A DNA stretch of 64,000 bases from Thermoanaerobaculia bacterium (GTDB taxonomy: Bacteria > Acidobacteriota > Thermoanaerobaculia > Multivoradales > UBA5704), in contig DASVAS010000040.1 in NCBI GenBank assembly GCA_036376245.1, forward strand, positions 64,293-128,292. The letters are read 5' to 3'. This document shows, in pieces, positions 1 to 64,000 of this stretch. Position numbers and translations under genes: made by a program. Below the pieces are notes generated by a model. It did no database searches, had not been told where the DNA came from, and saw only the letters and a list, made by a program, of their open reading frames with translations. The stretch's first letter is position 1. Every line of letters begins with the position of its first letter.

Positions 1-150
1 GCAGTTCCGCGGCAAGGCCCTGGGGCCCGACCTGCAGCTCAAGCGCGACATCCGGCCGGTCACCGGGGCCACGCTGACGGCCCGGGCCACCACCGACGCG
101 GTCCGCCGGGTGCTGGCCCTGCACCAGGTCGTCGCCGGAAAGGGCAAGCC

Positions 151-741
151 ATGAGCCTTTTCGAGAGATTGATGCTCCACGGCTCGAACCTCCTGGTGGG
201 GGGGACGGGCCTGGTCTACGCCTGGATGATCTACCTCGCGCGGCCCGCCGATCCCTACGCGCTGGTCAACCATCCCTGGCAGCCCCACGCTCAGCACCTG
301 CACGTGCTGTTCGCGCCGCTGGTGGTCTTCGCCGCCGGCCTGGTCTGGCGCCGGCACATCTGGGCTCATTTCCGCCGAGGGGTGCGGGGCCGGCGGCGGA
401 GCGGCCTCTCGCTCCTCCTGACCCTGGTGCCGATGGTGGTTTCGGGCTATCTCATCCAGACCGCGGTGGACGGCGGGTGGCGGAAGATCTGGGTGGGCGT
501 CCACCTCGCGGCCTCGGCGATGTGGCTGCTGGCCTACCTGGGGCACCAGGTGCCGGTGCTGCTCTCGCGGTCGCGGCGGCGGCTACCTCCGGTCGCGGCT
601 GACGTCGGACCAGCGGTAGTCCACGTGGAGCGGCGCGCCGGCGCCGGTGCCCAGGAACCAGAGCACGGAAGGCCGGGGGCGCAGGGAGCCCAGGCGGAGC
701 TGGCCCTCGCGGGGGCCGAAGATCAGCATCGACGCCGCTAA
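151..741 (+). CDS. hypothetical integral membrane protein (multi-TM); 3' end uncertain, the ORF tail overlaps the convergent ApbE gene and looks like non-coding read-through
   Basis: ORF track 196 aa; N-terminal 140 aa has hydrophobic TM-like segments (LVGGTGLVYAWMIYL, VVFAAGLVW, LLLTLVPMVVSGYLI), C-terminal 50 aa is Arg/Ala junk. Confidence 0.4.
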   Translation: MSLFERLMLHGSNLLVGGTGLVYAWMIYLARPADPYALVNHPWQPHAQHLHVLFAPLVVFAAGLVWRRHIWAHFRRGVRGRRRSGLSLLLTLVPMVVSGYLIQTAVDGGWRKIWVGVHLAASAMWLLAYLGHQVPVLLSRSRRRLPPVAADVGPAVVHVERRAGAGAQEPEHGRPGAQGAQAELALAGAEDQHRRR

Positions 742-1581
742 TCCCTGGGCGTCCGCGGCCAGATCGGTGACCGTGATGACGGTCAGCACGCCCTGCGCGG
801 GCCGGCCGCTCCTCAGATTGAGGTAGGCGGCGCGCCCCGCGGTCCCTTGAGGATGGTCCGACTGCGCCGCCACCGCCAGCGAGCGGTCGCGCAGGTGGAC
901 CTGACCGGGCGGCTCCTCCAGGCCCGGCACCTCCGGCAGCCGCACCGGCCATCCCTTGCCGGCGGGACCCGGTCCGATGGCCCGGTAGACTCCGCCGACG
1001 CGGACGAATCCATTGCTCACTCCCTGCTGGCGCAGGATCTCGACCGCCCGGTCCACCGCGGCGCCTTCCGCGAACCCCCAGAGGTCCAGGCCCGCTCCCG
1101 CCCCCAGCGCCACGGTGCCCTTGGTCTTGTCGAGAGCGAGGAGCCCGCAGGCCGCCAGGGGCCTCGCCTCGTCCACGCGCTCCGGCGCGGGCGGCTCCGG
1201 GACCTCGGCGCGCAGGCCCCAGAGCGCGTAGAGCCCGCGGCCCAGGGGACCATGGGCCCCCTCGGACCAGAGGCAGAAGTTCCAGGCGCGGTCCAGCGCG
1301 GCGAGCAGGCGGGCGTCGACGGGTTGCGGCCCCTTGCCCGCCGCCGCGTTCAGGGCCGCGAGGCCTCCCTCGGGACGGACCGGGTCCGCCAGCTTCTCCA
1401 TCTCCGCCGCCTCGGAGAAGGCGCGGCGGATGGCCGCCTCGGCAGCCGCGCGCGGGAGGTCCCGGACCTCGACCTCCATGGGTCGGCCGAAGGCCTGACC
1501 GGCCAGGCGGAGCGGCTGGACAGGGGCTTGAGGATCGGCGGGCACGGCCCCCAGGAAGAGAGCGAGCAGCAAGGGAAGCAT
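583..1581 (-). CDS. apbE: ApbE family FAD:protein FMN transferase, exported (signal peptide)
   Basis: 332 aa; N-terminal signal MLPLLLALFLGAVPA; ApbE-like core (LDKTKGTVALGAGAGLDLWGFAEG...VSNGFVRVGGV...AAQSDHP). Confidence 0.7.
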   Translation of the reverse strand: MLPLLLALFLGAVPADPQAPVQPLRLAGQAFGRPMEVEVRDLPRAAAEAAIRRAFSEAAEMEKLADPVRPEGGLAALNAAAGKGPQPVDARLLAALDRAWNFCLWSEGAHGPLGRGLYALWGLRAEVPEPPAPERVDEARPLAACGLLALDKTKGTVALGAGAGLDLWGFAEGAAVDRAVEILRQQGVSNGFVRVGGVYRAIGPGPAGKGWPVRLPEVPGLEEPPGQVHLRDRSLAVAAQSDHPQGTAGRAAYLNLRSGRPAQGVLTVITVTDLAADAQGLAASMLIFGPREGQLRLGSLRPRPSVLWFLGTGAGAPLHVDYRWSDVSRDRR

Positions 1582-1599
1582 GGGAAGGATGATACGGCC

Positions 1600-2250
1600 T
1601 CAGCCGTCCGCGCGCACCAGGAAGCAGTCGAGCACGGCGCGGAAGGCGGCGCGCAGCTCGGCCCCGTCGTAGTCGGCCGGGAAGCTGTTCGCGCGGATGG
1701 CCAGGACCTGGTCGCGCAGCAGGCCCTCGTAGGCGCCCATCATCGCCGACCGGACCGCATGCGGGTGGAGGTCCTGGCGCAGCACGCCCGTCTCCCGCAT
1801 CTGCTTCAGCAGGCCGTCGATGATGCCGAGCACCTGCTGAAACCCTTGCGTCAGCAGCACCATGTGACCGTGCTTCCGGATGCGGCGCCCTTCGAGGAGC
1901 ATCAGGGTCCGCATCTCCCTGTCCTTCTCCAGGCCCGAGATGAAGAGCTCCGTCAACGCCCGCAGCTTGTCGAGCGGCGAGCCGGGACCCTCCTGAACGT
2001 TCCGGACGCCGAACGCCATCTGCTGCCAGGCCTTGTCGAAGATGGCTTCGAGCAGCCCTTCCTTGCTGCCGAAGTGCTTGATGAGCTGGGATTCGCTGGT
2101 GCCCGCCAGGCGGGCGATGGCCGAGGTGGTGGTGTTCTCGTAGCCGTCTTCGGCGAAGAGCCGGCGCCCGGCCTGCAGGATGCGGTCGTGGGAAGACAGC
2201 TCGGAGCGCGTATCGTCCAGGCTGGCCGCTTGAAATTCACCCTTGCCCAT
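1600..2250 (-). CDS. TetR/AcrR family transcriptional regulator
   Basis: 216 aa; HTH signature RILQAGRRLFAEDGYENTTTSAIARLAGTSESQLIKHFGSKEGLL. Confidence 0.85.
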   Translation of the reverse strand: MGKGEFQAASLDDTRSELSSHDRILQAGRRLFAEDGYENTTTSAIARLAGTSESQLIKHFGSKEGLLEAIFDKAWQQMAFGVRNVQEGPGSPLDKLRALTELFISGLEKDREMRTLMLLEGRRIRKHGHMVLLTQGFQQVLGIIDGLLKQMRETGVLRQDLHPHAVRSAMMGAYEGLLRDQVLAIRANSFPADYDGAELRAAFRAVLDCFLVRADG

Positions 2251-2421
2251 AAGCTCAAATATCTTAGTACGGCGATGGCATTAAGCAAAGTGGTAGCACC
2301 ACTATTGACCTGATGTTACAGCCGTGTGATAATCCGGGATAAAGGAACAACAAACTCCTCAATCCCCTCGGGGCCGTTCTTAAGCCTTCCCTCGGCTTTG
2401 ACGGCCCACCTTTTTACTTTC

Positions 2422-3645
2422 TCAGCTCAGGTGAATGCGGGCGAAACGCCGCTTGCCGACCTTGAAGAGATAAGGCTCCGGCCTGGGCGTCAGCTCCAGG
2501 AAGGGGTTGTCGGTCCGCTGGCCGTCGATGGACACCGCCCCCTGCTGGATCAGCCGCCGCGCCTCGCCGTTGCTCGGCGCCAGCTCCGCGGCGGTCAGCA
2601 GCTTGAGGAGGGTCCAGGAGCCCTCCAGGTCCCGCTCCGGCACGTCGTCCGGCACGCCGCCGCCGGCGAAGACGTTCTCGAACTCGGCTTCCGCCTGGAC
2701 CGCGGCCTCCTCGCCGTGGAACTGGGCCGCCAGCCGCCGCGCCAGCTCCTGCTTGACGCCCTTGGGATGGAGCTCCCCCGCTTCGACCCGCCGGCGGCGC
2801 TCCGCGATCTCTGCCTGGGGCAGGTCGGTGAGGAGCAGGTACCAGTCCCACATCAGCGAGTCGGGGATGGACATCGTCTTGCCGTAGATCTCCCGGGCCG
2901 GGTCCTCGACGGCGATGGCGTTGCCCAGGCTCTTGGACATCTTCTCGTGGCCGTCGAGCCCCACCAGCAGGGGCACGGTGAGGACCACCTGCGGCTCCAT
3001 TCCCTCTTCCTTCATCAGGTCCCGGCCCACCAGCAGGTTGAAGATCTGGTCGTGGCCGCCCAGCTCGACGTCGGCCTGGAGGGCGACGGAGTCGTAGGCC
3101 TGCGCCAGCGGGTAGAGCAGCTCGTGAAGGTGGATCGGCCGGCCTTCCTGGAAGCGGGTGCGGAAGTCCTCGCGCTCCATCATGCGGGCCAGCGTGTAGC
3201 GGCCGGCGAGGCGGATCATGCCCTGGGAGCCGAGCTGGCCGAGCCAGCGGTTGTTGTAGTCGACCACCGTCTCCTTCTCATCCAGCACCCGGAAGACCTG
3301 CCGCTGGTAGGTGAGGGAGTTGGCCTGCACCTCCTCCTCGTTGAGCTGCGGCCGGGTGGCCTTCTTGCCGGTCGGGTCGCCGATGCGGGCCGTGAAGTCG
3401 CCGATCAGGAAGACGACCCGGTGGCCGAGCTGCTGGAAATGCCGCATCTTGCGCAGCAGCACGGTGTGGCCGAGGTGGAGGTCGGGGGAGGAGGGATCGA
3501 AGCCGGCCTTGACCGTCAGCGGCTTGCCGGCCTTGCGGGACTTCTCCAGCTTGGCGCGGAGCTGCGCCTCGTCGACGAGATCGACGCTGCCGCGCCGGAG
3601 CAGCTCCATCTGCTCCTCGACCGGGGGGAAGTCTCTTTCGGGCAT
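2422..3645 (-). CDS. tyrS: tyrosine--tRNA ligase
   Basis: 407 aa; class I HIGH motif (DPSSPDLHLGHTV) and KMSKS motif; C-terminal S4-like domain. Confidence 0.9.
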   Translation of the reverse strand: MPERDFPPVEEQMELLRRGSVDLVDEAQLRAKLEKSRKAGKPLTVKAGFDPSSPDLHLGHTVLLRKMRHFQQLGHRVVFLIGDFTARIGDPTGKKATRPQLNEEEVQANSLTYQRQVFRVLDEKETVVDYNNRWLGQLGSQGMIRLAGRYTLARMMEREDFRTRFQEGRPIHLHELLYPLAQAYDSVALQADVELGGHDQIFNLLVGRDLMKEEGMEPQVVLTVPLLVGLDGHEKMSKSLGNAIAVEDPAREIYGKTMSIPDSLMWDWYLLLTDLPQAEIAERRRRVEAGELHPKGVKQELARRLAAQFHGEEAAVQAEAEFENVFAGGGVPDDVPERDLEGSWTLLKLLTAAELAPSNGEARRLIQQGAVSIDGQRTDNPFLELTPRPEPYLFKVGKRRFARIHLS

Positions 3646-4377
3646 CTAGAAGTTGATGTACTCGAGCTCGGGTTTGAACGCGGGGCCCGCCTGCACCCCG
3701 TGGCGCAGGGGCGGCTGCTTGAACTGCAGCACCATGAACGCCCCGAAGACGGCGCCGAACATCTTATACCGGGCCCGGAATCCCTGGATGAGGCCGCGCT
3801 TCTTCTCCTTGACCAGGTGCTTGAGGTTGTACATCACCGTGGTGGTGGTGCGGCACCCGAGCTGGCGGCAGGCCCAGTTGAGGCCGGTCTCGACGGCGAA
3901 GCCCTCCAGGTGGCTGTCCGGCACGGCCTCGAAGATGTTCCGGCGCAGGCAGCGGATGCCCGAGAGCAGCGGGCCGGTGCTGTCCTGGATCGCGTTGATC
4001 ACCCGGCCCCGGTTGCGGATGCCGACGTTCATGTCGGAGCGGCCGGAGAGGACCGGCTCCATGAGGCGGCTCAGCAGGTCGCCCGTGAGATTCGTGATGT
4101 CGCCGTCCACGAAGAGCAGGACGGGGGCGTCGGTGTGCGCGACCCCGACGGCCATCGCCCGCCCCTTGCCCTGGTTCTGGCGCAGGTGGATGGTCCGCAT
4201 CCCCATGCCGCGGGCGATTTCGACGGTACCGTCCGTCGAGCCGTCGGAGACCACGAGGATCTCGTCGATGCCGGGGGTGGACTTCAGGACCGAGAGGACC
4301 TCGGTCAGCGTCGCTTCCTCATTGTACGCGGGCACGATCGCGGCGACGCGAAGGTCTCCTCCAGAGGCTTTCCTCAT
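3646..4377 (-). CDS. family 2 glycosyltransferase (glucosyl-3-phosphoglycerate synthase-like); ORF extends to 4455 but MRKASGG at 4377 is the likelier start
   Basis: VAAIVPAYNEEATLTEVL...ILVVSDGSTDGT: GT2 DXD-type N-terminal motifs. Confidence 0.7.
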   Translation of the reverse strand: MRKASGGDLRVAAIVPAYNEEATLTEVLSVLKSTPGIDEILVVSDGSTDGTVEIARGMGMRTIHLRQNQGKGRAMAVGVAHTDAPVLLFVDGDITNLTGDLLSRLMEPVLSGRSDMNVGIRNRGRVINAIQDSTGPLLSGIRCLRRNIFEAVPDSHLEGFAVETGLNWACRQLGCRTTTTVMYNLKHLVKEKKRGLIQGFRARYKMFGAVFGAFMVLQFKQPPLRHGVQAGPAFKPELEYINF

Positions 4378-4487
4378 CACAGCCCTCCCGCTCTGCCGAC
4401 GTGCAAGATTCCGGCCCGCCCTGGCTTGGGCGGCAGGCGGCGGAAGAATACCCAAACCCCCGCCATTCTGTCATCCAATTCTGTCAT

Positions 4488-5315
4488 CTACTGGAGCCAG
4501 GCCGGCGGGGCGGGGTCCGCCAGGGCTCCCGGAAGCAGCTCGCCCTCCGCCACCACCCGGGCGTCCCCGGCCAGCGACCACAGGTCCCGCGCGGCGTCGC
4601 CGTCCACCTCCAGCGCGAAGCCGCTCTGGGTCTCGACGCGCAGCGGCAGCCGGGCCGCCCCGGTCGCCAGACCGACGGCGGCGCCGGCCAGGACGCCGGT
4701 GCCGCAGGAGAGGGTCTCGTCCTCCACCCCCCTCTCGAACGTACGGATCTGCATACGGTCCTGTTTCGGGAAACGGACGAAGTTGACGTTGGTCCCCGGC
4801 GGCCCGAAAGCCGGGTGCCGCCGGATCTCCCGGCCCAGATCCCGCACGGGCGCGCCCTCCAGGCCCGCCGGCCAGGGCAGCACGTAGTGGGGCACCCCGA
4901 CCACGATGCGGTACCCCTCGCAGGACGCCCCGCCCACCTCCAGGGTCAGCTCCCGCGGCCCCTCCGCCGGAGCCGGCAGGTCGACCGCCACGCGGGAGTC
5001 GTCGATCCAACGGGCCGCGACGACGCCGGCCCCCGTCCGGATGCTCACCGTATCCGTCGCCCATTGGAGGTGGAAGGCGAGCTGGGCGGCGCAGCGGGTG
5101 CCGTTCAGGCAGAGGTCGGCCGGCAAGCCGTCGGCGTTGAAGTACTCCATGGTGGCGCCGCCTTCCGCCCGGCGGAGCACGAACAGGCCGTCCCCCCCGA
5201 CCGAGACGCCGCGCCGGCACCAGGCGCGGATCGTCTCGGGAGAGGGGGGCGGGGAGATCTCCGCCAGGGCCAGGAAGTCGTTGCCGCTGCCGGAGACCTT
5301 GAAGAACCGCGTCAT
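4488..5315 (-). CDS. dapF: diaminopimelate epimerase; upstream part of the 443-aa ORF is spurious
   Basis: [14 protein letters not shown] start with the SGSGNDF motif, second catalytic-Cys region SCGTG; ATGA overlap with the upstream gene at 5312-5315. Confidence 0.85.
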   Translation of the reverse strand: MTRFFKVSGSGNDFLALAEISPPPSPETIRAWCRRGVSVGGDGLFVLRRAEGGATMEYFNADGLPADLCLNGTRCAAQLAFHLQWATDTVSIRTGAGVVAARWIDDSRVAVDLPAPAEGPRELTLEVGGASCEGYRIVVGVPHYVLPWPAGLEGAPVRDLGREIRRHPAFGPPGTNVNFVRFPKQDRMQIRTFERGVEDETLSCGTGVLAGAAVGLATGAARLPLRVETQSGFALEVDGDAARDLWSLAGDARVVAEGELLPGALADPAPPAWLQ

Positions 5316-6367
5316 GGCGCCGCGGCGCGGACCTCGGCGGGACCGCTCTCGTTGCCGGCCGAATCCACCGCCGTCACCCGGTAGGTGTAGGCCCGCCCCG
5401 AGGCGACCCCGGTGTCGGTGTATTCCGGGTTTTCCACCGGCTGCGCCGTGACGCGCTCGAACTCGCCGTCGCCGTCGCGCCGGTAGACGACGTATCCGAC
5501 CACGTCTTCCGCTTCGCTGGCCCGCCAGACGAGGCGCACGCGGCCCGCCTCGGCCAGCGCCACCAGCTCGGTGGGCGCCGGCGGCGCGAAGCGGTCCTGG
5601 TAGCGCACCTCGCGCTCGCTGGCGATGGCGCTCTCGATGGGCGGCGCCAGTTGCGACAGGGCCGTCACCGCGTAGATGTAGCTCTGGCCGAACGCCGCCG
5701 AGCTGTCCAGCCAGCTCCGCTCCTGGGCGCCGGTCGTGTGCAGCGGCTTGCCGTGCGCCCGCTCCTGGGCTCCCCGGCGGTAGATGTTGTAGCCGACGGC
5801 TCCCTCGACGCCCGACCACTCCACCTGGATGCCGTCCGCCCGCGCGGTGGTGGTGATCTGCTGCGGCGAGGCCGGCGGCGCCTTCGGCACCACCGAGACC
5901 ACGTTCGACAGCTCGGACGGATCTTCCTCCTTGCCGTAGGTGCGGACGGCGTAGTACCGCGCCTGCGGCGCCGCGCCGGCGGGGGCCGCGGGCAGGGGGA
6001 TCAGGACGTTGATCCGGCTGCCCTCGGTGGCCGCGGTCAGGTCGGCGCCGGCCAGCCGCTGCGTCACCTTGGCGGCGGCGCTGAGCTGCCGGGGGTCCAT
6101 GGGGGCCGCCTTGCCGTCCGAAGACGCCTCGCGGACGACCTCCAGCACCTCGACGGCCGTGACGCCTTCGAGGGCCGCGCCGGCCGGGGTGGTCTGCGGG
6201 TAGCTGAAGCTCAGGAGCAGCCGCGGTCCCTGCTGCACGACCGCGAGGTCCTTCGTCGGCGCCGGCACGGCGCGCAGGGGAGGAACGGGGTCCCCCTGCT
6301 TGCCGCAGCCGAGGGGAGCCAGCGCGGCCGCCATGAGGGCGGCCAGCGCCAATTTTCTATAGGACAT
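5312..6367 (-). CDS. lipoprotein with two fibronectin type III-like domains
   Basis: [21 protein letters not shown] lipobox; FN3-like repeats ([36 protein letters not shown]). Confidence 0.6.
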
Positions 6368-7739
6368 AGCGTGAGAGATCCTGGTCCTTGACGATGCCCG
6401 CGAGCACCTGGCGGACATAATCGGCGTCCACCTTCATGGCGACGCCCGACATGTCGGGCGCCTCGAAAGAGACCTCGTCGAGCAGGCGCTCCATGATCGT
6501 CGAGAGCCGCCGCGCGCCGATGTTCTCGGTCGTGGAGTTGACCTCCACGGCCAGGCGGGCGATCTCGGCGATGCCGTCGGGGCTGAACTCGAGCTGCACC
6601 CCCTCGGTGGACAGCAGGGCCGAGTACTGCTTGGTCAGCGCGGTCTCCGGCTCCGTCAGGATGCGCACGAAGTCCTGCTCGGTCAAGGCGTCGAGCTCCA
6701 CCCGGATGGGGAAACGGCCCTGGAGCTCGGGGATGAGGTCCGACGGCTTGCTCACGTGGAACGCGCCGGCGGCGATGAACAGGATGTGGTCGGTCTTGAC
6801 CATTCCATACTTGGTGGAGACGTTGGTCCCCTCGACGATGGGCAGCAGGTCGCGCTGCACGCCCTCGCGCGAGACGTCCGGGCCGCGGCTTCCTTCGCGG
6901 CCGGCGACCTTGTCGATCTCGTCGAGGAAGATCAACCCTCCCTGCTCGACCCGCTCGCGGGCCTCGCGGGAGACCTGGGTGCGGTCGATCAGCTTCTCGG
7001 ACTCCTGCTGCTGCAGGATCTCCCGCGCCTCGGCCACCGTCACCTGCTGCTTCCGCTTGCGGGCGAAGAGGCCGGGGAGCATCTCCTTGATGTTGATGCC
7101 CACCTCCTCGACCCCCTGCGGGGTGAACATCTCGAAACTCGGAGAGGACGAGTCGTCCACCTCGATCTCGACGCGCCGCTGGTCCATGGCGCCGGAGCGG
7201 AGCTTCTCCCGGAACTTCTCGCGGGTCGAGGCCAGCTCGTCCTCGTTGTCCTCCTCGTGGCGCAGGTAGGCGTTGACCGGCCGGGGCGGCACCAGGAGCT
7301 GCAGCAGGCGGTCCTCGGCGCGCGCCGCGGCGGCCTCGCGCACGGCGTCCCGCTTCTCCTCCTTGACCATCGCCACGGCGGTCTCCACCAGGTCGCGCAC
7401 CATCGACTCGACGTCGCGGCCGACGTAGCCGACCTCGGTGAACTTGCTCGCCTCGACTTTCAGGAACGGGGCCCTGGCGAGCTTGGCGAGACGGCGGGCG
7501 ATCTCCGTCTTGCCCACGCCCGTGGGGCCGATCATCAGGATGTTCTTGGGCGCGATCTCGTCGGCGATCTCCGCCGGGAGCTGCTGCCGGCGCCAGCGGT
7601 TGCGCAGCGCGATGGCCACGGCGCGCTTCGCCTGCCGCTGCCCGACCACGAACTTGTCGAGCTCGACGACGATCTGCCGCGGCGTCATGTTGTCGATCAC
7701 AAGACCTGAATGGGTCTCGCCGGGAACCTGAAGGGTCAT
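6357..7739 (-). CDS. hslU: ATP-dependent protease ATPase subunit HslU; alternative start at MTPRQ (7688); upstream 166 aa of the ORF is spurious
   Basis: [17 protein letters not shown]...[15 protein letters not shown] Walker A; strong similarity in pattern to HslU/ClpY. Confidence 0.9.
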
Positions 7740-7747
7740 GGCTTCTC

Positions 7748-8290
7748 TCAAAGTTCCTCGATGGTGAGGCGGTCGTTGGTGAAGATGCAGATCTCGGAGG
7801 CGATCTTCATCGCCTCGCGCACGATCTCGGGCGCGGAGAGCGAGGTGTGCCGCAGGAGGGCGCGCGCGGCGGAGAGGGCGAAGTTCGCCCCCGAGCCGAT
7901 GGCCAGCACCGGCTCGTCCTCGTCCGGCTGCATCAGCTCGCCCACTCCCGAGACGAAAAAGCTCTTGTCCTTGTCGGTGACGATGATCATGGCCTGCAAC
8001 TGCCGCAGGGCGCGGTCGGTCCGCCAGTCCTTGGCGAGCTCCACCACCGCCCTCTCCAGGTTGCCGCCGAATTCTTCGAGTTTCTCTTCCAGGCGGACGA
8101 ACAGCGCCAGCGCGTCGGCGCCGCCGCCCGCGAACCCCACCAGAACGTTGCCCTTGCCGGCGCGCCGGATCTTCCGGGCGCTGTTCTTCACGATGGTGTT
8201 CTGGTTCATCGTAACCTGCCCGTCGCTGGCCATGCACACCTTGCCATTGCGCCGCACGAGCAGGACGGTCGTCGAACGAAACGTATCCAT
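7748..8290 (-). CDS. hslV: ATP-dependent protease subunit HslV (CodW-like, with short N-terminal propeptide)
   Basis: [27 protein letters not shown]...[13 protein letters not shown]: HslV/ClpQ signature. Confidence 0.9.
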
Positions 8291-8328
8291 GGGCCGGGGA
8301 TTGTAACAGCAGGACCGCGAGCCCGGGG

Positions 8329-9255
8329 TCAACCCCGGTCCCGCCTGGCCCGGGGATGGGCGCCGCGGTAGACCGAGAGCAGCCTCTCCACCTCCAGATG
8401 GGTGTATTTCTGGGTGGTGGAGAGCGAGCTGTGGCCCAGCAGCTCCTGGATCGCCCGCAGATCGGCCCCGTTCTCCAGCAGGTGGGTGGCGAAGGTATGC
8501 CGCAGGGTATGGGGGTGCACCCCCCGCGCCACGGACGCCGCGTCCACCCAGCGGTCGATGACCCGCCGTACCGAGCGGTCCGTCAGCCGGCCGCCGAAGC
8601 GGTTGAGGAAGACCGGCTCGCCGTCGCCGTCGTCCACGGCGCCGCGGGCGGTTTCCCAGACCTCCAGCCAGGCCCGTAGCGCCTCCGCCGCCGGCCGGCC
8701 GAAGGGGACCATCCTCTCCTTGCTCCCCTTGCCCATGACGCGCAGCACCCGCGCCGAGAGGTCGATGTCCTGCCAGTCGAGCCCGACCAGCTCGGAGACC
8801 CGCAAGCCGGCGGCGTAGAGGACCTCCAGGATGGCGCGGTCCCGCCGCTCCAGGGGCTGGTCCCCGGAAGGCGCCTCGATCAGGCTCTCGACCTCGCCCG
8901 GCCGCAGATGGCGGGGCAGGGTCTTGGGCGCCTTGGGCGTCTTCACCCCCTGGGCCGGATTGGCCTGGAGGATTCCCTCGCGGCAGGCGTAGCGGAAGAA
9001 GCTCCGCACCGCCGAGAGGGTGCGCCCCTGGCTCTTCTTCGCCAGCCCCTGGCGGGTCATCGCCGCCAGGAAGGAGCGCACGGCCAGCGGGTCCACGTCG
9101 CCGGGTTGGATCTGGTCCGGCTCCTTGCCCAGGAAGTCCCGCGAGAGGAACTCCAGGAACATGGTCAGGTCGTGCTCGTAGGCGCGCAGGGTCTCCGGCG
9201 AGAGCTGGCGCTCCCCCTGGATGTGCTCCAGATAGCGGTGGATCAGCCGGCGCAT
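8329..9255 (-). CDS. xerC: tyrosine recombinase XerC/CodV
   Basis: 308 aa; phage-integrase catalytic region [39 protein letters not shown]; remainder of the 739-aa ORF is out-of-frame overlap with trmFO. Confidence 0.85.
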
Positions 9256-10595
9256 GCCGCCTCGGCCGGGATGGTCGGGATGGCGGCCGGCACGCCGTTG
9301 CGCTCGGCCCAGGCGGCCAGCGCGGCCCAGGCCCGCTCGACGTAGGCGGCCCGGCGGTCCGCCTTGCGGAACCGCTCCCCCAGCTCCTCGAACAGGCCGT
9401 AGTTGATGTTGGCCGGCTGGAAGTGCCGGGGATCGGACTCGGTCAGGTGCCGCGCCAGGGCGCCCAGGGCCGTGGTGGCCGGGAACGGCTCGGGAACGCG
9501 TCCCTGCCGCTCCAGGGCGACGTAGAGGGCGATCGCCAGACCCGTGGCCGCGGATTCGAGGTATCCCTCGACACCCGTGATCTGCCCCGCGAGGCGAACC
9601 CGGGGCTCGGCTTTCACCCGGTAGTGCTTGTCCAGGTGGGTGGGCGCGTTGACGAAGGTGTTGCGGTGGATCTGCCCGAAGCGGACGAACCGTGCCTCCT
9701 CCAGCCCCGGGATCGTCTTCAGCACCCGCTGCTGCTCGCCCCACTTCATGCGCGACTGGAACCCCACCAGGTTGAACTGGCTCTTGGCCAGGTTCTCCTG
9801 CCGGAGCTGCACGACCGCGTACGGCCGCCGCCCGTCCGGAGCGGTCAGTCCCACCGGCTTCATGGGGCCGTAGCGCAGGGTGTCCACGCCGCGCCGGGCC
9901 ATCTCCTCGATGGGCAGACAGCCCTCGAAGAAGACCGCCTTCTCGAACTCGTGCGGCGCCACCACCTCGGCTTCGGTGACGGCCGTGTGGAAGGCGAGGT
10001 ACTCCTCCTTGTTCATGGGGGCGTTGAGGTAATCCTCCCCCTCGCCCTTGCCATAGCGCGACTGCCAGAAGAGCTTCGAGAAGTCGAGGCTGTCCGCCTC
10101 CACGATGGGCGCGATGGCGTCGTAGAAGTAGAGGTACTCGCTCCCCAGGAGCCCCTGGAGCCTGGCGGACATGGCTTCCGAGGTCAGCGGCCCGGTCGCC
10201 AGGACGACCTCGCCGTCCGGGATCTCGGTGACCTCCTCCCGCCGCAGCTCGATCCGGGGGTGCCGGCCGATCGCCTCCGTCACCAGCGCCCCGAAGCGGT
10301 CGCGGTCCAGCGCCAGGGCGCCCCCGGCCGGCACGGACGCCTCGCGGGCCTTGCCGATGATGATCGACCCGAAGGCCTCCATCTCCCGCTTGAGGAGACC
10401 GGCGGCGTGGAACGGATCGTCGCTGCGCAGGGAATTGCTGCAGACCAGCTCCGCGAGATCCCCGGATTTGTGGGCGGGCGTGCCTTTGACCGGCCGCATC
10501 TCGTGCAGGACGACGTCCACGCCGCGCTCGGCGAGCTGCCAGGCGCATTCCGATCCGGCGAGACCGCCGCCGATGATGTGGACGGGGGAAGACAT
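9243..10595 (-). CDS. trmFO: methylenetetrahydrofolate--tRNA-(uracil54-C5)-methyltransferase TrmFO (Gid)
   Basis: MSSPVHIIGGGLAGSECAWQLA FAD-binding GxGxxG; full-length TrmFO-like pattern; trmFO-xerC-hslV-hslU order as in the B. subtilis gid-codV-clpQ-clpY locus. Confidence 0.9.
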   Translation of the reverse strand: MSSPVHIIGGGLAGSECAWQLAERGVDVVLHEMRPVKGTPAHKSGDLAELVCSNSLRSDDPFHAAGLLKREMEAFGSIIIGKAREASVPAGGALALDRDRFGALVTEAIGRHPRIELRREEVTEIPDGEVVLATGPLTSEAMSARLQGLLGSEYLYFYDAIAPIVEADSLDFSKLFWQSRYGKGEGEDYLNAPMNKEEYLAFHTAVTEAEVVAPHEFEKAVFFEGCLPIEEMARRGVDTLRYGPMKPVGLTAPDGRRPYAVVQLRQENLAKSQFNLVGFQSRMKWGEQQRVLKTIPGLEEARFVRFGQIHRNTFVNAPTHLDKHYRVKAEPRVRLAGQITGVEGYLESAATGLAIALYVALERQGRVPEPFPATTALGALARHLTESDPRHFQPANINYGLFEELGERFRKADRRAAYVERAWAALAAWAERNGVPAAIPTIPAEAACAG

Positions 10596-10602
10596 GGCGG
10601 GA

Positions 10603-11964
10603 TTATAGGCGGGTGGACTCGATCTCCGCGTAGAAGCGCTCGCGCACGCCGTCCGCATTCATCCTGCACATCGGTACCATCTCGCCCTTGTAGGGGAGGC
10701 GGAAGACGCAGGCGGCCAGGCGCTCCCGGCCCAGCGGCGTGCGCACCTCCTCCGGGCTCATGAAGTGATGGCTCGTCAGGGTCAGTCCGTCGACGCGGAG
10801 GCGGCCCCGGAGGACGTCCAGGAGCAGGCGCCGCAGCGAGATCCCCGCCTCCTCACGGAAACGGGCGTCCGCCCAGCGCCGCACCCGCCCGAAGAGCCAG
10901 CGAGGATCGGCGCGCAGCATGCCGAGGAAGCGCGCCGCCTTCTCGACGGGCCGGTCGTCCCGGAAGGCCGTGCCGCCCAGGCCGCGCGCGAAGAACTCGC
11001 TCATCACGGCCACGTCCTCGGGCTCGTCGCGGATGAACTGGAACAGCCGCGGCTCCTCCCCCCGACGCTCCAGCGCCAGCACGGGCACGAAGCGCGTGCA
11101 CTCCGTGTGGCCGAAATGCATCGGACCCGTCCCCCGGAGATCCAGCCCGAACGTGGCGGTCCCCCGGTCCACCTCCCGCCACAGCTCCCCGGCCGTCACC
11201 CCTCGCTGGCTCCTGCGCGTCCGGCCCACCTGGGCCAGCGGCTGGAAGCTCGCCAGGCCGAAGGCGTCGCGGTTGCGCACCAGCCAGCGCACCACGTCCG
11301 CGATCTGGGGGAGGTTGTCCTGGGTGACCGTCAGCGTCATGGCCGCCCGCAGCGGTCTGCCGGTGCGGCGGCGGGCCTCCCGGACCATGGCCGCGAATTC
11401 GTCCCGCAGCCCCATCAGCTCCAGCTCCGACTCCGGCGCCTTGTGGCCGTCCCGCCCACGCTGGGTGATGTCCACGTGGATCGAGACCTCGGTGAGCCCG
11501 CCGTCCGTCATCAGCCGCTCCAGCAGCCCGGGCCGCCGGCGGAAGCTGTCGCCGTGGGTCATCACCATGGGGACGCAGCCGATCGAGCGGGCGTAGCGCA
11601 GGATTTCGATCAGCTCCCTCTCGGGGCGCAGCGTCACCTCGCCGTCGGTGATCTGGACGTTGCTCTTGGGGCCCAGCCAGCGGCGCATCTCGTCGAGCTG
11701 CCGCAGGACGGCCGCGGTAGGAAGGGCCGGGATACGGTTCGCCTCGCGGCCGAGGTAGCAGCCGGTGCAGGCGAAGTCGCAGCGCGGTTGGATGCCGATG
11801 GTGGCGCCGCAGCCGGTGGCCTTCTGGCCGAGGCCCTGCCCGGGAAGACGCAGAGCGGGGTCGAGCCCCGCCCAGCGTTGCGCCAGCAGGCCGCGCTTCT
11901 CGGCCGTGGCCGGATCGCGGAGGAGATCCAGGGTTCCCCGCAGCGACCAGGGCTGTCCGATCAA
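10603..11964 (-). CDS. radical SAM domain protein
   Basis: CDFACTGC (CxxxCxxC) cluster motif near N-terminus; 453 aa. Confidence 0.7.
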   Translation of the reverse strand: MIGQPWSLRGTLDLLRDPATAEKRGLLAQRWAGLDPALRLPGQGLGQKATGCGATIGIQPRCDFACTGCYLGREANRIPALPTAAVLRQLDEMRRWLGPKSNVQITDGEVTLRPERELIEILRYARSIGCVPMVMTHGDSFRRRPGLLERLMTDGGLTEVSIHVDITQRGRDGHKAPESELELMGLRDEFAAMVREARRRTGRPLRAAMTLTVTQDNLPQIADVVRWLVRNRDAFGLASFQPLAQVGRTRRSQRGVTAGELWREVDRGTATFGLDLRGTGPMHFGHTECTRFVPVLALERRGEEPRLFQFIRDEPEDVAVMSEFFARGLGGTAFRDDRPVEKAARFLGMLRADPRWLFGRVRRWADARFREEAGISLRRLLLDVLRGRLRVDGLTLTSHHFMSPEEVRTPLGRERLAACVFRLPYKGEMVPMCRMNADGVRERFYAEIESTRL

Positions 11965-11980
11965 GCGCCCCTCCCCGGAG

Positions 11981-12763
11981 TTATTGCGAGTTGTCGTTCA
12001 GCTTCCAACTGTACTCGTCGTACTGCACGTCGATCTGGTTGCCGGCGGCCACCATCTGCTTCCGCTTGTCCGGCGAGACGTAGTTGAGGAGGAACGGTAT
12101 CGTGCCGCCGCCCCACTTGTAGAAATCTCCCTCGAACCAGTCCATCACCTTGGTGACATGCAGGACGAGCTCTCCGCCCTTCTTCTCCAGGCGTACGCCC
12201 TGGGGACCGTTGATGAACTTCCGGGTCTGATCCTCGAGCTGCTGCTGGACCCGGTCCCCGACATAGGGCTCGGTCCGGATGGCCGGGCAGCTCTCGGCGG
12301 CGCAGTTGATGGCGAAGTGGATGCGCGGGTCCTTGAACCCGTTGCGGATCTTCTCGTTCTCGATGTCGTTCAGCGACATCTTGCCGCGTTTGGTGTCCAC
12401 CAGGTCCTTCTTGAAGATGTTCAGGCGGATCACGGGGTCCGTCGAGAGGTCGCGGATCGACTCCACCGGGTAGTTGTCCACCACGATGCCGACGACGGAG
12501 ATGTTGTACAGGTTGATCCAGTAGGCGAGCTGGTCCTGTCGCGACAGGGTCTGGGCGTCGACCGCGGCCATCTGGCGGCGCAGGTTGTCGAGCGTGGCCT
12601 TGTCCTGGGCCTTGAGGGCCTTGTAGTTCATCCCCTTGGCGGGGTCGTAGTACTTGGAGAGCAGCTCCCCCCAGGGCCTGTAGTCCGGCGGCGCCGCGGC
12701 GGCGGCCGGGAGGGCCAGGGCCAGCAGGGCGAGAAGGATCAGGGTGAGGTTCGTCGTCTTCAT
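11981..12763 (-). CDS. DUF547 family exported protein
   Basis: signal peptide MKTTNLTLILLALLALALPAAA; DUF547-like INLYNISVV...IHFAINCAAESCP. Confidence 0.7.
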   Translation of the reverse strand: MKTTNLTLILLALLALALPAAAAAPPDYRPWGELLSKYYDPAKGMNYKALKAQDKATLDNLRRQMAAVDAQTLSRQDQLAYWINLYNISVVGIVVDNYPVESIRDLSTDPVIRLNIFKKDLVDTKRGKMSLNDIENEKIRNGFKDPRIHFAINCAAESCPAIRTEPYVGDRVQQQLEDQTRKFINGPQGVRLEKKGGELVLHVTKVMDWFEGDFYKWGGGTIPFLLNYVSPDKRKQMVAAGNQIDVQYDEYSWKLNDNSQ

Positions 12764-12830
12764 GCTCCCACCTCTCTTACGCAGTGGCCCTCCGGAGCGG
12801 ATGAGCGCAGGAGGATGGTAGCGCAGTACC

Positions 12831-15800
12831 CTACGGCCCCTCTCGCTTCAACGTGAGGCTCGGCAGGCCGGGGGCTTCCCAGAGGAGGGTGGCAACCCCG
12901 CCTCCGAGTTGGAAGGTCATGGTGTCCGTCATGCCCTCGATGCGGAAGCGGGTGGGTGAGGTCGGCACCAGCACCATGTTGCTCTCCTCGTCCACCAGCA
13001 CGGCCAGCAGGCGGTTGCCCGCGGCCTGGACTCTGATCTCGTACCCGCTCTCCCCATCCTTGTAGGTTCCGGTGAAGCGGGCGATCTGGTCGGCCGGCAG
13101 CTCCACGTCCGGGTCCCGCTTGAGCACGAACTCCGGCCGCTTTGTCTTCTCCACGCAGGAAGTGTCTAGCCCCTTTACGGTGCCGGCTTCGACGAACCGG
13201 ACAATCAGGCTGTCGACGCACTGGTAGGCGCTCCCGAAACTGTGGCCGCCGTCCGGCACCACGACCTGAAGGCTGTTCTTCAGCGTCCGCGCGGCCCGCT
13301 CGGCGTTGGACGGCGGAGTCACGGGGTCGCGCTCGCCCGAGAGCAGGAGCGCCGGCACATCGGAGACCGTCGGGTCCAGGAACTCGCGGCCGACCGCGGG
13401 CACCGGCCAGGCCGCGCAGGCCGCCTGCTGCTTGCGGATGCGGAAGTCCCCCAGGAAGGTGCCCTGGACGGCGGCCGGGATCTCCTCCTCGCGAATGAAC
13501 GGCAGGTCCTCCGCGCAGGTGAGGGAGAGATAGTAGCCGTCGGCCAGAGCGCCGCCGCTGCCGGCGGAAAAGCGGCGGGCGGCCTCGGCCATCGGCTTCC
13601 AGTCCCCCTGGGCCGCGAAGTGGATGCTGAGAGGAAGGAGGGAGGCTCCCCTCGGGCTGTAGAGCATGTAGCGAAAGGTCGTCGCCACCCCGTTGCGCGC
13701 CAGCCGGACGTCCACCGGCTTGCCCGTTTCGCCGTCCGTCAGGGTGACGGTCACGGGCTGCTTCTCGATCTGCCGGAGCACGGCGGCGGCTTCGTCACGG
13801 AGGTGGGGGAAGGCGGTGCGGCAGGCTGGATCCCCCTCGCACTCGGCGATCAGGCTGTCGAGCGCCCGCTGGGCGTGGCGGGCCATCGGGAACGGCCCAC
13901 GCTCGTCCGTGGGGGCCACTCCATGGAGGACCACCGTGCGCACGTTGTCAGGATATCGGCGCAGGTAGACCAGCGCCGACTTGGTGCCGCCGGACGCGCC
14001 GTAAATGTTGAGCTTGCCGTAGCCGAGGGCGGCCCGCACCTCTTCGATGTCGTCGACGCTGGCGGCGTTGGTGTACTGGCTGAGGTCGGCGGTCTTCGCC
14101 AGGCGCTCGGCGCAGGTCTTCACCTTCTCCGGCGGGTAGAATTCGTCGAGGAAGCCCTGGGCTCCCGCTCCCCCGACCATTTCCGGGCAGAAAAGGCCCC
14201 CGGAGCCGCCGGTCCCGCGGAAATCGACGAGCAGGATGTCCCGCCGTTTGCGTAGGGCTCCAAACTCGGCGGCGATCGAGGCGGCCGCCGACACCGAGGA
14301 GTTCCCCGGGCCGCCGGTGAAGTAGACGAAGGGATCGGACAGCCGGTCCGGCCCCGTGGCCGGGAGGACGACCACGCGCAGGGGGATCTTGCGGCCGGTC
14401 TTCGCCGCTCGGTTCTCCCAGACCTCGTAGGTGCCGCACCGGGCCTCCGGCGGCAGGCCGGGGATGGTGGTGCAGGGCTTCAGCGCCAGCTTCGCGGCGG
14501 GTTGCGCCTCGCGGGCGAACGCCGGCGGCTTCGTCTTCGCCAGGCAGGAGCCGTCGAGCCCCTTCGCCGTGCCGGCCTCGACGAACCGGGTCATCAGGTC
14601 CGTGAGACACCCCATGGTTTCGAGCCCGTCGAGGCTGTGGCCGGTGTGCGGGATCACCACGTGCAGGCTGTTCTTCAGCGTCCGCGCGGCCCGCTCGGCG
14701 TTGGACGGCGGAGTCACCGGGTCCAGCTCGCCCGAGATCAGGAGCGTCGGCACGTCGGAGGTCACCGGCTCCTGGAACTCGCGGCCGACCGGGGGTACGG
14801 GCCAGGCGGCGCAGGCGGCCTGTTGGGCGCGGATGCGGTAGTCCCCCAGGAACGAGCCCCGGACCACCGCCGGGACCTCCTCCTCGGGAATGAACGGCAC
14901 GTCCTCCGAGCAGGTGAGGGAGAGATAGTAGCCGCGGGCCATCGTGCTCAGGCCGGAGCCCGCGGCCTGGGCCGCCTCGGCCATCGGCATCCAATTCCCC
15001 AGCACGGCCTGATGGACGCTGAACGGGATACGGGAGGCCCCCGTGGAGCTGTAGAGCATGGCGCGCAGGGTGGTGATCAGCGCGTTGCGCGTCAGCCGCA
15101 CCTCCAGCGGCTTGCCGGTCTCGCCGTCGGTCAGCGTCACCACGGCCGGCTTCTCCGCGGCCCGCTGGAGCATGGTGGCCAGCTCTTCGCGGACCTTGGG
15201 GAACGCCGCGCGGCAGGCCTCGTCCCGGTCGCACTCGGCGAGCCGCCCGTCCAGGGCCCGCTGGACGTGGCGGGCCATGAAGAACGGTCCGCGCTCGTCG
15301 GTCGGGACCAGGCCCGAGAGGATCGCGGCGCGCACCGACTCCGGATGCCGGCGCAGGTAGATCAGGCCCGTCCGGCTGCCGCCGGAGCCGCCCATGAGGT
15401 TGACCTTTTCGTAGCCGAGGGCGGCCCGCACCTCGTCGAGATCGTCGACGGTCGTGTCGTTGGTGTACTGCGAGAGGTCAGCGGTCTTCGCCAGGCGTTC
15501 GGCGCAGGCCTTGGCCTGATCCGGCGCCAGGTAGTGATCCAGGTAGCCCTGCAATCCCGCGCTGGTCTCCATCTCGGGGCAGAAGAGGCCGCCGGAGCCG
15601 CCGGTGCCCCGGAAGTCCACTAGCAGGAGGTCCCGCCGCTGGTTGATCTCCTTGAGCTCTGCGGCCAGCCAGGAAGCGGCCTCCACGTTGGAGTCCCCTG
15701 GGCCGCCGTTCAGGAAGACCAGGGGATCAGGCTGGCGGTCAGGACCCTGGGCCGGGAGCACAACCACGCGGAGAGGGATCTTGCGGCCGGTCTTCGCGGC

Positions 15801-15989
15801 CCGGTTCTCCCACACCTCGTAGGTGCCGCACCGGGCCTCTGGCGGCAGGTCGGGGATGCCGGCGCAGGGCTTCAGCTCCAGCTCCGTGGCCGGCGCGGCG
15901 GCGAGGGCCAGCCCGGGGACGCACAGCCCGGTCAGGATCGCGAGCATCGGGACGCGTCTCATTGGATTCCTCCTTGCAGGGATCTTCAA
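12831..15989 (-). CDS. secreted tandem-duplicated (two-module) S33/TAP-like alpha/beta hydrolase with shared C-terminal domain; start may be MRRVPML at 15962
   Basis: 1052 aa; two ~480-aa modules each beginning LxLKPC..IPxLPPEARCGTYEVWENRAAKTGRKIPLRVVVLP and each with a GxSxG nucleophile (GGSGGS / GASGGT). Confidence 0.75.
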   Translation of the reverse strand: MKIPARRNPMRRVPMLAILTGLCVPGLALAAAPATELELKPCAGIPDLPPEARCGTYEVWENRAAKTGRKIPLRVVVLPAQGPDRQPDPLVFLNGGPGDSNVEAASWLAAELKEINQRRDLLLVDFRGTGGSGGLFCPEMETSAGLQGYLDHYLAPDQAKACAERLAKTADLSQYTNDTTVDDLDEVRAALGYEKVNLMGGSGGSRTGLIYLRRHPESVRAAILSGLVPTDERGPFFMARHVQRALDGRLAECDRDEACRAAFPKVREELATMLQRAAEKPAVVTLTDGETGKPLEVRLTRNALITTLRAMLYSSTGASRIPFSVHQAVLGNWMPMAEAAQAAGSGLSTMARGYYLSLTCSEDVPFIPEEEVPAVVRGSFLGDYRIRAQQAACAAWPVPPVGREFQEPVTSDVPTLLISGELDPVTPPSNAERAARTLKNSLHVVIPHTGHSLDGLETMGCLTDLMTRFVEAGTAKGLDGSCLAKTKPPAFAREAQPAAKLALKPCTTIPGLPPEARCGTYEVWENRAAKTGRKIPLRVVVLPATGPDRLSDPFVYFTGGPGNSSVSAAASIAAEFGALRKRRDILLVDFRGTGGSGGLFCPEMVGGAGAQGFLDEFYPPEKVKTCAERLAKTADLSQYTNAASVDDIEEVRAALGYGKLNIYGASGGTKSALVYLRRYPDNVRTVVLHGVAPTDERGPFPMARHAQRALDSLIAECEGDPACRTAFPHLRDEAAAVLRQIEKQPVTVTLTDGETGKPVDVRLARNGVATTFRYMLYSPRGASLLPLSIHFAAQGDWKPMAEAARRFSAGSGGALADGYYLSLTCAEDLPFIREEEIPAAVQGTFLGDFRIRKQQAACAAWPVPAVGREFLDPTVSDVPALLLSGERDPVTPPSNAERAARTLKNSLQVVVPDGGHSFGSAYQCVDSLIVRFVEAGTVKGLDTSCVEKTKRPEFVLKRDPDVELPADQIARFTGTYKDGESGYEIRVQAAGNRLLAVLVDEESNMVLVPTSPTRFRIEGMTDTMTFQLGGGVATLLWEAPGLPSLTLKREGP

Positions 15990-16033
15990 TCTTAGACTTG
16001 TTTCATCCCAATGGCGTCCCTATTTCCACTTTC

Positions 16034-17770
16034 TCAGCTTCCCTCCCGCTTCAGGGTCTGCGTGCCGCCCGGCATCTCCAGGGTCATGGCGACGGCGCGG
16101 CCGTCCTGGAGGTCGAAGCTGAGCTTCAGCCATGGCTCGCCGCTGCGCATGCGGAAGCGCGTCGGCGAGGTGGCGGCCAGGAGGGCCGGGCCGAAGGGGG
16201 AGTCCACCCGCAGGTATCCGCCGACGACGGCGGTCGTGAACTTGCCCCCGTTCGGGCCTGCCCAGACGCCCACGAGCCGCTCGAGCTCCTCGGGCTTCAG
16301 CTTCACCTCGGGGTCAAGGCTCAGGAGGAAGTCGGGCCGCCGCATGCGGGCCACACAGGAGGTGTCCAGCGACTCGGCGGCGCCCGCCTGGATGAACGCC
16401 GTGATCATCCGCTCGACGCACTCCCCGCCTTGCATGCCGCCCAGGCCGTGGCCACCGTCCTCGACCACCACGTGCCGGCCCCGCTTCAGCGTGCGGGCCA
16501 CCCGATCTCCCTGGGAGGGCGGGGTGACGGGATCGGCGCTGCCCGAGAGCAGCAGGGTGGGGATGCCGGAGGTCACCGGCCTGCGGAACTCCGGGCCGAG
16601 CTTCGGGGCCGGCCAGCCCTTGCAGGCTTCCAACTGCTTGCGCACGCGCAGGTCGCCGAGGAAGGTGCCGGCCACGGCGGCGGGGATCTCCTCCTCGCGG
16701 GTGAAAGCGAGGTCCTCGGAGCAGGAGACGGAAAGGAAATAGCCGCCGATCGAGCCCTGGGCCTCGCTGATGACCTTGGCGAATTCGGCGAGAGGCTGCC
16801 AGTCGCCGTTCGCCGCGTTGTGGAGGTAGAGCGGGACGAGGGAGATCCAGGGGTTGTAGTAGAGCATCCGCCGCAGCACCTGGCCAAAGCCGCCCTTTGA
16901 CAGGGTGAATTCGATCGGCTGGCCGGTCTGGGCGCTCGGCACCTGGAGCTTCACCGGCTCTTTCTGGATCCGGCTGATCACGGCGGCGACCTCTTCCCGG
17001 AGCTTCGGGAAGGCCTTGTGGCACGCCGGGTCCCCTTCGCACTCGACGATCAGGTTCTCCAAAGCCCGCTGGGAGTGGCGGGCGGTGAATAGGGGGACGG
17101 ACTCGTCCATGGGGACCACGCCGCTGATCGTGGCCGTGCGGACGCTGCCGGGGTGGCGGCGCATGTAGACCTGGACCGTGCGCGTGCCGTAGGAGGTCCC
17201 CATGATGTTGACCTTCCCATAGCCGAGCGCGGTGCGGATCTCCTCGGCGTCGTCGGTCACGTAGTCAGAGGAGTACTGGGTGAGGTCGGCGGTCTTCTGC
17301 AGCCGGTCGCGGCAGGCGCGGGCCTTGTCGGCGGGGATGAATTCGTCCAGAAACCCCTGGATGCTGCCGTCGCCCCGCAGCTCGGGGCAGTCCAAAGGCG
17401 CCGACAGGCCGGTCCCCCGGGAATCGATGAGGAGGACGTCGCGGTCCTTCCGCAGCTCCGGCATCTCCATCGCGAACCCCAGTCCCTCCTCGATGGACGG
17501 CCCGCCCGGTCCGCCGGCGAAGTAGAGGAACGGATCGGGCAGCCGCTGGGGTCCGGTCGCCGGCAGGACCACGACCTGAAGCGGGATCTTGCGTCCGGAC
17601 TTCGCGGCGCGGTTCTCAAAGACCTCATAGACGCCGCACCGGGCGTCCTTGGGGAGCCAGGGAGCCGAGCAGGCGCCTAACTCGAATTTCTTGACAGGCT
17701 CGGCGCTGGCGGAGAGTCCTACGGCAGGGAAACAGGCGAGAGCGATGAGGAAAGTTGATGTGGCTCGCAT
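16034..17770 (-). CDS. secreted S33/TAP-like alpha/beta hydrolase (single-module paralog of 12831..15989)
   Basis: 578 aa; same N-terminal pattern (ARCGVYEVFENRAAKSGRKIPLQVVVLPATGP), GTSYGT nucleophile motif, homologous C-terminal ~90-aa domain ending TLKREG. Confidence 0.75.
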   Translation of the reverse strand: MRATSTFLIALACFPAVGLSASAEPVKKFELGACSAPWLPKDARCGVYEVFENRAAKSGRKIPLQVVVLPATGPQRLPDPFLYFAGGPGGPSIEEGLGFAMEMPELRKDRDVLLIDSRGTGLSAPLDCPELRGDGSIQGFLDEFIPADKARACRDRLQKTADLTQYSSDYVTDDAEEIRTALGYGKVNIMGTSYGTRTVQVYMRRHPGSVRTATISGVVPMDESVPLFTARHSQRALENLIVECEGDPACHKAFPKLREEVAAVISRIQKEPVKLQVPSAQTGQPIEFTLSKGGFGQVLRRMLYYNPWISLVPLYLHNAANGDWQPLAEFAKVISEAQGSIGGYFLSVSCSEDLAFTREEEIPAAVAGTFLGDLRVRKQLEACKGWPAPKLGPEFRRPVTSGIPTLLLSGSADPVTPPSQGDRVARTLKRGRHVVVEDGGHGLGGMQGGECVERMITAFIQAGAAESLDTSCVARMRRPDFLLSLDPEVKLKPEELERLVGVWAGPNGGKFTTAVVGGYLRVDSPFGPALLAATSPTRFRMRSGEPWLKLSFDLQDGRAVAMTLEMPGGTQTLKREGS

Positions 17771-18137
17771 AGGAAGGACTACGAACGCGGTAGTCGAAAG
17801 GTTTCGGGCCGCGTTCCCCCGATTCCGCCTCTCATTCCCTCGCTTCCGAGAGACGTGAAAGCCTGGGAATGCTCCATTCGCTCCTTTTCAAGTCTCTTTC
17901 CCCGGAGGGAATGGAAGCCGGAAGAGCCTTCGTCGTCTTCGAAGGGTCTTTCGGCTTCCAGTCCCCGTCTTTCGCCTGCCATTTCCTCCTCTTCAGGTCT
18001 TGTTCCCCGGAGGAAATGCGACCCGGAAGGTTCTCCACGCCCCATTCCTCCTGGGGAACGCGACCCGAAAGGCGGGGAACGCCTCGCGATGAGGAGGGAA
18101 CATGACGGGAGATCCCCTTCAGGCAGCCTGAGCGGGA

Positions 18138-18200
18138 GGGAATGAGACCCGAAATCCGGGGAATGAGACCTGAAGTCCGGGGAACACGATCCGAAAAACG
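18138..18200. repeat. three tandem 21-nt direct repeats (gggaatgagacccgaaatccg / gggaatgagacctgaagtccg / gggaacacgatccgaaaaacg), with further degenerate copies in 17900-18100
   Basis: read directly from sequence; located in the 556-bp lower-GC noncoding gap 17771-18326 upstream of the ATPase gene. Confidence 0.6.
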
Positions 18201-18326
18201 ATGGACGAGGGCCGAAGCCCTTCCGCCATGCCCCGTTTGCCGCCTTGAGAGGGACGAAACTCGAAGAGAGGCAGGAGTAAGGGATGGGGTGCTATCCTTT
18301 GATCCTGTCGACAGGAGCGGAAACGA

Positions 18327-19598
18327 TTGTACGTTCAAGAGATCGCCATTCATAACCTCCGGGTCTTCGAGGCGGCTTCTCTGAAGCTCCAGTACCCGGG
18401 TCGCTCTGACGCCGACGCTCTCCACCATCCCAACATCAACCTGCTGCTCGGCAACAACGGCGCTGGGAAGACCACCGTCCTGAAAGCGCTGGCCCTCTCC
18501 ACGCTCGCGCCGGTCATCGACAAGTCGGGCTTCCTCCCCTATGAGCTGGTGCGGCACGGGCGCGAGCGGTCGACGATCACGGCCAAGGTGGTCCTCCATC
18601 CGCAAGACCTGGGCAAGGGGTTCTCCACACACCCTCACGAGGAGTCCTTGACGACGGAGATCGTCCGGCAGGGGGATCTGGAGATCCTGGCCTCCGGAAT
18701 CGGGACCGATCCGGGACCTTGGTCGGGGATGTTCGACAACAAGTCCCCCTCGTTCCTCGTCGTCGGCTACGGAGCGACCCGGCGGGTACAGGACGCCGGG
18801 AGCTTCAATCCGGAGGAGCAGGGGAAGCGCCGGTTCCTGCGTTACCAGCGCGTCGCGGGCCTGTTCGAGAGCCACATCGCCCTGACGCCCCTGCCCGCCT
18901 GGCTGCCCGGCTATCAGAAGGAGAATCCAGGCCGCTACAAGCAGGTCTCGAACCTGATCAACAAGCTTCTTCCCGAAGGCGCCAGGTTCTCCGGCCGGCG
19001 CGAGAGAGCGGACTCCGGGGACTACATGTTCCAGCTCCACGATGCGGAGGTCCCTTTCGGCGCCCTGTCGGACGGCTACCGCGCCTACATCGGATGGATC
19101 ACGGACCTGCTGTATCACGTCTGCATGGGGTGTCCCAACAATACGAAGCTGGTGGACAGCCGCGGCCTGGTCCTGATCGACGAGATCGACCTCAACCTCC
19201 ATCCGGAATGGCAGCGCACCGTCTGCGCCACCGTCTCCGCCGCCCTGCCCAACCTTCAGTTCGTGCTCTCCACGCACAGCCCCATCGTCGCGGGATCGCT
19301 GCAGAAGGAGAACATCTTCGTGATGGAGGCTGATGCTTCGGGCGCCTCGCGGGTCCGCCAGTACGAGGAGCGGATCTACGGCCTCGACGCGGACCAGATC
19401 CTGCTGAGCCCCTACTTCAACCTGGAGACGACGCGAGCGCCCGGCTTCGTGGATGAGTTGCAGCAACTGTCGAAGCAGGCCGCGCCGGGCAAGCCGGAGA
19501 TCTCGCTGGCGATCATGCGGAAACTGGTCGGTCAGGCCGCGCCGGAAGAACGGCCTCAGAGAGACGGCGGGAAAAAGAAGCGCAAGCTCTCCGCATGA
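18327..19598 (+). CDS. ABC-type (AAA_21-like) ATPase, Septu PtuA-like anti-phage system component
   Basis: Walker A GNNGAGKTT, ABC signature-like LSDGYR, Walker B LVLIDEIDLNLH, H-loop STHSP; ATGA overlap with the downstream HNH gene; lower GC than flanks. Confidence 0.7.
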   Translation: MYVQEIAIHNLRVFEAASLKLQYPGRSDADALHHPNINLLLGNNGAGKTTVLKALALSTLAPVIDKSGFLPYELVRHGRERSTITAKVVLHPQDLGKGFSTHPHEESLTTEIVRQGDLEILASGIGTDPGPWSGMFDNKSPSFLVVGYGATRRVQDAGSFNPEEQGKRRFLRYQRVAGLFESHIALTPLPAWLPGYQKENPGRYKQVSNLINKLLPEGARFSGRRERADSGDYMFQLHDAEVPFGALSDGYRAYIGWITDLLYHVCMGCPNNTKLVDSRGLVLIDEIDLNLHPEWQRTVCATVSAALPNLQFVLSTHSPIVAGSLQKENIFVMEADASGASRVRQYEERIYGLDADQILLSPYFNLETTRAPGFVDELQQLSKQAAPGKPEISLAIMRKLVGQAAPEERPQRDGGKKKRKLSA

Positions 19599-20486
19599 TC
19601 CGGCATCCCGTCACCCGGACCCGGCTGATCCAATTGATTCGCGCCGAGTCGCAAGACTGGCTCGAAGAAGCCGCGGCCAAGACCGAGACCTTCCGCAAGC
19701 TGCAGACCTATCAGGAAGAAGAGGGCTCCTGGAGCGCCGTCAAGAAGGCCTACATGGCCATCCAGTCCGGCAAGTGCGCCTATTGTGAGCGGAAGTTCGG
19801 CGAAGACGACGAGAGCAGGATCGAGCACGACGTCGAGCACTTCCGGCCCAAGAGCAAGGTGCGGGCCTGGCCCACTTCCAGGATCAAGAAAGATCTCAAG
19901 ATCGAGTACTCCTTCACGACGGGAACGGCCTCGAAGACCGGGTACTACCTCCTGGCGTACAACATCTTCAACTATGTCGTCACGTGCAAGAAGTGCAACA
20001 CGATCTACAAGTCGGACTACTTTCCCATCGCGGGTGAAACCCGGATCTTCGATCAGGACGATCCCGCGAAGCTCGCCGCCGAGAAGGCCTTCCTGATCTA
20101 TCCATTGGGTGTTCTGGACGACGACCCGGAAGACCTGATTACTTTCGAAGGCCTCATCGCCGTACCGAAGCACAAGTACGGCCGCAAACACGACCGTGCC
20201 CGGGTGACCATCGACTTCTTCAAGCTGGCGGTCGGCCGTGACGAGCTACTCCTGGAACGCGCGATCGTGCTGCGGCAGATCTATCTGGCGCTCGACTATC
20301 TCAAAGTCGCGACGAGCGAGAAGAAGCGGGCCGACGCTCAGAGAACCCTTGACATCGCGTTATCCGCCAGATCCCCCGCACACCAACTGCGCCAAGGCCT
20401 TTCACAAGGTCTGCGTCAACGCTCCGGAGACCGCCGAGCGGTACTACGAGTTGATCTCCGAGTACCTGAAGTCCAAAGGTTACTGA
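19595..20486 (+). CDS. HNH endonuclease, Septu PtuB/TIGR02646-like; appears frameshifted near a C5 run (~20376-20381); the 341-aa ORF tail to 20620 is junk, the true C-terminus is in the other frame ending 20486
   Basis: CAYCERKF...IEHDVEHFRPKS...CKKCNTIYK HNH/zinc-finger motifs; second frame encodes a protein-like tail ...NCAKAFHKVCVNAPETAERYYELISEYLKSKGY. Confidence 0.6.
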
Positions 20487-22321
20487 CCAGCCCTTTCCAG
20501 CGCCTCCGCCAGCGCCTCCGCCAGCTCCCCCGCCTGAACGTGCCACAGATCCGCGTACGTCCCGCCCCGCGCGATCAGATCGTCGTGATGCCCTTCCTCG
20601 GCGACCTGACCGTCCCTTAAAACGAGAATGCGGTCGGCGTTGCGGATCGTCGAGAGGCGATGGGCGATGATCAGCGCCGTGCGGCCGGCGGTCAGCGTCC
20701 GCAGGTTCTGCTGAATGGCCCGCTCGGTCTCCGTGTCCACGGAGCTGGTGGCCTCGTCGAGGATCAGGATGGGCGCGTCCTTGACGATCGCGCGGGCGAT
20801 CGAGAGGCGCTGGCGCTGGCCGCCGGAAAGCTTGACGCCCCGCTCCCCCACCAGGGTGTCGTAGCCCTGCGGCAGCGAGGCCACGAAGTCGTGGAGCTGG
20901 GCGAGCCGGGCCGCCCGCTCGACCTCCTCCAGGGGCACGTCGCTGCTGTAGGCGATGTTCTCCCGGATCGTGCCGTGGAAGAGGTAGACGTCCTGGCTCA
21001 CCAGGGCGATGTTGCGCCGCAGGTCGGCCAGGGCGAGGTTGCGCACGTCGTGGCCGTCCAGGCGCACGGCGCCGCCGCTGACGTCGTAGAAGCGGAGGAG
21101 GAGCTTGATGACGGTGGACTTGCCGGCGCCGGTCGGCCCCGCGATCCCCAGCGTCTCGCCCGGCGCCACCCGGAAGCTCACCCCGCGCAGCACGGGCTCG
21201 TCGGCCCGGCCGCGGGCGTAGCGGAACTCCACCCGGTCGAACACCACCTCGCCCTTCGCCCGCGCCAGCGGCTCCGGCCGCTCGGGCTCCAGGATGGCCG
21301 GCGCGGTGTCCAGCAGGCCGAAGGCGCGCCGGGCGCTGGCCTTGGCCCGCTCGTAGTCGTCCACCGTGGCGCCGAGGCGGGTCAGCGGCCAGAGGAGGCG
21401 CTCGGTCATCATGGCGAAGAGCACCAGCTCGCCCACGGTGATGTTGCCGCGGCCGTTGAGGATCCAGTAGCTCCCCAGGAGCAGCACGCCGGCGAAGCCC
21501 ACCACGATGGCCATGCGGATCAGCGGCACGTAGACCGCCGACAGCCGGATGGCCTCGACGTTGGCCCGCCGGTACTCGTCCGAGGCCTGGCGCACCCGCT
21601 CGGTCTCGAAGGCCTCGGCGGTGAAGCTCTTGATGACGTGGATGCCGCCGATGTTGTTCTCGAACCGGCTGGCGAGCCCGCCCACCGCCTCGCGGACCCG
21701 CTTGTAGCGCGGCTCGACCCGGCGCTGGTAGAGCAGGCTCCCCCAGAGGATCACCGGGATCGGCGCCACCGCCACCAGCGAGAGCTGCCAGGAGATGGGG
21801 AACATCACCGCGAAGGAGAAGAGGAAGAGCACGGCAAGCTGCACCAGCTCGTTGAAGCCGGTGTTGAGGAACCGCTCGAGCTGGTTGACGTCGTCGTTGA
21901 GCATGGCCAGGATCTCGCCCGTCCGGTGCTCCTCGAAGAAGGCCACCTCCCGCGACTGGATGCGGTTGTAGACGTCCATCCGCAGGTCGTGCTGGACCCG
22001 CTGGGCGAGGTTCATGAACCCCGACTGGTACATCCACTGGAAGAAGCTCTCGAAGAAGAAGATGACCACCGAGAGCCCGGCGAGGACCACCGCCATGCTC
22101 CAGGGATCGCGGGTGCCGGCCAGGGAGGCGATCCAGGCCGGCGGCTTGCCGCGCAGCGAGTCGATGACCCAGCCCACCAGCAGGGGCGGCATGAGGTCCA
22201 GGATCTTGTTCGAGACGCTGGCGGCGGTGGCCAGGGCCAGGCGGTCCCGGTAGGGCCGGAGATACCGGAACAGGCGCGGCATCGGCCGCGCGGCTTCCCG
22301 CAGGAGATCGGAACGGGTCAT
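20480..22321 (-). CDS. ABC transporter ATP-binding/permease protein (MsbA-like exporter); first 83 codons of the ORF are spurious
   Basis: six-TM region followed by Walker A GPTGAGKST, signature LSGGQRQRLSIARA, Walker B ILILDEATS. Confidence 0.85.
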   Translation of the reverse strand: MTRSDLLREAARPMPRLFRYLRPYRDRLALATAASVSNKILDLMPPLLVGWVIDSLRGKPPAWIASLAGTRDPWSMAVVLAGLSVVIFFFESFFQWMYQSGFMNLAQRVQHDLRMDVYNRIQSREVAFFEEHRTGEILAMLNDDVNQLERFLNTGFNELVQLAVLFLFSFAVMFPISWQLSLVAVAPIPVILWGSLLYQRRVEPRYKRVREAVGGLASRFENNIGGIHVIKSFTAEAFETERVRQASDEYRRANVEAIRLSAVYVPLIRMAIVVGFAGVLLLGSYWILNGRGNITVGELVLFAMMTERLLWPLTRLGATVDDYERAKASARRAFGLLDTAPAILEPERPEPLARAKGEVVFDRVEFRYARGRADEPVLRGVSFRVAPGETLGIAGPTGAGKSTVIKLLLRFYDVSGGAVRLDGHDVRNLALADLRRNIALVSQDVYLFHGTIRENIAYSSDVPLEEVERAARLAQLHDFVASLPQGYDTLVGERGVKLSGGQRQRLSIARAIVKDAPILILDEATSSVDTETERAIQQNLRTLTAGRTALIIAHRLSTIRNADRILVLRDGQVAEEGHHDDLIARGGTYADLWHVQAGELAEALAEALERAGQ

Positions 22322-22866
22322 GCCGAGGGACCGCGGCCGAACTTCTCCGCGTTGAACGCCCGGGTCCCGCCCCGCGCCACCGACAGGGTCTTCCAGCGGT
22401 CCGACGACAGGTGCTTGGCGAGGAAGACGATCTGGCCGACGTGGTAGCCGTAGTGCGTGAGCTGGCGGTTGATCGCCTTGACCACGCTGTGCGGCTCGGC
22501 ACGGATGAGGACGGTCAGCGACAGATCCTCCTCCCGCAGGGCAGCCAGGGTCTGGAACAGGCAGCGCCACCCCTCTTCCCAGCGGGCCAGGAGGTCCTGC
22601 CGGGTCGTCCCCTCCAGGACCATGAACTCGGAGTCGCGGTCACGGTCCGGCTTCTCGCCGTCGGAGGCCAGGAAGTCGGTCCAGCGCGACCGGAGGTTGC
22701 CGGCCATGTGCTGGATCAGGACGGCCAGGCTGTTGGACTCTGGATCGAGGGCGGCGGTGAGGTCCTCGTCCCGCACCTGGGCCAGGGCCCGGTCGGCGAG
22801 ATCCTTCAGCTTGCGGAACTGGTCGACGACATCCTCGAGATAGAGGGACGCGGGGGATCGGGTCAC
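22318..22866 (-). CDS. DinB/DUF1572-like four-helix-bundle protein
   Basis: 182 aa; ATGA overlap with ABC transporter start; pattern consistent with the DinB_2 family. Confidence 0.5.
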   Translation of the reverse strand: MTRSPASLYLEDVVDQFRKLKDLADRALAQVRDEDLTAALDPESNSLAVLIQHMAGNLRSRWTDFLASDGEKPDRDRDSEFMVLEGTTRQDLLARWEEGWRCLFQTLAALREEDLSLTVLIRAEPHSVVKAINRQLTHYGYHVGQIVFLAKHLSSDRWKTLSVARGGTRAFNAEKFGRGPSA

Positions 22867-23127
22867 GGCGGGCCTCCAGAGAGAAGGAGGGTATCACCCT
22901 TCATGCGCGAACGGGCCGGTCGGTCCGGCCGCGCCGGGGAGGGGACCGGCGCGGCCGGACCGGGACGACCCGGCCTTGTCCGGCAAAATACCGGACAGGG
23001 CCATCCCGTCTTTCCCTTGGCTTCCCACTCTCTCCCCCCTAATATAGCGCAATATCTATGAATATGGCCGGAAAACTCCCAAATTTGTGCCGAGACGTGT
23101 CACCGCCGCATAACGGATGGAACCGGG

Positions 23128-23133
23128 TATAAT
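23128..23133 (+). promoter_or_regulatory. candidate -10 box TATAAT upstream of the GGDEF/EAL gene
   Basis: gggTATAATtcg about 48 nt upstream of the ATG in an AT-richer divergent intergenic region. Confidence 0.25.
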
Positions 23134-23180
23134 TCGCAGCCGGTCCCCGACAACTCGCCGGAAGAAGAGGAATCTCTTCA

Positions 23181-25661
23181 ATGCGTGCACTTTTGCTCAA
23201 GGATGATGCTGTCCAACGGAACCCTGCGGAAGCCGAGGAGGCGCTGCGCCTCACCCGGTTCCTCCTGGACAGGGCGGGGGAGGGCGCGTTCTGGGCCGAT
23301 TCCGACGGCCGGTTCTTCTACGTCAACGAGGTGGCCTGCGCCATGACGGGCTACACCTCCGAGGAGCTGCTCTCCCTGCGGTTGTTCGACCTCCTGGCGC
23401 CGGAGCTCAGGGACCAGCTCCCCGAGATGTCCCGGCGGGTGCGGGAGGAGAGCCCCGTCACCTTCGAGACGGTCCAGATGCGGAAGGACGGCGAGCGCTT
23501 CCCGGCCGAGATCACCATGAGCCATCTGGAATACCAGGGCCGCGAGTGCTTCTGCGCTTTCGCCCGCGACATCACCGAGCGCAAGCGGGCGGAGGCGGCG
23601 CTGCGGGAGTCGGAAGAGCGGTATCACGGTCTCTTCGAGGGCGTCCCGGTGGGTCTCTACCGCACCACCCCCGCCGGGCGGATGCTGTACGCCAACCAGG
23701 CCCTGGTGCGCATCCTGGGCTATCCCAGCCTGGAAGCTCTGCTGGAGACCAACGTCGCCGACATCTACCTCGATCCGGAGGACCGCCGCCGCTGGCAGAA
23801 GTCCATGGAGACGGGCTCGGTGCAGGCCTTCGAGGCGCCGGTGCGCCGCCACGACGGCGACCTGATCTGGGTGCGCTTCACCGTCAAGGCCGTGCGGGAC
23901 GAGAGCGGCGAGATCCTGCGCTACGAGGGGGCGCTGGAGGACATCACCGACCGCCACCGGGCCGAGGAGGCCCTGCGCGCCAGCGAGGAGCGCTTCCGGG
24001 CCCTGGTCCAGAACGCCTCGGACCTGATCTGCATCCTCGACGGCGACGGCATCATCCGCTACCAGAGCCCGTCGCACCAGCGGGTCCTCGGGTGCCATCC
24101 CGACGAGCACGTGGGCCACGGCATGCTGGAGCTCATGCATCCCGAGGACCGGCACGTGCTGGCGGAAGCCCTGTACCGCCTGGCGGAGTGTCCGGACGAG
24201 ATCGTCACGGCCGAGTACCGCCTGCGGCACCGCGACGGCACCTGGAGGTTCCTGGAGTCCACCGCCTCCAACCTCGTCGACCACCCCGCCGTGTCGGGCA
24301 TCGTGCTCAACTCCCACGACATCACCGACCGCAAGCGGGCCGAGGAGAAGCTCATCCATGACGCTCTCCACGACGAGCTGACGGGACTCCCCAACCGGGC
24401 CCTGTTCATGGACCGGCTGCGGCAGTCCATGGAGCGCTCGCGGCGGGAGCCGGAACGCCTGACCGCCGTCCTCTTCCTGGACCTGGACCAGTTCAAGATC
24501 GTCAACGACAGCCTCGGCCACCTCGTGGGGGACGAGCTGCTGGTGCAGATCGCCGGCCTCCTCTCTTCGGCCTTACGCCCCTCGGACACCATCGCCCGGG
24601 TGGGCGGCGACGAGTTCGCCGTCCTCCTCGAGGGGGGCCGCGACGTCAGCGACGCCGTGCGGGTGGCGGACCGCATCCACGAGCGGCTCTCGTCGCCCAT
24701 CAACCTCGGCGGCCACGAGGTGTTCGCCACCGCCAGCATGGGCATCGCCGTCCACACCCCCGAATACGAGCGGCCGGAGGACCTGCTGCGGGACGCCGAC
24801 ACCGCCATGTACCGCGCCAAGACCTCGGGGCGGGCGTGCCACGTGGTCTTCAACCGGGTGATGCACCGCTTCGTCATGGCCCGCCTGCAGCTCGAGACCG
24901 ACCTCCGGCGGGCGGTGGAGCGGCGGCAGCTCCGGGTGCACTACCAGCCCTTCGTGGACCTGGCGTCCGGCGAGGTGACGGGCTTCGAGGCCCTGCTGCG
25001 CTGGCACCACCCCCGGCGCGGCCTGCTGCCGCCGGACGAGTTCCTCGCCGTGGCCGAGGAGACCGGCCTGATCGTGCCCATGGGCCGCTTCGTGCTGGCG
25101 GAGAGCTGCCGCCAGATCCAGGAGTTCCACCGCAAGCACCCGGAGCTGGGCCCGCTCAAGCTCAGCGTGAACCTGTCGAACAAGCAGTTCTTCCACGCCG
25201 AGCTGTTCGATCAGATCCAGGAAGCGCTCGCCGCCTCCGGCCTCGACCCCGCCTGCCTGGGGCTGGAGATCACCGAGGGGGTCATCATCCGCCACGCCGA
25301 CTCGGCGGCCAGCCGCTTCTCGCGCCTGAAGAGCATGGGCGTGCAGCTCTACCTCGACGACTTCGGCAAGGGCTACTCCTCCCTCAACTACCTCCACCGC
25401 TTCCCCATGGACCTCCTGAAGATCGACCGCTCCTTCATCTCCCGCATCGAGGAGGCGGAGGGGAACCTGGCCATCGTGCGGGCGATCGTCACGCTGGCCC
25501 ACCAGCTCGGCATGGAGGTGGTCGCCGAGGGAATCCAGACCCCGGAGCAGCAGGCCAGGCTCCGCTCCCTGGGCGTCGAATACGGCCAGGGATACTTCCT
25601 CTCCGAGCCCGTGGCCGCCGATCAGGCGGAGCTGCTGCTGATGCGCCGGACGCGGGTGTAG
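23181..25661 (+). CDS. PAS/PAC sensor-containing diguanylate cyclase/phosphodiesterase (GGDEF + EAL)
   Basis: 826 aa; three PAS repeats, GGDEF motif (ARVGGDEFAVLL), EAL domain (QPFVDLASGEVTGFEALLRW, EITEGVII). Confidence 0.9.
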   Translation: MRALLLKDDAVQRNPAEAEEALRLTRFLLDRAGEGAFWADSDGRFFYVNEVACAMTGYTSEELLSLRLFDLLAPELRDQLPEMSRRVREESPVTFETVQMRKDGERFPAEITMSHLEYQGRECFCAFARDITERKRAEAALRESEERYHGLFEGVPVGLYRTTPAGRMLYANQALVRILGYPSLEALLETNVADIYLDPEDRRRWQKSMETGSVQAFEAPVRRHDGDLIWVRFTVKAVRDESGEILRYEGALEDITDRHRAEEALRASEERFRALVQNASDLICILDGDGIIRYQSPSHQRVLGCHPDEHVGHGMLELMHPEDRHVLAEALYRLAECPDEIVTAEYRLRHRDGTWRFLESTASNLVDHPAVSGIVLNSHDITDRKRAEEKLIHDALHDELTGLPNRALFMDRLRQSMERSRREPERLTAVLFLDLDQFKIVNDSLGHLVGDELLVQIAGLLSSALRPSDTIARVGGDEFAVLLEGGRDVSDAVRVADRIHERLSSPINLGGHEVFATASMGIAVHTPEYERPEDLLRDADTAMYRAKTSGRACHVVFNRVMHRFVMARLQLETDLRRAVERRQLRVHYQPFVDLASGEVTGFEALLRWHHPRRGLLPPDEFLAVAEETGLIVPMGRFVLAESCRQIQEFHRKHPELGPLKLSVNLSNKQFFHAELFDQIQEALAASGLDPACLGLEITEGVIIRHADSAASRFSRLKSMGVQLYLDDFGKGYSSLNYLHRFPMDLLKIDRSFISRIEEAEGNLAIVRAIVTLAHQLGMEVVAEGIQTPEQQARLRSLGVEYGQGYFLSEPVAADQAELLLMRRTRV

Positions 25662-25714
25662 AAGACTCCTTTCGGGAATACGCAACGGCAAATCTCCGGT
25701 TCTCGTCTCCTGAT

Positions 25715-26335
25715 ATGGAGACCGGGAACCTGCCGCCGCGCGTCTTCCTTCTCTCTCCCGCCAGCCTCGACGGCGTGCGGGCCGCGCAGCTCACCTCGCC
25801 GCGGGCCCGTTTCGGGGCGGCCCTCCGCTACCGGAGCCCCGAGGGGGTGCCGGTGGAGGAGGCCTTCACCTTCATGAGCTCGCTCTACTTCCGCGGCAAG
25901 ATCACCTACGCCCGGCACTTCGCCGCGCCGCCCCCGGATCTCGGCCTGGGGACTCCGGACGACGGCATCCTGGTGATCGCCCCCGGGTTCGGCCTGGTGC
26001 CGCCGGGCTGGCGCATCACGCCGGAGCGGATGAAGAAGCTCCGCCGCACTCCGGTCGACTTGAAGCACCGCGGGTATTGCACGGCCATGCGGGACCACGC
26101 CGAGCAGCTCCGTGAGCTGGCCCCGTCTTCGTCCGTCATCCTGCTGGGGAGCGTGGCGACCGGCAAGTACGTGGACCTGCTCCTGCCGGTCTTCGGGGAC
26201 CGGCTCCTCTTCCCCCGCGAGTTCGCGGGCGCCGGCGACATGAAGCGCGGCGGCATGCTGCTGCGGGCCGTGCGGGAGGACCGGGAGCTGGACTACGTCA
26301 CCCTCGACGCGCCCCGCCGGCGCAGCCGTGCCTGA
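25715..26335 (+). CDS. hypothetical protein
   Basis: C-terminal 206 aa of the 499-aa ORF is protein-like (METGNLPPRVFLL...); upstream part overlaps the GGDEF/EAL gene out of frame. Confidence 0.5.
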   Translation: METGNLPPRVFLLSPASLDGVRAAQLTSPRARFGAALRYRSPEGVPVEEAFTFMSSLYFRGKITYARHFAAPPPDLGLGTPDDGILVIAPGFGLVPPGWRITPERMKKLRRTPVDLKHRGYCTAMRDHAEQLRELAPSSSVILLGSVATGKYVDLLLPVFGDRLLFPREFAGAGDMKRGGMLLRAVREDRELDYVTLDAPRRRSRA

Positions 26336-26432
26336 TCCGGACTTGGAACGGCCTTTGCAATTTCCCCTTGTCGCCAAGAGGAACGAAGTTCAACACAAAC
26401 CAAGAGAGCATCTTTGACAAGGAGATAACCCC

Positions 26433-26702
26433 ATGATCCGTAACAAGAAGCTGGCAATGCCGTTTCTTCTCAGCGCGGCGCTGCTGACGGTCTCCGCGAC
26501 CGGCTGCCGCGTGCGCCAGACGCAGGAAGGCGAGATGCCCGACGTCAAGGTCGAAGGCGGTCAGGTTCCCAAGTACGACGTGGACGCGGCCGACGTGGAC
26601 GTCAAGACCACCACCGAGAAGCGCGAGATCACGGTGCCGAAGGTCGACGTGGACGTGAAGCCCCCGGCGGACGGCGACCAGGATCCGCCGAAGAACAACT
26701 AA
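26433..26702 (+). CDS. small secreted lipoprotein
   Basis: AAGGAG SD 8 nt upstream; signal + lipobox LTVSATGC; followed by an intrinsic terminator. Confidence 0.55.
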   Translation: MIRNKKLAMPFLLSAALLTVSATGCRVRQTQEGEMPDVKVEGGQVPKYDVDAADVDVKTTTEKREITVPKVDVDVKPPADGDQDPPKNN

Positions 26703-26723
26703 AGCAGCCTGATCCGATTGGAA

Positions 26724-26755
26724 AAGGGCGGGGAGAAATCCCCGCCCTTTTTTGT
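26724..26755 (+). terminator. rho-independent terminator (gggcgggga-gaaa-tccccgccc + TTTTTT)
   Basis: perfect 9-bp GC stem, GNRA-like loop, U-tract, directly after the small lipoprotein gene. Confidence 0.7.
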
Positions 26756-26767
26756 TTACCTGGAGAG

Positions 26768-26858
26768 GACCTGAACGACATAAAGGACCTAAGGGACGTA
26801 AGGGTTGAAGTCCTTTATGTCGTTTATGTCCTTTACGTCCTTTAGGTCCTTGCAAAGC
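26768..26858. repeat. complex hairpin / four tandem ~9-nt repeats (CTTTAYGTC) with an inverted copy; probable bidirectional terminator between convergent genes
   Basis: cgacataaaggac...gtcctttatgtcg 13-bp inverted repeat followed by gtcctttatgtc gtttatgtc ctttacgtc ctttaggtc. Confidence 0.4.
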
Positions 26859-26940
26859 AACGGCGGCCGGGACGATCCCGGCCGCCGTCTGGGGGGAGAA
26901 AACGTTGTCGAAAGGGTTTTTACTGCTCTACCTGCACCGC

Positions 26941-27462
26941 TTACTTGCCGGCGTTGGCCGCGTCCACGATCTGGAACTGCTGCTGGTTGACCTTCTCGTC
27001 GCCCACCCAGACCTCGGCGCGGTAGTCGCCCTTGGCCCAGGAAGAGGTGTTGGCCGCCTGGAACGTCAGGTACTGGTCGCCCTGGTTGACGGTCTTCTCT
27101 TCCTCGTTGATCTTGGTCTCGCCCGGGCCGTACCAGGTCACCTTGACCTTGGTGCCGGCGGGCGCGTCGGCGACCTTCATCGCCAGGTTGACGGTGTCGC
27201 CGGGAGCGAAGTCGTCGCCCTGGGCATCGGTGGGGATCATGCCGTCGACGACGTTCTTGCCGATCGTCACGTCGTCCACCATGGTCTGCGCCTCGACCGG
27301 GTTGAGATCGTTCGGCTGGTCGACTCCGGCGACCTCGTGCTCGGTCGTCGCGGTTGCGGTGTCGTCCGCGTCATCCGTCTCCGCCTGCTCGTTCGTCCGG
27401 CACGCGACCGTGAACGGCAACACCGCGGCGAAAAGCAATGCTAGAAGCTTTGAAGCTTTCAT
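26941..27462 (-). CDS. lipoprotein; upstream 34 codons of the ORF are spurious
   Basis: AAGGAG SD 7 nt upstream of MKASKLLALLFAAVLPFTVAC (lipobox). Confidence 0.6.
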   Translation of the reverse strand: MKASKLLALLFAAVLPFTVACRTNEQAETDDADDTATATTEHEVAGVDQPNDLNPVEAQTMVDDVTIGKNVVDGMIPTDAQGDDFAPGDTVNLAMKVADAPAGTKVKVTWYGPGETKINEEEKTVNQGDQYLTFQAANTSSWAKGDYRAEVWVGDEKVNQQQFQIVDAANAGK

Positions 27463-27695
27463 CGTTGTTCTCCTTGTGCAGTTTGCTGTCCGTGAAAGCG
27501 GCCGGGCACCGCACCGCTTCTTGCCTCTGAATAGAGCAAAGTCCGTACCAACTTGCGATCCCATGGCGAGGAGCGGGGTCCCGAAACCTGCTATCGCTGG
27601 ACGCGTATAGACTTCAGGGACCGGTGCGCCCGGCCCGATCCGCTGAACATCGTCCCCGTCCCGAGGCGGGGCTTTTCTCCCATGAGGAGGTCTCT

Positions 27696-29780
27696 GTGAA
27701 AGGAATGCTCTCCGGCTTGCGGAGCGCCGTCTCCATGGCCGCCCTGGGCCTGCTGGCCCTGGGAGGCCCGGCGGGCGCCGCGAGCTACCAGGACTACCAC
27801 ACGTTCGCCGAGGTCGAGGGGCAGCTCCAGTCCTGGAGCAAGAACCCCGCCGTGAAGCTGCAGACCGTCGGCAAGTCCATGGGCGGCCGGCCGATCTACG
27901 TGGCCCGCGTCGCCGCGCCCGGCGGGGCGGACCCGGACGCCCGGCCCGCCATCTTCGTGGGCGCCAACATCGCCGGCTCCCACAACGCCGGCACCGAGGC
28001 CGCTCTCGATCTGATCCAGGCCCTGCTCAACGCTCCCGCCGGCAGCGAGGGAGCCAAGCTTCTCGCCAGCCATACCTTCTACGTCGCCCCGGCGCTGAAT
28101 CCCGACGCCCACGACGCCCTGTTCGGCAAGGTGCGGGCCCGGCGCGGCGGCGCCGACGGCAAGATCGACCACGACATGGACGGCCTCCAGGGCGAGGACC
28201 CGGCGGACGACCTCAACGGCGACGGCATGATCACCCGTATGCGCATCGCCGACCCCGCCGGCGGCTGGCTGGCCGACGGCACGGATCCCCGCGTGCTGAT
28301 CAAGTCCGACGTCATGGAACAGCGGGCGGGCGCGTACCGCATCGAGGTCGAGGGCAAGGACGACGACGGCGACGGCCTCTACAACGAGGACGGCGGCGAC
28401 GGCGTCTGGCCGGACAAGAACTTCCCCCACGCCTTCGTCATCGGCAACGCCGAGTCCGGCCCCTGGTCCAGCTATTCCCCGGAGACCAAGGCCCTGCTCG
28501 ACTTCCTGATCGCCCGCCGCAACGTGGCCCTGGCGGTGGTCTACGGCCCGGCCAACAACCTCCTGGCCGCGCCCCAGAGCCTGGGCGGCGGCGGCGACCT
28601 CGGCACGCAGAAGTTCAAGGTTCCGCCCCAGGCGGCCCAGGCCCTGGGCTTCGACCCCGAGCAGGAATACACCATCGACGAGATCTGGGCCGTGGCCCAG
28701 AACTTCCCCTTCGTGCGCCAGAACAACATCACCAAGGAGCAGCTCCAGCAGTTCCTCGGCGCCGGCGCGGCCACCAAGGTGGACCCGGACGACCAGGCCT
28801 ACCTCGACAAGTTCGCCGAGGCCTACAAGGAGCGCCTGAAGAAGGCCAACCTGCCTGCCGACCGGCCGGGCGCGCAGTACGGCAAGGGCGGCTTCACCCC
28901 CTGGCTCTACTACCAGTACGGGGCCATGGCCCTGGAGCTGGACGTCTGGGGCGTGCCCAAGGCCGAAAAGAAGGCCGAGGGCAAGGCCGAGGACGCCCTC
29001 ACCATGGACAAGGTGGCCGCCATGAGCGCCGACGACTTCGTCGCCCTGGGAGCGGAGAAGATCGACGCCTTCCTCAAGGAGAACAAGGTTCCGCCCCAGT
29101 TCAACTCTCAGATGGTGATCGGCGCCATGAAGGGCGGCCAGATCACCCCCAAGGCCATGGTGGACCGTATGAAGCAGATGGGCGCCGGCGGTGGCGCCGC
29201 GGCGGCCGGCGGCGGCAAGGCCAGCGAAGCCGGCGCCCGCGAGCGAGAGGTCCTGGCCTGGATGGACGCCAACGCGCAAGGCTCGTTCGCGGCCTGGACC
29301 CCCGTCACCCTGCCGGACGGCACCAAGGTGGAGGTGGGCGGCCTCGATCCCTTCGCCGAAGCCAACCCGCCGATGGCCGTCCTCAAGCCGGCCCTCACGG
29401 CCCACACCGAGACGGTCCTCGACCTCGCGGGCAAGCTCCCCAGGGTGGAGATCGCCTCCCTCGACGTCACCGACCTCGGCAGCGGCGTCTACCGGGTCAA
29501 GGCGGTGGCCGCCAACCGCGGCTATCTCGCCACTCACACCAAGCAGGCCGCCCGCGCCCAGGTCCACATCCCGGTCCGCCTGACCCTCAAGACCGGCGAC
29601 GGCGTCGAGATGGTGACCGGCTATCCCTCCGCCACCGCCGACCGCCTCGAAGGCACCACCGGCACCCTCACGGGCGAGTGGCTCGTGCGGGCCCGTCCCG
29701 GCGCGAAGATCGTGGTCGACCTGACCACCGACAACGCCGGCCGCGACCAGAAGACCACCACCGTGGGAAAGGGAGCTTGA
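27696..29780 (+). CDS. M14 family zinc carboxypeptidase-like protein, secreted (GTG start with GAGGAGG SD; ATG alternative at 27705)
   Basis: signal peptide; M14 N-terminal pattern YHTFAEVEGQLQSW...GKSMGGRPIYVARV...IFVGANIAGSHNAGTEA. Confidence 0.8.
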   Translation: MKGMLSGLRSAVSMAALGLLALGGPAGAASYQDYHTFAEVEGQLQSWSKNPAVKLQTVGKSMGGRPIYVARVAAPGGADPDARPAIFVGANIAGSHNAGTEAALDLIQALLNAPAGSEGAKLLASHTFYVAPALNPDAHDALFGKVRARRGGADGKIDHDMDGLQGEDPADDLNGDGMITRMRIADPAGGWLADGTDPRVLIKSDVMEQRAGAYRIEVEGKDDDGDGLYNEDGGDGVWPDKNFPHAFVIGNAESGPWSSYSPETKALLDFLIARRNVALAVVYGPANNLLAAPQSLGGGGDLGTQKFKVPPQAAQALGFDPEQEYTIDEIWAVAQNFPFVRQNNITKEQLQQFLGAGAATKVDPDDQAYLDKFAEAYKERLKKANLPADRPGAQYGKGGFTPWLYYQYGAMALELDVWGVPKAEKKAEGKAEDALTMDKVAAMSADDFVALGAEKIDAFLKENKVPPQFNSQMVIGAMKGGQITPKAMVDRMKQMGAGGGAAAAGGGKASEAGAREREVLAWMDANAQGSFAAWTPVTLPDGTKVEVGGLDPFAEANPPMAVLKPALTAHTETVLDLAGKLPRVEIASLDVTDLGSGVYRVKAVAANRGYLATHTKQAARAQVHIPVRLTLKTGDGVEMVTGYPSATADRLEGTTGTLTGEWLVRARPGAKIVVDLTTDNAGRDQKTTTVGKGA

Positions 29781-29784
29781 ACCC

Positions 29785-31518
29785 ATGAGACCGCGTGCTT
29801 CCAGAATCGTCCTCGGAGCTCTGGCGCTCCTCGCGGCGGCACTTCCGTCCCTGCTCCAGGCGGCGGAGCCGCTCCGGCCCCAGGGCGCCCCGCCCGCGCC
29901 GGCCTTCAACCGGCTCAACCCCTATGAAGACATCGTCGCCCACCTCAAGGGCTACGCCGCCGCCTACCCGAAGTGGGCGAAGCTCGAGAGCATCGGCAAG
30001 AGCGCCCAGGGCCGCGACCTGTGGCTGATCACCCTCACCAATCCCGACACCGGCTCCGAGCTCTCCAAGCCGGCCATGTACATCGACGGCAACACCCACG
30101 CCAACGAGGTGCAGGGAGCCGAGGCCGCCCTCTACACCGTCGACTACCTCCTCAAGAACTACGGCAAGCTGCCGCGGGTGACCGAGATGCTCGACCGCTC
30201 GGTCTTCTACGTCCTGCCCATGGTCAATCCGGACGGCCGCGCCCTGTGGTTCAAAGGCCCCTCCGACCAGGATTTCCCCCGCACCGTGATGGTGCCGATC
30301 GACGACGACCGCGACGGCGTCGCCGACGAGGACGGCTATGACGACGTGGACGGCGACGGCTACATCACGTCCATGCGCAAGAAGGTGCCCATGGGCCAGG
30401 GCGACCACCGCCAGAACCCCAGGGACCCCCGCCTTCTGGACGAAATCAAGCCGGGCGAGCTCGGCGACTGGATCCAGATCGGCAAGGAGGGCTTCGACAA
30501 CGACGGCGACGGCCGCGTCAACGAGGACACCATCGGCTACGTCGACCCCAACCGCACCTGGGGCTTCTCCTGGGAGCCCCCCTACGTGCAGGCCGGAGCC
30601 GGCCGCTATCCGCTGGCGATCGCCGAGACCCGGGCCATCGCCCTGTGGGCGCTCCAGCACCCCAACGTCGCGGCCGTGCAGAGCTACCACAACAACGGCC
30701 AGATGATCCTCCGCGGCCCGGGCGCCAAAGCCGATCCGCCCTACCCGCCGCAGGACCTCAAGGCCTACGACCTGATCGCCAAGGAGGGCGAGAAGCTCCT
30801 GCCCGGCTACCGGTACTTCATCTCCTGGAAGGACCTCTACACGGTCCACGGCGGCACCACCGACCACTTCTACAACATCATGGGCGCCGTGGCCTTCACC
30901 AATGAGATGTACAACCCGCCGGCGGACTTCGACAAGGACGGCAACATCACAGAGGAAGAGCTGATGCGGTTCAACGACAACCTCTCCCTCGGCCGCCAGT
31001 GGGTGGACTGGAAGCCGTACAACCATCCGCAGTACGGCCCGATCGAGGTCGGCGGCTGGAAGCGGGACGTGGGCCGCGTGCCCGAGGGCTGGGCCCTGGA
31101 GGACGAGACGCACCGCAACAGCTCCTTCGTCCTCTTCCACGCCTACCACCTGCCGCACCTCTCGATCGGCGACGTCGCCGTGAAGAAGGTGGGCGACCGC
31201 CTCTGGCGCCTGGAGGTGCCGGTGCTCAACGACCGGGCCATCCCCTCGATGCTGGCCGTGGCGGCCCAGGGCAAGCTGCACCGCCAGGACATCGCCACCG
31301 TCACCGGCGGCAAGGTGATCTCCAGCGGCGTGATCGACAACGCCTATCTGAACCGGGTGTCGCTGCAGTCCAAGCGGCCCGAGCGCCTGATGGTGCCCGG
31401 CGTCGACGGCCTCTCCACCCGCCAGCTCTTCTTCCTGGTGGAAGGGGACGGCGAGGTCACCGTCACCTACGACAGCCTGAAGGGCGGCAAGGTTTCGAAG
31501 AAGGTCGCCCTGAAGTAA
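29785..31518 (+). CDS. M14 family zinc carboxypeptidase-like protein, secreted (tandem paralog)
   Basis: signal peptide; YEDIVAHLKGYAAAYPKWAKLESIGKSAQGRDLWLITL...YIDGNTHANEVQGAEAALY. Confidence 0.8.
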   Translation: MRPRASRIVLGALALLAAALPSLLQAAEPLRPQGAPPAPAFNRLNPYEDIVAHLKGYAAAYPKWAKLESIGKSAQGRDLWLITLTNPDTGSELSKPAMYIDGNTHANEVQGAEAALYTVDYLLKNYGKLPRVTEMLDRSVFYVLPMVNPDGRALWFKGPSDQDFPRTVMVPIDDDRDGVADEDGYDDVDGDGYITSMRKKVPMGQGDHRQNPRDPRLLDEIKPGELGDWIQIGKEGFDNDGDGRVNEDTIGYVDPNRTWGFSWEPPYVQAGAGRYPLAIAETRAIALWALQHPNVAAVQSYHNNGQMILRGPGAKADPPYPPQDLKAYDLIAKEGEKLLPGYRYFISWKDLYTVHGGTTDHFYNIMGAVAFTNEMYNPPADFDKDGNITEEELMRFNDNLSLGRQWVDWKPYNHPQYGPIEVGGWKRDVGRVPEGWALEDETHRNSSFVLFHAYHLPHLSIGDVAVKKVGDRLWRLEVPVLNDRAIPSMLAVAAQGKLHRQDIATVTGGKVISSGVIDNAYLNRVSLQSKRPERLMVPGVDGLSTRQLFFLVEGDGEVTVTYDSLKGGKVSKKVALK

Positions 31519-31521
31519 CTT

Positions 31522-32394
31522 CTATTGCGGATGCCCGGGGGCGGAAACGCTCCCGGGCTTCTCCTTTTCCAGCAGCTCCCGGTAGCGCTTCTCCGCCTTC
31601 TCCACGTAAGCCTTGTAGCCCTCGGGATCGATGAACGGGTTCTTCTCCGCCCCCTTGCGGAGCCGCTCCGCCTTGCCCAGACCGTCATAGAAGTTGGCGT
31701 GAGCGGCCAGGAAGATGTCGCACGGGAGCGACTTCAGGACCTGAAAGGTGCGCGCGTAGTCCTCGGCGATCCCGGGATACCGCTCGTTCTTCGTCAGCGT
31801 GACTCCGGGCAGGATCGTCGCGCTGCACACGAACACCACGTCCTTCCCCGCCGCCTTCATCGTCCAAGTGGTGCACCCCAGGGTGTGGCCCGGCGTGAGA
31901 TGGGCGGTCAGCGTAGTCCCGCCCAGGGAGACCTGCTCGCCATCTTTCAGGGAACGATCGGCCCGCACCGGCCGGAAGGGGAATCGATCGCCGAGATGCG
32001 GATCGCCCGTGCCGCCGCGGGCGAGCTGGGGGATGTCCTTCTCGTGGACCAGGAGCTTCGCGCCTGTCAGCTCCTTGAGCGTCGCGAGCCCGCCCACGTG
32101 GTCGTAGTGGGCATGGCTGGTGAGCAGGATCTTGACGTCCTTCAGCTTGAACCCCAGCTTTCTGACGTTCTCCCGGATGATCGGCACCGTCTCCTCGAAT
32201 CCGCTGTCGATGAGGATGTGCCCCTCGGGCGTCGTGATCAGGTACGACGCGATGTCGCTCGCGCCCACGTAATACAGGTTGCCGGCGATCTTGAAAGGCT
32301 CGACCGGCTGGTTCCAGGAGCGGGAGGTGGGGTCGGACTGGGGGAAGACGGAAAGCGGAAAGACCAGGAGAAGAAACACGAGAAGTCTTTTCAT
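31522..32394 (-). CDS. MBL-fold metallo-hydrolase, subclass B3 beta-lactamase-like, secreted
   Basis: signal peptide; HAHYDH (HxHxDH) and LTPGHTLGCTTW motifs. Confidence 0.8.
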   Translation of the reverse strand: MKRLLVFLLLVFPLSVFPQSDPTSRSWNQPVEPFKIAGNLYYVGASDIASYLITTPEGHILIDSGFEETVPIIRENVRKLGFKLKDVKILLTSHAHYDHVGGLATLKELTGAKLLVHEKDIPQLARGGTGDPHLGDRFPFRPVRADRSLKDGEQVSLGGTTLTAHLTPGHTLGCTTWTMKAAGKDVVFVCSATILPGVTLTKNERYPGIAEDYARTFQVLKSLPCDIFLAAHANFYDGLGKAERLRKGAEKNPFIDPEGYKAYVEKAEKRYRELLEKEKPGSVSAPGHPQ

Positions 32395-32403
32395 GAACGC
32401 CTT

Positions 32404-33777
32404 TCAGAAAGGTGAATCGGGCAGCCGGAACGTCCACTCCCTCCCCTTCTCCGTCGCGTCCATCTGGAGCAGCAGCATCCCGATCCCCGCCGCGCCCTGC
32501 ATGTAGCCGGTCTGGGCGTAGGTGTACTCGGGCCGGATGCGGTGCTCGGCGTGGATCCACTTGAGGCCGTCGCCGGGCGTGGCCGTGGCGTGGGCCAGGA
32601 GATCCCTGACGACTCGACGGGCGTGGGCGCGGTAGGAATCGTCCCCCGTGAGCTTCGCGAGATCGAGGAAGAAACCGGCCACCCCGGCCGAGCCGCAGCA
32701 CTGGCCGGCGTTGTTCCAGAAGCCGGGGGTCTTCTGCTCGGGAACGCCGCTGGCGAGGATGGACTTCGCGCCTTTCCGCGCCCAGTCCAGCCACCCCGCC
32801 TTGCCGTCGATCTGGTGGAGGCGGACCCAGAGGCGGGCGGTCCCCACCGGGCCGTGGCACCAGCTCAGGTAGTAGAGGTCCTTGCCCTCGGGCTCATTGT
32901 GGAAGATGAGGCAACCGTCCCCCTGGGTGCTGGCGATGGACTGGAGATAGCGCGCCCCGGCCCGCGCGGCGTCGAGGAACTCCTTGCGGCCCGTCTCCTG
33001 GTGGAGGGTCGCGAGGAAGTAGGCGATGCCCGCGGTACCGTGCGAGAAGTTGGGCATCAGCCGCTTGAACTCGGGGTCCATCCGCCACTTGAGGCCGCCC
33101 GCTTCGGGGACGCCCAGCTCTACCAGCCGCAGACCGGCGCGGACGGCGAGGTCGCGGGAAGCGGGATTGTCCGTCTCGCGGGCCACTTGCAGCAGATACA
33201 GGCCCGTGCCCGCCGCACCCGCGATGATGTCCGTAATGCCTCCCCACTGGACGCCCGCTCCGGCGGGCTGGGCGGCCGCGTGGATCAGGTCGCGGCAGCG
33301 GACGGCGGCCTTGAGGTACTTCTCATCGCCGGTCTCCTTGTAGACCCGATGCAGGGTGAAGCCGAGCCCGGCGAATCCGGTATAGAGGCCCGCCCCCGCC
33401 CCCGCGGGATCGAGCCGCTCGGGCAGGGTGGCGATCAGATAGCTCGCGCCGGCCGACGCCTCCTCCAGCCAGGCCTTGTCGCCCGTAGCCTTGGCGAGCT
33501 CCAGCAGGAAGAGGACGATCCCCGAGTTGCCGCTGTAGAGATCGGGCGTGGAGATCAGCCCTTCCGGCCGTTCGGGACCGTTCAGCCAAAGCAGCCCTTG
33601 CGGCGTCCCGACCCGGGTGGTCTGGAGCCAGCGGGCGGCCTGGAGGGCGGCGTCCAGGTAATTCGCGCCCGGCGAAGGCATCTCCGCCGCTGTGGATCTG
33701 CCGATCCCCAGAGGCAGGGCGATCCCGGCGGTCGCCCCAAGGCGCAGGAGGTCGCGGCGGGTCAAGGGGATGCTCAC
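32404..33777 (-). CDS. LanC-like (lanthionine synthetase C family) protein with TAT signal
   Basis: RRDLLRLGATAG twin-arginine motif; repeated GxxG helices; zinc-ligand-like WCHGPVG and CCGSAG motifs. Confidence 0.6.
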   Translation of the reverse strand: MSIPLTRRDLLRLGATAGIALPLGIGRSTAAEMPSPGANYLDAALQAARWLQTTRVGTPQGLLWLNGPERPEGLISTPDLYSGNSGIVLFLLELAKATGDKAWLEEASAGASYLIATLPERLDPAGAGAGLYTGFAGLGFTLHRVYKETGDEKYLKAAVRCRDLIHAAAQPAGAGVQWGGITDIIAGAAGTGLYLLQVARETDNPASRDLAVRAGLRLVELGVPEAGGLKWRMDPEFKRLMPNFSHGTAGIAYFLATLHQETGRKEFLDAARAGARYLQSIASTQGDGCLIFHNEPEGKDLYYLSWCHGPVGTARLWVRLHQIDGKAGWLDWARKGAKSILASGVPEQKTPGFWNNAGQCCGSAGVAGFFLDLAKLTGDDSYRAHARRVVRDLLAHATATPGDGLKWIHAEHRIRPEYTYAQTGYMQGAAGIGMLLLQMDATEKGREWTFRLPDSPF

Positions 33778-33812
33778 AGGTAAAGCGTACTATGCCTGCG
33801 GGACGGAACGGA

Positions 33813-33864
33813 GGCTAAGTACACTATGCCTATCTTCCTGCCGATAGGCATAGTGTACTTAGCC
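33813..33864. terminator. AT-rich perfect 22-bp inverted repeat (ggctaagtacactatgcctatc - 8 nt - gataggcatagtgtacttagcc), abutting the fadD stop codon
   Basis: read directly; partial third half-site (gcgtactatgcc) upstream at ~33785. Confidence 0.5.
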
Positions 33865-35684
33865 TAAAGCTGCGCCACCGTATCCTTGTAGAACCCGTCC
33901 AGCACCTCCCGGTGCCGCTGCTCCACGACCTTGCGCTTGACGCTCATCTTCGGCGTCAGCTCGCCCGTGGCCTGGGAGAGGTCGTGGTCGAGGAGATGGA
34001 AATCCTTGATCCGCTCGTAGGAGGCGAGCTTCTGGTTGACCGCCTCGATCCCCTGCCGGATCAGCTCCTTCACCTCGGGACGGGTGGCGAGATCGGCGTA
34101 GTCCTTGTAGTCGATGCCGTGCTCGCGCGCCCACTTGCCCGTGGTCTCCTCGTTGATCGTCACCAGGGCCACGCAGAAGGGCCGCCGGTCGCCCAGCATG
34201 ACCACCTGCGAGACGTAGGGGCAGCTCACCTTGATCTGGCCTTCGATGTTCTGCGGCGCGATGTTCTTGCCGCCCGCCGTGACCAGGATGTCCTTCTTGC
34301 GGTCGGTGATCGAGATGAAGCCGTCGGCGTCGATCTGGCCGATGTCGCCGGTGTGGAACCAGCCGTCGGGCTCCAGGGCCTCGGCGGTGTCCTCGGGACG
34401 GTTGTAGTAGCCCTTCATGATGTGGCGCCCGCGGATCAGGATCTCGCCGTCCTCGGCGATACGGACCTCGACCCCCTTCAGCGGCATGCCGACGGTCCCG
34501 AACTTGTAGTGCTCGATGCGGTTGCCGGTGCTGCCGGCGGAGGTCTCGGTGAGGCCGTAGGCTTCCAGGATCAGGATGTCGCAGGCGTGGAAGAACTCGG
34601 CGATGGCCCGGGAGAGAGGGGCGCCGCCCGAGATCATGAAGCGGAGCCGGCCGCCGAAGCGGTCCTTGATCTTGGAGTAGACCAGCTTGCCGGCCAGGCG
34701 ATGCTGGATGGCCAGCAGGCCCGACGGCTCCTTGCCCTGCTGACGGAGCTTGGAGACCCGGCCGCCCACGTCGATCGCCCACTGGAAGATCTTGTACTTG
34801 AGCGGGCTCCCTTCCCTGGCGCCGGTGACGATGCGGTTGTAGACCTTCTCGAACACCCGGGGGACGCCCGCCATCACCGTGGGCCGGACCACCGCCAGGT
34901 TGGCCACCAGGTCCTCGATGACCCCGTCGATGGCCGTGGGAACGCCGGTGCGGATGAAGGCCTTCTCCAGGACCTTGGCGAACGAGTGCGCCAGGGGAAG
35001 GAAGAGCATCTGCTTGTCGCCGGGACCGAGGATCCCCAGCTCGGCGATGGCCTCCGCCTCGGCGAGCCAGTTCTCGTGCGTCAGCATGACCCCTTTGGGA
35101 TTGCCGGTCGTGCCGGAGGTGTAGATGAGGGTCGCGAGGTCCTCCGGCCCCACGGAGGCGGCCACCTCCTCGAAGCGGCCGGCGTTGGCGGCATCCCACT
35201 CCGCGCCCCGGCGCTCCAGCTCGGCCATGGCGAGGACCCAGCCGTCCCCGGCCGGCGGCTCGCCCTCCATGAGGATCAGGCAGCCGACGTGGCCGAGGCG
35301 GTCCTTCACCTGCCGGAGCTTGTTGGCCTGTTCGAGGTTCTCGACGAAGCAGACCTTCGCCCCCGAATCCTCCAGGATGTAGGCGCTCTCCTCGGCGGTG
35401 TTCGAGGTGTAGATGGTGCTGGTGGCGCCGCCCGCCGAGAGGATGCCGAGGTCGGCGATCACCCACTCGGGGCTGCTGGTGGCAAGGATGGCGCCGCGCT
35501 CACCCTTGGCCAGGCCAAGGCTCAGCAGCCCGCATCCCACGGCGCGCGCCCGGCGGCCCGCCTCCCCCCACGTCAGGGAGTACCACTGCCCCTGGCGTCG
35601 GCCGGACATGGCCTCCTGATTGGACGAGGAGGCGACACGGTGCTGGAACATCTGGACGACGGAGCGGAAGGCCGGATCGGACAT
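33864..35684 (-). CDS. fadD: long-chain fatty acid--CoA ligase (AMP-dependent synthetase)
   Basis: AMP-binding motif LIYTSGTTGNPKGVMLTHEN; 606 aa from MSDPAFRS; upstream 34 codons spurious. Confidence 0.85.
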   Translation of the reverse strand: MSDPAFRSVVQMFQHRVASSSNQEAMSGRRQGQWYSLTWGEAGRRARAVGCGLLSLGLAKGERGAILATSSPEWVIADLGILSAGGATSTIYTSNTAEESAYILEDSGAKVCFVENLEQANKLRQVKDRLGHVGCLILMEGEPPAGDGWVLAMAELERRGAEWDAANAGRFEEVAASVGPEDLATLIYTSGTTGNPKGVMLTHENWLAEAEAIAELGILGPGDKQMLFLPLAHSFAKVLEKAFIRTGVPTAIDGVIEDLVANLAVVRPTVMAGVPRVFEKVYNRIVTGAREGSPLKYKIFQWAIDVGGRVSKLRQQGKEPSGLLAIQHRLAGKLVYSKIKDRFGGRLRFMISGGAPLSRAIAEFFHACDILILEAYGLTETSAGSTGNRIEHYKFGTVGMPLKGVEVRIAEDGEILIRGRHIMKGYYNRPEDTAEALEPDGWFHTGDIGQIDADGFISITDRKKDILVTAGGKNIAPQNIEGQIKVSCPYVSQVVMLGDRRPFCVALVTINEETTGKWAREHGIDYKDYADLATRPEVKELIRQGIEAVNQKLASYERIKDFHLLDHDLSQATGELTPKMSVKRKVVEQRHREVLDGFYKDTVAQL

Positions 35685-35803
35685 CGCGAGATCCTCCGGA
35701 GACGTGACGTTCGGATGACGGCGGGATGATACCAGGGCCTCGCCGCTCCGGTCGCCCCCGACTCTGGTAGGATGCGACGATTCCAATCTACGGGACGGGT
35801 TCG

Positions 35804-36151
35804 ATGAGCAAGGACCGTATCTACAAGATCGTTTTCTTCAACCAGGGCAACGTGGTGGAGCTGTACGCCCGCCAGGTCGGCCAGGGCGACCTGTTCGGCT
35901 TCATCATGGTGGAGGACCTCCTCTTCGGAGGCCGGACCGAGGTCGTGGTGGATCCCACGGAGGAGAGCCTGCGCAGCGAGTTCGGCCAGGCCAAACGGCT
36001 CTTCCTCCCCATGCACTCCGTGCTGCGCATCGAGGAGGTCGAGCGCGAGGGCGCGGCCCGGATCAGGGCGGTCAAGAACACCGAGGAGAGCAGCATCGTC
36101 CGCGCCTTCCCGGTGATCCTGCCGCCGGGCGGCGGGCGGGGTGGGAACTAA
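35804..36151 (+). CDS. DUF1820-like small conserved protein
   Basis: MSKDRIYKIVFFNQGNVVELYARQVGQGDLFGFIMVEDLLF pattern; good GC3 codon usage. Confidence 0.5.
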   Translation: MSKDRIYKIVFFNQGNVVELYARQVGQGDLFGFIMVEDLLFGGRTEVVVDPTEESLRSEFGQAKRLFLPMHSVLRIEEVEREGAARIRAVKNTEESSIVRAFPVILPPGGGRGGN

Positions 36152-37911
36152 CGCTTCTTCTCCTCCCCGATCCACCACTCCACGTGCTTCTCCAGCACCG
36201 TCATCGGCATGGCGCCGCTGCCGAGGACGGCTTCGTGGAAACGGCGGACGTCGAACTTCGCTCCCAACTCCCGCTCGGCCTTGCGGCGCAGCTCCCAGAA
36301 CTTGTTGGACCCCATCTTGTAGGCCAGGGCCTGCCCCGGGATGTCCGCCGAGTAGCGCAGGGTCTCGGTTTCGATCTGGGTCGCGGACTCGAAGGTGTTC
36401 GCCGCCATGAAGTCCATGGCCTGGTGGCGCGACCAGCCGAGCGCGTTCATGCCGGTGTCCACCACCAGCCGCGACGAGAGGAACAGGTCGTGGGCGATCC
36501 AGCCGGCGAGGTCGTAAGGATCGGTGTAGCCCTCCATCTGCTCGGCGAGACCTGAGGAGTACATGGCCCAGCCCTCGACGAAGGCGGTGGCGGAGGGGAC
36601 GCGGCGGAACTCCGGCAGGCTTTCGTTCTCCGCCTGGAGCGCGATCTGGAAGTGATGGCCGGGCAGCAGCTCGTGGTAGATCAGCGCCGCCGCGCCGAGC
36701 ATGGACCGCTCGCCGAGCCTGGAGCCGTTGAACATGTAGTCTCCGCGCGGACGGACGGACGTCGGCGGGCGGTAATACCCGTAGGTCACCGCCCCCTCAA
36801 GCTCGGGCTCCAGGCGCTCCACACCATAAGGGGCTTTCGGGGTGCGGAGGAAGAACTCGCCGATCCGGGGCTCGATCCGGCGCACGGGAGCCATCAGCCG
36901 TTCCGCGACCTCCTCCGGAGTCTTGACGAAGAAGCGGGGATCGGACTTCAGGAACTCCCGGAATTTGGCGAGGCCGCCCTCGAACTTAACCGCCTGCCGG
37001 ACTTCGTCCAGGCGCCGGTTGAGCCGGGCCACTTCCTGAAGACCCTGCTGGTGCACCTGTTCCGGTTGCACGTCCATCGTGGTGTAGAGCCGGACCAGAT
37101 AGCGGTAGGCGGCGTTCCCCCCGGGGTACTGTCCCATCCCGACCTTGTCCGGCGCCGCCTCTCGGTAGTCCTTCGAGTCCGGGACGGCCGCGAGCGCCTC
37201 CAAGGCGGGGTTCACCTTGCCCTGGACCCGTTTCAGGACCTCGGCCTGGAACGCGGCGGCCTTCTTGGGATCGATCTTCGCCAAGCGCTCGGAGGAGACG
37301 GCGAAGAAGCTTTCCTCCGGCTTGAGCAGCAAAGACCGGACCATGCCGACGACCGGATCGATCTCGGCCTTGGGCAGCAGGATGCCCTTGGAGCGCTGAG
37401 TCTCCAGGTTCGCCCGGAGCTGGTCGACGGACCGGGCGTACTGCTGGAGAAGGTCGAGATAGCGCGGGAGATCCTTGTCGTCGTCGAAGGTGAACGTGTC
37501 GAAGACATCCCGTAAAGACCGCAGAGGAGAGCTGTACGGGGTGACCTGGAACATCGCCCAGAAGTGTTCCTCAAAGCCGGTGTAGCCGGCGATCTCCCAG
37601 TCGAGGATCTCCCGCGAGAGCCATTCCTCATGGGTGAGCCCCTCGGGATCCACCCGCGCCAGCCGCTCGCGAAGGGCCCGCAGGAACGCCGCCTCCTTGC
37701 GGCCTCCCTCGAAGGACAGGTCCGGCAGCTTGACGACGTCCAGCCCCTTCTGGATACGGAGAAACGGGCTGATTTCGAGCTGGTGCTTGCCGTAGTCCTC
37801 CAGGATCGCCGCGAGGGCCTGGGAGCTGTTCGCCGGCTTCTTCGGAGGGGCGGCGCCGGCGCCCAGAAGGAGCACGGCCGCCATGACGGGGAGGAGAGCT
37901 GTCTTGGCCAT
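36148..37911 (-). CDS. DUF885 family exported protein
   Basis: signal peptide; 587 aa; HELLPGHHFQ motif region characteristic of DUF885. Confidence 0.65.
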   Translation of the reverse strand: MAKTALLPVMAAVLLLGAGAAPPKKPANSSQALAAILEDYGKHQLEISPFLRIQKGLDVVKLPDLSFEGGRKEAAFLRALRERLARVDPEGLTHEEWLSREILDWEIAGYTGFEEHFWAMFQVTPYSSPLRSLRDVFDTFTFDDDKDLPRYLDLLQQYARSVDQLRANLETQRSKGILLPKAEIDPVVGMVRSLLLKPEESFFAVSSERLAKIDPKKAAAFQAEVLKRVQGKVNPALEALAAVPDSKDYREAAPDKVGMGQYPGGNAAYRYLVRLYTTMDVQPEQVHQQGLQEVARLNRRLDEVRQAVKFEGGLAKFREFLKSDPRFFVKTPEEVAERLMAPVRRIEPRIGEFFLRTPKAPYGVERLEPELEGAVTYGYYRPPTSVRPRGDYMFNGSRLGERSMLGAAALIYHELLPGHHFQIALQAENESLPEFRRVPSATAFVEGWAMYSSGLAEQMEGYTDPYDLAGWIAHDLFLSSRLVVDTGMNALGWSRHQAMDFMAANTFESATQIETETLRYSADIPGQALAYKMGSNKFWELRRKAERELGAKFDVRRFHEAVLGSGAMPMTVLEKHVEWWIGEEKKR

Positions 37912-37966
37912 TCTTGGTGGCGCAGTCTAGCAGTTCAGGGCGTGGCTTGAGGAAGCGGCTCCCGCG

Positions 37967-38533
37967 TTATTCAAAGACCTCTGTCAGAGGGATCTCCAGG
38001 CCGGACAGGAGAGGCGTCGTCAGGATATCTCCGGCCGTGGCGGACAGCTCGGCGACGAGATCAAGCCGATCCATCTTTCGCCGAAAGACCCGGACGCTCC
38101 TCTGGGCGGAGTTGAATATCCAGTACTCCCGCACCCCGGCGCGGTCATAGAGATCGAGCTTGACGTCTTCGTCCAGGTGGCGGGTGCTCTCGGAGAGCAC
38201 TTCAATAGCGAGATCCGGGGCGCCCTCGATGCGCTTGCCGCTGGCGGTAAGGGCACTCTCCTTCTCCCTGGAAATGAAGAAGACGTCCGGCTGAACGATG
38301 TCGTACTTGGAGAGCAGGACATCGGTCGGAGCGACCAGCACCCGGCCCAACCTGTTCCGCTTCGCGAACGGCCGCAGCCACGTCACCAGCTCGGTGACGA
38401 GGTCTTGATGCGGGAGGAAGGGCGCCGGCGACACGTAGTGCTCTCCATCGATGATCTCGTGGCGCTGACCGTCGTCCGGGATGAGGACGTAATCGTCGTA
38501 GGTCAGCTTGCGGATGCGGTCGTGGAGAGCCAT
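37967..38533 (-). CDS. Uma2 family (DUF820) PD-(D/E)xK endonuclease
   Basis: ALHDRIRKLTYDDYVLIPDDGQRHEIIDGE...PDLAIEVLSEST pattern typical of Uma2/DUF820. Confidence 0.75.
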   Translation of the reverse strand: MALHDRIRKLTYDDYVLIPDDGQRHEIIDGEHYVSPAPFLPHQDLVTELVTWLRPFAKRNRLGRVLVAPTDVLLSKYDIVQPDVFFISREKESALTASGKRIEGAPDLAIEVLSESTRHLDEDVKLDLYDRAGVREYWIFNSAQRSVRVFRRKMDRLDLVAELSATAGDILTTPLLSGLEIPLTEVFE

Positions 38534-38630
38534 GGCGTCAGTCCTCATGCATCATGGTACCACTCCGGACGTTCCGTCGTCCGGCATCATTCCACGCAAC
38601 CGTAGTCTGTTCCTGGGACAATATCACGGC

Positions 38631-39746
38631 TTACCGCTCGAACTGCGTCCGGGTCGCCTCGCTGTGGCCGGGGCGGTCGAGCTTGAAGATCTCCAGCGGC
38701 GAGCCGCCGTCGAGGATCACTCCGGCGGCGTATTCGCCCAGGGCGGGGCTCAGCTTGAAGCCGTGGCCCGAGCCGCCGCCCAGGAACCAGACGTTGGCGT
38801 CCCGGGGATGGCGGTCGAAGAGGATGTGGCCGTCGGGGCTGTTCTCGTACTGGCAGACCCGGGTCTCGACCAGCGGCGCGCCGGCCAGCGCGGGGAAGCG
38901 GCGGGCCACCTCCGCCCGCGCCGCCGCCAGCAGGGCCGGGGTGATCGTCCGCTCGCCCGTCGTGGGATCGATGGGCTCGCCCCGGGTGTCGTCCGCCACC
39001 TTGAAGCCGCGGTTCTCGTTGCCGGGGATGCCGTAGTAGATCCGCTCGCCGAGATCGATCCAGATCGGGCAGCCTCCCTCCTGGAAGCGCGGATCGCCCG
39101 GCGGGGCGCCGAAGAAGAACACCTCCTGGCGGGTGTTGCGGAGGAACCGCTCGCCGATCACGTCCGGGAACAATCCCGCCAGCCAGGGACCGCAGGCGAA
39201 GACGTAGAGATCAGCCTCCAGGGAAGGATCATAGGCCGCCTGCCGGTACTCTCCGCCCTCGGCCTCGAACATCGCCGCCACGGTCTGGCAGGCCCGCCGG
39301 GCGAAGAGCGCGCCGGCCTCCTCCTCGAAGTACACCGTGCGGACGCCGTCGAAATCGATCTGGGGGAAGCGGCGCCGGGCCTCGCCCGGAGACAGCTCAT
39401 CGATGAGCAGCCCGGCATCCTCCAGATAGGGGAGCGAATCGCGGACGTAACCGTCGTCCTCGCCGCACATCCAGAGGACCCCCGTCCGCCGGTACAGCCG
39501 CTGTCCGGACCGCGCCTCGGCCTCCCGCCACAGCTCGAAGGAGCGGGCGACCCATTCCACGTACAGGCGGTCCGGCCCGTAGGCGCCGCGGATGATCCGC
39601 GTCTCTCCGCCGGAGCTGGCGCGGGAGTGCCCGGGACCCCAGGCGTCCAGCAGGGTCACCCGGGCTCCCCGGCGGAGCAGATGCAGGGCAGTCCAGCCGC
39701 CGAAGGCGCCAGCGCCGACCACGGCGATGTGCGGACGGGAGAGCAT
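38631..39746 (-). CDS. FAD-dependent oxidoreductase (DAO family; glycine/sarcosine oxidase-like)
   Basis: IAVVGAGAFGGWTALHLLRRGARVTLLD dinucleotide-binding motif; 371 aa. Confidence 0.8.
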   Translation of the reverse strand: MLSRPHIAVVGAGAFGGWTALHLLRRGARVTLLDAWGPGHSRASSGGETRIIRGAYGPDRLYVEWVARSFELWREAEARSGQRLYRRTGVLWMCGEDDGYVRDSLPYLEDAGLLIDELSPGEARRRFPQIDFDGVRTVYFEEEAGALFARRACQTVAAMFEAEGGEYRQAAYDPSLEADLYVFACGPWLAGLFPDVIGERFLRNTRQEVFFFGAPPGDPRFQEGGCPIWIDLGERIYYGIPGNENRGFKVADDTRGEPIDPTTGERTITPALLAAARAEVARRFPALAGAPLVETRVCQYENSPDGHILFDRHPRDANVWFLGGGSGHGFKLSPALGEYAAGVILDGGSPLEIFKLDRPGHSEATRTQFER

Positions 39747-39776
39747 GGCGGGCGTAGGTTATCGCAGCGCGGAGCC

Positions 39777-40322
39777 GCCCTCCCGAAACCCTCACCCCCC
39801 GGCCCCCTCTCCCGCCTTCCACCCCCCTCCCCGGAAGAGAGGGGAATGGATAATGGGAACTGGTTACCTCATGTTACGACCGATTACGTATAAGGCGCGA
39901 TATCTACGGCAGGAGTCCACTCCCGCGGAACGGCTCCTCTGGGCACGTCTCAGGAACCGCCAGCTCCTCGGCGTCAAGTTCCAGCGTCAGGTGCCCATCA
40001 ATCGATACGTGGCGGACTTCTGCAGCCGCGATCTGAGGCTGGTGATTGAGTTGGACGGCGAGGTCCACGCCGAAACAAAACAGATCTCCCACGACCACAC
40101 CCGGGACGGCTATCTGCGCTCGGTCGGCTACAACGTCCTACGCTTCCCCAATCACCAGGTCCTCCAGGACACCGATTCCGTCCTCGATCAAATCGCCACT
40201 GCCATCCGAACCCTCTACCCCCTGGCTCGGCCTCTAGAAGCCATCCCCGTCTTTCTCCCCCTCTCCCGGGGAGGGGGGCGGAAGGCGGGAGAGGGGGCCG
40301 GGGGGTGAGGGTTTCGGGAGGG
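39777..40322. mobile_element. miniature TIR element copy 1 (~546 bp) carrying a DUF559 gene; ~65-bp near-perfect terminal inverted repeats
   Basis: left end ccctcccgaaaccctcaccccccggccccctctcccgccttccacccccctccccgg is the reverse complement of right end 40257-40322. Confidence 0.55.
39853..40308 (+). CDS. DUF559 (Vsr-like endonuclease fold) protein; C-terminus runs into the right TIR
   Basis: RQESTPAERLLWARLRNRQLLGVKFQRQVPINRYVADFCSRDLRLVIELDGEVH...VLRFPNHQV signature of DUF559. Confidence 0.7.
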   Translation: MGTGYLMLRPITYKARYLRQESTPAERLLWARLRNRQLLGVKFQRQVPINRYVADFCSRDLRLVIELDGEVHAETKQISHDHTRDGYLRSVGYNVLRFPNHQVLQDTDSVLDQIATAIRTLYPLARPLEAIPVFLPLSRGGGRKAGEGAGG

Positions 40323-40501
40323 GGCGCGGAACCCCGGTAGCTCTGCTAGAATCAGCTACCGGGAACGTCTTTCGTACTTCAAAAGGGCGGGTGAGCGTGT
40401 GTGACGATCCCTTCTTCCGTGCAGCAACAATCCCACCGATCCCCTCCGGGATGGTTACGGGCCTTGGCCTTCCTCAGGCCGCCGGCCCAGGAGGTTCTTT
40501 C

Positions 40502-44719
<4,218 letters not shown>

Positions 44720-44738
44720 GTACTCCTCCCATACGTCG

Positions 44739-44761
44739 AGCCCGCCGCCTTCGGCGGCGGG
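44739..44761 (+). terminator. GC hairpin after pulA (gcccgccgcc-ttc-ggcggcgggc), no clear U-tract
   Basis: 10-bp perfect stem 20 nt after the stop; immediately abutted by the left TIR of element copy 2. Confidence 0.4.
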
Positions 44762-45307
44762 CCCTCACCCCCCGGCCCCCTCTCCCGACCCCTCCCTCCC
44801 ACCCACGCCGGGAGAGGGGGAGAGGTTTGTCTGAAATCCGGGATAAGATGGCCGGGATGCGAGAGCAAGCTCGGGAGATGCGGAAAAATCCTACTCCCGC
44901 AGAGGAAGTCCTGTGGGAGAGGCTCCGGGATCGGAAACTTCATGGGTTGAAGTTCCGTCGTCAATGTCCGATCGGACCGTTCATCGCAGACTTCTGCTGC
45001 CAGGATCGGAGAGTGATCGTGGAACTTGACGGCGAGATCCACGAGACAGCTCAAGGGGTCGCTCGCGATCAGGGCCGTGACGCCTATCTAAGGGGCTTAA
45101 ACTACGTGGTCCTGCGCTTTCCAAACCAGCAGGTACTCGAAGACCCGGATTCCGTCGTAGACGAGATCTCCACCTCCATCTGGAAGACTCCCCTGCCCTG
45201 GTCAAGGATCAAAAGCTAACCCGTTAGGGCTAATTCAGACAAACCTCTCCCCCTCTCCCGGTGTGGGTGGGAGGGAGGGGTCGGGAGAGGGGGCCGGGGG
45301 GTGAGGG
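44761..45307. mobile_element. miniature TIR element copy 2 (~547 bp) carrying a DUF559 gene; ~70-bp terminal inverted repeats
   Basis: ccctcaccccccggccccctctcccgacccctccctcccacccacgccgggagagggggagaggtttgtct at the left is the reverse complement of 45237-45307. Confidence 0.6.
44827..45219 (+). CDS. DUF559 (Vsr-like endonuclease fold) protein
   Basis: RKNPTPAEEVLWERLRDRKLHGLKFRRQCPIGPFIADFCCQDRRVIVELDGEIH...VLRFPNQQV. Confidence 0.75.
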   Translation: MSEIRDKMAGMREQAREMRKNPTPAEEVLWERLRDRKLHGLKFRRQCPIGPFIADFCCQDRRVIVELDGEIHETAQGVARDQGRDAYLRGLNYVVLRFPNQQVLEDPDSVVDEISTSIWKTPLPWSRIKS

Positions 45308-45321
45308 CTCGGGCGGGGGGC

Positions 45322-45915
45322 TCAGAGGCTGCCAGTATCAGCCTCAGCCTCAGTCTCTTCTTCACCCTCGCCCTCCTGCACCGTCCGCGCCGCATCCCTG
45401 GGCCGGTCGGCGATGGCCGCCGCCAAGGCTTCGCTGAGGCGGCCGTCGACGCGCACCAGCGTCAGCTCGCTGTCTTCCAGGCTCACCACGAAGAGGTTGC
45501 GCAGGGCTCCCTTGCCGTCGTCGCGGAGGAAGATCCAGGTGCGGGAATCGGCCTCGCGGGTGCGCATCGTCATCGCCCAGCCGTCCTTGGCCAGCCGCTT
45601 CTCGAAGCGGAGGTCCTTGTCGATGGTCGACAGGTCGGGCAGGTCGCTCACCCGGTAGGTGGCGACCTCGAAGCGTTGGACGGAGGTGATCATCTCCTGC
45701 TCTTCGATCTCGCCGGGGACCATGCGGATGAGCCCGTTAACCAATCCCATGGAGAGGCGGCCGAACGCGATGCGCTCCTCCTGCTCGAAATGAGCTTCCG
45801 GGACCCGCCGCTGGATCTCCCAACGCACCTGGTCCACGGTGGGCGAGCCGGCGCATCCGGCGGCCAGAGAAGCCAGACCCAGCAGACCGAGCAGCGAAAC
45901 GGCGTTGCGCTTCAT
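45322..45915 (-). CDS. DUF4252-like lipoprotein
   Basis: MKRNAVSLLGLLGLASLAAGC lipobox; ~200 aa; paralogous to the next gene; sits in an ECF sigma/anti-sigma operon. Confidence 0.5.
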   Translation of the reverse strand: MKRNAVSLLGLLGLASLAAGCAGSPTVDQVRWEIQRRVPEAHFEQEERIAFGRLSMGLVNGLIRMVPGEIEEQEMITSVQRFEVATYRVSDLPDLSTIDKDLRFEKRLAKDGWAMTMRTREADSRTWIFLRDDGKGALRNLFVVSLEDSELTLVRVDGRLSEALAAAIADRPRDAARTVQEGEGEEETEAEADTGSL

Positions 45916-45943
45916 GACGAGCCTCCTCGAAAAATTCTTCGGA

Positions 45944-46519
45944 TCACTCCGGCTTCTTCTTGCCGTCCCCGGACGGCACCTTGTCCAGGCCCGGCAGATC
46001 CATGTCGATGTTCAGGCCCCGGCTGATGCGGCCGATGTCGGCGGGATCGAAGCGGCCCGCGATGTTGATCACCACCGCTTCCCCTTCGCCCATGGCGAGC
46101 ACGGTCATCCCCATGACGTTGCCGTCCGTCTCCTTGAGGTAGATGTGGGTCTCCTCGCCCTTTTCGCGGACCCGCACCGTCGACTTCCAGCCCTGTCCCT
46201 CCAGCCAGCGGACGGCGCGGCCGATGCTGGTCTTGGCCAGGGATTCGTTCCCATCCTCGAGCGGCAGCACCTGGACGCGGATCGACCGCAGGCTGCCGAG
46301 CAGGGACGCGAGATCCGGATCCTCCCCCTTCAGAGCCTCGGCGACCATCCGGAGGAGGGCGCCTTCGATGTTGATCTCGACGCTCAGCTTGTCCTCGGGG
46401 AAAAGGTTGAGATCGTCGAGGGGCAGGAGCCCGGTCGCCGGCGGCGGCGCCTTCTGGGCGAACGCGCCGGGCGCCGCCAGGACGAGCAGGAGGATCGAGA
46501 GGATCATGGTCTTGCGCAT
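45944..46519 (-). CDS. DUF4252-like secreted protein
   Basis: signal peptide MRKTMILSILLLVLAAPGAFA; same architecture as neighbour. Confidence 0.5.
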   Translation of the reverse strand: MRKTMILSILLLVLAAPGAFAQKAPPPATGLLPLDDLNLFPEDKLSVEINIEGALLRMVAEALKGEDPDLASLLGSLRSIRVQVLPLEDGNESLAKTSIGRAVRWLEGQGWKSTVRVREKGEETHIYLKETDGNVMGMTVLAMGEGEAVVINIAGRFDPADIGRISRGLNIDMDLPGLDKVPSGDGKKKPE

Positions 46520-46531
46520 CTTCAGCTCCTT

Positions 46532-47089
46532 CTAGCGCCGCCCGGGGGCGGGCTCCTCCGGGGCCGGGCTGACGCCCAGCGACCGGGCAAGGCCGCGCGC
46601 GGTGGGGCTCACCACGTGCTTCTGGAGGATCTGGTCCCGGAGGTCCAGGCCGGTCCGGCGGCTCACCTTGCCGATCATGGCCAGGGCGTACCGGACTTCG
46701 AGCTCGGCCTGGGCGATCTGCTCCCGCTCCCGCTGGACCTGCTGGACATGGAGGAAGAGGGCGCCGCCGCCCACCGAGAGGACCAGCGCGGCCGCCACAG
46801 CGGCGATCCGCCGGCCCAGAGTCCGTTCCCGCCGGGGGAACGCGACGACCTCGCCCTTGCCCGCCCTGCGGACCTTCTCCAGGACCCCCGGTGGGCAGTC
46901 GGGCAGCGGCAGGGTCCGCAGCTCGCGCTGGATCTTCTCCGCCAGGGCCAGTTCGGCGGCGCAGGCCGGGCATCCCGCCAGATGCTCCTGGAAACGGAGC
47001 GACTCCTCCGCCGGCAGGTCGCCGTCCACATAGGCTTCCAGGACGTCCAGCGACTCTTCGCACAGCATGCGGTCTTCGTGTCGGTTCAT
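46532..47089 (-). CDS. zinc-finger anti-sigma factor (membrane-anchored); upstream 176 codons of the ORF are spurious
   Basis: HLAGCPACAAEL (HxxxCxxC) zinc-binding anti-sigma motif; one TM (IAAVAAALVLSVGGGALFL); ATGA overlap with sigma gene. Confidence 0.7.
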   Translation of the reverse strand: MNRHEDRMLCEESLDVLEAYVDGDLPAEESLRFQEHLAGCPACAAELALAEKIQRELRTLPLPDCPPGVLEKVRRAGKGEVVAFPRRERTLGRRIAAVAAALVLSVGGGALFLHVQQVQREREQIAQAELEVRYALAMIGKVSRRTGLDLRDQILQKHVVSPTARGLARSLGVSPAPEEPAPGRR

Positions 47090-47622
47090 ACCGGGCTGAC
47101 CTCCCGCAATCGTTCCCGCAGCTTGCGGCGTCCGCGATGCAGATGGACGCGCACGGTGGCTTCCGGGATTCCCAACGCTTCGCCGATCTCCCGGTGCGGG
47201 AGCCCTTGGACCTCCCGCAGGATCACGACGCTCTTGTACGGCTCTCCGAGCTCTCCCAGCGCCTCCAGCAGACGGCGGCGGAAGTCGGTGTCCCGCGCCC
47301 TCACCTCCGGGCTGGGCTCGGAGCTGGCGACCTCGTGGGCGTCCTCCTCGTCCAGACTGGCGCTGATGCCCGCGGCGGCCTCGGAGCGCCGCCGCCGGAG
47401 CAGGTCGTAGCAGGCGTTGCGGGTGACCCGCAACAGCCACGACCCCAGGCGCTCCTCGTCGACGCCCTCCTGGTGCCGCCAGAGGCGGAGGAGGACCTCC
47501 TGCGTGACGTCCTCCGCCTCCTCCCGGTTGGAGAGGAGGTACCGCGCGAAGGAATAGACCCTGCGCCGGTATCTCTGGGCGGTGTCCTCGAAGGCCGTCA
47601 GCATGAGCGCTCCACACATCAT
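47086..47622 (-). CDS. ECF (sigma-70 family, group IV) RNA polymerase sigma factor
   Basis: region 2 (EDVTQEVLLRLWR) and region 4 HTH (VILREVQGLPHREIGEALGIPEATVRVHLHRGRRKLR). Confidence 0.85.
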   Translation of the reverse strand: MMCGALMLTAFEDTAQRYRRRVYSFARYLLSNREEAEDVTQEVLLRLWRHQEGVDEERLGSWLLRVTRNACYDLLRRRRSEAAAGISASLDEEDAHEVASSEPSPEVRARDTDFRRRLLEALGELGEPYKSVVILREVQGLPHREIGEALGIPEATVRVHLHRGRRKLRERLREVSPV

Positions 47623-47688
47623 GACGGATCAGGGGCGGGAACGTTTCAATCGGCGTTGGATTCGGATAAACTTCAAGTGATACTTGAG

Positions 47689-48408
47689 GTGTCGACCTTG
47701 ATCTACGTGCCTGCCTTTTCCCGAGATGCGCGAAATACGGCCACCTACGGGCTGGCTCAGGCGGCGCGTTACCTCGGACTCTCCTCGACCACCCTACGGC
47801 AGTGGGTGCTGGGGCGTCCCTATCCCGTGAAGTCCGGGGCGGAGTTCTCGGCTCCGCTGATCAAGCTTCCCGATCCCGGCAAGCCTGCCCTGTCTTTCAC
47901 GAATCTGGTCGAGGCCTACGTCCTGGCGTCGCTCCGCAGGAAGCACCGCATCCGGATGCGGAAGATCCGGCTCGCCCTCTCCTACCTCGAAGACAAGCTG
48001 GGCTCGGAACATCCCCTGGCGACCGAACAGCTCGAGAGCGCGGGAGGCAGCCTGTTCATCCGGAAGTACGGCCAACTGATCGATCTTCCCGAGAGCGGCC
48101 AGACCGCCATCGAAGAGGTCTGGAGACCCTATCTCCGGCGGATCGAGCACGACGCCTCGGGCCTTGCGGAGCGCTTCTACCCCGTCCGGCGGCTCGCGGA
48201 CGCCTCCGCCCCCCGGGTCGTGGTCATCGATCCTGAGATCTCCTTCGGCCGGCCCACCATCGCCGGACGAGGCGTGAGCGTCGCCATCCTGGTGGATCGG
48301 TTCAGCGCAGGTGAATCGATGACCGATCTCGCAGAGGATTACGAACTGACTCAGCAGCAGGTCGAAGAGGCTATCCGCTACGGGCTCCCCGACGAGCTGG
48401 CTGCGTGA
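47689..48408 (+). CDS. DUF433 domain protein (putative antitoxin-like partner of DUF5615); start uncertain (GTG 47689 or TTG 47698)
   Basis: C-terminal DUF433 pattern VVIDPEISFGRPTIAGRGVSVAILVDRFSAGESMTDLAEDYELTQQQVEEAIRY. Confidence 0.6.
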   Translation: MSTLIYVPAFSRDARNTATYGLAQAARYLGLSSTTLRQWVLGRPYPVKSGAEFSAPLIKLPDPGKPALSFTNLVEAYVLASLRRKHRIRMRKIRLALSYLEDKLGSEHPLATEQLESAGGSLFIRKYGQLIDLPESGQTAIEEVWRPYLRRIEHDASGLAERFYPVRRLADASAPRVVVIDPEISFGRPTIAGRGVSVAILVDRFSAGESMTDLAEDYELTQQQVEEAIRYGLPDELAA

Positions 48409-48409
48409 A

Positions 48410-48847
48410 GTAACCTTCTTCTGCGACAACGACCTCGGGACGAAGCTGTTCCCGCGCGCCCTCCGGGATCACGGGCTCAAGGTCGAGACGCTGATCCAGA
48501 CCTTTCATCAGTACGACACCCAGGACCGTGACTGGCTGCCGGAAGTCGGCAGGCGCGGCTGGGTCGTCCTGACGGCCGATTACCGGATGCGCTATCGCGA
48601 GCGGGAACGCGACGCCATCATGGACAACAACGTTCGTGTGTTCGTGCTTCGCGGGCACCTTCACACCCAACGGATCTCTTATTTCCTGGACAACCTGCAC
48701 CACGTCGAGAGATTCCTCCGCACCTATGAGGAAGCTTTCGTGGCGAAGGTCTATCGCGACCGTGTCGAGATGTGGCTGCGCTATGTCGATTGGCGGGAAA
48801 GAGTCGGAATCGATCCGCCGGAGGACCCGGAGGATGATCTAACCTGA
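48410..48847 (+). CDS. DUF5615-like PIN-fold protein; no canonical start codon found in frame (frame opens at 48350, first ATG at 48587)
   Basis: ...VTFFCDNDLGTKLFPRALRDHGLKVETL... typical of DUF5615 N-termini (MKFLADENL); adjacent to DUF433 as in known DUF433/DUF5615 pairs. Confidence 0.4.
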   Translation, partial: VTFFCDNDLGTKLFPRALRDHGLKVETLIQTFHQYDTQDRDWLPEVGRRGWVVLTADYRMRYRERERDAIMDNNVRVFVLRGHLHTQRISYFLDNLHHVERFLRTYEEAFVAKVYRDRVEMWLRYVDWRERVGIDPPEDPEDDLT

Positions 48848-48863
48848 CCACTACAATGCGGCT

Positions 48864-51347
48864 GTGATCGCCGCCCTCGCCCTCCTGACCGCCTCCGCCG
48901 CCTTAGCGGCCCCGCCTTCGATCGACCGGGCCATCGATCTCCACACCTCGGGACAGCTCGAGGAGGCGCTGCGGGAGTACCGGGCCGTGGCGGCGGCGGA
49001 ACCGGAGATGCGGGGCGTGGCGCTCACCAACGTCTGCGCCCTCCAGATGGACCTCGGGGAGTACCGGGCGGCGTTGCCGGACTGCCGCGAGGCCCTGCGG
49101 CTGAGCCGGAAGACCGGAGATCCCGGCGAGATCGCCTGGGCGCTCAACAACCTGGCGCTGGATCTCCAGGCCCTTGGAAAGACCGCCGAGGCGGAACGCC
49201 TCTTCCGCGAAGCCTTAGGGATCAACCGCCGGCGGGGCGACGCCGAATCCCAGGTCATCAACCTCTCCAATCTGGGGACTCTCGCCCTGGCGGCCGGCCG
49301 CTACTCGGCGGCGCTGCGTCTTCAGGACGAAGCCGCCGCCCTGGCTTCCCGCCACCGGGACGAGCCCTGGGCGGCGGAGCAGACCGCCATCGCCCGCATC
49401 AACCAGGGCGCCGTGCTGGAGAAGGTCGGCGCCTATCGCGAAGCCCTCGACCTCTACAAGGGGATGCTGGCCGACGCCGGCGGCCTGGACCGCGGACGGC
49501 GCGCCGCCTTGCTGGTCAACTCCGGCGTGATCTACCGCAACCTGGGCGATCCCGTGCGGGCGGTGGAGTCCTTCCGCGAGGCCGTCGAGGCCTACCGGGA
49601 GGCGGGGGATCAGGCGGGGCTCTCCAACGCCTGGCTCAACCTGGGGCTCGCCCATTACCTGAACCTGGAGCGGCCCGGGGAGGCCGAGGCCGCCTACCGC
49701 GAGGCCCTGCGGCTGGCCGAGGCGAGCGGCGACCGGACGGAGGAGATCCAGGACCTCTTCTACCTCGGTCAGCTCCTGCTGGAGCAGGGGCGCTTGGAGG
49801 AGGCCGAGACGGTCTACGGACGGAGCCTCACGATTGCCATCCAGGCCGGATCGGCGGAGGGCCGCTGGTCCGCACGCGAGGGTCTGGGACGGATCGCCCG
49901 CGCCCGCGGCGACCTGGACGGAGCCTTGAGCCACTTCGAGCTCGCCCTGGTAGAGATCGAGCAGGTCCGCGCCGGCCTCTCCCGCGGTGGACGCCGGTCC
50001 GGATACTTCGGCGACAAGCGGGCCGTCTACGCCGCCACGGTCGGCGCCCTCGTGGAGCGGGACCACCGCGAGCCCGGCCAGGGCTGGGCCGAGAGAGCCC
50101 TGGAAGTCGTCCTGCGCGCCAAGGCCCGGGACCTCCTGGACGCTCTAGGCGAAGCCGGCGGGTCCCGCGCTCCCCTGGGCGGGCTGCGGCGGCGGGTGGG
50201 GAACGGCGCGGCGCTGGAGTACTTCGCGGGCGAGGATCACCTCTATCTCTGGGTGATCCGCGGCAGCGGCATCCGCCTGCACGATCTCGGCAAGGCCAAG
50301 CCGGTCCTGGACGCCGTCGCGCGGGTCCATCGTGCCCTCTCCCGGGGTGAAAAGCCGCCCGCGGCGGCGGTGACCGCGCTCTCCCGTGTGCTCCTCGCTT
50401 CCGCCCGTCCCTTGCCCCGGGGGGAAGAGCTGCTCCGAATCGCCCCCGACGGCGCGCTCCACTACCTCCCCTTCGAGATATTGGAGGACCCGGCCGTCCC
50501 CGGCAGGCCTCTGGTGGAGCGGGTGGCGGTGAGCTATCTCCCGAGCGCTTCGATGCTGATGGAATTGGAGGGAAAGCAAACGCGAGCCGGAGTCTGGCTG
50601 GCGGGCTTCGCCGATCCCCGGCTGCCGCGTCCCGGCTCCGGCCCCTCCTCCCCCCGGGATCTCCTCGTCGAGCGTTTCGGCCTCGCGCCGCTCCCCGCCT
50701 CGGACCGGGAGCTGAAGACGGTGGGACGGCTCCTCAGCGGCAGCACCGCCTTGTTTACCGGAGATCTGGCCACCGAGCAGGCCTTCCGGAAGGCGGTGAC
50801 CCGTGGGGCGCGGGTGGTCCACTTCGCCACGCACACCGTCATCGACGAGCGGCCCGGGAGGGGCGCGGCGATCCTGCTGACCGCCGCCGGGGAGGACGAC
50901 GGCCTCCTCTACCCCGAGGAGATCGCCCGTCTCCCCGGCCGCTCGGACCTGACCGTCCTCGCCGCCTGCCGCACCGCCCTGGGTCCCGGGGGAGAGGGGC
51001 AGGCCCTGGCCACGCTCACCGGCTCCTTCCTGGCCGCCGGCTCCCAAGGCGTGGTAGCGACCCTCTGGGACATGGGAGACGCCGCCACCGCCGCCTTCAT
51101 GGAGCAGTTCTACTGGGAGCTCGGCCAGGGCCGGAAACCCGCGGAGGCGCTGCGGAGGGCCAAGCTGCGCCTGCGGCAGGACCCGCGCTGGCGCCGGCCC
51201 GATCTGTGGGCGGGGTATGTGCTGATCGGCGAGGCGCCGGCGGTGACGCCGGGGAGGAGGGCCTGGTGGGTGTGGGGGCTTGGGGGGTTACTGGTAGCGA
51301 TAGGGGTGTGGTGGCTGTGGCGGGCCCCCGCCCGGCTGCTGCCGTGA
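48864..51347 (+). CDS. TPR-repeat protein with C-terminal CHAT (caspase-like) domain and C-terminal TM anchor; GTG start
   Basis: multiple TPR-like repeats (ALNNLALDLQALGK..., LSNLGTLALAAGR...) then CHAT pattern (HFATHTVIDE..., DLTVLAACRTALG...VVATLWDMGDAATAAFMEQFY). Confidence 0.75.
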   Translation: MIAALALLTASAALAAPPSIDRAIDLHTSGQLEEALREYRAVAAAEPEMRGVALTNVCALQMDLGEYRAALPDCREALRLSRKTGDPGEIAWALNNLALDLQALGKTAEAERLFREALGINRRRGDAESQVINLSNLGTLALAAGRYSAALRLQDEAAALASRHRDEPWAAEQTAIARINQGAVLEKVGAYREALDLYKGMLADAGGLDRGRRAALLVNSGVIYRNLGDPVRAVESFREAVEAYREAGDQAGLSNAWLNLGLAHYLNLERPGEAEAAYREALRLAEASGDRTEEIQDLFYLGQLLLEQGRLEEAETVYGRSLTIAIQAGSAEGRWSAREGLGRIARARGDLDGALSHFELALVEIEQVRAGLSRGGRRSGYFGDKRAVYAATVGALVERDHREPGQGWAERALEVVLRAKARDLLDALGEAGGSRAPLGGLRRRVGNGAALEYFAGEDHLYLWVIRGSGIRLHDLGKAKPVLDAVARVHRALSRGEKPPAAAVTALSRVLLASARPLPRGEELLRIAPDGALHYLPFEILEDPAVPGRPLVERVAVSYLPSASMLMELEGKQTRAGVWLAGFADPRLPRPGSGPSSPRDLLVERFGLAPLPASDRELKTVGRLLSGSTALFTGDLATEQAFRKAVTRGARVVHFATHTVIDERPGRGAAILLTAAGEDDGLLYPEEIARLPGRSDLTVLAACRTALGPGGEGQALATLTGSFLAAGSQGVVATLWDMGDAATAAFMEQFYWELGQGRKPAEALRRAKLRLRQDPRWRRPDLWAGYVLIGEAPAVTPGRRAWWVWGLGGLLVAIGVWWLWRAPARLLP

Positions 51348-51652
51348 TCGCAGGCTGATCGTTGAATTGGACGGGCAGATCCACGACACGGACCAGAACG
51401 TGGCCCGTGATTCTCAGCGAGACGCCTATCTCAAAGGCCAGAACTACATCGTCCTGCGATTCCCAAACCAGAGGATCTTCGACGACCTCGACTCCGTTCT
51501 CCTGGAAATCGCCAAGGCCGCCGGCGGATCCCCCAACCCCTGGCTCCGCTACCACGAACCCTGACCAACTATCCGACTAACTTTCTCCCCTCTCCCGGTG
51601 AGGGAGGGTGGGAGGGGTCGGGAGAGGGGCCGGGGGTGAGGGTTCGGGCGGA
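51348..51652. mobile_element. 5'-truncated remnant of the DUF559 TIR element (copy 3): 3' gene fragment plus right TIR only
   Basis: gene fragment RLIVELDGQIHDT...VLRFPNQRI homologous to copies 1/2; right TIR tttctcccctctcccggtgagggagggtgggaggggtcgggagaggggccgggggtgaggg; begins directly after the stop of the TPR-CHAT gene. Confidence 0.55.
51352..51564 (+). pseudogene. truncated DUF559 gene (C-terminal ~70 codons only)
   Basis: lacks the N-terminal half present in copies 1 and 2. Confidence 0.55.
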
Positions 51653-51683
51653 CCGCCTCAGCCGGCAAGCGCTTCTGGAGCCC

Positions 51684-52484
51684 TCAGTTCACCCACGGCC
51701 CCTTCCGCACGTTCTGCCCCTTCTCGCCGGGGATCACCCGGAACCCCCGCTTCCGCTTCTCGCGGTCGAGCTTGCGCTGGATCCACCAGCGCTCCAGCCG
51801 CAGGCGCAGCTCGCGGAGCGTCCGCTTGCCGCCGCGCATCGAGCCGCTGGAGCGGACGTAGAGGTAGGTGAGGAGCACCGCCGTGCAGATCCCCAGGAAG
51901 CCGGGGAGATCCTTGGTCCCCAGGAACCCCATGAAGGCGAACAGGATTTCCAGCCACAGGAACCACCGGGCGCGGATCGGCAGCACGAAGAAGAGGTAGA
52001 TCGTGGCGTCGCCGTGCGCCGTGGCGAACGCCGCGATGAAGATCGCCAGCAGCATCCGCTGACCCTGCAGGATCACGAAGGGCGCGGGCACGATCATCGC
52101 GCCGGACAGGTCGATCAGGGCGTGGACGGCCACCGCCACCACCCCGGCCATGATGGAGCTCCACAGGATCAGCCGCCAGAAGTGCCGGCGGTAGAGGCCG
52201 AAGAACACGTCCCGGCCGAACATGTAGAGGATCAGCAGCTCCAGCAGGAACCAGAACCCCGCCGCGCCGTTGCCCACGAACGGATACGTCGCCACCTGCC
52301 AGACGAACCCGAGCTGCCAGGCCTGCGGCGTGAGCTGCAGGAGGTTGGGGATGATCGCCGTGGACTCGAAGAACCGCAGCGTGAAGGTGGCGAACAGGAC
52401 GATCAGGATCGCCAGGACGTCCCGCGGCGCCGGCCCGCCGAGGCCGAAGCCGCCGAGGTCCATCCGGGGATTGCGGGTCACCAA
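51684..52484 (-). CDS. integral membrane protein (6-TM; possibly rhomboid-like, not confirmed)
   Basis: 266 aa with multiple hydrophobic helices; the alternative overlapping 278-aa frame is Arg-rich junk. Confidence 0.5.
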   Translation of the reverse strand: MVTRNPRMDLGGFGLGGPAPRDVLAILIVLFATFTLRFFESTAIIPNLLQLTPQAWQLGFVWQVATYPFVGNGAAGFWFLLELLILYMFGRDVFFGLYRRHFWRLILWSSIMAGVVAVAVHALIDLSGAMIVPAPFVILQGQRMLLAIFIAAFATAHGDATIYLFFVLPIRARWFLWLEILFAFMGFLGTKDLPGFLGICTAVLLTYLYVRSSGSMRGGKRTLRELRLRLERWWIQRKLDREKRKRGFRVIPGEKGQNVRKGPWVN

Positions 52485-52512
52485 GAGCGCTCACCTCTCA
52501 TCGCGGACCATC

Positions 52513-53766
52513 TTAGGACAGCGGGTCGTAGAGCGGAAACCGCTCGCACAGCTCGCGCACCTTCCGGCGCACGCCCTCGTGGACCCCGGAGTCCTCCGGA
52601 GCGCGCAGGGCCTCGGCGATGAAGTCGCCCACCTTCTCCATCTCCGGCTCCTTCATCCCGCGGGTGGTCAGGGCCGGCGTGCCGATGCGGATGCCGGAGG
52701 CCACCATCGGCGGGTTGGGATCGTACGGGATGGTGTTCTTGTTCACCGTCAGGCCCGCCTCCTCCAGCGCCTTCTCCGCCACCTTGCCGGTCAGCCCGAC
52801 CTTCGACACGTCCATCAGGAAGACGTGGTTGTCCGTGCCGCCGGAGACGATCCGCAGGCCGTGACCGGTCAGCCGTTCCGCCAGGGTCCTGGCGTTGGCC
52901 ACGATCTGCCGCTGGTAGACCTTGAAGTCGTCGGAGAGCGCTTCCTTCAGCGCCACCGCCTTGGCCGCGATGATGTGCATCAGCGGGCCGCCCTGGAGGC
53001 CGGGGAAGACCGCGCGGTCGATGTCCTTGGCGAACTCCTCCTTGCACATCACCATGCCCGCCCGGGGACCGCGCAGGGTCTTGTGGGTGGTCGTGGTCAC
53101 GAAGTGGCAATGGGGGATGGGCGACGGATGGAGGCCCGCCGCCACCAGGCCGGCGATGTGGGCGATGTCCGCCATGAGCAGCGCGCCGGCCTTGTCGGCG
53201 ATGCTGCGGAAGCGCTCGAAGTCGATGATCCGGCTGTAGGCCGAGGCGCCGCAGATGATCAGCTTCGGCCGCTCGGCCAAGGCCAGGCGCTCGACCTCGT
53301 CGTAGTCGATCCTCTCGCTCTCCCGGTCCACGCCGTAGGAGACCACCTGGAAGTCGCGGCCGGAGTAGGAGAGGCGATGGCCGTGCGTGAGGTGGCCGCC
53401 GGAGGAGAGGTCCATGCCCATCAGCTTGTCCCCCGGCTTGAGGAAGCCGAAGTAGACCGCCGTGTTGGCCGAGGTGCCGCTGTGCGGCTGGACGTTGACG
53501 TGCTCGGCGCCGAACAGCTCCTTGGCGCGCTCGATGGCCAGGCGCTCCACCACGTCCACGAACTCGCAGCCGCCGTAGTACCGCTTGCCGGGGTAGCCCT
53601 CGGCGTATTTGTTGGTCATCACGCTGCCGGCGGCTTCGAGGACGGCGCGGCTGACGAAGTTCTCCGAGGCGATCAGCTCCAACCCGAAGTTCTGGCGCGC
53701 GCGCTCGTCGGCGATGGCCTGGTAGACGTCGGGGTCGGAGGCTTTCAGGGAACGGAAGTCAGACAT
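52513..53766 (-). CDS. glyA: serine hydroxymethyltransferase
   Basis: 417 aa; [43 protein letters not shown]; PLP-lysine region [10 protein letters not shown]. Confidence 0.9.
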
Positions 53767-53876
53767 GGAAAGGCTCCTCGGCTAGAGAAGGAGATGGAGG
53801 ACGCCGGAAGACGGGGCTTCCGGCGGTCGCCTGGAGAGGTATGAACAAGGCCGGACGATCGGAAAGGTCCGGAAGG

Positions 53877-54212
53877 TCAGGAGCTCTGGGGTTCCTCGGG
53901 GCCGGGCGATCCCTCGGCGCCGCCGCCTTCGGGCTCGGCGGGCGGTGTTGCCTTGCGGGCCGGCGCCTTCTTGGCGGCGGGACGCTTCTTGGGAGGGGGG
54001 GCCTCCTCGGCGGGGCCGGCCTTGGCCGCCGCGCTCCCTGAGGGGGCTGAGCTCGCCTCCGCCGGCGCGGGGGACGCTTTCTTGACCGTACGCTTGGAGC
54101 CGGTGGGACGCTCCGCGGCGCTACGCTGCAACGCTTCTTCGTTGTGCCGCTTCTTCAGCCGCTTGGTCCGGCGATGACGCCGGCGCTTCAGCTCCCGATC
54201 TCTCTCTCTCAT
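53877..54212 (-). CDS. lysine/alanine/proline-rich basic protein (histone H1-like / AlgP-like DNA-binding protein?)
   Basis: 111 aa, KKRPAAKKAPARKATPP-type composition, coherent high-GC3 codon usage. Confidence 0.4.
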   Translation of the reverse strand: MRERDRELKRRRHRRTKRLKKRHNEEALQRSAAERPTGSKRTVKKASPAPAEASSAPSGSAAAKAGPAEEAPPPKKRPAAKKAPARKATPPAEPEGGGAEGSPGPEEPQSS

Positions 54213-54318
54213 GTCGTCTCCTTGGACGCCCCACGCCCGCCTCCCCGATCGATCGACTCGGCGCTTTCAGGCTGTGCCAGCTTGCCGTACGCGCCGCCTG
54301 AATGTCAATTAACGGCAA

Positions 54319-55878
<1,560 letters not shown>

Positions 55879-55921
55879 GGCGGGCGCATCTTATCCCAAG
55901 GCCCGTTACAATCCGCGTCCC

Positions 55922-57232
55922 ATGCCGTTCTCCCGCCTGGACACCGCAGCCGTCGCCCGCACCCTCTCCCAGGTCGCCGAGAAACCGGAGGACGTCGTCG
56001 ACGCCTTCTTCGAGCGCCGCGAGGACGTGGAGCTGGCGCCCGAGGGGGACCCGGGAGCCTTGCGGATCTGGCGGGAGGAGGGCTTCGCCCTGCGCCTGGT
56101 CCGGCAGGGACAGACCTGGATGGCCTCCCGGGACGCGATTGAATCGAAGTCGTTCGCGGAGGCCCTGCGCCAGGTGGCCCGGGCGTTCTCGGCCGCCACC
56201 TATCCCGAGCCGTCGCTGGAGATGGAGCCGCCCGAGCCGGTCGCCGCTCCCGAGCTGATGGAGTTCCCCGGCGCGCTCTCCCGGGCCGTGCGCGCCCATC
56301 ACGTGGGATTCCCGCTGCGGGTCAGCGTCCGCCGGCACCGCCGCTGGGTGCAGGTGGTAGGTCCCCGGCTGGTGGCCGGCACCGAGGCCGAGTCCTTCTA
56401 CAGTTGCGCGGTCGAGTCCTCCTGGGGACGCTACGGCGCCCTGCTGACGCGCCTCGACGCGCACGCCGCCGAAGAGGTGGCCGCCACCGTCGTGGCCCTG
56501 TTCCGCGCCCGCGCCGCGCCGCCGCCCGCGCCGTTCCGCGGTCCCGCCGTGCTGTCCCCGGCCGCCGTCGCCGTGCTCCTCCACGAAGCCGTGGCCCACG
56601 CCCTCGAAGCCGACACCCTGGCGCAGGGCGGCAACCCGGAAGCGGCGGTGGGAGTCGCCATGGCGGCGCCCTGCCTCGACGTGCTGGACGACCCCGCCGC
56701 GGCGCCCCCCGGCGTGCGCCGTACCACCGACGACGAAGGCGCCCCCGTGGTGCGCCGCTGGTTGCTGCGGGGCGGCGTCGTGGAGCAGCCCCTGGCGGAC
56801 GCCCTGTGGGCGCGCACCTCGCCCGTGCTCCTGCCCGGCGCGGGACGGCGGGGCACCCGCCACCTGCCGCCGGGACCGCGCTCCACGCACCTGGAGGTCC
56901 TGCCCGGCGAGGCCTCGGACGTCGATCTCCTGAGCGGCTCCGAGGAGGGGCTGTATCTCCCGGAAGCCAGCCGGGGCGCCCTCGATCCGCTCTCCGGAGA
57001 GTTCGCCCTGCACCTCCCCTACGCCAAGCGGTTCCGCCGCGACAACCTCGCCGAGACCGTGGGTCCCTGCGTGCTGCGGGGCCGGGTGGCCGACCTGCTG
57101 ACCCGCGCCGTGGCCGTGGGCAGCGAAGCGCGGCCGGCCGGCGCCGGCTGGTGCGCCAAGGGAGGCCAGAAGCTCCCGGTCTGGGCCACCGCGCCGGCCA
57201 TCCGCCTGGAAGGCGTGGAGGTCGTGCCGTGA
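55922..57232 (+). CDS. TldD/PmbA family metalloprotease component
   Basis: 436 aa from MPFSRLDT; HEAVAHALE HExxxH-like motif; upstream 84 codons of the ORF are spurious antisense of pccB. Confidence 0.7.
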   Translation: MPFSRLDTAAVARTLSQVAEKPEDVVDAFFERREDVELAPEGDPGALRIWREEGFALRLVRQGQTWMASRDAIESKSFAEALRQVARAFSAATYPEPSLEMEPPEPVAAPELMEFPGALSRAVRAHHVGFPLRVSVRRHRRWVQVVGPRLVAGTEAESFYSCAVESSWGRYGALLTRLDAHAAEEVAATVVALFRARAAPPPAPFRGPAVLSPAAVAVLLHEAVAHALEADTLAQGGNPEAAVGVAMAAPCLDVLDDPAAAPPGVRRTTDDEGAPVVRRWLLRGGVVEQPLADALWARTSPVLLPGAGRRGTRHLPPGPRSTHLEVLPGEASDVDLLSGSEEGLYLPEASRGALDPLSGEFALHLPYAKRFRRDNLAETVGPCVLRGRVADLLTRAVAVGSEARPAGAGWCAKGGQKLPVWATAPAIRLEGVEVVP

Positions 57233-58536
57233 GCCAGGCGCCGCAGCTCGACCAGGTCCTGCGCGACCTCCTGCACCGGCACATGACCGACGCCGAGGTC
57301 TATGTGAAGCGGGGCCGCTCCCGCCGGCTGGAGCGCACCCCCGTCACCGAGACCTCCGCGGCCTCGCAGGAGCGGGCCTGGGCGGTGCGCGCCGGCAATC
57401 GCCGGGGCTCCTTCTTCGCCGCCGCGACGGGCGACCTCGTGGACGGCTTTCCCTGGCCCGAGCCGGCGACCGGCGCGCCGCTGGAGCTGCCCGAGCCGGA
57501 GCCGGTCCCGGCCTGGAACGATCCCTCGGACTTCGACACGCCCCTGATCGGCGAGCGGGAGGGGCTGAAGCTCCTGGAGAGTCTGGGCCGCGAGCTTGAG
57601 AACGAGTTGCCGCGGGCGCGCGTGCTCCGCGCCGTCCTGGAGGACGGATCGAGCGAAGCCGAGCTGGCGAACAGCCGGGGCCTGCGGGCGCGCTCCCGGA
57701 ACCGGATCTCGACCTTATATATAGAAGCCGCCGGGCCGGGCCGGCCGCCGGTCACGGCCTCCCTCTACGTGGCCGCCCGCGAGCCCCGGCGGTTCCATCC
57801 CACGGCCCTCGCCCGCCGCCTGGCGGACCGCCTGGCCGTCACCGCCTCCGGAGCCGCGCCCGAGCGGGACAGCGGCGAGCTCCTGCTGGCGCCGGTGGTG
57901 GCCTCGCGCCTGATCGCGGGCCTGCTGCCGCTGCTGGTGGGCCCCGGGCCGGGGACGCGGCTGACCGGCGCCCGGGGCCGTTTCGGCAGCGATCTGGTGA
58001 CCCTGATCGACAACGGCCGTCTCGCCGGCGGCGCGTTCGAGTCGCCGGTGGACGGCGAAGGGGTGCCCACCCGCGAGGTGGCGCTGGTGGAGGAGGGCCT
58101 CTTCCAGCAGCCCCTGCTCGCCTGGTGGCAGGAGGGAGCGGCCCCCGGCAAGCCCTCCGGCTGCACCCGCCGTCCCGGCTGGCGGGACCTGCCCACCCCC
58201 GGCCCCACCCATCTCTACCTGAAGCCGGACGCCCGCACCCCGGTGGCCCACCTCCTGGGCTCCCTGACCCGGGGCTACTACCTGATCGACGTCACCGGCG
58301 CCGGCCGCTTCGATCTCAAGACCGACCGCTTCGCCCTCCCGGTCTGCGGCTTCGCGGTCGAATCCGGCCGCGCCAGCGCCCCGGTGGCGAACGCCTGGCT
58401 CTGCGGCGGGATCGGGACCTTCCTGAAAGGGATCGCGGGGCTGGGGAGGGACCTCACCTTCCACCCCCTCGACGGGATGATCGGCGCGCCCACGGTGCTG
58501 GCGACGGGGCTGGAGCTACGGAGCGGGCCGGGGTGA
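57229..58536 (+). CDS. TldD/PmbA family protein (second subunit); GTG start overlapping upstream stop (GTGA)
   Basis: C-terminal region typical of PmbA/TldD (GYYLIDVTGAGRFDLKTDRFALPVCGFAVESGR...); translationally coupled to preceding gene. Confidence 0.7.
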   Translation: MSQAPQLDQVLRDLLHRHMTDAEVYVKRGRSRRLERTPVTETSAASQERAWAVRAGNRRGSFFAAATGDLVDGFPWPEPATGAPLELPEPEPVPAWNDPSDFDTPLIGEREGLKLLESLGRELENELPRARVLRAVLEDGSSEAELANSRGLRARSRNRISTLYIEAAGPGRPPVTASLYVAAREPRRFHPTALARRLADRLAVTASGAAPERDSGELLLAPVVASRLIAGLLPLLVGPGPGTRLTGARGRFGSDLVTLIDNGRLAGGAFESPVDGEGVPTREVALVEEGLFQQPLLAWWQEGAAPGKPSGCTRRPGWRDLPTPGPTHLYLKPDARTPVAHLLGSLTRGYYLIDVTGAGRFDLKTDRFALPVCGFAVESGRASAPVANAWLCGGIGTFLKGIAGLGRDLTFHPLDGMIGAPTVLATGLELRSGPG

Positions 58537-58541
58537 TGAGC

Positions 58542-58940
58542 CTATTCTTCCCAGTCTTCCAGACGTAGCTCTTCGATCCTCCCGAATTCATCTGTGTTGT
58601 GGGTCACGAGCGTGGCTTTATGAGCCAGAGCAATCGCGGCGATCACCATGTCGTTGGGACCGATGACCTTCCCAATACGTTCAAGCCGAGCTCGGATGAT
58701 TCCGTAGTGCTGTGCCGCTGCGTCGTCGAAGGGCAGGGAGACAAACCGGTCAAGAGACCTTATCCGAGCGAGGTTCTCTGTCGGCTTCGCGCTCTTCGCC
58801 GCACCATAGAACAGCTCCGCCTTGACGACGGAGCATATGGCGACATGATCGGCTCGGATGGATTCCAGGCGGCGCCGAAGGGTCTCGGAGCGGCGGTTGA
58901 GAAACTGGATCCAGGAGTTGGTGTCGAGCAGGTAGCTCAT
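58542..58940 (-). CDS. vapC: type II toxin-antitoxin system VapC family PIN-domain toxin
   Basis: MSYLLDTNSWIQFL (PIN first Asp) ... LVTHNTDEF. Confidence 0.85.
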   Translation of the reverse strand: MSYLLDTNSWIQFLNRRSETLRRRLESIRADHVAICSVVKAELFYGAAKSAKPTENLARIRSLDRFVSLPFDDAAAQHYGIIRARLERIGKVIGPNDMVIAAIALAHKATLVTHNTDEFGRIEELRLEDWEE

Positions 58941-59179
58941 TCAAGAGGCTCGCGAATCTCGTAAGTGCCCTGCTCTCCGCGTTCGATCGGCGCGTCCGCC
59001 GTGCTGCCATACATCTCGGCGATCCAAGCCTTCCACTCTGAATCGTCCATCGGGCGGCACTCTTCCGCAGGTCCTTCAAGAGCCCTGACGATGCGATACA
59101 GGACTCCGAGGTGCTCGTCAGGCACCTTGTCGATCTCCGCCTTGAGCAACTCTTTGGTGATCATGCCGTGCACCTCCAA
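58937..59179 (-). CDS. antitoxin partner of VapC (small, unclassified)
   Basis: 80 aa; ATGA overlap with vapC; alternative start MITKELLK at 59164. Confidence 0.6.
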   Translation of the reverse strand: MEVHGMITKELLKAEIDKVPDEHLGVLYRIVRALEGPAEECRPMDDSEWKAWIAEMYGSTADAPIERGEQGTYEIREPLE

Positions 59180-59364
59180 ACCCTGGGACGAGTATAGCCG
59201 GGCCGAGCGGCTTCCTCCTTGGAGATCGAGCCGGAGCCGTCGCGGGCCGGAACGGGACCAGGCAACTCCCCTTGCACCCGTCCGCGGCCTTGGTGGTACG
59301 ATCCGCCCCGGCCGGCGTTGTCACAAGAAGGCCATTTCCCTGTCACACGCTGAGGAGGAGCCGC

Positions 59365-60018
59365 ATGGCGAAGGTCGACGCCCTGATCCGCTGGTTCATG
59401 CCCAAGGAGGAGCGGTTCCACGAGCTGTTCGCCCGAGACACGGCGAACGTGCTCCAGGCGGCCCGCCTGTTCACCGAGTTTGCCCACCTCGATGACCTCG
59501 AGGCGCGGCGCCAGAAGATGCCCGAGCTCAAACAGCTCGAGCACCAGGGGGACAAGATCACCCGGCAGATCTTCGACGCCCTCAACTCCTCCTTCATCAC
59601 CCCCTTCGACCGCGAAGACATCCGCTCCCTCGCCACCGACCTCGACGACATCCTCGACTACCTGGAAGGGGTCGCCCAGCAGCTCGTCAACTTCGAGCTC
59701 GGCGAGTCGCCGGAGGGATTGCGGCAGTTCTCGGAGATCCTGGTCGCGATGGCCACCGAGATCGACCGGGTCACGGAGCTGCTCTGGAACCTCGACAACC
59801 AGCGCCAGATCCAGGAGCGCAACGTCCGCCTCTCGGACCTCGAAAACCAGGCCGACGTCCTCTACAACACGCTGATCGCCGACCTGTTCCGGGCCAACGG
59901 CCGCGATCCGCTGCAGATCCTGAAGTGGAAAGAGATCTACGACGGGTTGGAGAACGCCTGCGACCAGTGCAAGGACTACTCGCACATCGTAGGGAACGTG
60001 ATCGTCAAGAACGCCTGA
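59365..60018 (+). CDS. DUF47 family protein (PhoU-like PiT accessory protein)
   Basis: GAGGAGGAG SD; full-length DUF47/TIGR00153 pattern; directly upstream of PiT. Confidence 0.8.
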   Translation: MAKVDALIRWFMPKEERFHELFARDTANVLQAARLFTEFAHLDDLEARRQKMPELKQLEHQGDKITRQIFDALNSSFITPFDREDIRSLATDLDDILDYLEGVAQQLVNFELGESPEGLRQFSEILVAMATEIDRVTELLWNLDNQRQIQERNVRLSDLENQADVLYNTLIADLFRANGRDPLQILKWKEIYDGLENACDQCKDYSHIVGNVIVKNA

Positions 60019-60030
60019 GAGGGGGCGCAC

Positions 60031-61026
60031 CTGACCACCGCTACCTTCCTTCTGGTCTTCATCATCGTCGTCGCGCTGACGTTCGACTTCCTGAACGGCT
60101 TCCACGACGCGGCCAACTCCATCGCCACAGTCGTCTCCACCCGGGTGCTCTCGCCCCAGAAGGCGGTGGCCTGGGCGGCGTTCTTCAACTTCGTGGCCGC
60201 CTTCGTCCTCGGCACGCACGTGGCCAAGACGATCGGCAAGGGGATGATCGACCTCTCGGTGGTGACCCAGGACGTCATCCTGGCCGGGCTCGCCGGGGCC
60301 ATCTTCTGGAACCTGATCACCTGGTACTACGGCCTGCCGGTCTCCTCCTCCCACGCCCTGATCGGCGGCTACGCCGGGGCGGCGGTGGCCAAGGCGGGGT
60401 TCGGGTCCCTCATCCCCGGAGGATGGACGAAAACGCTGTCGTTCATCGTCCTGGCGCCCATGATCGGCATGACCCTCGGCTTCTTCCTGATGGTCGCCGT
60501 GACCTGGATCGTGAGGGGATGGCGGCCGTCCACGGTGGACCGGCGCTTCCGCGGCCTGCAGCTCCTCTCGGCCGCCGCGTACAGCCTGGGCCACGGCGGC
60601 AACGACGCCCAGAAGACCATGGGCATCATCACCGGCCTGCTGGTGGCGTCGGGCTATCTCACCCAGTTCGAGGTCCCTCTCTGGGTGATCCTCATCAGCC
60701 ACGCCGCCATCGCCCTGGGCACGCTGTTCGGAGGCTGGCGGATCGTCAAGACCATGGGCTCGAAGATCACCAAGCTCCAGCCCATCGGCGGCTTCAGCGC
60801 CGAGACGGCGGGGGCGATCACCCTGGTGGGCGCCACGCTGGGCGGCATCCCGGTCTCCACCACCCACACGATCACCGGCGCCATCATCGGGGTGGGCTCG
60901 ACCAAACGCCTCTCGGCCGTGAAATGGGGCGTCGCCGGCCGCATCGTCTGGGCCTGGATCCTGACCATCCCCATCTCGGCGGTGGTCGCCGCCGTGGTCT
61001 ACTTCCTGGTCTCGCCGCTTCTGTAA
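60031..61026 (+). CDS. pit: inorganic phosphate transporter, PiT family; apparent non-canonical (CTG) start or stop-codon context issue
   Basis: conserved N-terminal signature LNGFHDAANSIATVVSTR lies upstream of the first in-frame ATG/GTG (60145); GAGGGGG SD 6 nt before CTG at ~60031. Confidence 0.75.
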   Translation: MTTATFLLVFIIVVALTFDFLNGFHDAANSIATVVSTRVLSPQKAVAWAAFFNFVAAFVLGTHVAKTIGKGMIDLSVVTQDVILAGLAGAIFWNLITWYYGLPVSSSHALIGGYAGAAVAKAGFGSLIPGGWTKTLSFIVLAPMIGMTLGFFLMVAVTWIVRGWRPSTVDRRFRGLQLLSAAAYSLGHGGNDAQKTMGIITGLLVASGYLTQFEVPLWVILISHAAIALGTLFGGWRIVKTMGSKITKLQPIGGFSAETAGAITLVGATLGGIPVSTTHTITGAIIGVGSTKRLSAVKWGVAGRIVWAWILTIPISAVVAAVVYFLVSPLL

Positions 61027-61149
61027 CGTCCATCTCTAGAGATTCCGCGTCCCCGGGAGAGATCGGTCCCTCGACCTCTCCCGGTGGAGCCTCCACGGCA
61101 CATCCGTTGCTAAACTCCCCGCGGACATCCCTCCCGAGGAGCGCAGCGA

Positions 61150-62463
61150 ATGACGATCGCCTTCCTGTCTCTCTTCTTCGGATTGATCACGGGGAGCTAT
61201 CCCGTCGAGCTGTCGGTCAACGGTCCCGTGGCCGCCGTGGAGATTCTCGTCGACGGCAAGACCGCCGCGCGGCTCAACGGGCCGCCCTGGAAGGCCGACG
61301 TCGATTTCGGCCGCGATCTGCTGCCGCACGAGATCATGGCCCGCGCCCTGGATGCCTCGGGCCAGGAGATCGGGCGCGCGCAGGCCTGGGCCAACCTCCC
61401 CAACTCGCTCACCAAGGTGGAGATCCTGACGGAAGGAGATCCCGGCGCTCCCCCACGGGCGGCGCGGATCGCGTGGACGCATCTCAAGGGCGCGAAGCCC
61501 CAATCCATGAGCCTCAGCTTCGACGGCGCCGCCCTGGCGCTGGACGGCGAAGGGCGCGCCATGCTCCCCGCGCACGACCTCAAGACGCTCCATGTGCTGA
61601 CCGCCGAAGTCCACTTTTCGCCTCTGGAGATCATCCGCCGGGATCTCGCCTACGGGGGCGAGTTCGGCAGCGAGGTGTCGACGGAGCTGACGGCGATCCC
61701 GGTGCGGCTGCGCCGGGGCAAGCTGCCGCCGGCCGAGCAGCTCGACGGCTGGTTCGCCGCCGGGGGTCAACCGCTGCCGGTGATCGCCGTCGAGGAGGGA
61801 CCGGCGCATCTCCTCGTGGTCCGCTCGCCGGATGCCAAAGAGATCGCGGGGAAGCTGGGGACGGCCGGCATCCGGGCGAACCATCCGCGGGGGCAGAAAC
61901 TCGGTGAGGGGCAGGTCGCCCGGTTCCTTTCCCCGCACCCGCTGCGGTTCGAGACCTCGGAGTCGCTGGCCGACCTGTTCGACGTCTCACCGGCGTTCAC
62001 GGTCCGCACGGGCGGTTTCGTCCAACTGCTGGAATCGATCCACCGCCGGACCCAGCCCGGCGAGAAGGTGGTGCCGGGAAAGCGGATCGCCGACGCGGTG
62101 GCCGTGGCCGGCCTCACGGCGATCAACGAGAACCGCCGGCGCGCCGTGCTGCTGGTCCTCTCCGGCGACGAGAAGGACGACAGCCGGCAGGATCCCGCCA
62201 GCGTCCGCAAGTTCCTGGAGGCGATCCGCGTGCCGCTCTTCGTCTGGTGTCTGAACAAGCCGGCCCCGGATTCCCCCCTGGCGGCCTGGGGCGAGTGCAA
62301 GGACGCGAAGAGCGCGCAGACTCTCACCCTGGCGATCGAGGAGATCCGCCGCGAGCTCGACTCCCAACGGATCGTCCTGGTGGACGGCCGGCACCTGCCG
62401 CAGTCGATCGCCCTCACCCCGGCCGCGGGTCAGGTGGAGCTGGTGGGAGGTGCGGGACGATGA
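61150..62463 (+). CDS. exported/membrane-anchored hypothetical protein, tandem paralog 1 of 3
   Basis: 437 aa; N-terminal hydrophobic MTIAFLSLFFGLITG; GAGGAG SD; ~88% nt identity to next copy in N-terminal region. Confidence 0.65.
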   Translation: MTIAFLSLFFGLITGSYPVELSVNGPVAAVEILVDGKTAARLNGPPWKADVDFGRDLLPHEIMARALDASGQEIGRAQAWANLPNSLTKVEILTEGDPGAPPRAARIAWTHLKGAKPQSMSLSFDGAALALDGEGRAMLPAHDLKTLHVLTAEVHFSPLEIIRRDLAYGGEFGSEVSTELTAIPVRLRRGKLPPAEQLDGWFAAGGQPLPVIAVEEGPAHLLVVRSPDAKEIAGKLGTAGIRANHPRGQKLGEGQVARFLSPHPLRFETSESLADLFDVSPAFTVRTGGFVQLLESIHRRTQPGEKVVPGKRIADAVAVAGLTAINENRRRAVLLVLSGDEKDDSRQDPASVRKFLEAIRVPLFVWCLNKPAPDSPLAAWGECKDAKSAQTLTLAIEEIRRELDSQRIVLVDGRHLPQSIALTPAAGQVELVGGAGR

Positions 62464-63776
62464 CGATCGCGTTCCTCTCTCTCTTCTTCGGGTTGATCAC
62501 GGGACCCTATCCCGTCGAGCTGTCGGTCAATGGACCCGTGGCCGAGGTGGAGATCCTTCTCGACGGCCGGACCGCGGCGCGCCTAGACGGGCCGCCATGG
62601 ACGACGGAGATCGATTTCGGCCGCGACCTGCTCCCTCATACCGTCGTGGCCTGCGCCCTGGACGACAAAGGCCGGGAGATCGGGCGCGCGCAGGCCTGGG
62701 TCAACCTCCCCAATCCGCTGACCAAGGTGGAGATCCTGCCGGAAGGGGACCCGGGCCATGCGCCGCGAGCCGCGCGGGTGATATGGACGAACCTGAAAGG
62801 CGAGCAACCCCGCTCCGTGACCCTGAGCTTCGACGGGTTGCCGGTGACGCTGGACGCCGCCGGACGCGCCGCGCTCCCGCCGCACGACCTGAAGACCCTG
62901 CACGTGCTCAGCGCCGAAGTCGAGTTCTCGCCGCTGCAGATCGTCCGCAAGGACGCCGCCTACGGAGGCGAGTTCGGCAGCGAGGTCTCGACGGAGCTGA
63001 CGGCGCTCCCGGTGCGTTCGCGTCAGGGCAAGCTGCCGCCCCCCGACAAGCTCGGCGGCTGGTTCAAGGCCGGGGATCAGACCCTCTCTGTGGCGGCGGT
63101 CGAGGAAGGGCCGGCGCAGCTCTTCGTGGTCCGCTCGCCGCAGCCGCGGGAGATCGTCAACCGGCTTGGGACGCTGGTCAGGCGGCCGAGCAATCCCAGG
63201 ACGGAGAAGCTCGACAACGAGCACCTCGTCCGCTTCGTCTTCCCGGTCCCCCTGCGGTTCGAGTCCGGGCGGGAGCTGACGGACCTCTTCGACATCTCGA
63301 CGCCCTTCACGACACCGCGCGGCGGTTTCGCCCAGTTGGTGGAGACGGTCGACCGCAGGGTCCAGCCGGGCGTGACGCTGGGCGCGGAGAAGCGGATCGC
63401 CGACGCGGTGGCGGTGGCGGGCCTGACGGCGGTCACCGAGAACCGCCGGCGCGCCGTGCTCCTGGTGATCTCCGGCGACGAAAAAGACGCGAGCTTCCAC
63501 AGCCCGGCGGCCGTCCGCAAGTACCTGGAATCGATCCACGTGCCGCTCTTCGTCTGGTGCCTGAACAAGCCGGCGCCGGAGTCCCCCCTGGCGGCCTGGG
63601 GCGAGTGCGCGGAGGTCCTGGACAGCAGGATCCTCCCTCGCGCGATCGGCGACATCCGCCGCGAGCTGAATTCCCAGCGGATCGTCCTGGTGGACGGCCG
63701 GCACCTGCCGCAGTCGATCGCGCTCGGACCCGCCGCGTCCGGCCAACTGGAGCTGGTCGGCGGCGGGTCGCGATAG
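62460..63776 (+). CDS. exported/membrane-anchored hypothetical protein, tandem paralog 2 of 3 (ATGA-coupled to copy 1)
   Basis: 438 aa; same architecture and many identical blocks (GGEFGSEVSTELTA, RIADAVAVAGLTA, PLFVWCLNKPAP, RIVLVDGRHLPQSIAL). Confidence 0.65.
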   Translation: MTIAFLSLFFGLITGPYPVELSVNGPVAEVEILLDGRTAARLDGPPWTTEIDFGRDLLPHTVVACALDDKGREIGRAQAWVNLPNPLTKVEILPEGDPGHAPRAARVIWTNLKGEQPRSVTLSFDGLPVTLDAAGRAALPPHDLKTLHVLSAEVEFSPLQIVRKDAAYGGEFGSEVSTELTALPVRSRQGKLPPPDKLGGWFKAGDQTLSVAAVEEGPAQLFVVRSPQPREIVNRLGTLVRRPSNPRTEKLDNEHLVRFVFPVPLRFESGRELTDLFDISTPFTTPRGGFAQLVETVDRRVQPGVTLGAEKRIADAVAVAGLTAVTENRRRAVLLVISGDEKDASFHSPAAVRKYLESIHVPLFVWCLNKPAPESPLAAWGECAEVLDSRILPRAIGDIRRELNSQRIVLVDGRHLPQSIALGPAASGQLELVGGGSR

Positions 63777-63791
63777 GGCCATAATGAATCC

Positions 63792-64000
63792 ATGATCGCC
63801 TTCGTCACTCTGCTCCTCGGTCTGATCTCCGGCGTCTATCCCATCGAGGTGACCGTCGGCGGCTCCGTGGCCGCGGTGGAGTACACCCTGGACGGCGTGC
63901 AGGTGGCGCGGCTCGAAGGCCCGCCCTGGACCGCCCCCGTCAACCTGGGGCCGGACCTGCGGCCCCGGGTGCTCACCGCCGTCGCCCTGGACGCGGAGGG
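63792..64000 (+). CDS. tandem paralog 3 of 3 (partial, continues beyond window)
   Basis: MIAFVTLLLGLISGVYPIEVTVGGSVAAVEYTLDG... same N-terminal pattern. Confidence 0.55.
   Translation, partial: MIAFVTLLLGLISGVYPIEVTVGGSVAAVEYTLDGVQVARLEGPPWTAPVNLGPDLRPRVLTAVALDAE

What the first reader, a model, noticed from the sequence alone, without database searches (positions are those of the whole stretch)
18327..20486. Septu-like two-gene defense module (ABC-type ATPase + HNH nuclease) in a lower-GC island
A 423-aa ATPase carries a Walker A motif (GNNGAGKTT), an ABC-signature-like LSDGYR, Walker B LVLIDEID and an H-loop STHSP, which matches the AAA_21/ABC ATPase architecture. It is translationally coupled (ATGA) to a ~297-aa HNH protein whose motifs (CAYC...HDVEHFRP...CKKC) fit the TIGR02646 retron/Septu-type HNH. 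This is the PtuA/PtuB architecture of the Septu anti-phage system. The pair is inserted between conserved hydrolase genes and an ABC exporter and has visibly lower GC than its flanks, consistent with horizontal acquisition. The HNH protein is ~70 aa longer at the N-terminus than typical PtuB and the ATPase is shorter than typical PtuA, so this may be a divergent variant.
Basis: partly seen in the sequence, partly recalled or inferred. Interest (0 to 1): 0.75.

Follow-up and report, generated by a model that had tools for sequence, protein, structure and literature searches.

The report
Ordinary Septu defence pair, ptuB frameshifted
This is a routine two-gene Septu anti-phage system (PtuA ATPase plus PtuB HNH nuclease) in an uncultured Thermoanaerobaculia bacterium; standard defence-system models recognise it end to end, and its only unusual feature is a one-base frameshift that cuts off the end of the nuclease gene.

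Summary
ORF 18327-19598 (+, 423 aa) matches a PADLOC PtuA model over its full length (E=1e-154). The overlapping ORF (ATGA at 19595-19598) matches a PtuB model (E=2e-85). Both structure models (the window's own PtuA; for PtuB a 65%-identical homologue, P0003) find only PtuA or PtuB chains at the top of the PDB. No reverse transcriptase or retron RNA was found among the called genes within about 20 kb, so this is a stand-alone (type I) Septu.

- The "297-aa" PtuB crosses a frameshift. An extra C in the run at 20373-20377 puts the last 35 conserved residues in another frame. These form the last two helices of the C-terminal domain, which in solved complexes docks onto PtuA. As deposited, ptuB is probably a recent pseudogene or carries an assembly error.
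- The pair is not a recent insertion. It lies in a variable slot next to DUF1572 and a PAS-GGDEF-EAL gene. The same slot holds ptuAB in five other relatives, is empty in about ten, and holds a dCTP-deaminase defence gene in one.
- It is not a divergent new variant. The subfamily has over 1000 database relatives and its own PADLOC models.

GC is only modestly lower than in the neighbours. Interest is low.

The parts
18314..18317 (+). GGAG Shine-Dalgarno-like motif 9 nt upstream of the ptuA TTG start
   Evidence: Read directly from the sequence. The start position is the same in homologues and in the NCBI protein HEX6901487.1.
18327..19598 (+). ptuA: a 423-aa ABC-type ATPase with Walker A at residues 42-50, signature LSDGYR at 247-252, Walker B D285/E286 and H-loop H317, followed by short C-terminal helices and a basic tail
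   Evidence: PADLOC PDLC00301 E=1.2e-154 over the full length. Pfam AAA_21 and AAA_15. The motifs are invariant in alignment A5. AlphaFold model pLDDT 79.7; best PDB fold match is 8eea_D, E. coli Septu PtuA, E=1.1e-21. 100% identical to NCBI HEX6901487.1.
19595..20377 (+). ptuB 5' part in the frame of its ATG (residues 1-261). It covers the N-terminal helices, the HNH/zinc-finger nuclease domain (C61, C64, H82, N126, C131, C134, N135) and the first two helices of the C-terminal domain. Its start overlaps the ptuA stop (ATGA).
   Evidence: PADLOC PDLC00318 E=2.3e-85, protein residues 1-261 against profile positions 1-258 of 299. Alignments A1, A3 and A4. tblastn segment 19595-20377.
20373..20377 (+). 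C5 homopolymer run that contains the frameshift: one extra C compared with the reading frame kept in all homologues
   Evidence: Relatives read AGC CCG CAC ACx (S-P-H-T). The window reads TCC CCC G CAC ACC. The as-is translation departs from all homologues exactly after 'SARSP'.
20379..20486 (+). ptuB 3' part in the +1 frame: the last 35 codons (HTNCAKAFHKVCVNAPETAERYYELISEYLKSKGY) plus the TGA stop, equivalent to the last two helices of the PtuB C-terminal domain
   Evidence: Translation. It aligns with the conserved SPHTxCARAF...YL.KKGY C-terminus of homologues. tblastn gives a second segment in a different frame. The homologue model places helices 258-270 and 272-288 here.
20378..20620 (+). 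Out-of-frame tail of the ptuB ORF as deposited (80 codons plus stop). It resembles no homologue and runs antisense into the 3' end of the ABC exporter gene.
17771..18326 (.). Divergent intergenic spacer between the hydrolase gene and ptuA. Positions 17790-18215 hold an array of degenerate 21-nt repeats in both orientations. No sigma-70-like promoter was found by the scan.
   Evidence: The repeat array is also present, in shorter form, in relative L007, which lacks ptuAB, so it is context and not part of the Septu cassette.
20480..22330 (-). Convergent ABC exporter gene (ABC_membrane plus ABC_tran). Its stop lies 7 nt inside the repaired ptuB 3' end. This is flanking context.
   Evidence: Pfam. 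Orthologues at 84-88% identity sit next to DUF1572 in many relatives.
22318..22866 (-). DUF1572/DinB_2 gene, the conserved anchor of the variable slot. This is flanking context.
   Evidence: Pfam DUF1572 E=2e-67. It was used to fetch 38 orthologous loci.

Best explanation
The locus is a stand-alone (type I) Septu anti-phage module in the chromosome of an uncultured Thermoanaerobaculia (Acidobacteriota) bacterium.

ptuA encodes an ABC-type ATPase and ptuB an HNH/zinc-finger nuclease. They form one operon with overlapping stop and start codons.

By analogy with characterised Septu and retron I-A PtuAB systems (inferred, not shown here):
- PtuA dimers oligomerise and hold PtuB through a helical bundle made of the PtuA C-terminal helices and the PtuB C-terminal domain.
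- ATP-bound PtuA keeps the nuclease quiet.
- Phage infection releases this control, and PtuB then cuts nucleic acid (nicking of DNA in vitro, cleavage of the tRNA-Tyr variable loop in vivo in E. coli). This stops phage replication at the cost of host growth.

In this genome the pair sits in a variable slot next to a DUF1572 gene. The slot carries different cargo, or none, in related species, and PtuA has diverged about as much as the flanking proteins. It is therefore an old resident that is often lost, not a fresh insertion.

The deposited sequence has one extra C in a C-run. This removes the last two helices of the PtuB docking domain. If the extra base is real, this copy is most likely a recently inactivated pseudogene. 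If it is an assembly error, the system is intact.
For: Shown here:
- PADLOC gives a full-length PtuA match (E=1.2e-154) and a PtuB match (E=2.3e-85).
- Pfam finds AAA_21 and AAA_15 in PtuA.
- The ATPase motifs and the HNH/CxxC residues are invariant across homologues.
- The top 50 PDB fold matches of the PtuA model are all PtuA chains, led by E. coli Septu 8eea.
- The model of a 65%-identical PtuB homologue (P0003; pLDDT 94.8) has PtuB chains as its only six confident PDB matches.
- The ATGA overlap is present, and the same two-gene unit with overlapping ends recurs in relatives.
- No reverse transcriptase domain was found in the 22 window ORFs scanned with Pfam, which cover about 5.3-44.7 kb, and there is no Rfam hit.
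- The slot is variable across 38 orthologous loci, with ptuAB in five other species (L005, L022=L001, L027=L004 (also L003), L033=L006, L036) and a dCTP-deaminase defence gene plus an IS transposase in L031.
- PtuA identity to relatives (75-77%) is close to that of the flanking DUF1572 (78-81%) and PAS-GGDEF-EAL (75-78%) proteins.
- The frameshift is supported.

From the literature:
- The PtuB C-terminal domain is sandwiched by PtuA C-terminal helices, and deleting it reduces defence (PMC12819146; PMC12673091).
- E. coli Septu is a 6:2 complex inhibited by ATP (PMC12640716).
- Septu Ec-B88 needs the Walker A/B and HNH residues and cleaves tRNA-Tyr (PMC13096335).
Against: - No experiment exists for this subfamily. 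Identity to characterised proteins is only 15-21%, so trigger, oligomer and substrate are extrapolations.
- The NCBIfam equivalogs for retron Ec78 PtuA and PtuB, and TIGR02646, score below their curated cutoffs.
- ptuB is not an intact ORF in the deposited sequence.
- Whether the frameshift is biological could not be settled. Two metagenome scans found no second copy of the allele.
- Vertical descent is supported only by similar divergence levels. The correlation of 0.69 rests on 10 non-independent pairs, and PtuB correlates poorly with the flanks (0.20).
Confidence: 0.9

Rival explanations
1. The frameshift is an assembly or consensus error in the metagenome-assembled genome, and the organism really carries an intact 296-aa PtuB and a working Septu system.
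For: The 35 codons after the shift are open and end at a stop codon in the same position as in homologues. They keep the conserved SPHTNCAxAF motif. Their identity to relatives (46-51%) is lower than for the rest of the protein, but one search did not measure whether this tail is equally variable among the relatives themselves; by eye in alignment A1 it looks more variable there too. The change is a single base in a homopolymer run. MAG consensus sequences can mix strains (general knowledge).
Against: Short-read assemblies rarely make indel errors in a 5-base run (general knowledge). The source annotation gives a protein for ptuA, but no protein with the ptuB ORF sequence is on record, which fits a pseudogene call on the deposited sequence. 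Lack of decay fits a recent real mutation equally well.
Confidence: 0.35
2. The pair is the effector half of a type I-A retron (Retron-Septu, PADLOC Septu type II) whose reverse transcriptase and ncRNA lie nearby.
For: The NCBIfam models with the best E-values are the retron Ec78 PtuA and PtuB models. The 555-nt structured spacer upstream of ptuA could in principle hide an ncRNA.
Against: Both NCBIfam scores are far below cutoff (130.6 against 500, and 43.7 against 150). PtuA lacks the roughly 50-aa N-terminal domain of retron PtuA: its Walker A motif is at residue 42 against about 93. No reverse transcriptase domain was found in any called gene from about 5 to 45 kb, and there is no Rfam hit. 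Relatives have only ptuA and ptuB between the flanking genes. The upstream repeat array also occurs in L007, which has no ptuAB.
Confidence: 0.02
3. The ATPase-nuclease pair belongs to a different system: a housekeeping RecF/SbcC/Rad50-type repair ATPase, or another ATPase-nuclease defence system such as PARIS (AriA/AriB), Gabija or an OLD-family nuclease.
For: Weak matches to SMC_N, RecF, Rad50, AriA and OLD ATPases through the shared ABC ATPase core.
Against: These matches cover only the P-loop or Walker B region, at E values of 1e-7 to 1e-3, against 1e-154 over the full length for PtuA. The partner is a PtuB-type HNH protein and not a Toprim, DUF4435 or helicase protein. The pair is present in only a minority of orthologous loci, which is not the pattern of a housekeeping gene.
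Confidence: 0.02
4. The pair is a recent horizontal acquisition, a lower-GC island inserted into this genome.
For: ptuB has the lowest GC of 39 window genes and ptuA is below average. The slot is variable and elsewhere carries a transposase and other defence cargo. The closest relative, L007, lacks ptuAB.
Against: GC3 is still 0.83-0.86, so codon usage is largely host-like. ptuAB lies at the same DUF1572-proximal position in five other species, and PtuA has diverged about as much as the flanks. The L007 'empty' state comes from a deletion of about 4.2 kb that also removed all but the first 16 codons of the ABC exporter gene, so it is not a pre-insertion site. No integrase, tRNA gene or direct repeats bound the pair.
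Confidence: 0.12

Closest known systems
Stand-alone Septu (type I) PtuA/PtuB, e.g. E. coli Septu (PDB 8EE4/8EE7/8EEA) and Septu Ec-B88
   Same: The gene order and two-gene architecture are the same: an ABC ATPase followed by an HNH nuclease, without a reverse transcriptase. All ATPase motifs and the HNH/zinc-finger residues are present. The predicted folds match: 8eea_D is the best PDB match of the PtuA model, and 8eea_G is among the six confident matches of the PtuB-family model. PtuA has C-terminal helices and PtuB a helical C-terminal domain, as in the solved docking interface.
   Different: Sequence identity is only 15-21%. PtuA is shorter (423 against 465 aa) and PtuB longer (296 after repair, against about 215-266 aa), with extra residues at the N-terminus, inside the HNH domain and at the C-terminus. 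The ABC signature reads LSDGYR; E. coli Septu has Leu and Ec78 has Gln at the fifth position. Here ptuB carries a frameshift. Trigger and substrate are untested.
PADLOC Septu subfamily models PDLC00301 (PtuA) and PDLC00318 (PtuB)
   Same: The PtuA match is end to end (profile 1-417 of 429) and the PtuB match reaches the frameshift (profile 1-258 of 299). The repaired C-terminus aligns with all homologues. This is the subfamily the window pair belongs to.
   Different: Nothing of substance apart from the frameshift. The family has more than 1000 relatives, and all the source-named ones come from Acidobacteriota metagenome bins.
Retron type I-A (Ec78/Eco7, Ec83/Eco4) PtuAB effectors
   Same: The ATPase and HNH nuclease are homologous, the fold matches have probability 1.0, and the PtuA-CTD/PtuB-CTD docking principle is the same.
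   Different: There is no reverse transcriptase, ncRNA or msDNA. PtuA lacks the retron-specific N-terminal domain. The NCBIfam equivalog scores are far below cutoff.

Membership tests
Septu type I (PtuA + PtuB) | PtuA is an ABC-type (AAA_15/AAA_21) ATPase with Walker A, ABC signature, Walker B and H-loop | tested here: met
   Pfam AAA_21 3.4e-17 and AAA_15 2.1e-13. PADLOC PtuA 1.2e-154 over the full length. Motifs invariant in alignment A5. Top 50 PDB fold matches are all PtuA chains.
Septu type I (PtuA + PtuB) | PtuB is an HNH (beta-beta-alpha-metal) nuclease with a CxxC...CxxC zinc finger and a catalytic His | tested here: met
   PADLOC PtuB 2.3e-85. C61, C64, H82, N126, C131, C134 and N135 are invariant in 30-50 homologues. 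The profile hits solved PtuB chains at 3.6e-5. The only confident PDB fold matches of the homologue (P0003) model are PtuB chains. No Pfam HNH model passes threshold.
Septu type I (PtuA + PtuB) | ptuA lies immediately upstream of ptuB in one operon | tested here: met
   ATGA overlap at 19595-19598. Relatives have the same order with 1-4 nt overlaps.
Septu type I (PtuA + PtuB) | No associated reverse transcriptase or ncRNA (this separates it from retron I-A / Septu type II) | tested here: met
   No RVT domain in the 22 ORFs scanned from about 5.3 to 44.7 kb. No Rfam family at gathering score in the window, and none at E<=1 near the locus apart from chance-level hits. Relatives have only two genes in the slot. 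ORFs in the outer parts of the window were not scanned.
Septu type I (PtuA + PtuB) | Both genes are intact, including the PtuB C-terminal domain that docks onto PtuA | tested here: not met
   A one-base insertion in the C-run at 20373-20377 puts the last 35 residues (two helices) out of frame. It may be an assembly error, and this could not be resolved.
Septu type I (PtuA + PtuB) | Confers phage resistance that depends on the ATPase and nuclease active sites | not testable with these tools
   Known for E. coli Septu (PMC13096335). No data exist for this subfamily.
Retron Ec78-type PtuA/PtuB (NCBIfam NF041760 / NF041761 equivalogs) | Score above the curated equivalog cutoff | tested here: not met
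   PtuA 130.6 bits against cutoff 500. PtuB 43.7 bits against cutoff 150.
TIGR02646 (retron-system putative HNH endonuclease subfamily) | Score above the curated cutoff of 52.15 bits | tested here: not met
   31.7 bits, E=1.4e-7, matching only residues 48-92. The protein is related but falls below the family threshold.

The most novel reading that the evidence does not exclude
The extra C in the C-run of ptuB is real and reversible. Slipped-strand changes in the homopolymer would switch a potentially self-toxic abortive-infection nuclease off and on within the population, which would be phase variation of a Septu system. Alternatively, the truncated PtuB, freed from PtuA docking, might have acquired a different role.
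Probability: 0.04. Interest if true: 0.5.

Novelty: new member of a known kind. Interest (0 to 1): 0.15.

Why it matters
It matters little beyond annotation. The source record names ptuA only as 'AAA family ATPase' and gives no protein for ptuB, so the locus can now be labelled as a type I Septu system whose ptuB is frameshifted.

Two modest points are worth keeping:
- The slot between DUF1572 and the TopoIII-RecQ fusion gene in Thermoanaerobaculia is a small variable hotspot. Across 38 orthologous loci plus two fetched separately it holds Septu in some, a dCTP-deaminase defence gene in one, small MazE-like ORFs in two, or nothing. This shows gain, loss and decay of defence genes in a little-studied soil phylum.
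- This Septu subfamily, whose named members are all acidobacterial, shares under 21% identity with every characterised PtuAB. Its trigger and substrate remain open.

Tried and rejected
- Retron link: I looked for a reverse transcriptase or msr/msd RNA. Pfam on 22 window ORFs, Rfam at E<=1 around the locus and at gathering score over the whole window all gave nothing.
- Upstream 21-nt repeat array as part of the system: rejected. A shorter version lies at the orthologous site in L007, which has no ptuAB, and it is absent from the upstream regions of the other ptuAB loci.
- Promoter and terminator scan of 17600-20800: no promoter-like site, and terminator-like sites no more frequent than chance.
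- Direct PDB sequence search with PtuB: no hit. A family profile was needed.
- Looking up the source contig through PtuA: not on record.
- Two metagenome scans for the C4 or C5 allele around 20373-20377: no match, so the frameshift could not be checked against independent assemblies.
- Search for the repeat consensus in the fetched loci with a strict pattern: no match, because the pattern was too strict. blastn then found the L007 copy.
- tRNA-linked integration: the only tRNA call (tRNA-SeC, 11298-11387) lies inside a radical-SAM ORF and has no Rfam support, so it is probably a false positive.
Full report
**1. What is in the sequence**

Two co-oriented ORFs lie at the reported place.
- ORF1 is 18327-19598 (+), 423 aa, with a TTG start preceded by GGAG at 18314-18317.
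- ORF2 starts at ATG 19595-19597, which overlaps the ORF1 TGA stop at 19596-19598.
- Both show the GC3 > GC1 > GC2 pattern of real genes in this roughly 68.5% GC genome.

- PtuA has GNNGAGKTT, LSDGYR, LVLIDEID and STHSP.
- PtuB has CAYC, HDVEHFRP and CKKC.
- All of them fall on invariant or nearly invariant columns of alignments of 21 PtuA and 30-50 PtuB homologues.

**2. The coordinate problem: a frameshift in ptuB**

- The ORF that begins at 19595 runs to 20620 (341 aa).
- The stop at 20484-20486 belongs to another frame.
- The PADLOC PtuB match stops at residue 261, profile position 258 of 299.
- tblastn with a repaired protein gives two segments in different frames, 19595-20377 and 20334-20483.
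- In a 13-sequence alignment the as-is translation leaves all homologues exactly after 'SARSP'. A translation with one C removed continues through the conserved SPHTxCARAF...YL.KKGY C-terminus.
- Relatives read AGC CCG CAC ACx (S-P-H-T). The window reads TCC CCC G CAC ACC, so it has one extra C in the run 20373-20377.

The downstream 35 codons are still open and end at the stop position used by homologues.
- Their identity to relatives is 46-51%, against 63-68% for the rest of the protein.
- One search did not measure whether this tail is equally variable among the relatives themselves. By eye in alignment A1 it looks more variable there too.
- The change is therefore either very recent or an artefact.

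What the databases say about the source:
- PtuA is 100% identical to NCBI HEX6901487.1, 'AAA family ATPase', from a Thermoanaerobaculia MAG contig of 220,686 bp.
- Neither the 341-aa ORF nor any close PtuB is on record from that source.
- This fits a pseudogene flag in the deposited annotation, which is an inference.
- Two metagenome scans found no independent copy of the allele.

**3. What the genes are**

Profile searches:
- PADLOC gives PtuA model PDLC00301 at E=1.2e-154 over profile positions 1-417 of 429. It gives PtuB model PDLC00318 at E=2.3e-85. The next 20 or more hits for each protein are almost all other PtuA or PtuB subfamily models.
- Pfam sees AAA_21 and AAA_15 in PtuA and nothing significant in PtuB.
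- NCBIfam ranks the retron Ec78 PtuA and PtuB models first, followed by TIGR02646, but all score well below their curated cutoffs.

Sequence search of the PDB:
- PtuA finds E. coli Septu PtuA (8ee4) and retron I-A PtuA at about 1e-21, through the C-terminal half of the ATPase.
- PtuB needs a family profile to reach solved PtuB chains (3.6e-5).

Predicted structures:
- The PtuA model has pLDDT 79.7. Its top 50 PDB fold matches are all PtuA chains, and the best is 8eea_D at 1.1e-21.
- The PtuB model was built from P0003, a 65%-identical homologue, and has pLDDT 94.8. Its six confident PDB matches are all PtuB chains, and the next hits are Cas9 HNH domains at negligible probability.

No reverse transcriptase domain occurs in the 22 ORFs scanned between about 5.3 and 44.7 kb. 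No Rfam family is found. Relatives have only these two genes in the slot. The locus is therefore a stand-alone, type I Septu.

**4. Likely mechanism (inferred from characterised systems)**

- In E. coli Septu and the retron I-A effectors, PtuA dimers oligomerise. A pair of PtuA C-terminal helical domains sandwiches the three-helix C-terminal domain of PtuB. Deleting the PtuB C-terminal domain reduces defence (PMC12819146; PMC12673091).
- E. coli Septu is a 6:2 complex whose nuclease is inhibited by ATP and nicks DNA (PMC12640716).
- Septu Ec-B88 needs the Walker A/B and HNH residues. [quoted passage not shown]
- The window proteins keep every catalytic residue and have the matching C-terminal helices: PtuA helices 375-383 and 390-400, and the PtuB-family helices 211-233, 237-251, 258-270 and 272-288.
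- The frameshift removes the last two PtuB helices. If the frameshift is real, docking to PtuA, and hence regulated nuclease activity, is probably lost.

**5. Genomic context and history**

Anchoring on the adjacent DUF1572 gene recovered 38 orthologous Thermoanaerobaculia loci.
- The conserved order is Peptidase_M14 ... PAS-GGDEF-EAL, DUF1572, a variable slot, then a TopoIII-RecQ fusion gene.
- About ten loci have an empty slot.
- In many, the slot holds an ABC exporter, sometimes with an amidohydrolase.
- It holds ptuAB in five other species: L005, L022=L001, L027=L004 (also recovered as L003), L033=L006 and L036.
- In L031 it holds a dCTP-deaminase defence gene (PADLOC 5e-143) plus an ISAzo13 transposase.
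- In L009 and L083 it holds small MazE-like ORFs.

The window is the only locus with both the ABC exporter and ptuAB. Its far flank is a set of alpha/beta-hydrolase genes, not TopoIII-RecQ.

PtuA identity to the ptuAB-bearing relatives is 75-77%. That is similar to DUF1572 (78-81%) and PAS-GGDEF-EAL (75-78%).

The closest relative, L007, has flanks 91-97% identical and lacks ptuAB.
- It retains the first 16 codons of the ABC exporter gene fused to the repeat spacer.
- It therefore suffered a deletion of about 4.2 kb, equivalent to window positions ~18102-22272, and is not a pre-insertion site.

GC is modestly lower than in the neighbours.
- ptuB at 0.593 is the lowest of 39 genes, and ptuA is 0.645.
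- GC3 is 0.83/0.86 against 0.916 +/- 0.036.
- Relatives show a similar but variable dip.
- Codon usage is thus largely host-like.

Together these results indicate an old accessory resident of a variable slot that is often lost. They do not support a recent insertion between a conserved hydrolase/ABC-exporter pair.

**6. Size and 'divergence' claims**

- PtuA (423 aa) is shorter than E. coli Septu PtuA (465 aa) and retron PtuA (550 aa). It lacks the retron-specific N-terminal domain.
- Repaired PtuB (296 aa) is longer than the solved PtuB constructs (215-266 aa). The extra residues are spread over the N-terminus (about 18), an insertion in the HNH domain (about 40) and the C-terminus (about 19).
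- These lengths are normal for the subfamily: homologues are 287-300 aa and 410-460 aa, and the PADLOC profiles are 299 and 429 positions long.
- More than 1000 relatives exist. Those that carry a source name all come from Acidobacteriota bins.

**7. Verdict**

- The Septu call is right and the system is of a known, catalogued kind.
- Novelty: a new, uncharacterised member of a known kind.
- Interest is low (0.15).
- The most novel reading left open is a reversible homopolymer switch of a toxic nuclease. It is unlikely for a 5-base run (probability about 0.04).

Noticed in passing
window 17790-18215: The spacer between the hydrolase gene and ptuA is built from at least 15 degenerate copies of a 21-nt unit (about GGGGAAYGMGACCYGAAAKCC). 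Copies on the left are inverted and copies on the right are direct, and all spacings are multiples of 21. It folds into a long imperfect hairpin (-209 kcal/mol, z=-6.4). A shorter version lies at the orthologous site of relative L007 (about 10660-10850), which has no ptuAB. It was found nowhere else in 86 fetched loci. Its nature is unknown.
   Followed up: partly
L007 10546-10700, against window 18102-22272: The closest relative retains only the first 16 codons of the ABC exporter gene (MTRSGLLREAARPMPR), joined to the repeat spacer. This is a deletion of about 4.2 kb covering the region that holds ptuAB and the exporter in the window.
   Followed up: yes
L031 12578-15788: In the same DUF1572 / TopoIII-RecQ slot, another Thermoanaerobaculia-clade genome carries a low-GC 562-aa dCTP-deaminase-type defence gene (PADLOC dCTPase, 5e-143) next to an ISAzo13-family transposase. 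The slot therefore acts as a small defence and accessory-gene hotspot. L009 and L083 carry small MazE-like ORFs there.
   Followed up: partly
window 12831-17770 (-): There are three paralogous S33/TAP-like alpha/beta-hydrolase modules in a row. A 1052-aa ORF is made of two tandem modules, and it is followed by a 578-aa single-module gene that is 49-51% identical to each module.
   Followed up: partly
L001 1-4384, L006 138-4400 and others: Relatives encode a single protein of about 1420-1490 aa that fuses Toprim/topoisomerase III to a RecQ helicase (DEAD, Helicase_C, RecQ_Zn_bind, HRDC). It lies divergently next to ptuA. In L005 it is split into three ORFs. It is absent from the 64-kb window.
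   Followed up: no
window 11298-11387 (+): ARAGORN calls a tRNA-SeC here, but it lies antisense inside a radical-SAM ORF (10603-11964, -) and no Rfam tRNA model reaches its gathering score. It is probably a false positive.
   Followed up: partly
window 37967-38548 (-): A 193-aa Uma2-family 'putative restriction endonuclease' gene has the second-lowest GC in the window (0.62). It may be another accessory gene.
   Followed up: no
window 20480-20486: The repaired ptuB stop (20484-20486) and the stop of the convergent ABC exporter gene (20480-82, minus strand) overlap by 7 nt, so there is no room for a terminator between the convergent genes. The frameshifted ORF reads 141 nt antisense into the exporter gene.
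   Followed up: no

Follow-up and report, generated by a model that had tools for sequence, protein, structure and literature searches.

DUF559 nuclease-like genes bracketed by inverted BoxC/PIT/TM repeats: a candidate homing-type cassette recurring across bacterial phyla

BoxC, PIT element and TM_ECO are names given to one repeat motif (Bergler 1992; Hoyne 2000; Holder 2015, PMC4666352), which has been recorded in over 260 genomes since 1992 and has been tied to genome instability (PMC4666352, PMC5100583). The published copies have hairpin loops of 1-6 nt, are intergenic, frequently occur as inverted pairs and are conserved across phyla (PMC4666352). Formation of an intrastrand triplex was demonstrated in vitro, on E. 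coli oligonucleotides only (PMC4666352), and the same motif was also described as a hairpin/G-quadruplex switch, HPGQ (PMC5100583). The choice between triplex and G-quadruplex is still debated, and neither a function nor an origin nor a means of spread is known for these repeats (PMC4666352, PMC5100583). No associated gene was reported, and it was explicitly stated that a mobility function had never been found nearby (PMC4666352).

We analyzed a stretch of 64 kb from a Thermoanaerobaculia genome (hereafter the window) in which loci carrying a DUF559 gene share features with this repeat and with several other known systems. With REP/REPIN sequences and their RAYT (TnpA_REP) genes, they share a nuclease-type gene set between inverted copies of a short, structured repeat, which is dispersed and mostly gene-free. 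Inverted repeat copies on either side of the gene are the defining anatomy of RAYT genes. However, (i) the DUF559 enzyme is a predicted hydrolytic nuclease of the Vsr-like PD-(D/E)xK type whereas RAYT is a HUH Y1 transposase, (ii) the DUF559 repeat is a triplex-capable Y-R-R motif whereas REP is a simple hairpin, and (iii) DUF559 is multicopy in the genome of the window and is itself exchanged between sites. To our knowledge, DUF559 is a large nuclease family with no known substrate. Its predicted fold is related to that of some homing endonucleases, especially the Vsr-like/EDxHD enzyme I-Bth0305I (PDB 3R3P), and DUF559 resembles homing endonuclease genes by its presence/absence polymorphism, its replacement within conserved flanks and the lack of a transposase; in contrast to them, it lies outside any intron or intein, it occupies a dispersed repeat pair and not a unique conserved gene sequence, and it can be translated in frame within host proteins. 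MITEs and other internally deleted non-autonomous elements likewise have terminal inverted repeats (TIRs) and short gene-less derivatives with the same ends and inner flanks, but the DUF559 elements show neither visible target-site duplication, nor transposase, nor near-identical families. Finally, the very-short-patch repair endonuclease Vsr (PF03852) and NGO0050 (PDB 3HRL) have their fold and acidic/His catalytic residues in common with DUF559, whose genes, unlike vsr, have no adjacent cognate cytosine methyltransferase and no tie to T:G mismatch repair.

The window contains two intact elements of about 550 bp and one 5′-truncated remnant (about 51332-51645), each made of a gene for a DUF559/Vsr-like predicted nuclease and of one or two GC-rich arms belonging to inverted repeats. 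The observation of the initial annotation is confirmed, including the inverted repeats bounding copies 1 and 2, and the features are listed below.

Coordinates of the DUF559 loci in the window
Feature	Position	Strand	Details
Copy 1, complete (left arm-DUF559-right arm)	39778..40322	.	inverted repeat I2, 66 nt, 95% complementary
Copy 1 left arm	39778..39843	.	minus-strand triplex motif 39791-39844: third-strand complement CCCTCACCCC and hairpin
Copy 1 DUF559 ORF	39853..40308	+	start ATG at 39853 or 39871; translation
Copy 1 right arm	40257..40322	.	plus-strand triplex motif 40257-40311
Copy 2, complete	44758..45311	.	inverted repeat I1, 78 nt, 97% complementary
Copy 2 left arm	44758..44835	.	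minus-strand triplex motif 44762-44820
Copy 2 DUF559 ORF	44848..45219	+	123 aa counted from ATG
Copy 2 right arm	45234..45311	.	plus-strand triplex motif 45249-45307
Copy 3 DUF559 remnant	51332..51567	+	3′ gene half, about codon 50 to stop
Copy 3 right arm (its sole arm)	51572..51645	.	plus-strand triplex motif 51587-51642

Copy 1 is located between a divergent FAD-oxidoreductase gene and pulA; its ORF runs into the right arm, where its TGA stop falls within GGGGTGAGGG. Copy 2 is bordered by the pulA terminator hairpin on one side and by the stop codon of a convergent lipoprotein gene on the other; folded as a single strand, it forms a stem of 78 bp whose loop holds the gene (z = -13.8). Copy 3, as had been proposed, keeps only the 3′ half of the gene and the right arm, but it does not start exactly at the stop of the TPR-CHAT gene: in the nucleotide alignment, homology begins at CTGCTGCCGTGATCG, about 51332, and the TPR-CHAT TGA stop (51345-51347) therefore lies inside the DUF559 remnant, which is fused to the 3′ end of the TPR-CHAT ORF. 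The three copies are only about 70% identical at the nucleotide level. DUF559 is the sole ORF of the elements, with no transposase in or beside them, in agreement with the initial annotation, and no promoter-like site was found at the arms.

All three ORFs match PF04480 (DUF559) in Pfam, with E-values of 1.4e-37, 1.8e-35 and 2.8e-14 and scores of 128.4, 121.6 and 53.3 bits for copies 1, 2 and 3 (gathering cut-off 20.6), the match of copy 3 being limited to profile positions 50-106. DUF559 was the only Pfam family found in these ORFs, with no HUH Y1 transposase (IS200/IS605-type). The copy 2 protein, annotated at NCBI as an "endonuclease domain-containing protein" of 130 aa starting from a TTG at 44827, is 100% identical to the protein P0241. 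Its AlphaFold2 model (pLDDT 87.9) has 3HRL as best structural match (TM-score 0.70/0.91) and 3R3P as second-best solved structure (Foldseek E = 1.4e-3, TM-score 0.60), and Vsr itself (1VSR) is also among the matches; furthermore, 3HRL is a direct sequence homologue of DUF559 (E = 1.5e-18). In 58 sequences, D48 and E59 are invariant and D61, G62 and H65 are conserved in at least 90%, and the DF...ELDGEVH motif is intact in copy 1. DUF559 proteins are therefore predicted to adopt a Vsr-like fold carrying conserved acidic/His residues. Values of dN/dS are 0.15-0.28 at dS of at least 1.4 (0.27 for copy 1 versus copy 2), whereas the 26-nt core of the arms is identical in all four arms, showing that the protein and the repeat core are both under purifying selection. 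No intein or intron feature was seen at DUF559, the ORF being free-standing or read in frame, and Rfam gave no match.

This 26-nt core, CCCTCACCCCCCGGCCCCCTCTCCCG, occurs exactly four times in the window compared to zero expected (100 shuffles), and it is the known BoxC/PIT/TM intrastrand-triplex motif, an identity that the initial annotation had not recognized. It is laid out as a CCCTCTCCC/GGGAGAGGG hairpin and, after a short linker, a GGGGTGAGGG third strand, matching in sequence and layout the TM_ECO type B, CCCTCTCCC-loop-GGGAGAGGG-CCG-GGGTGAGGG (Table 1 of PMC4666352). A structural detector, which requires a pyrimidine and a purine arm that form a hairpin around a loop and then a third strand mirroring the purine arm (G.G, A.A or T.A), found five motifs with perfect arms of 8-11 nt; all five belong to the three DUF559 loci, and the window is devoid of solo motifs. 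Each arm contains a nested hairpin, CCCCCTCTCCCG-(18-23 nt)-CGGGAGAGGGGG; in the right arm of copy 1, the order is CCCCCTCTCCC, a 19-nt loop, GGGAGAGGGGG, CCG and GGGGGTGAGGG. In the left arm of copy 1, the hairpin has partly degenerated in its inner half (GGAAGAGAGGGG), and two G-runs each have a one-base deletion in the right arm of copy 3, whose aligned part (51572-51636) is 83% identical to the right arm of copy 2. The window arms differ from the published repeats in several respects. First, their loops are longer, i.e. 19-25 nt in the register of the detector or 18-23 nt with the flanking G-C pair counted as stem, compared to 1-6 nt in the ITxF definition; in relatives from other phyla, loops measure 3-6 nt. 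Second, they bear family-specific extensions: conservation reaches about 10-14 nt outward beyond the core, with ccctcccgaaa in copy 1 and CGCCCCCGCCCGAA in relatives. Third, a predicted nuclease gene lies between the paired repeats, whereas published work names no gene.

The association of DUF559 with these repeats extends well beyond the window. In a set of 80 metagenome loci, for which the only selection criterion was DUF559 protein similarity, the density of triplex motifs is 55-fold higher up to 300 nt from DUF559 than farther off (2.6 versus 0.048 structurally defined motifs per kb), and exact motif 9-mers reach 5.75 per kb within 250 nt compared to 0.24 per kb beyond 600 nt. At least one motif is present at 55 of the 80 loci, and 32 have motifs on both sides. 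Inverted repeats resemble each other more within a locus than between loci (median alignment scores of 27 and 14), the motif variants preserve the triplex geometry (for instance R = GGAGAGGAAAGGG with the third strand GGGATAGGTGAGG) and follow DUF559 similarity (permutation test, 1 of 1000), and motifs adjoin DUF559 even in contigs of 31-45% GC. The same pairing is found in E. coli (ycjD), Deinococcus proteolyticus, Azospirillum and N. gonorrhoeae. The association is thus both statistical and architectural. It should also be emphasized that the BoxC/PIT/TM repeat is widespread in many phyla, mostly without DUF559, so that the arm core is not specific to the elements.

Comparison of related loci revealed that DUF559 can be present or absent at orthologous sites. 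At the site orthologous to copy 1, one relative (L203) carries only a 95-nt collapsed palindrome (t-h-x-H-T), devoid of a gene and sharing its outer ends with copy 1. Gene-less versions, found at four loci (L040, L047, L088 and L203), have arms and inner flanks in common with gene-bearing elements, and the orthologue of the gene adjoining copy 3 borders a gene-less pair of triplex motifs at L016. After pulA, i.e. at the copy 2 site, neither a triplex motif nor DUF559 was found at L203-L207, loci of four relatives. The closest DUF559 homologues in other genomes, at L212 and L213, are flanked by the same arms as the window elements, which supports the initial annotation. These two loci share a mutS-GH3 context in which flanks and arms are collinear (87-88% identity, dS 0.36-0.42), whereas the DUF559 interiors are inverted and non-orthologous (62% amino acid identity, dS about 4.9): the gene has been replaced and inverted between fixed arms. 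This swap could be due to ordinary recombination with incoming DNA, the arms providing homology and the nuclease being inactive in it.

The cassette also occupies host genes in frame: it was found inside LeuRS, HrpA, HsdR, HsdM, HsdS and a type ISP enzyme, with motifs at both ends of insertions located in conserved protein cores. In HrpA, its exact position is between ERFSKHF and APVLQVSGR, and eight LeuRS orthologues with 76-89% identity lack it. Solo triplex motifs are found in frame inside HsdR and HrpA.

Taken together, the loci of the window represent a widespread and undescribed type of cassette, in which a small gene for a predicted Vsr-like PD-(D/E)xK nuclease (DUF559) is bracketed by two inverted BoxC/PIT/TM repeats. 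Most likely, DUF559 is a selfish homing-type gene that uses pairs of triplex motifs as landing pads and homology arms. The nuclease would recognize or cut triplex-motif DNA, possibly when folded in single-stranded or supercoiled DNA. Host recombination would then copy the gene from a filled to an empty repeat pair, the palindromic nature of the site allowing both orientations, and the gene could be lost again by deletion between the repeated hairpin arms, leaving either a gene-less pair (about 150 nt) or one collapsed palindrome (about 95 nt). Both the cleavage of triplex-motif DNA by DUF559 and a spread through break-induced gene conversion are what we infer from these comparisons. However, several observations count against this homing-type reading: (i) in the reverse sampling, only 3 of 120 motif-selected loci carry a DUF559 gene, (ii) ycjD is single-copy and static in 3378 E. 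coli genomes, (iii) E. coli strains devoid of ycjD retain the motifs, (iv) different loci yielded no near-identical cassettes that would betray recent movement, and (v) the third strand is outside the hairpins in the window and inside them in the commoner form, two opposite layouts for which one recognition geometry does not obviously account. Furthermore, the homing-type model does not explain how repeats arrive at new sites, coding sequences included.

Alternatively, the repeats could be the mobile or maintained entity, as in REPIN-RAYT systems, DUF559 being a dedicated and largely vertical nuclease that spreads or maintains them in trans and that lies between two repeats because the gene of such a system resides there. 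This would agree with the single static ycjD of E. coli besides about 23 dispersed motifs, with an excess of motifs over genes of about 40 to 1 at motif-selected loci, with the solo in-frame motifs of HsdR and HrpA and with the inverted repeat copies that likewise flank RAYT genes. We nevertheless consider it unlikely, since DUF559 is present three times in the window, where solo motifs are lacking, motifs persist in E. coli without ycjD, strand transfer as performed by HUH transposases is impossible for a hydrolytic PD-(D/E)xK nuclease, and the interior swapped within fixed arms at L212/L213 implies that the gene itself moves.

Even less probable is an ordinary MITE-like transposon with DUF559 as a passenger and a transposase encoded elsewhere, although the long terminal inverted repeats, small size, gene-less derivatives and presence/absence among relatives would suit it. 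No target-site duplication was visible at the junctions of copies 1-3, L203, L017 and L201, which include no clean repeat-free filled/empty pair, and there is no transposase inside or alongside the elements. Cassettes in the sample reach a pairwise identity of 87% at best; with no near-identical cassettes at different loci, there is no sign of recent movement. Besides, the same supposed passenger family is found in many phyla with co-varying repeats, and the mutS-GH3 locus keeps its arms while its interior changes. A gene that enters and leaves sites bounded by the repeats fits better than MITE-like transposition: given the fixed arms, the replaced and inverted interior and the lack of both visible duplications and near-identical copies, transposition of the whole unit is not favoured. 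The TIR element initially proposed is supported as a discrete unit with DUF559 as its only gene.

It is very improbable that recombination between the arms flips the DUF559 segment as an invertible switch, so that either the nuclease or a host gene containing DUF559 would be phase-variable. DUF559 proteins are 14-fold enriched among predicted targets of programmed inversion (PMC9881135) and the interiors of L212 and L213 have opposite orientations, but these are different alleles (dS about 4.9 versus about 0.4 in the flanks), no site-specific recombinase gene adjoins the inverted repeats at the window loci, L212 or L213, and the arms lack a promoter-like site. Lastly, that the motifs are generic terminator-like or REP-like intergenic palindromes and DUF559 merely lies in repeat-rich DNA, as their common, intergenic and mostly gene-free occurrence and the terminator hairpin next to copy 2 could suggest, is hardly credible and is largely refuted by the densities of 9-mers and structural motifs, the symmetric bracketing and the motifs at both ends of in-frame insertions such as that of HrpA; moreover, motifs occur even at 31-45% GC and, in E. 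coli, the motif accompanies ycjD and is missing from eef, the alternative allele at this locus.

The literature yielded nothing linking DUF559 to BoxC/PIT/TM repeats and no description of a TIR-bounded DUF559 element, as the initial annotation had supposed. Recurrence across phyla suggests that DUF559 is the so far unrecognized partner of a repeat to which no function has been assigned since the 1990s. More tentatively, and with somewhat less than even confidence, DUF559 might be the missing enzymatic partner of these repeats throughout Bacteria and define an unrecognized class of selfish elements, in which a nuclease recognizing a non-B structure (intrastrand triplex or hairpin/G-quadruplex) would use repeats as portable landing pads, even in frame in the essential genes leuS and hrpA without any intein or intron. 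A specific physical coupling across phyla makes the repeat a candidate substrate of the nuclease and the nuclease a candidate agent of the repeat, and would provide a second system of nuclease and structured repeat alongside REPIN-RAYT. It also explains some annotation problems: (i) the spurious "PSPPAPLP..GEG" peptides, (ii) the DUF559 "domains" within LeuRS, HrpA and subunits of type I restriction-modification systems, and (iii) assembly breaks at cassette loci. Overall, DUF559 proteins may be structure-specific nucleases, which would be of biotechnological interest.

The three DUF559 (Vsr-like nuclease) loci reported by the initial annotation are present in the window, and each of their ORFs matches PF04480. 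Copy 3 is indeed a 5′-truncated remnant, its match being limited to the C-terminal half of the profile. The 26-nt core said to be common to the arms (the GC-rich inverted repeats bounding each copy) of copies 1 and 2 occurs exactly four times in the window, where none is expected by chance. One detail had to be corrected: copy 3 was described as starting exactly at the stop codon of the TPR-CHAT gene, whereas in the nucleotide alignment its homology begins at ~51332, upstream of this codon, which places the stop of the TPR-CHAT ORF inside the DUF559 remnant. The final codons and the TGA stop of this ORF thus derive from the remnant, and its present 3′ end was made by a rearrangement that broke within a DUF559 gene. 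The pulA product of the window is 100% identical to a protein of a Thermoanaerobaculia MAG, in which copy 2 is annotated as ‘endonuclease domain-containing protein’; searches for exact protein matches to copy 2 and to the lipoprotein beside it gave no result. A promoter scan of the arms and their surroundings gave no sigma-70-like site, no PADLOC defence model matched, and the sole NCBIfam match was the YcjD equivalog, with a score under its cut-off. An extra match to CCCCTCTCCCG at 5237, devoid of a hairpin partner, was rejected as a motif. In its 5′ part, pulA has ~300-nt internal repeats (spacings of 300, 327, 294 and 621 nt, 68-85% identity) that probably encode repeated N-terminal carbohydrate-binding/X25 modules.

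Positions of the DUF559 copies, their arms and neighbouring features in the window
Feature	Position	Remark
Copy 1 locus	39778-40322	
Copy 1 inverted arms	39778-39843 and 40257-40322	66 nt, 95% complementary
pulA 5′ part	40591-41744	internal repeats
Copy 2 locus	44758-45311	
Copy 2 inverted arms	44758-44835 and 45234-45311	78 nt, 97% complementary
TPR-CHAT ORF	48864-51347	
TPR-CHAT end derived from remnant	within 51300-51350	final codons and TGA stop
Copy 3 locus	~51332-51645	remnant
Copy 3 arm	51572-51636	right arm only

When one genome per species was searched with the core slightly relaxed, at least 120 loci were retrieved; the matches listed come from Pseudomonadota, Planctomycetota, Chloroflexota, Acidobacteriota, Spirochaetia and other groups, and have in common the unit CCCTCACCCC-NGG-CCCCTCTCCCG-loop-CGGGAGAGGGG. 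Judged by its sequence, this unit of the arms was identified as the intrastrand triplex motif “TM”, earlier named BoxC and PIT element. The TM, a CCCTCTCCC/GGGAGAGGG hairpin with GGGGTGAGGG following as the third strand, is known from over 260 genomes and folds into a triplex in vitro; according to its authors, neither a transposase nor an integrase nor any other mobility function has ever been found near it (PMC4666352). Another group has presented this sequence as a hairpin/G-quadruplex switch (PMC5100583). Our motif detector, which requires a perfect pyrimidine/purine hairpin (8 bp or more) and a mirror third strand, found exactly five motifs in the 64-kb window, every one at the three DUF559 loci. 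Compared to the published TM definition, the window arms have long hairpin loops (18-23 nt) and an additional conserved outer extension. Rfam has no family for the region, neither for the whole window at gathering thresholds nor for copy 2 at E values up to 10; these searches gave only chance matches to microRNA-like hairpins.

The association of DUF559 genes with this motif extends far beyond the window. Among the 120 listed loci selected by motif, three carry DUF559, and the gene abuts the motif in all three. Conversely, in 80 metagenome loci chosen by DUF559 similarity alone, exact motif 9-mers reach 5.75 per kb within 250 nt of the gene vs 0.24 per kb beyond 600 nt, and structurally defined motifs 2.6 vs 0.048 per kb, a 55-fold difference; 55 of these loci have at least one structural motif and 32 have motifs on both sides. 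The upstream flank also aligns better with the reverse-complemented downstream flank within a locus (median score of 27) than between loci (14). Cultured bacteria have the pairing too: besides E. coli K-12 with its ycjD gene, it was seen in Deinococcus proteolyticus pDEIPR03, Azospirillum lipoferum and N. gonorrhoeae. Where close homologues of copy 2 occur, the contig is in most cases very short (0.5-3 kb), as expected if repeated arms break metagenome assemblies; therefore, DUF559 cassettes (motif-DUF559-motif units) are probably under-represented in MAGs.

The motif varies in sequence (GGGAGAGGG, GGGGGAAGG and GGGGGAGGG, with AT-richer forms in contigs of 31-45% GC), its three strands changing in concert and keeping their mirror symmetry, as in the third strand GGGATAGGTGAGG that accompanies the purine arm GGAGAGGAAAGGG. 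DUF559 similarity correlates with the motif variant type (permutation test, 1 of 1000). Among 173 hairpins, 61 follow a mirror and 36 a direct third-strand rule, counts that discriminate weakly because G-rich arms slide; long asymmetric examples are the useful evidence on this point. In the commoner layout (24 loci), the gene has on each side a third strand and, further out, a hairpin, whereas the window-type layout, with third strands outside the hairpins, was found in three loci and in L212, L213 and Deinococcus; in some loci, a complete pair of motifs stands both before and behind the gene. In Picosynechococcus PCC 7002 pAQ6, DUF559 lies between miniature G5 motifs (CCCCC-loop-GGGGG-cta-GGGGG) and is also flanked by a second repeat (ccctaaatccccg..ggggactttctactggtg), which suggests that there are cyanobacterial motif variants missed by a detector requiring arms of at least 8 nt.

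Comparison of orthologous sites revealed polymorphism for the presence of the gene. For copy 1, the related locus L203, with conserved upstream synteny and a pulA product 79% identical in amino acids, carries at the orthologous site a perfect palindrome of 95 nt, devoid of the gene and made of one hairpin between two third strands, whose outer ends are those of copy 1 (ccctcccgaa...ttcgggaggg). The hairpin arms recur in the left and right arms of a full element, and a deletion between them would yield exactly this 95-nt product. Between this palindrome and pulA (L203 4090-5000), ~900 nt are missing from the window, with minus-strand open frames and no called gene. Gene-less elements of ~150 nt in related genomes (L040, L047 and L088) have the arms and immediate inner flanks of gene-bearing elements. 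At the copy 2 site, after pulA, neither motif nor DUF559 was found in loci from four relatives (L203-L207); two of these loci, the contigs L206 and L207, which share one pulA protein and are syntenic with the window on both sides, have an unrelated 177-aa ORF in this space. The closest homologues of copy 2 (64-71% identity) lie at another locus, mutS-GH3, and their arms are of the copy 2 type, down to the loop and the outer 14 nt. At this mutS-GH3 locus, L212 and L213 have collinear arms and flanks (87-88% identity; dS of 0.42 for GH3 and 0.36 for mutS), whereas their DUF559 interiors are in opposite orientation and share 62% amino-acid identity (dS ~4.9). The gene was therefore replaced or independently acquired inside fixed arms.

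Cassettes also occupy coding sequences in frame: LeuRS (L017), HrpA (L201), HsdR (L156), HsdM (L127), a type ISP enzyme (L178) and HsdS (L125, and L171 by motif). The unit interrupts a host Pfam domain in LeuRS, HsdR, HsdM and the type ISP enzyme. In HrpA, it separates two host domains, its place being exactly between ERFSKHF and APVLQVSGR (ERFSRHF-NN-APIIEVSGR in E. coli). The LeuRS cassette is absent from the eight closest orthologues (76-89% identity), which have a different variant of the insertion-site loop, so that the junction is not readable at the nucleotide level for a target-site duplication. Most hosts (L122-L201) are restriction-modification genes (hsdR, hsdM, hsdS twice, type ISP), and a subgroup of these cassettes has a common N-terminal YRGGF(E/D/R)FSGL motif. 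HsdR (L156 713-3022) and HrpA (L201 1532-5194) contain further short insertions, also in frame, which resemble solo motifs that are translated, for example PSTSGRGAGGEG in HsdR and, in HrpA, a 33-aa stretch with SPLPHPQATPH missing from the E. coli protein.

Both partners are under constraint. DUF559 evolves under purifying selection (dN/dS of 0.15-0.28, synonymous sites saturated with dS of at least 1.4) and its catalytic residues are conserved. The identity of the 26-nt core in the four arms of copies 1 and 2 despite this dS indicates that the DNA motif itself is strongly constrained. In an AlphaFold2 model of the protein (pLDDT 87.9), the predicted fold is nearest, among solved structures and in this order, to 3HRL (NGO0050), the catalytic domain of the homing endonuclease I-Bth0305I and Vsr. 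Several Toxoplasma and Tetrahymena mitoribosomal proteins are also among the structural neighbours, consistent with the relation of RAP-type domains to the DUF559/Vsr-like fold.

On balance, we favour a homing-type selfish nuclease gene for which pairs of triplex motifs serve as landing pad and homology arms. The nuclease would cut at or between motifs, with repair from a filled pair; the palindromic site would allow insertion in either orientation, and deletion between repeated hairpins would restore gene-less or collapsed sites. The analysis shows the association, the polymorphism of the sites, the exchange of the interior, the in-frame presence in host genes and the constraint on both partners; the nuclease substrate and break-induced gene conversion are what we infer. 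Its weak points are that (i) most motifs have no DUF559 gene, (ii) near-identical copies are absent from the sample, (iii) two opposite motif arrangements coexist and (iv) the arrival of motifs at new sites is not accounted for.

In E. coli, the fabI-sapF interval is occupied alternatively by a ycjD-plus-motif block (3346-3378 of 5426 genomes) or by the 7.9-kb eefRABCD efflux operon. The triplex motif is absent from the eef allele (E. coli APEC E19019, compared to L121), and the fabI-side breakpoint lies immediately before the motif. Independent losses of eef, at least two, have been inferred (PMC12817139). On the 3′ side of K-12 ycjD are found a degenerate hairpin at the stop codon, a 40-nt near-duplicate of the gene's own 3′ coding end (tggagacggtgctggagaatattcggcaaggtctgaaccg; L121 2240-2420) and then TM number 9; this near-duplicate has the look of a remnant left by a second or earlier DUF559 copy. 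One static ycjD (in 3378 of 5426 genomes) and 23 motifs fit the main alternative, a partnership of the REPIN-RAYT kind, with the nuclease working for the repeats and not for its own spread. We judge it unlikely, and the two readings are mutually compatible. A Y1_Tnp gene (PF01797, IS200/RAYT-type) lies 1.8 kb upstream of pulA in a relative (L204 2775-3227); it has no relation to the DUF559 elements but is relevant to the REP-type comparison.

The remaining explanations rank below these two. A trans-mobilised MITE is improbable: near-identical cassettes at different loci, the sign of recent transposition, were not found in the sample. Plasmids or phages as cassette vectors were set aside, carriage being rare (49 of 72,556 plasmid records and four phage records). 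An inversion switch, suggested by the finding that DUF559 is enriched 14-fold among predicted inversion targets (PMC9881135), is a still poorer candidate, and mere coincidence of gene and motif deserves hardly any credit.

Both components, the DUF559/Vsr-like fold and the BoxC/PIT/TM repeat, are already known; no link between them was found in open-access text, and an earlier description elsewhere is possible. The initial annotation took the element for no described IS family; by the tests applied, it belongs to no IS or MITE family. Since it also departs from RAYT systems in its enzyme and is neither intron- nor intein-borne, we place it among selfish nuclease genes coupled to a dispersed, structured repeat, with a substantial chance, though below even, that it represents a distinct class.
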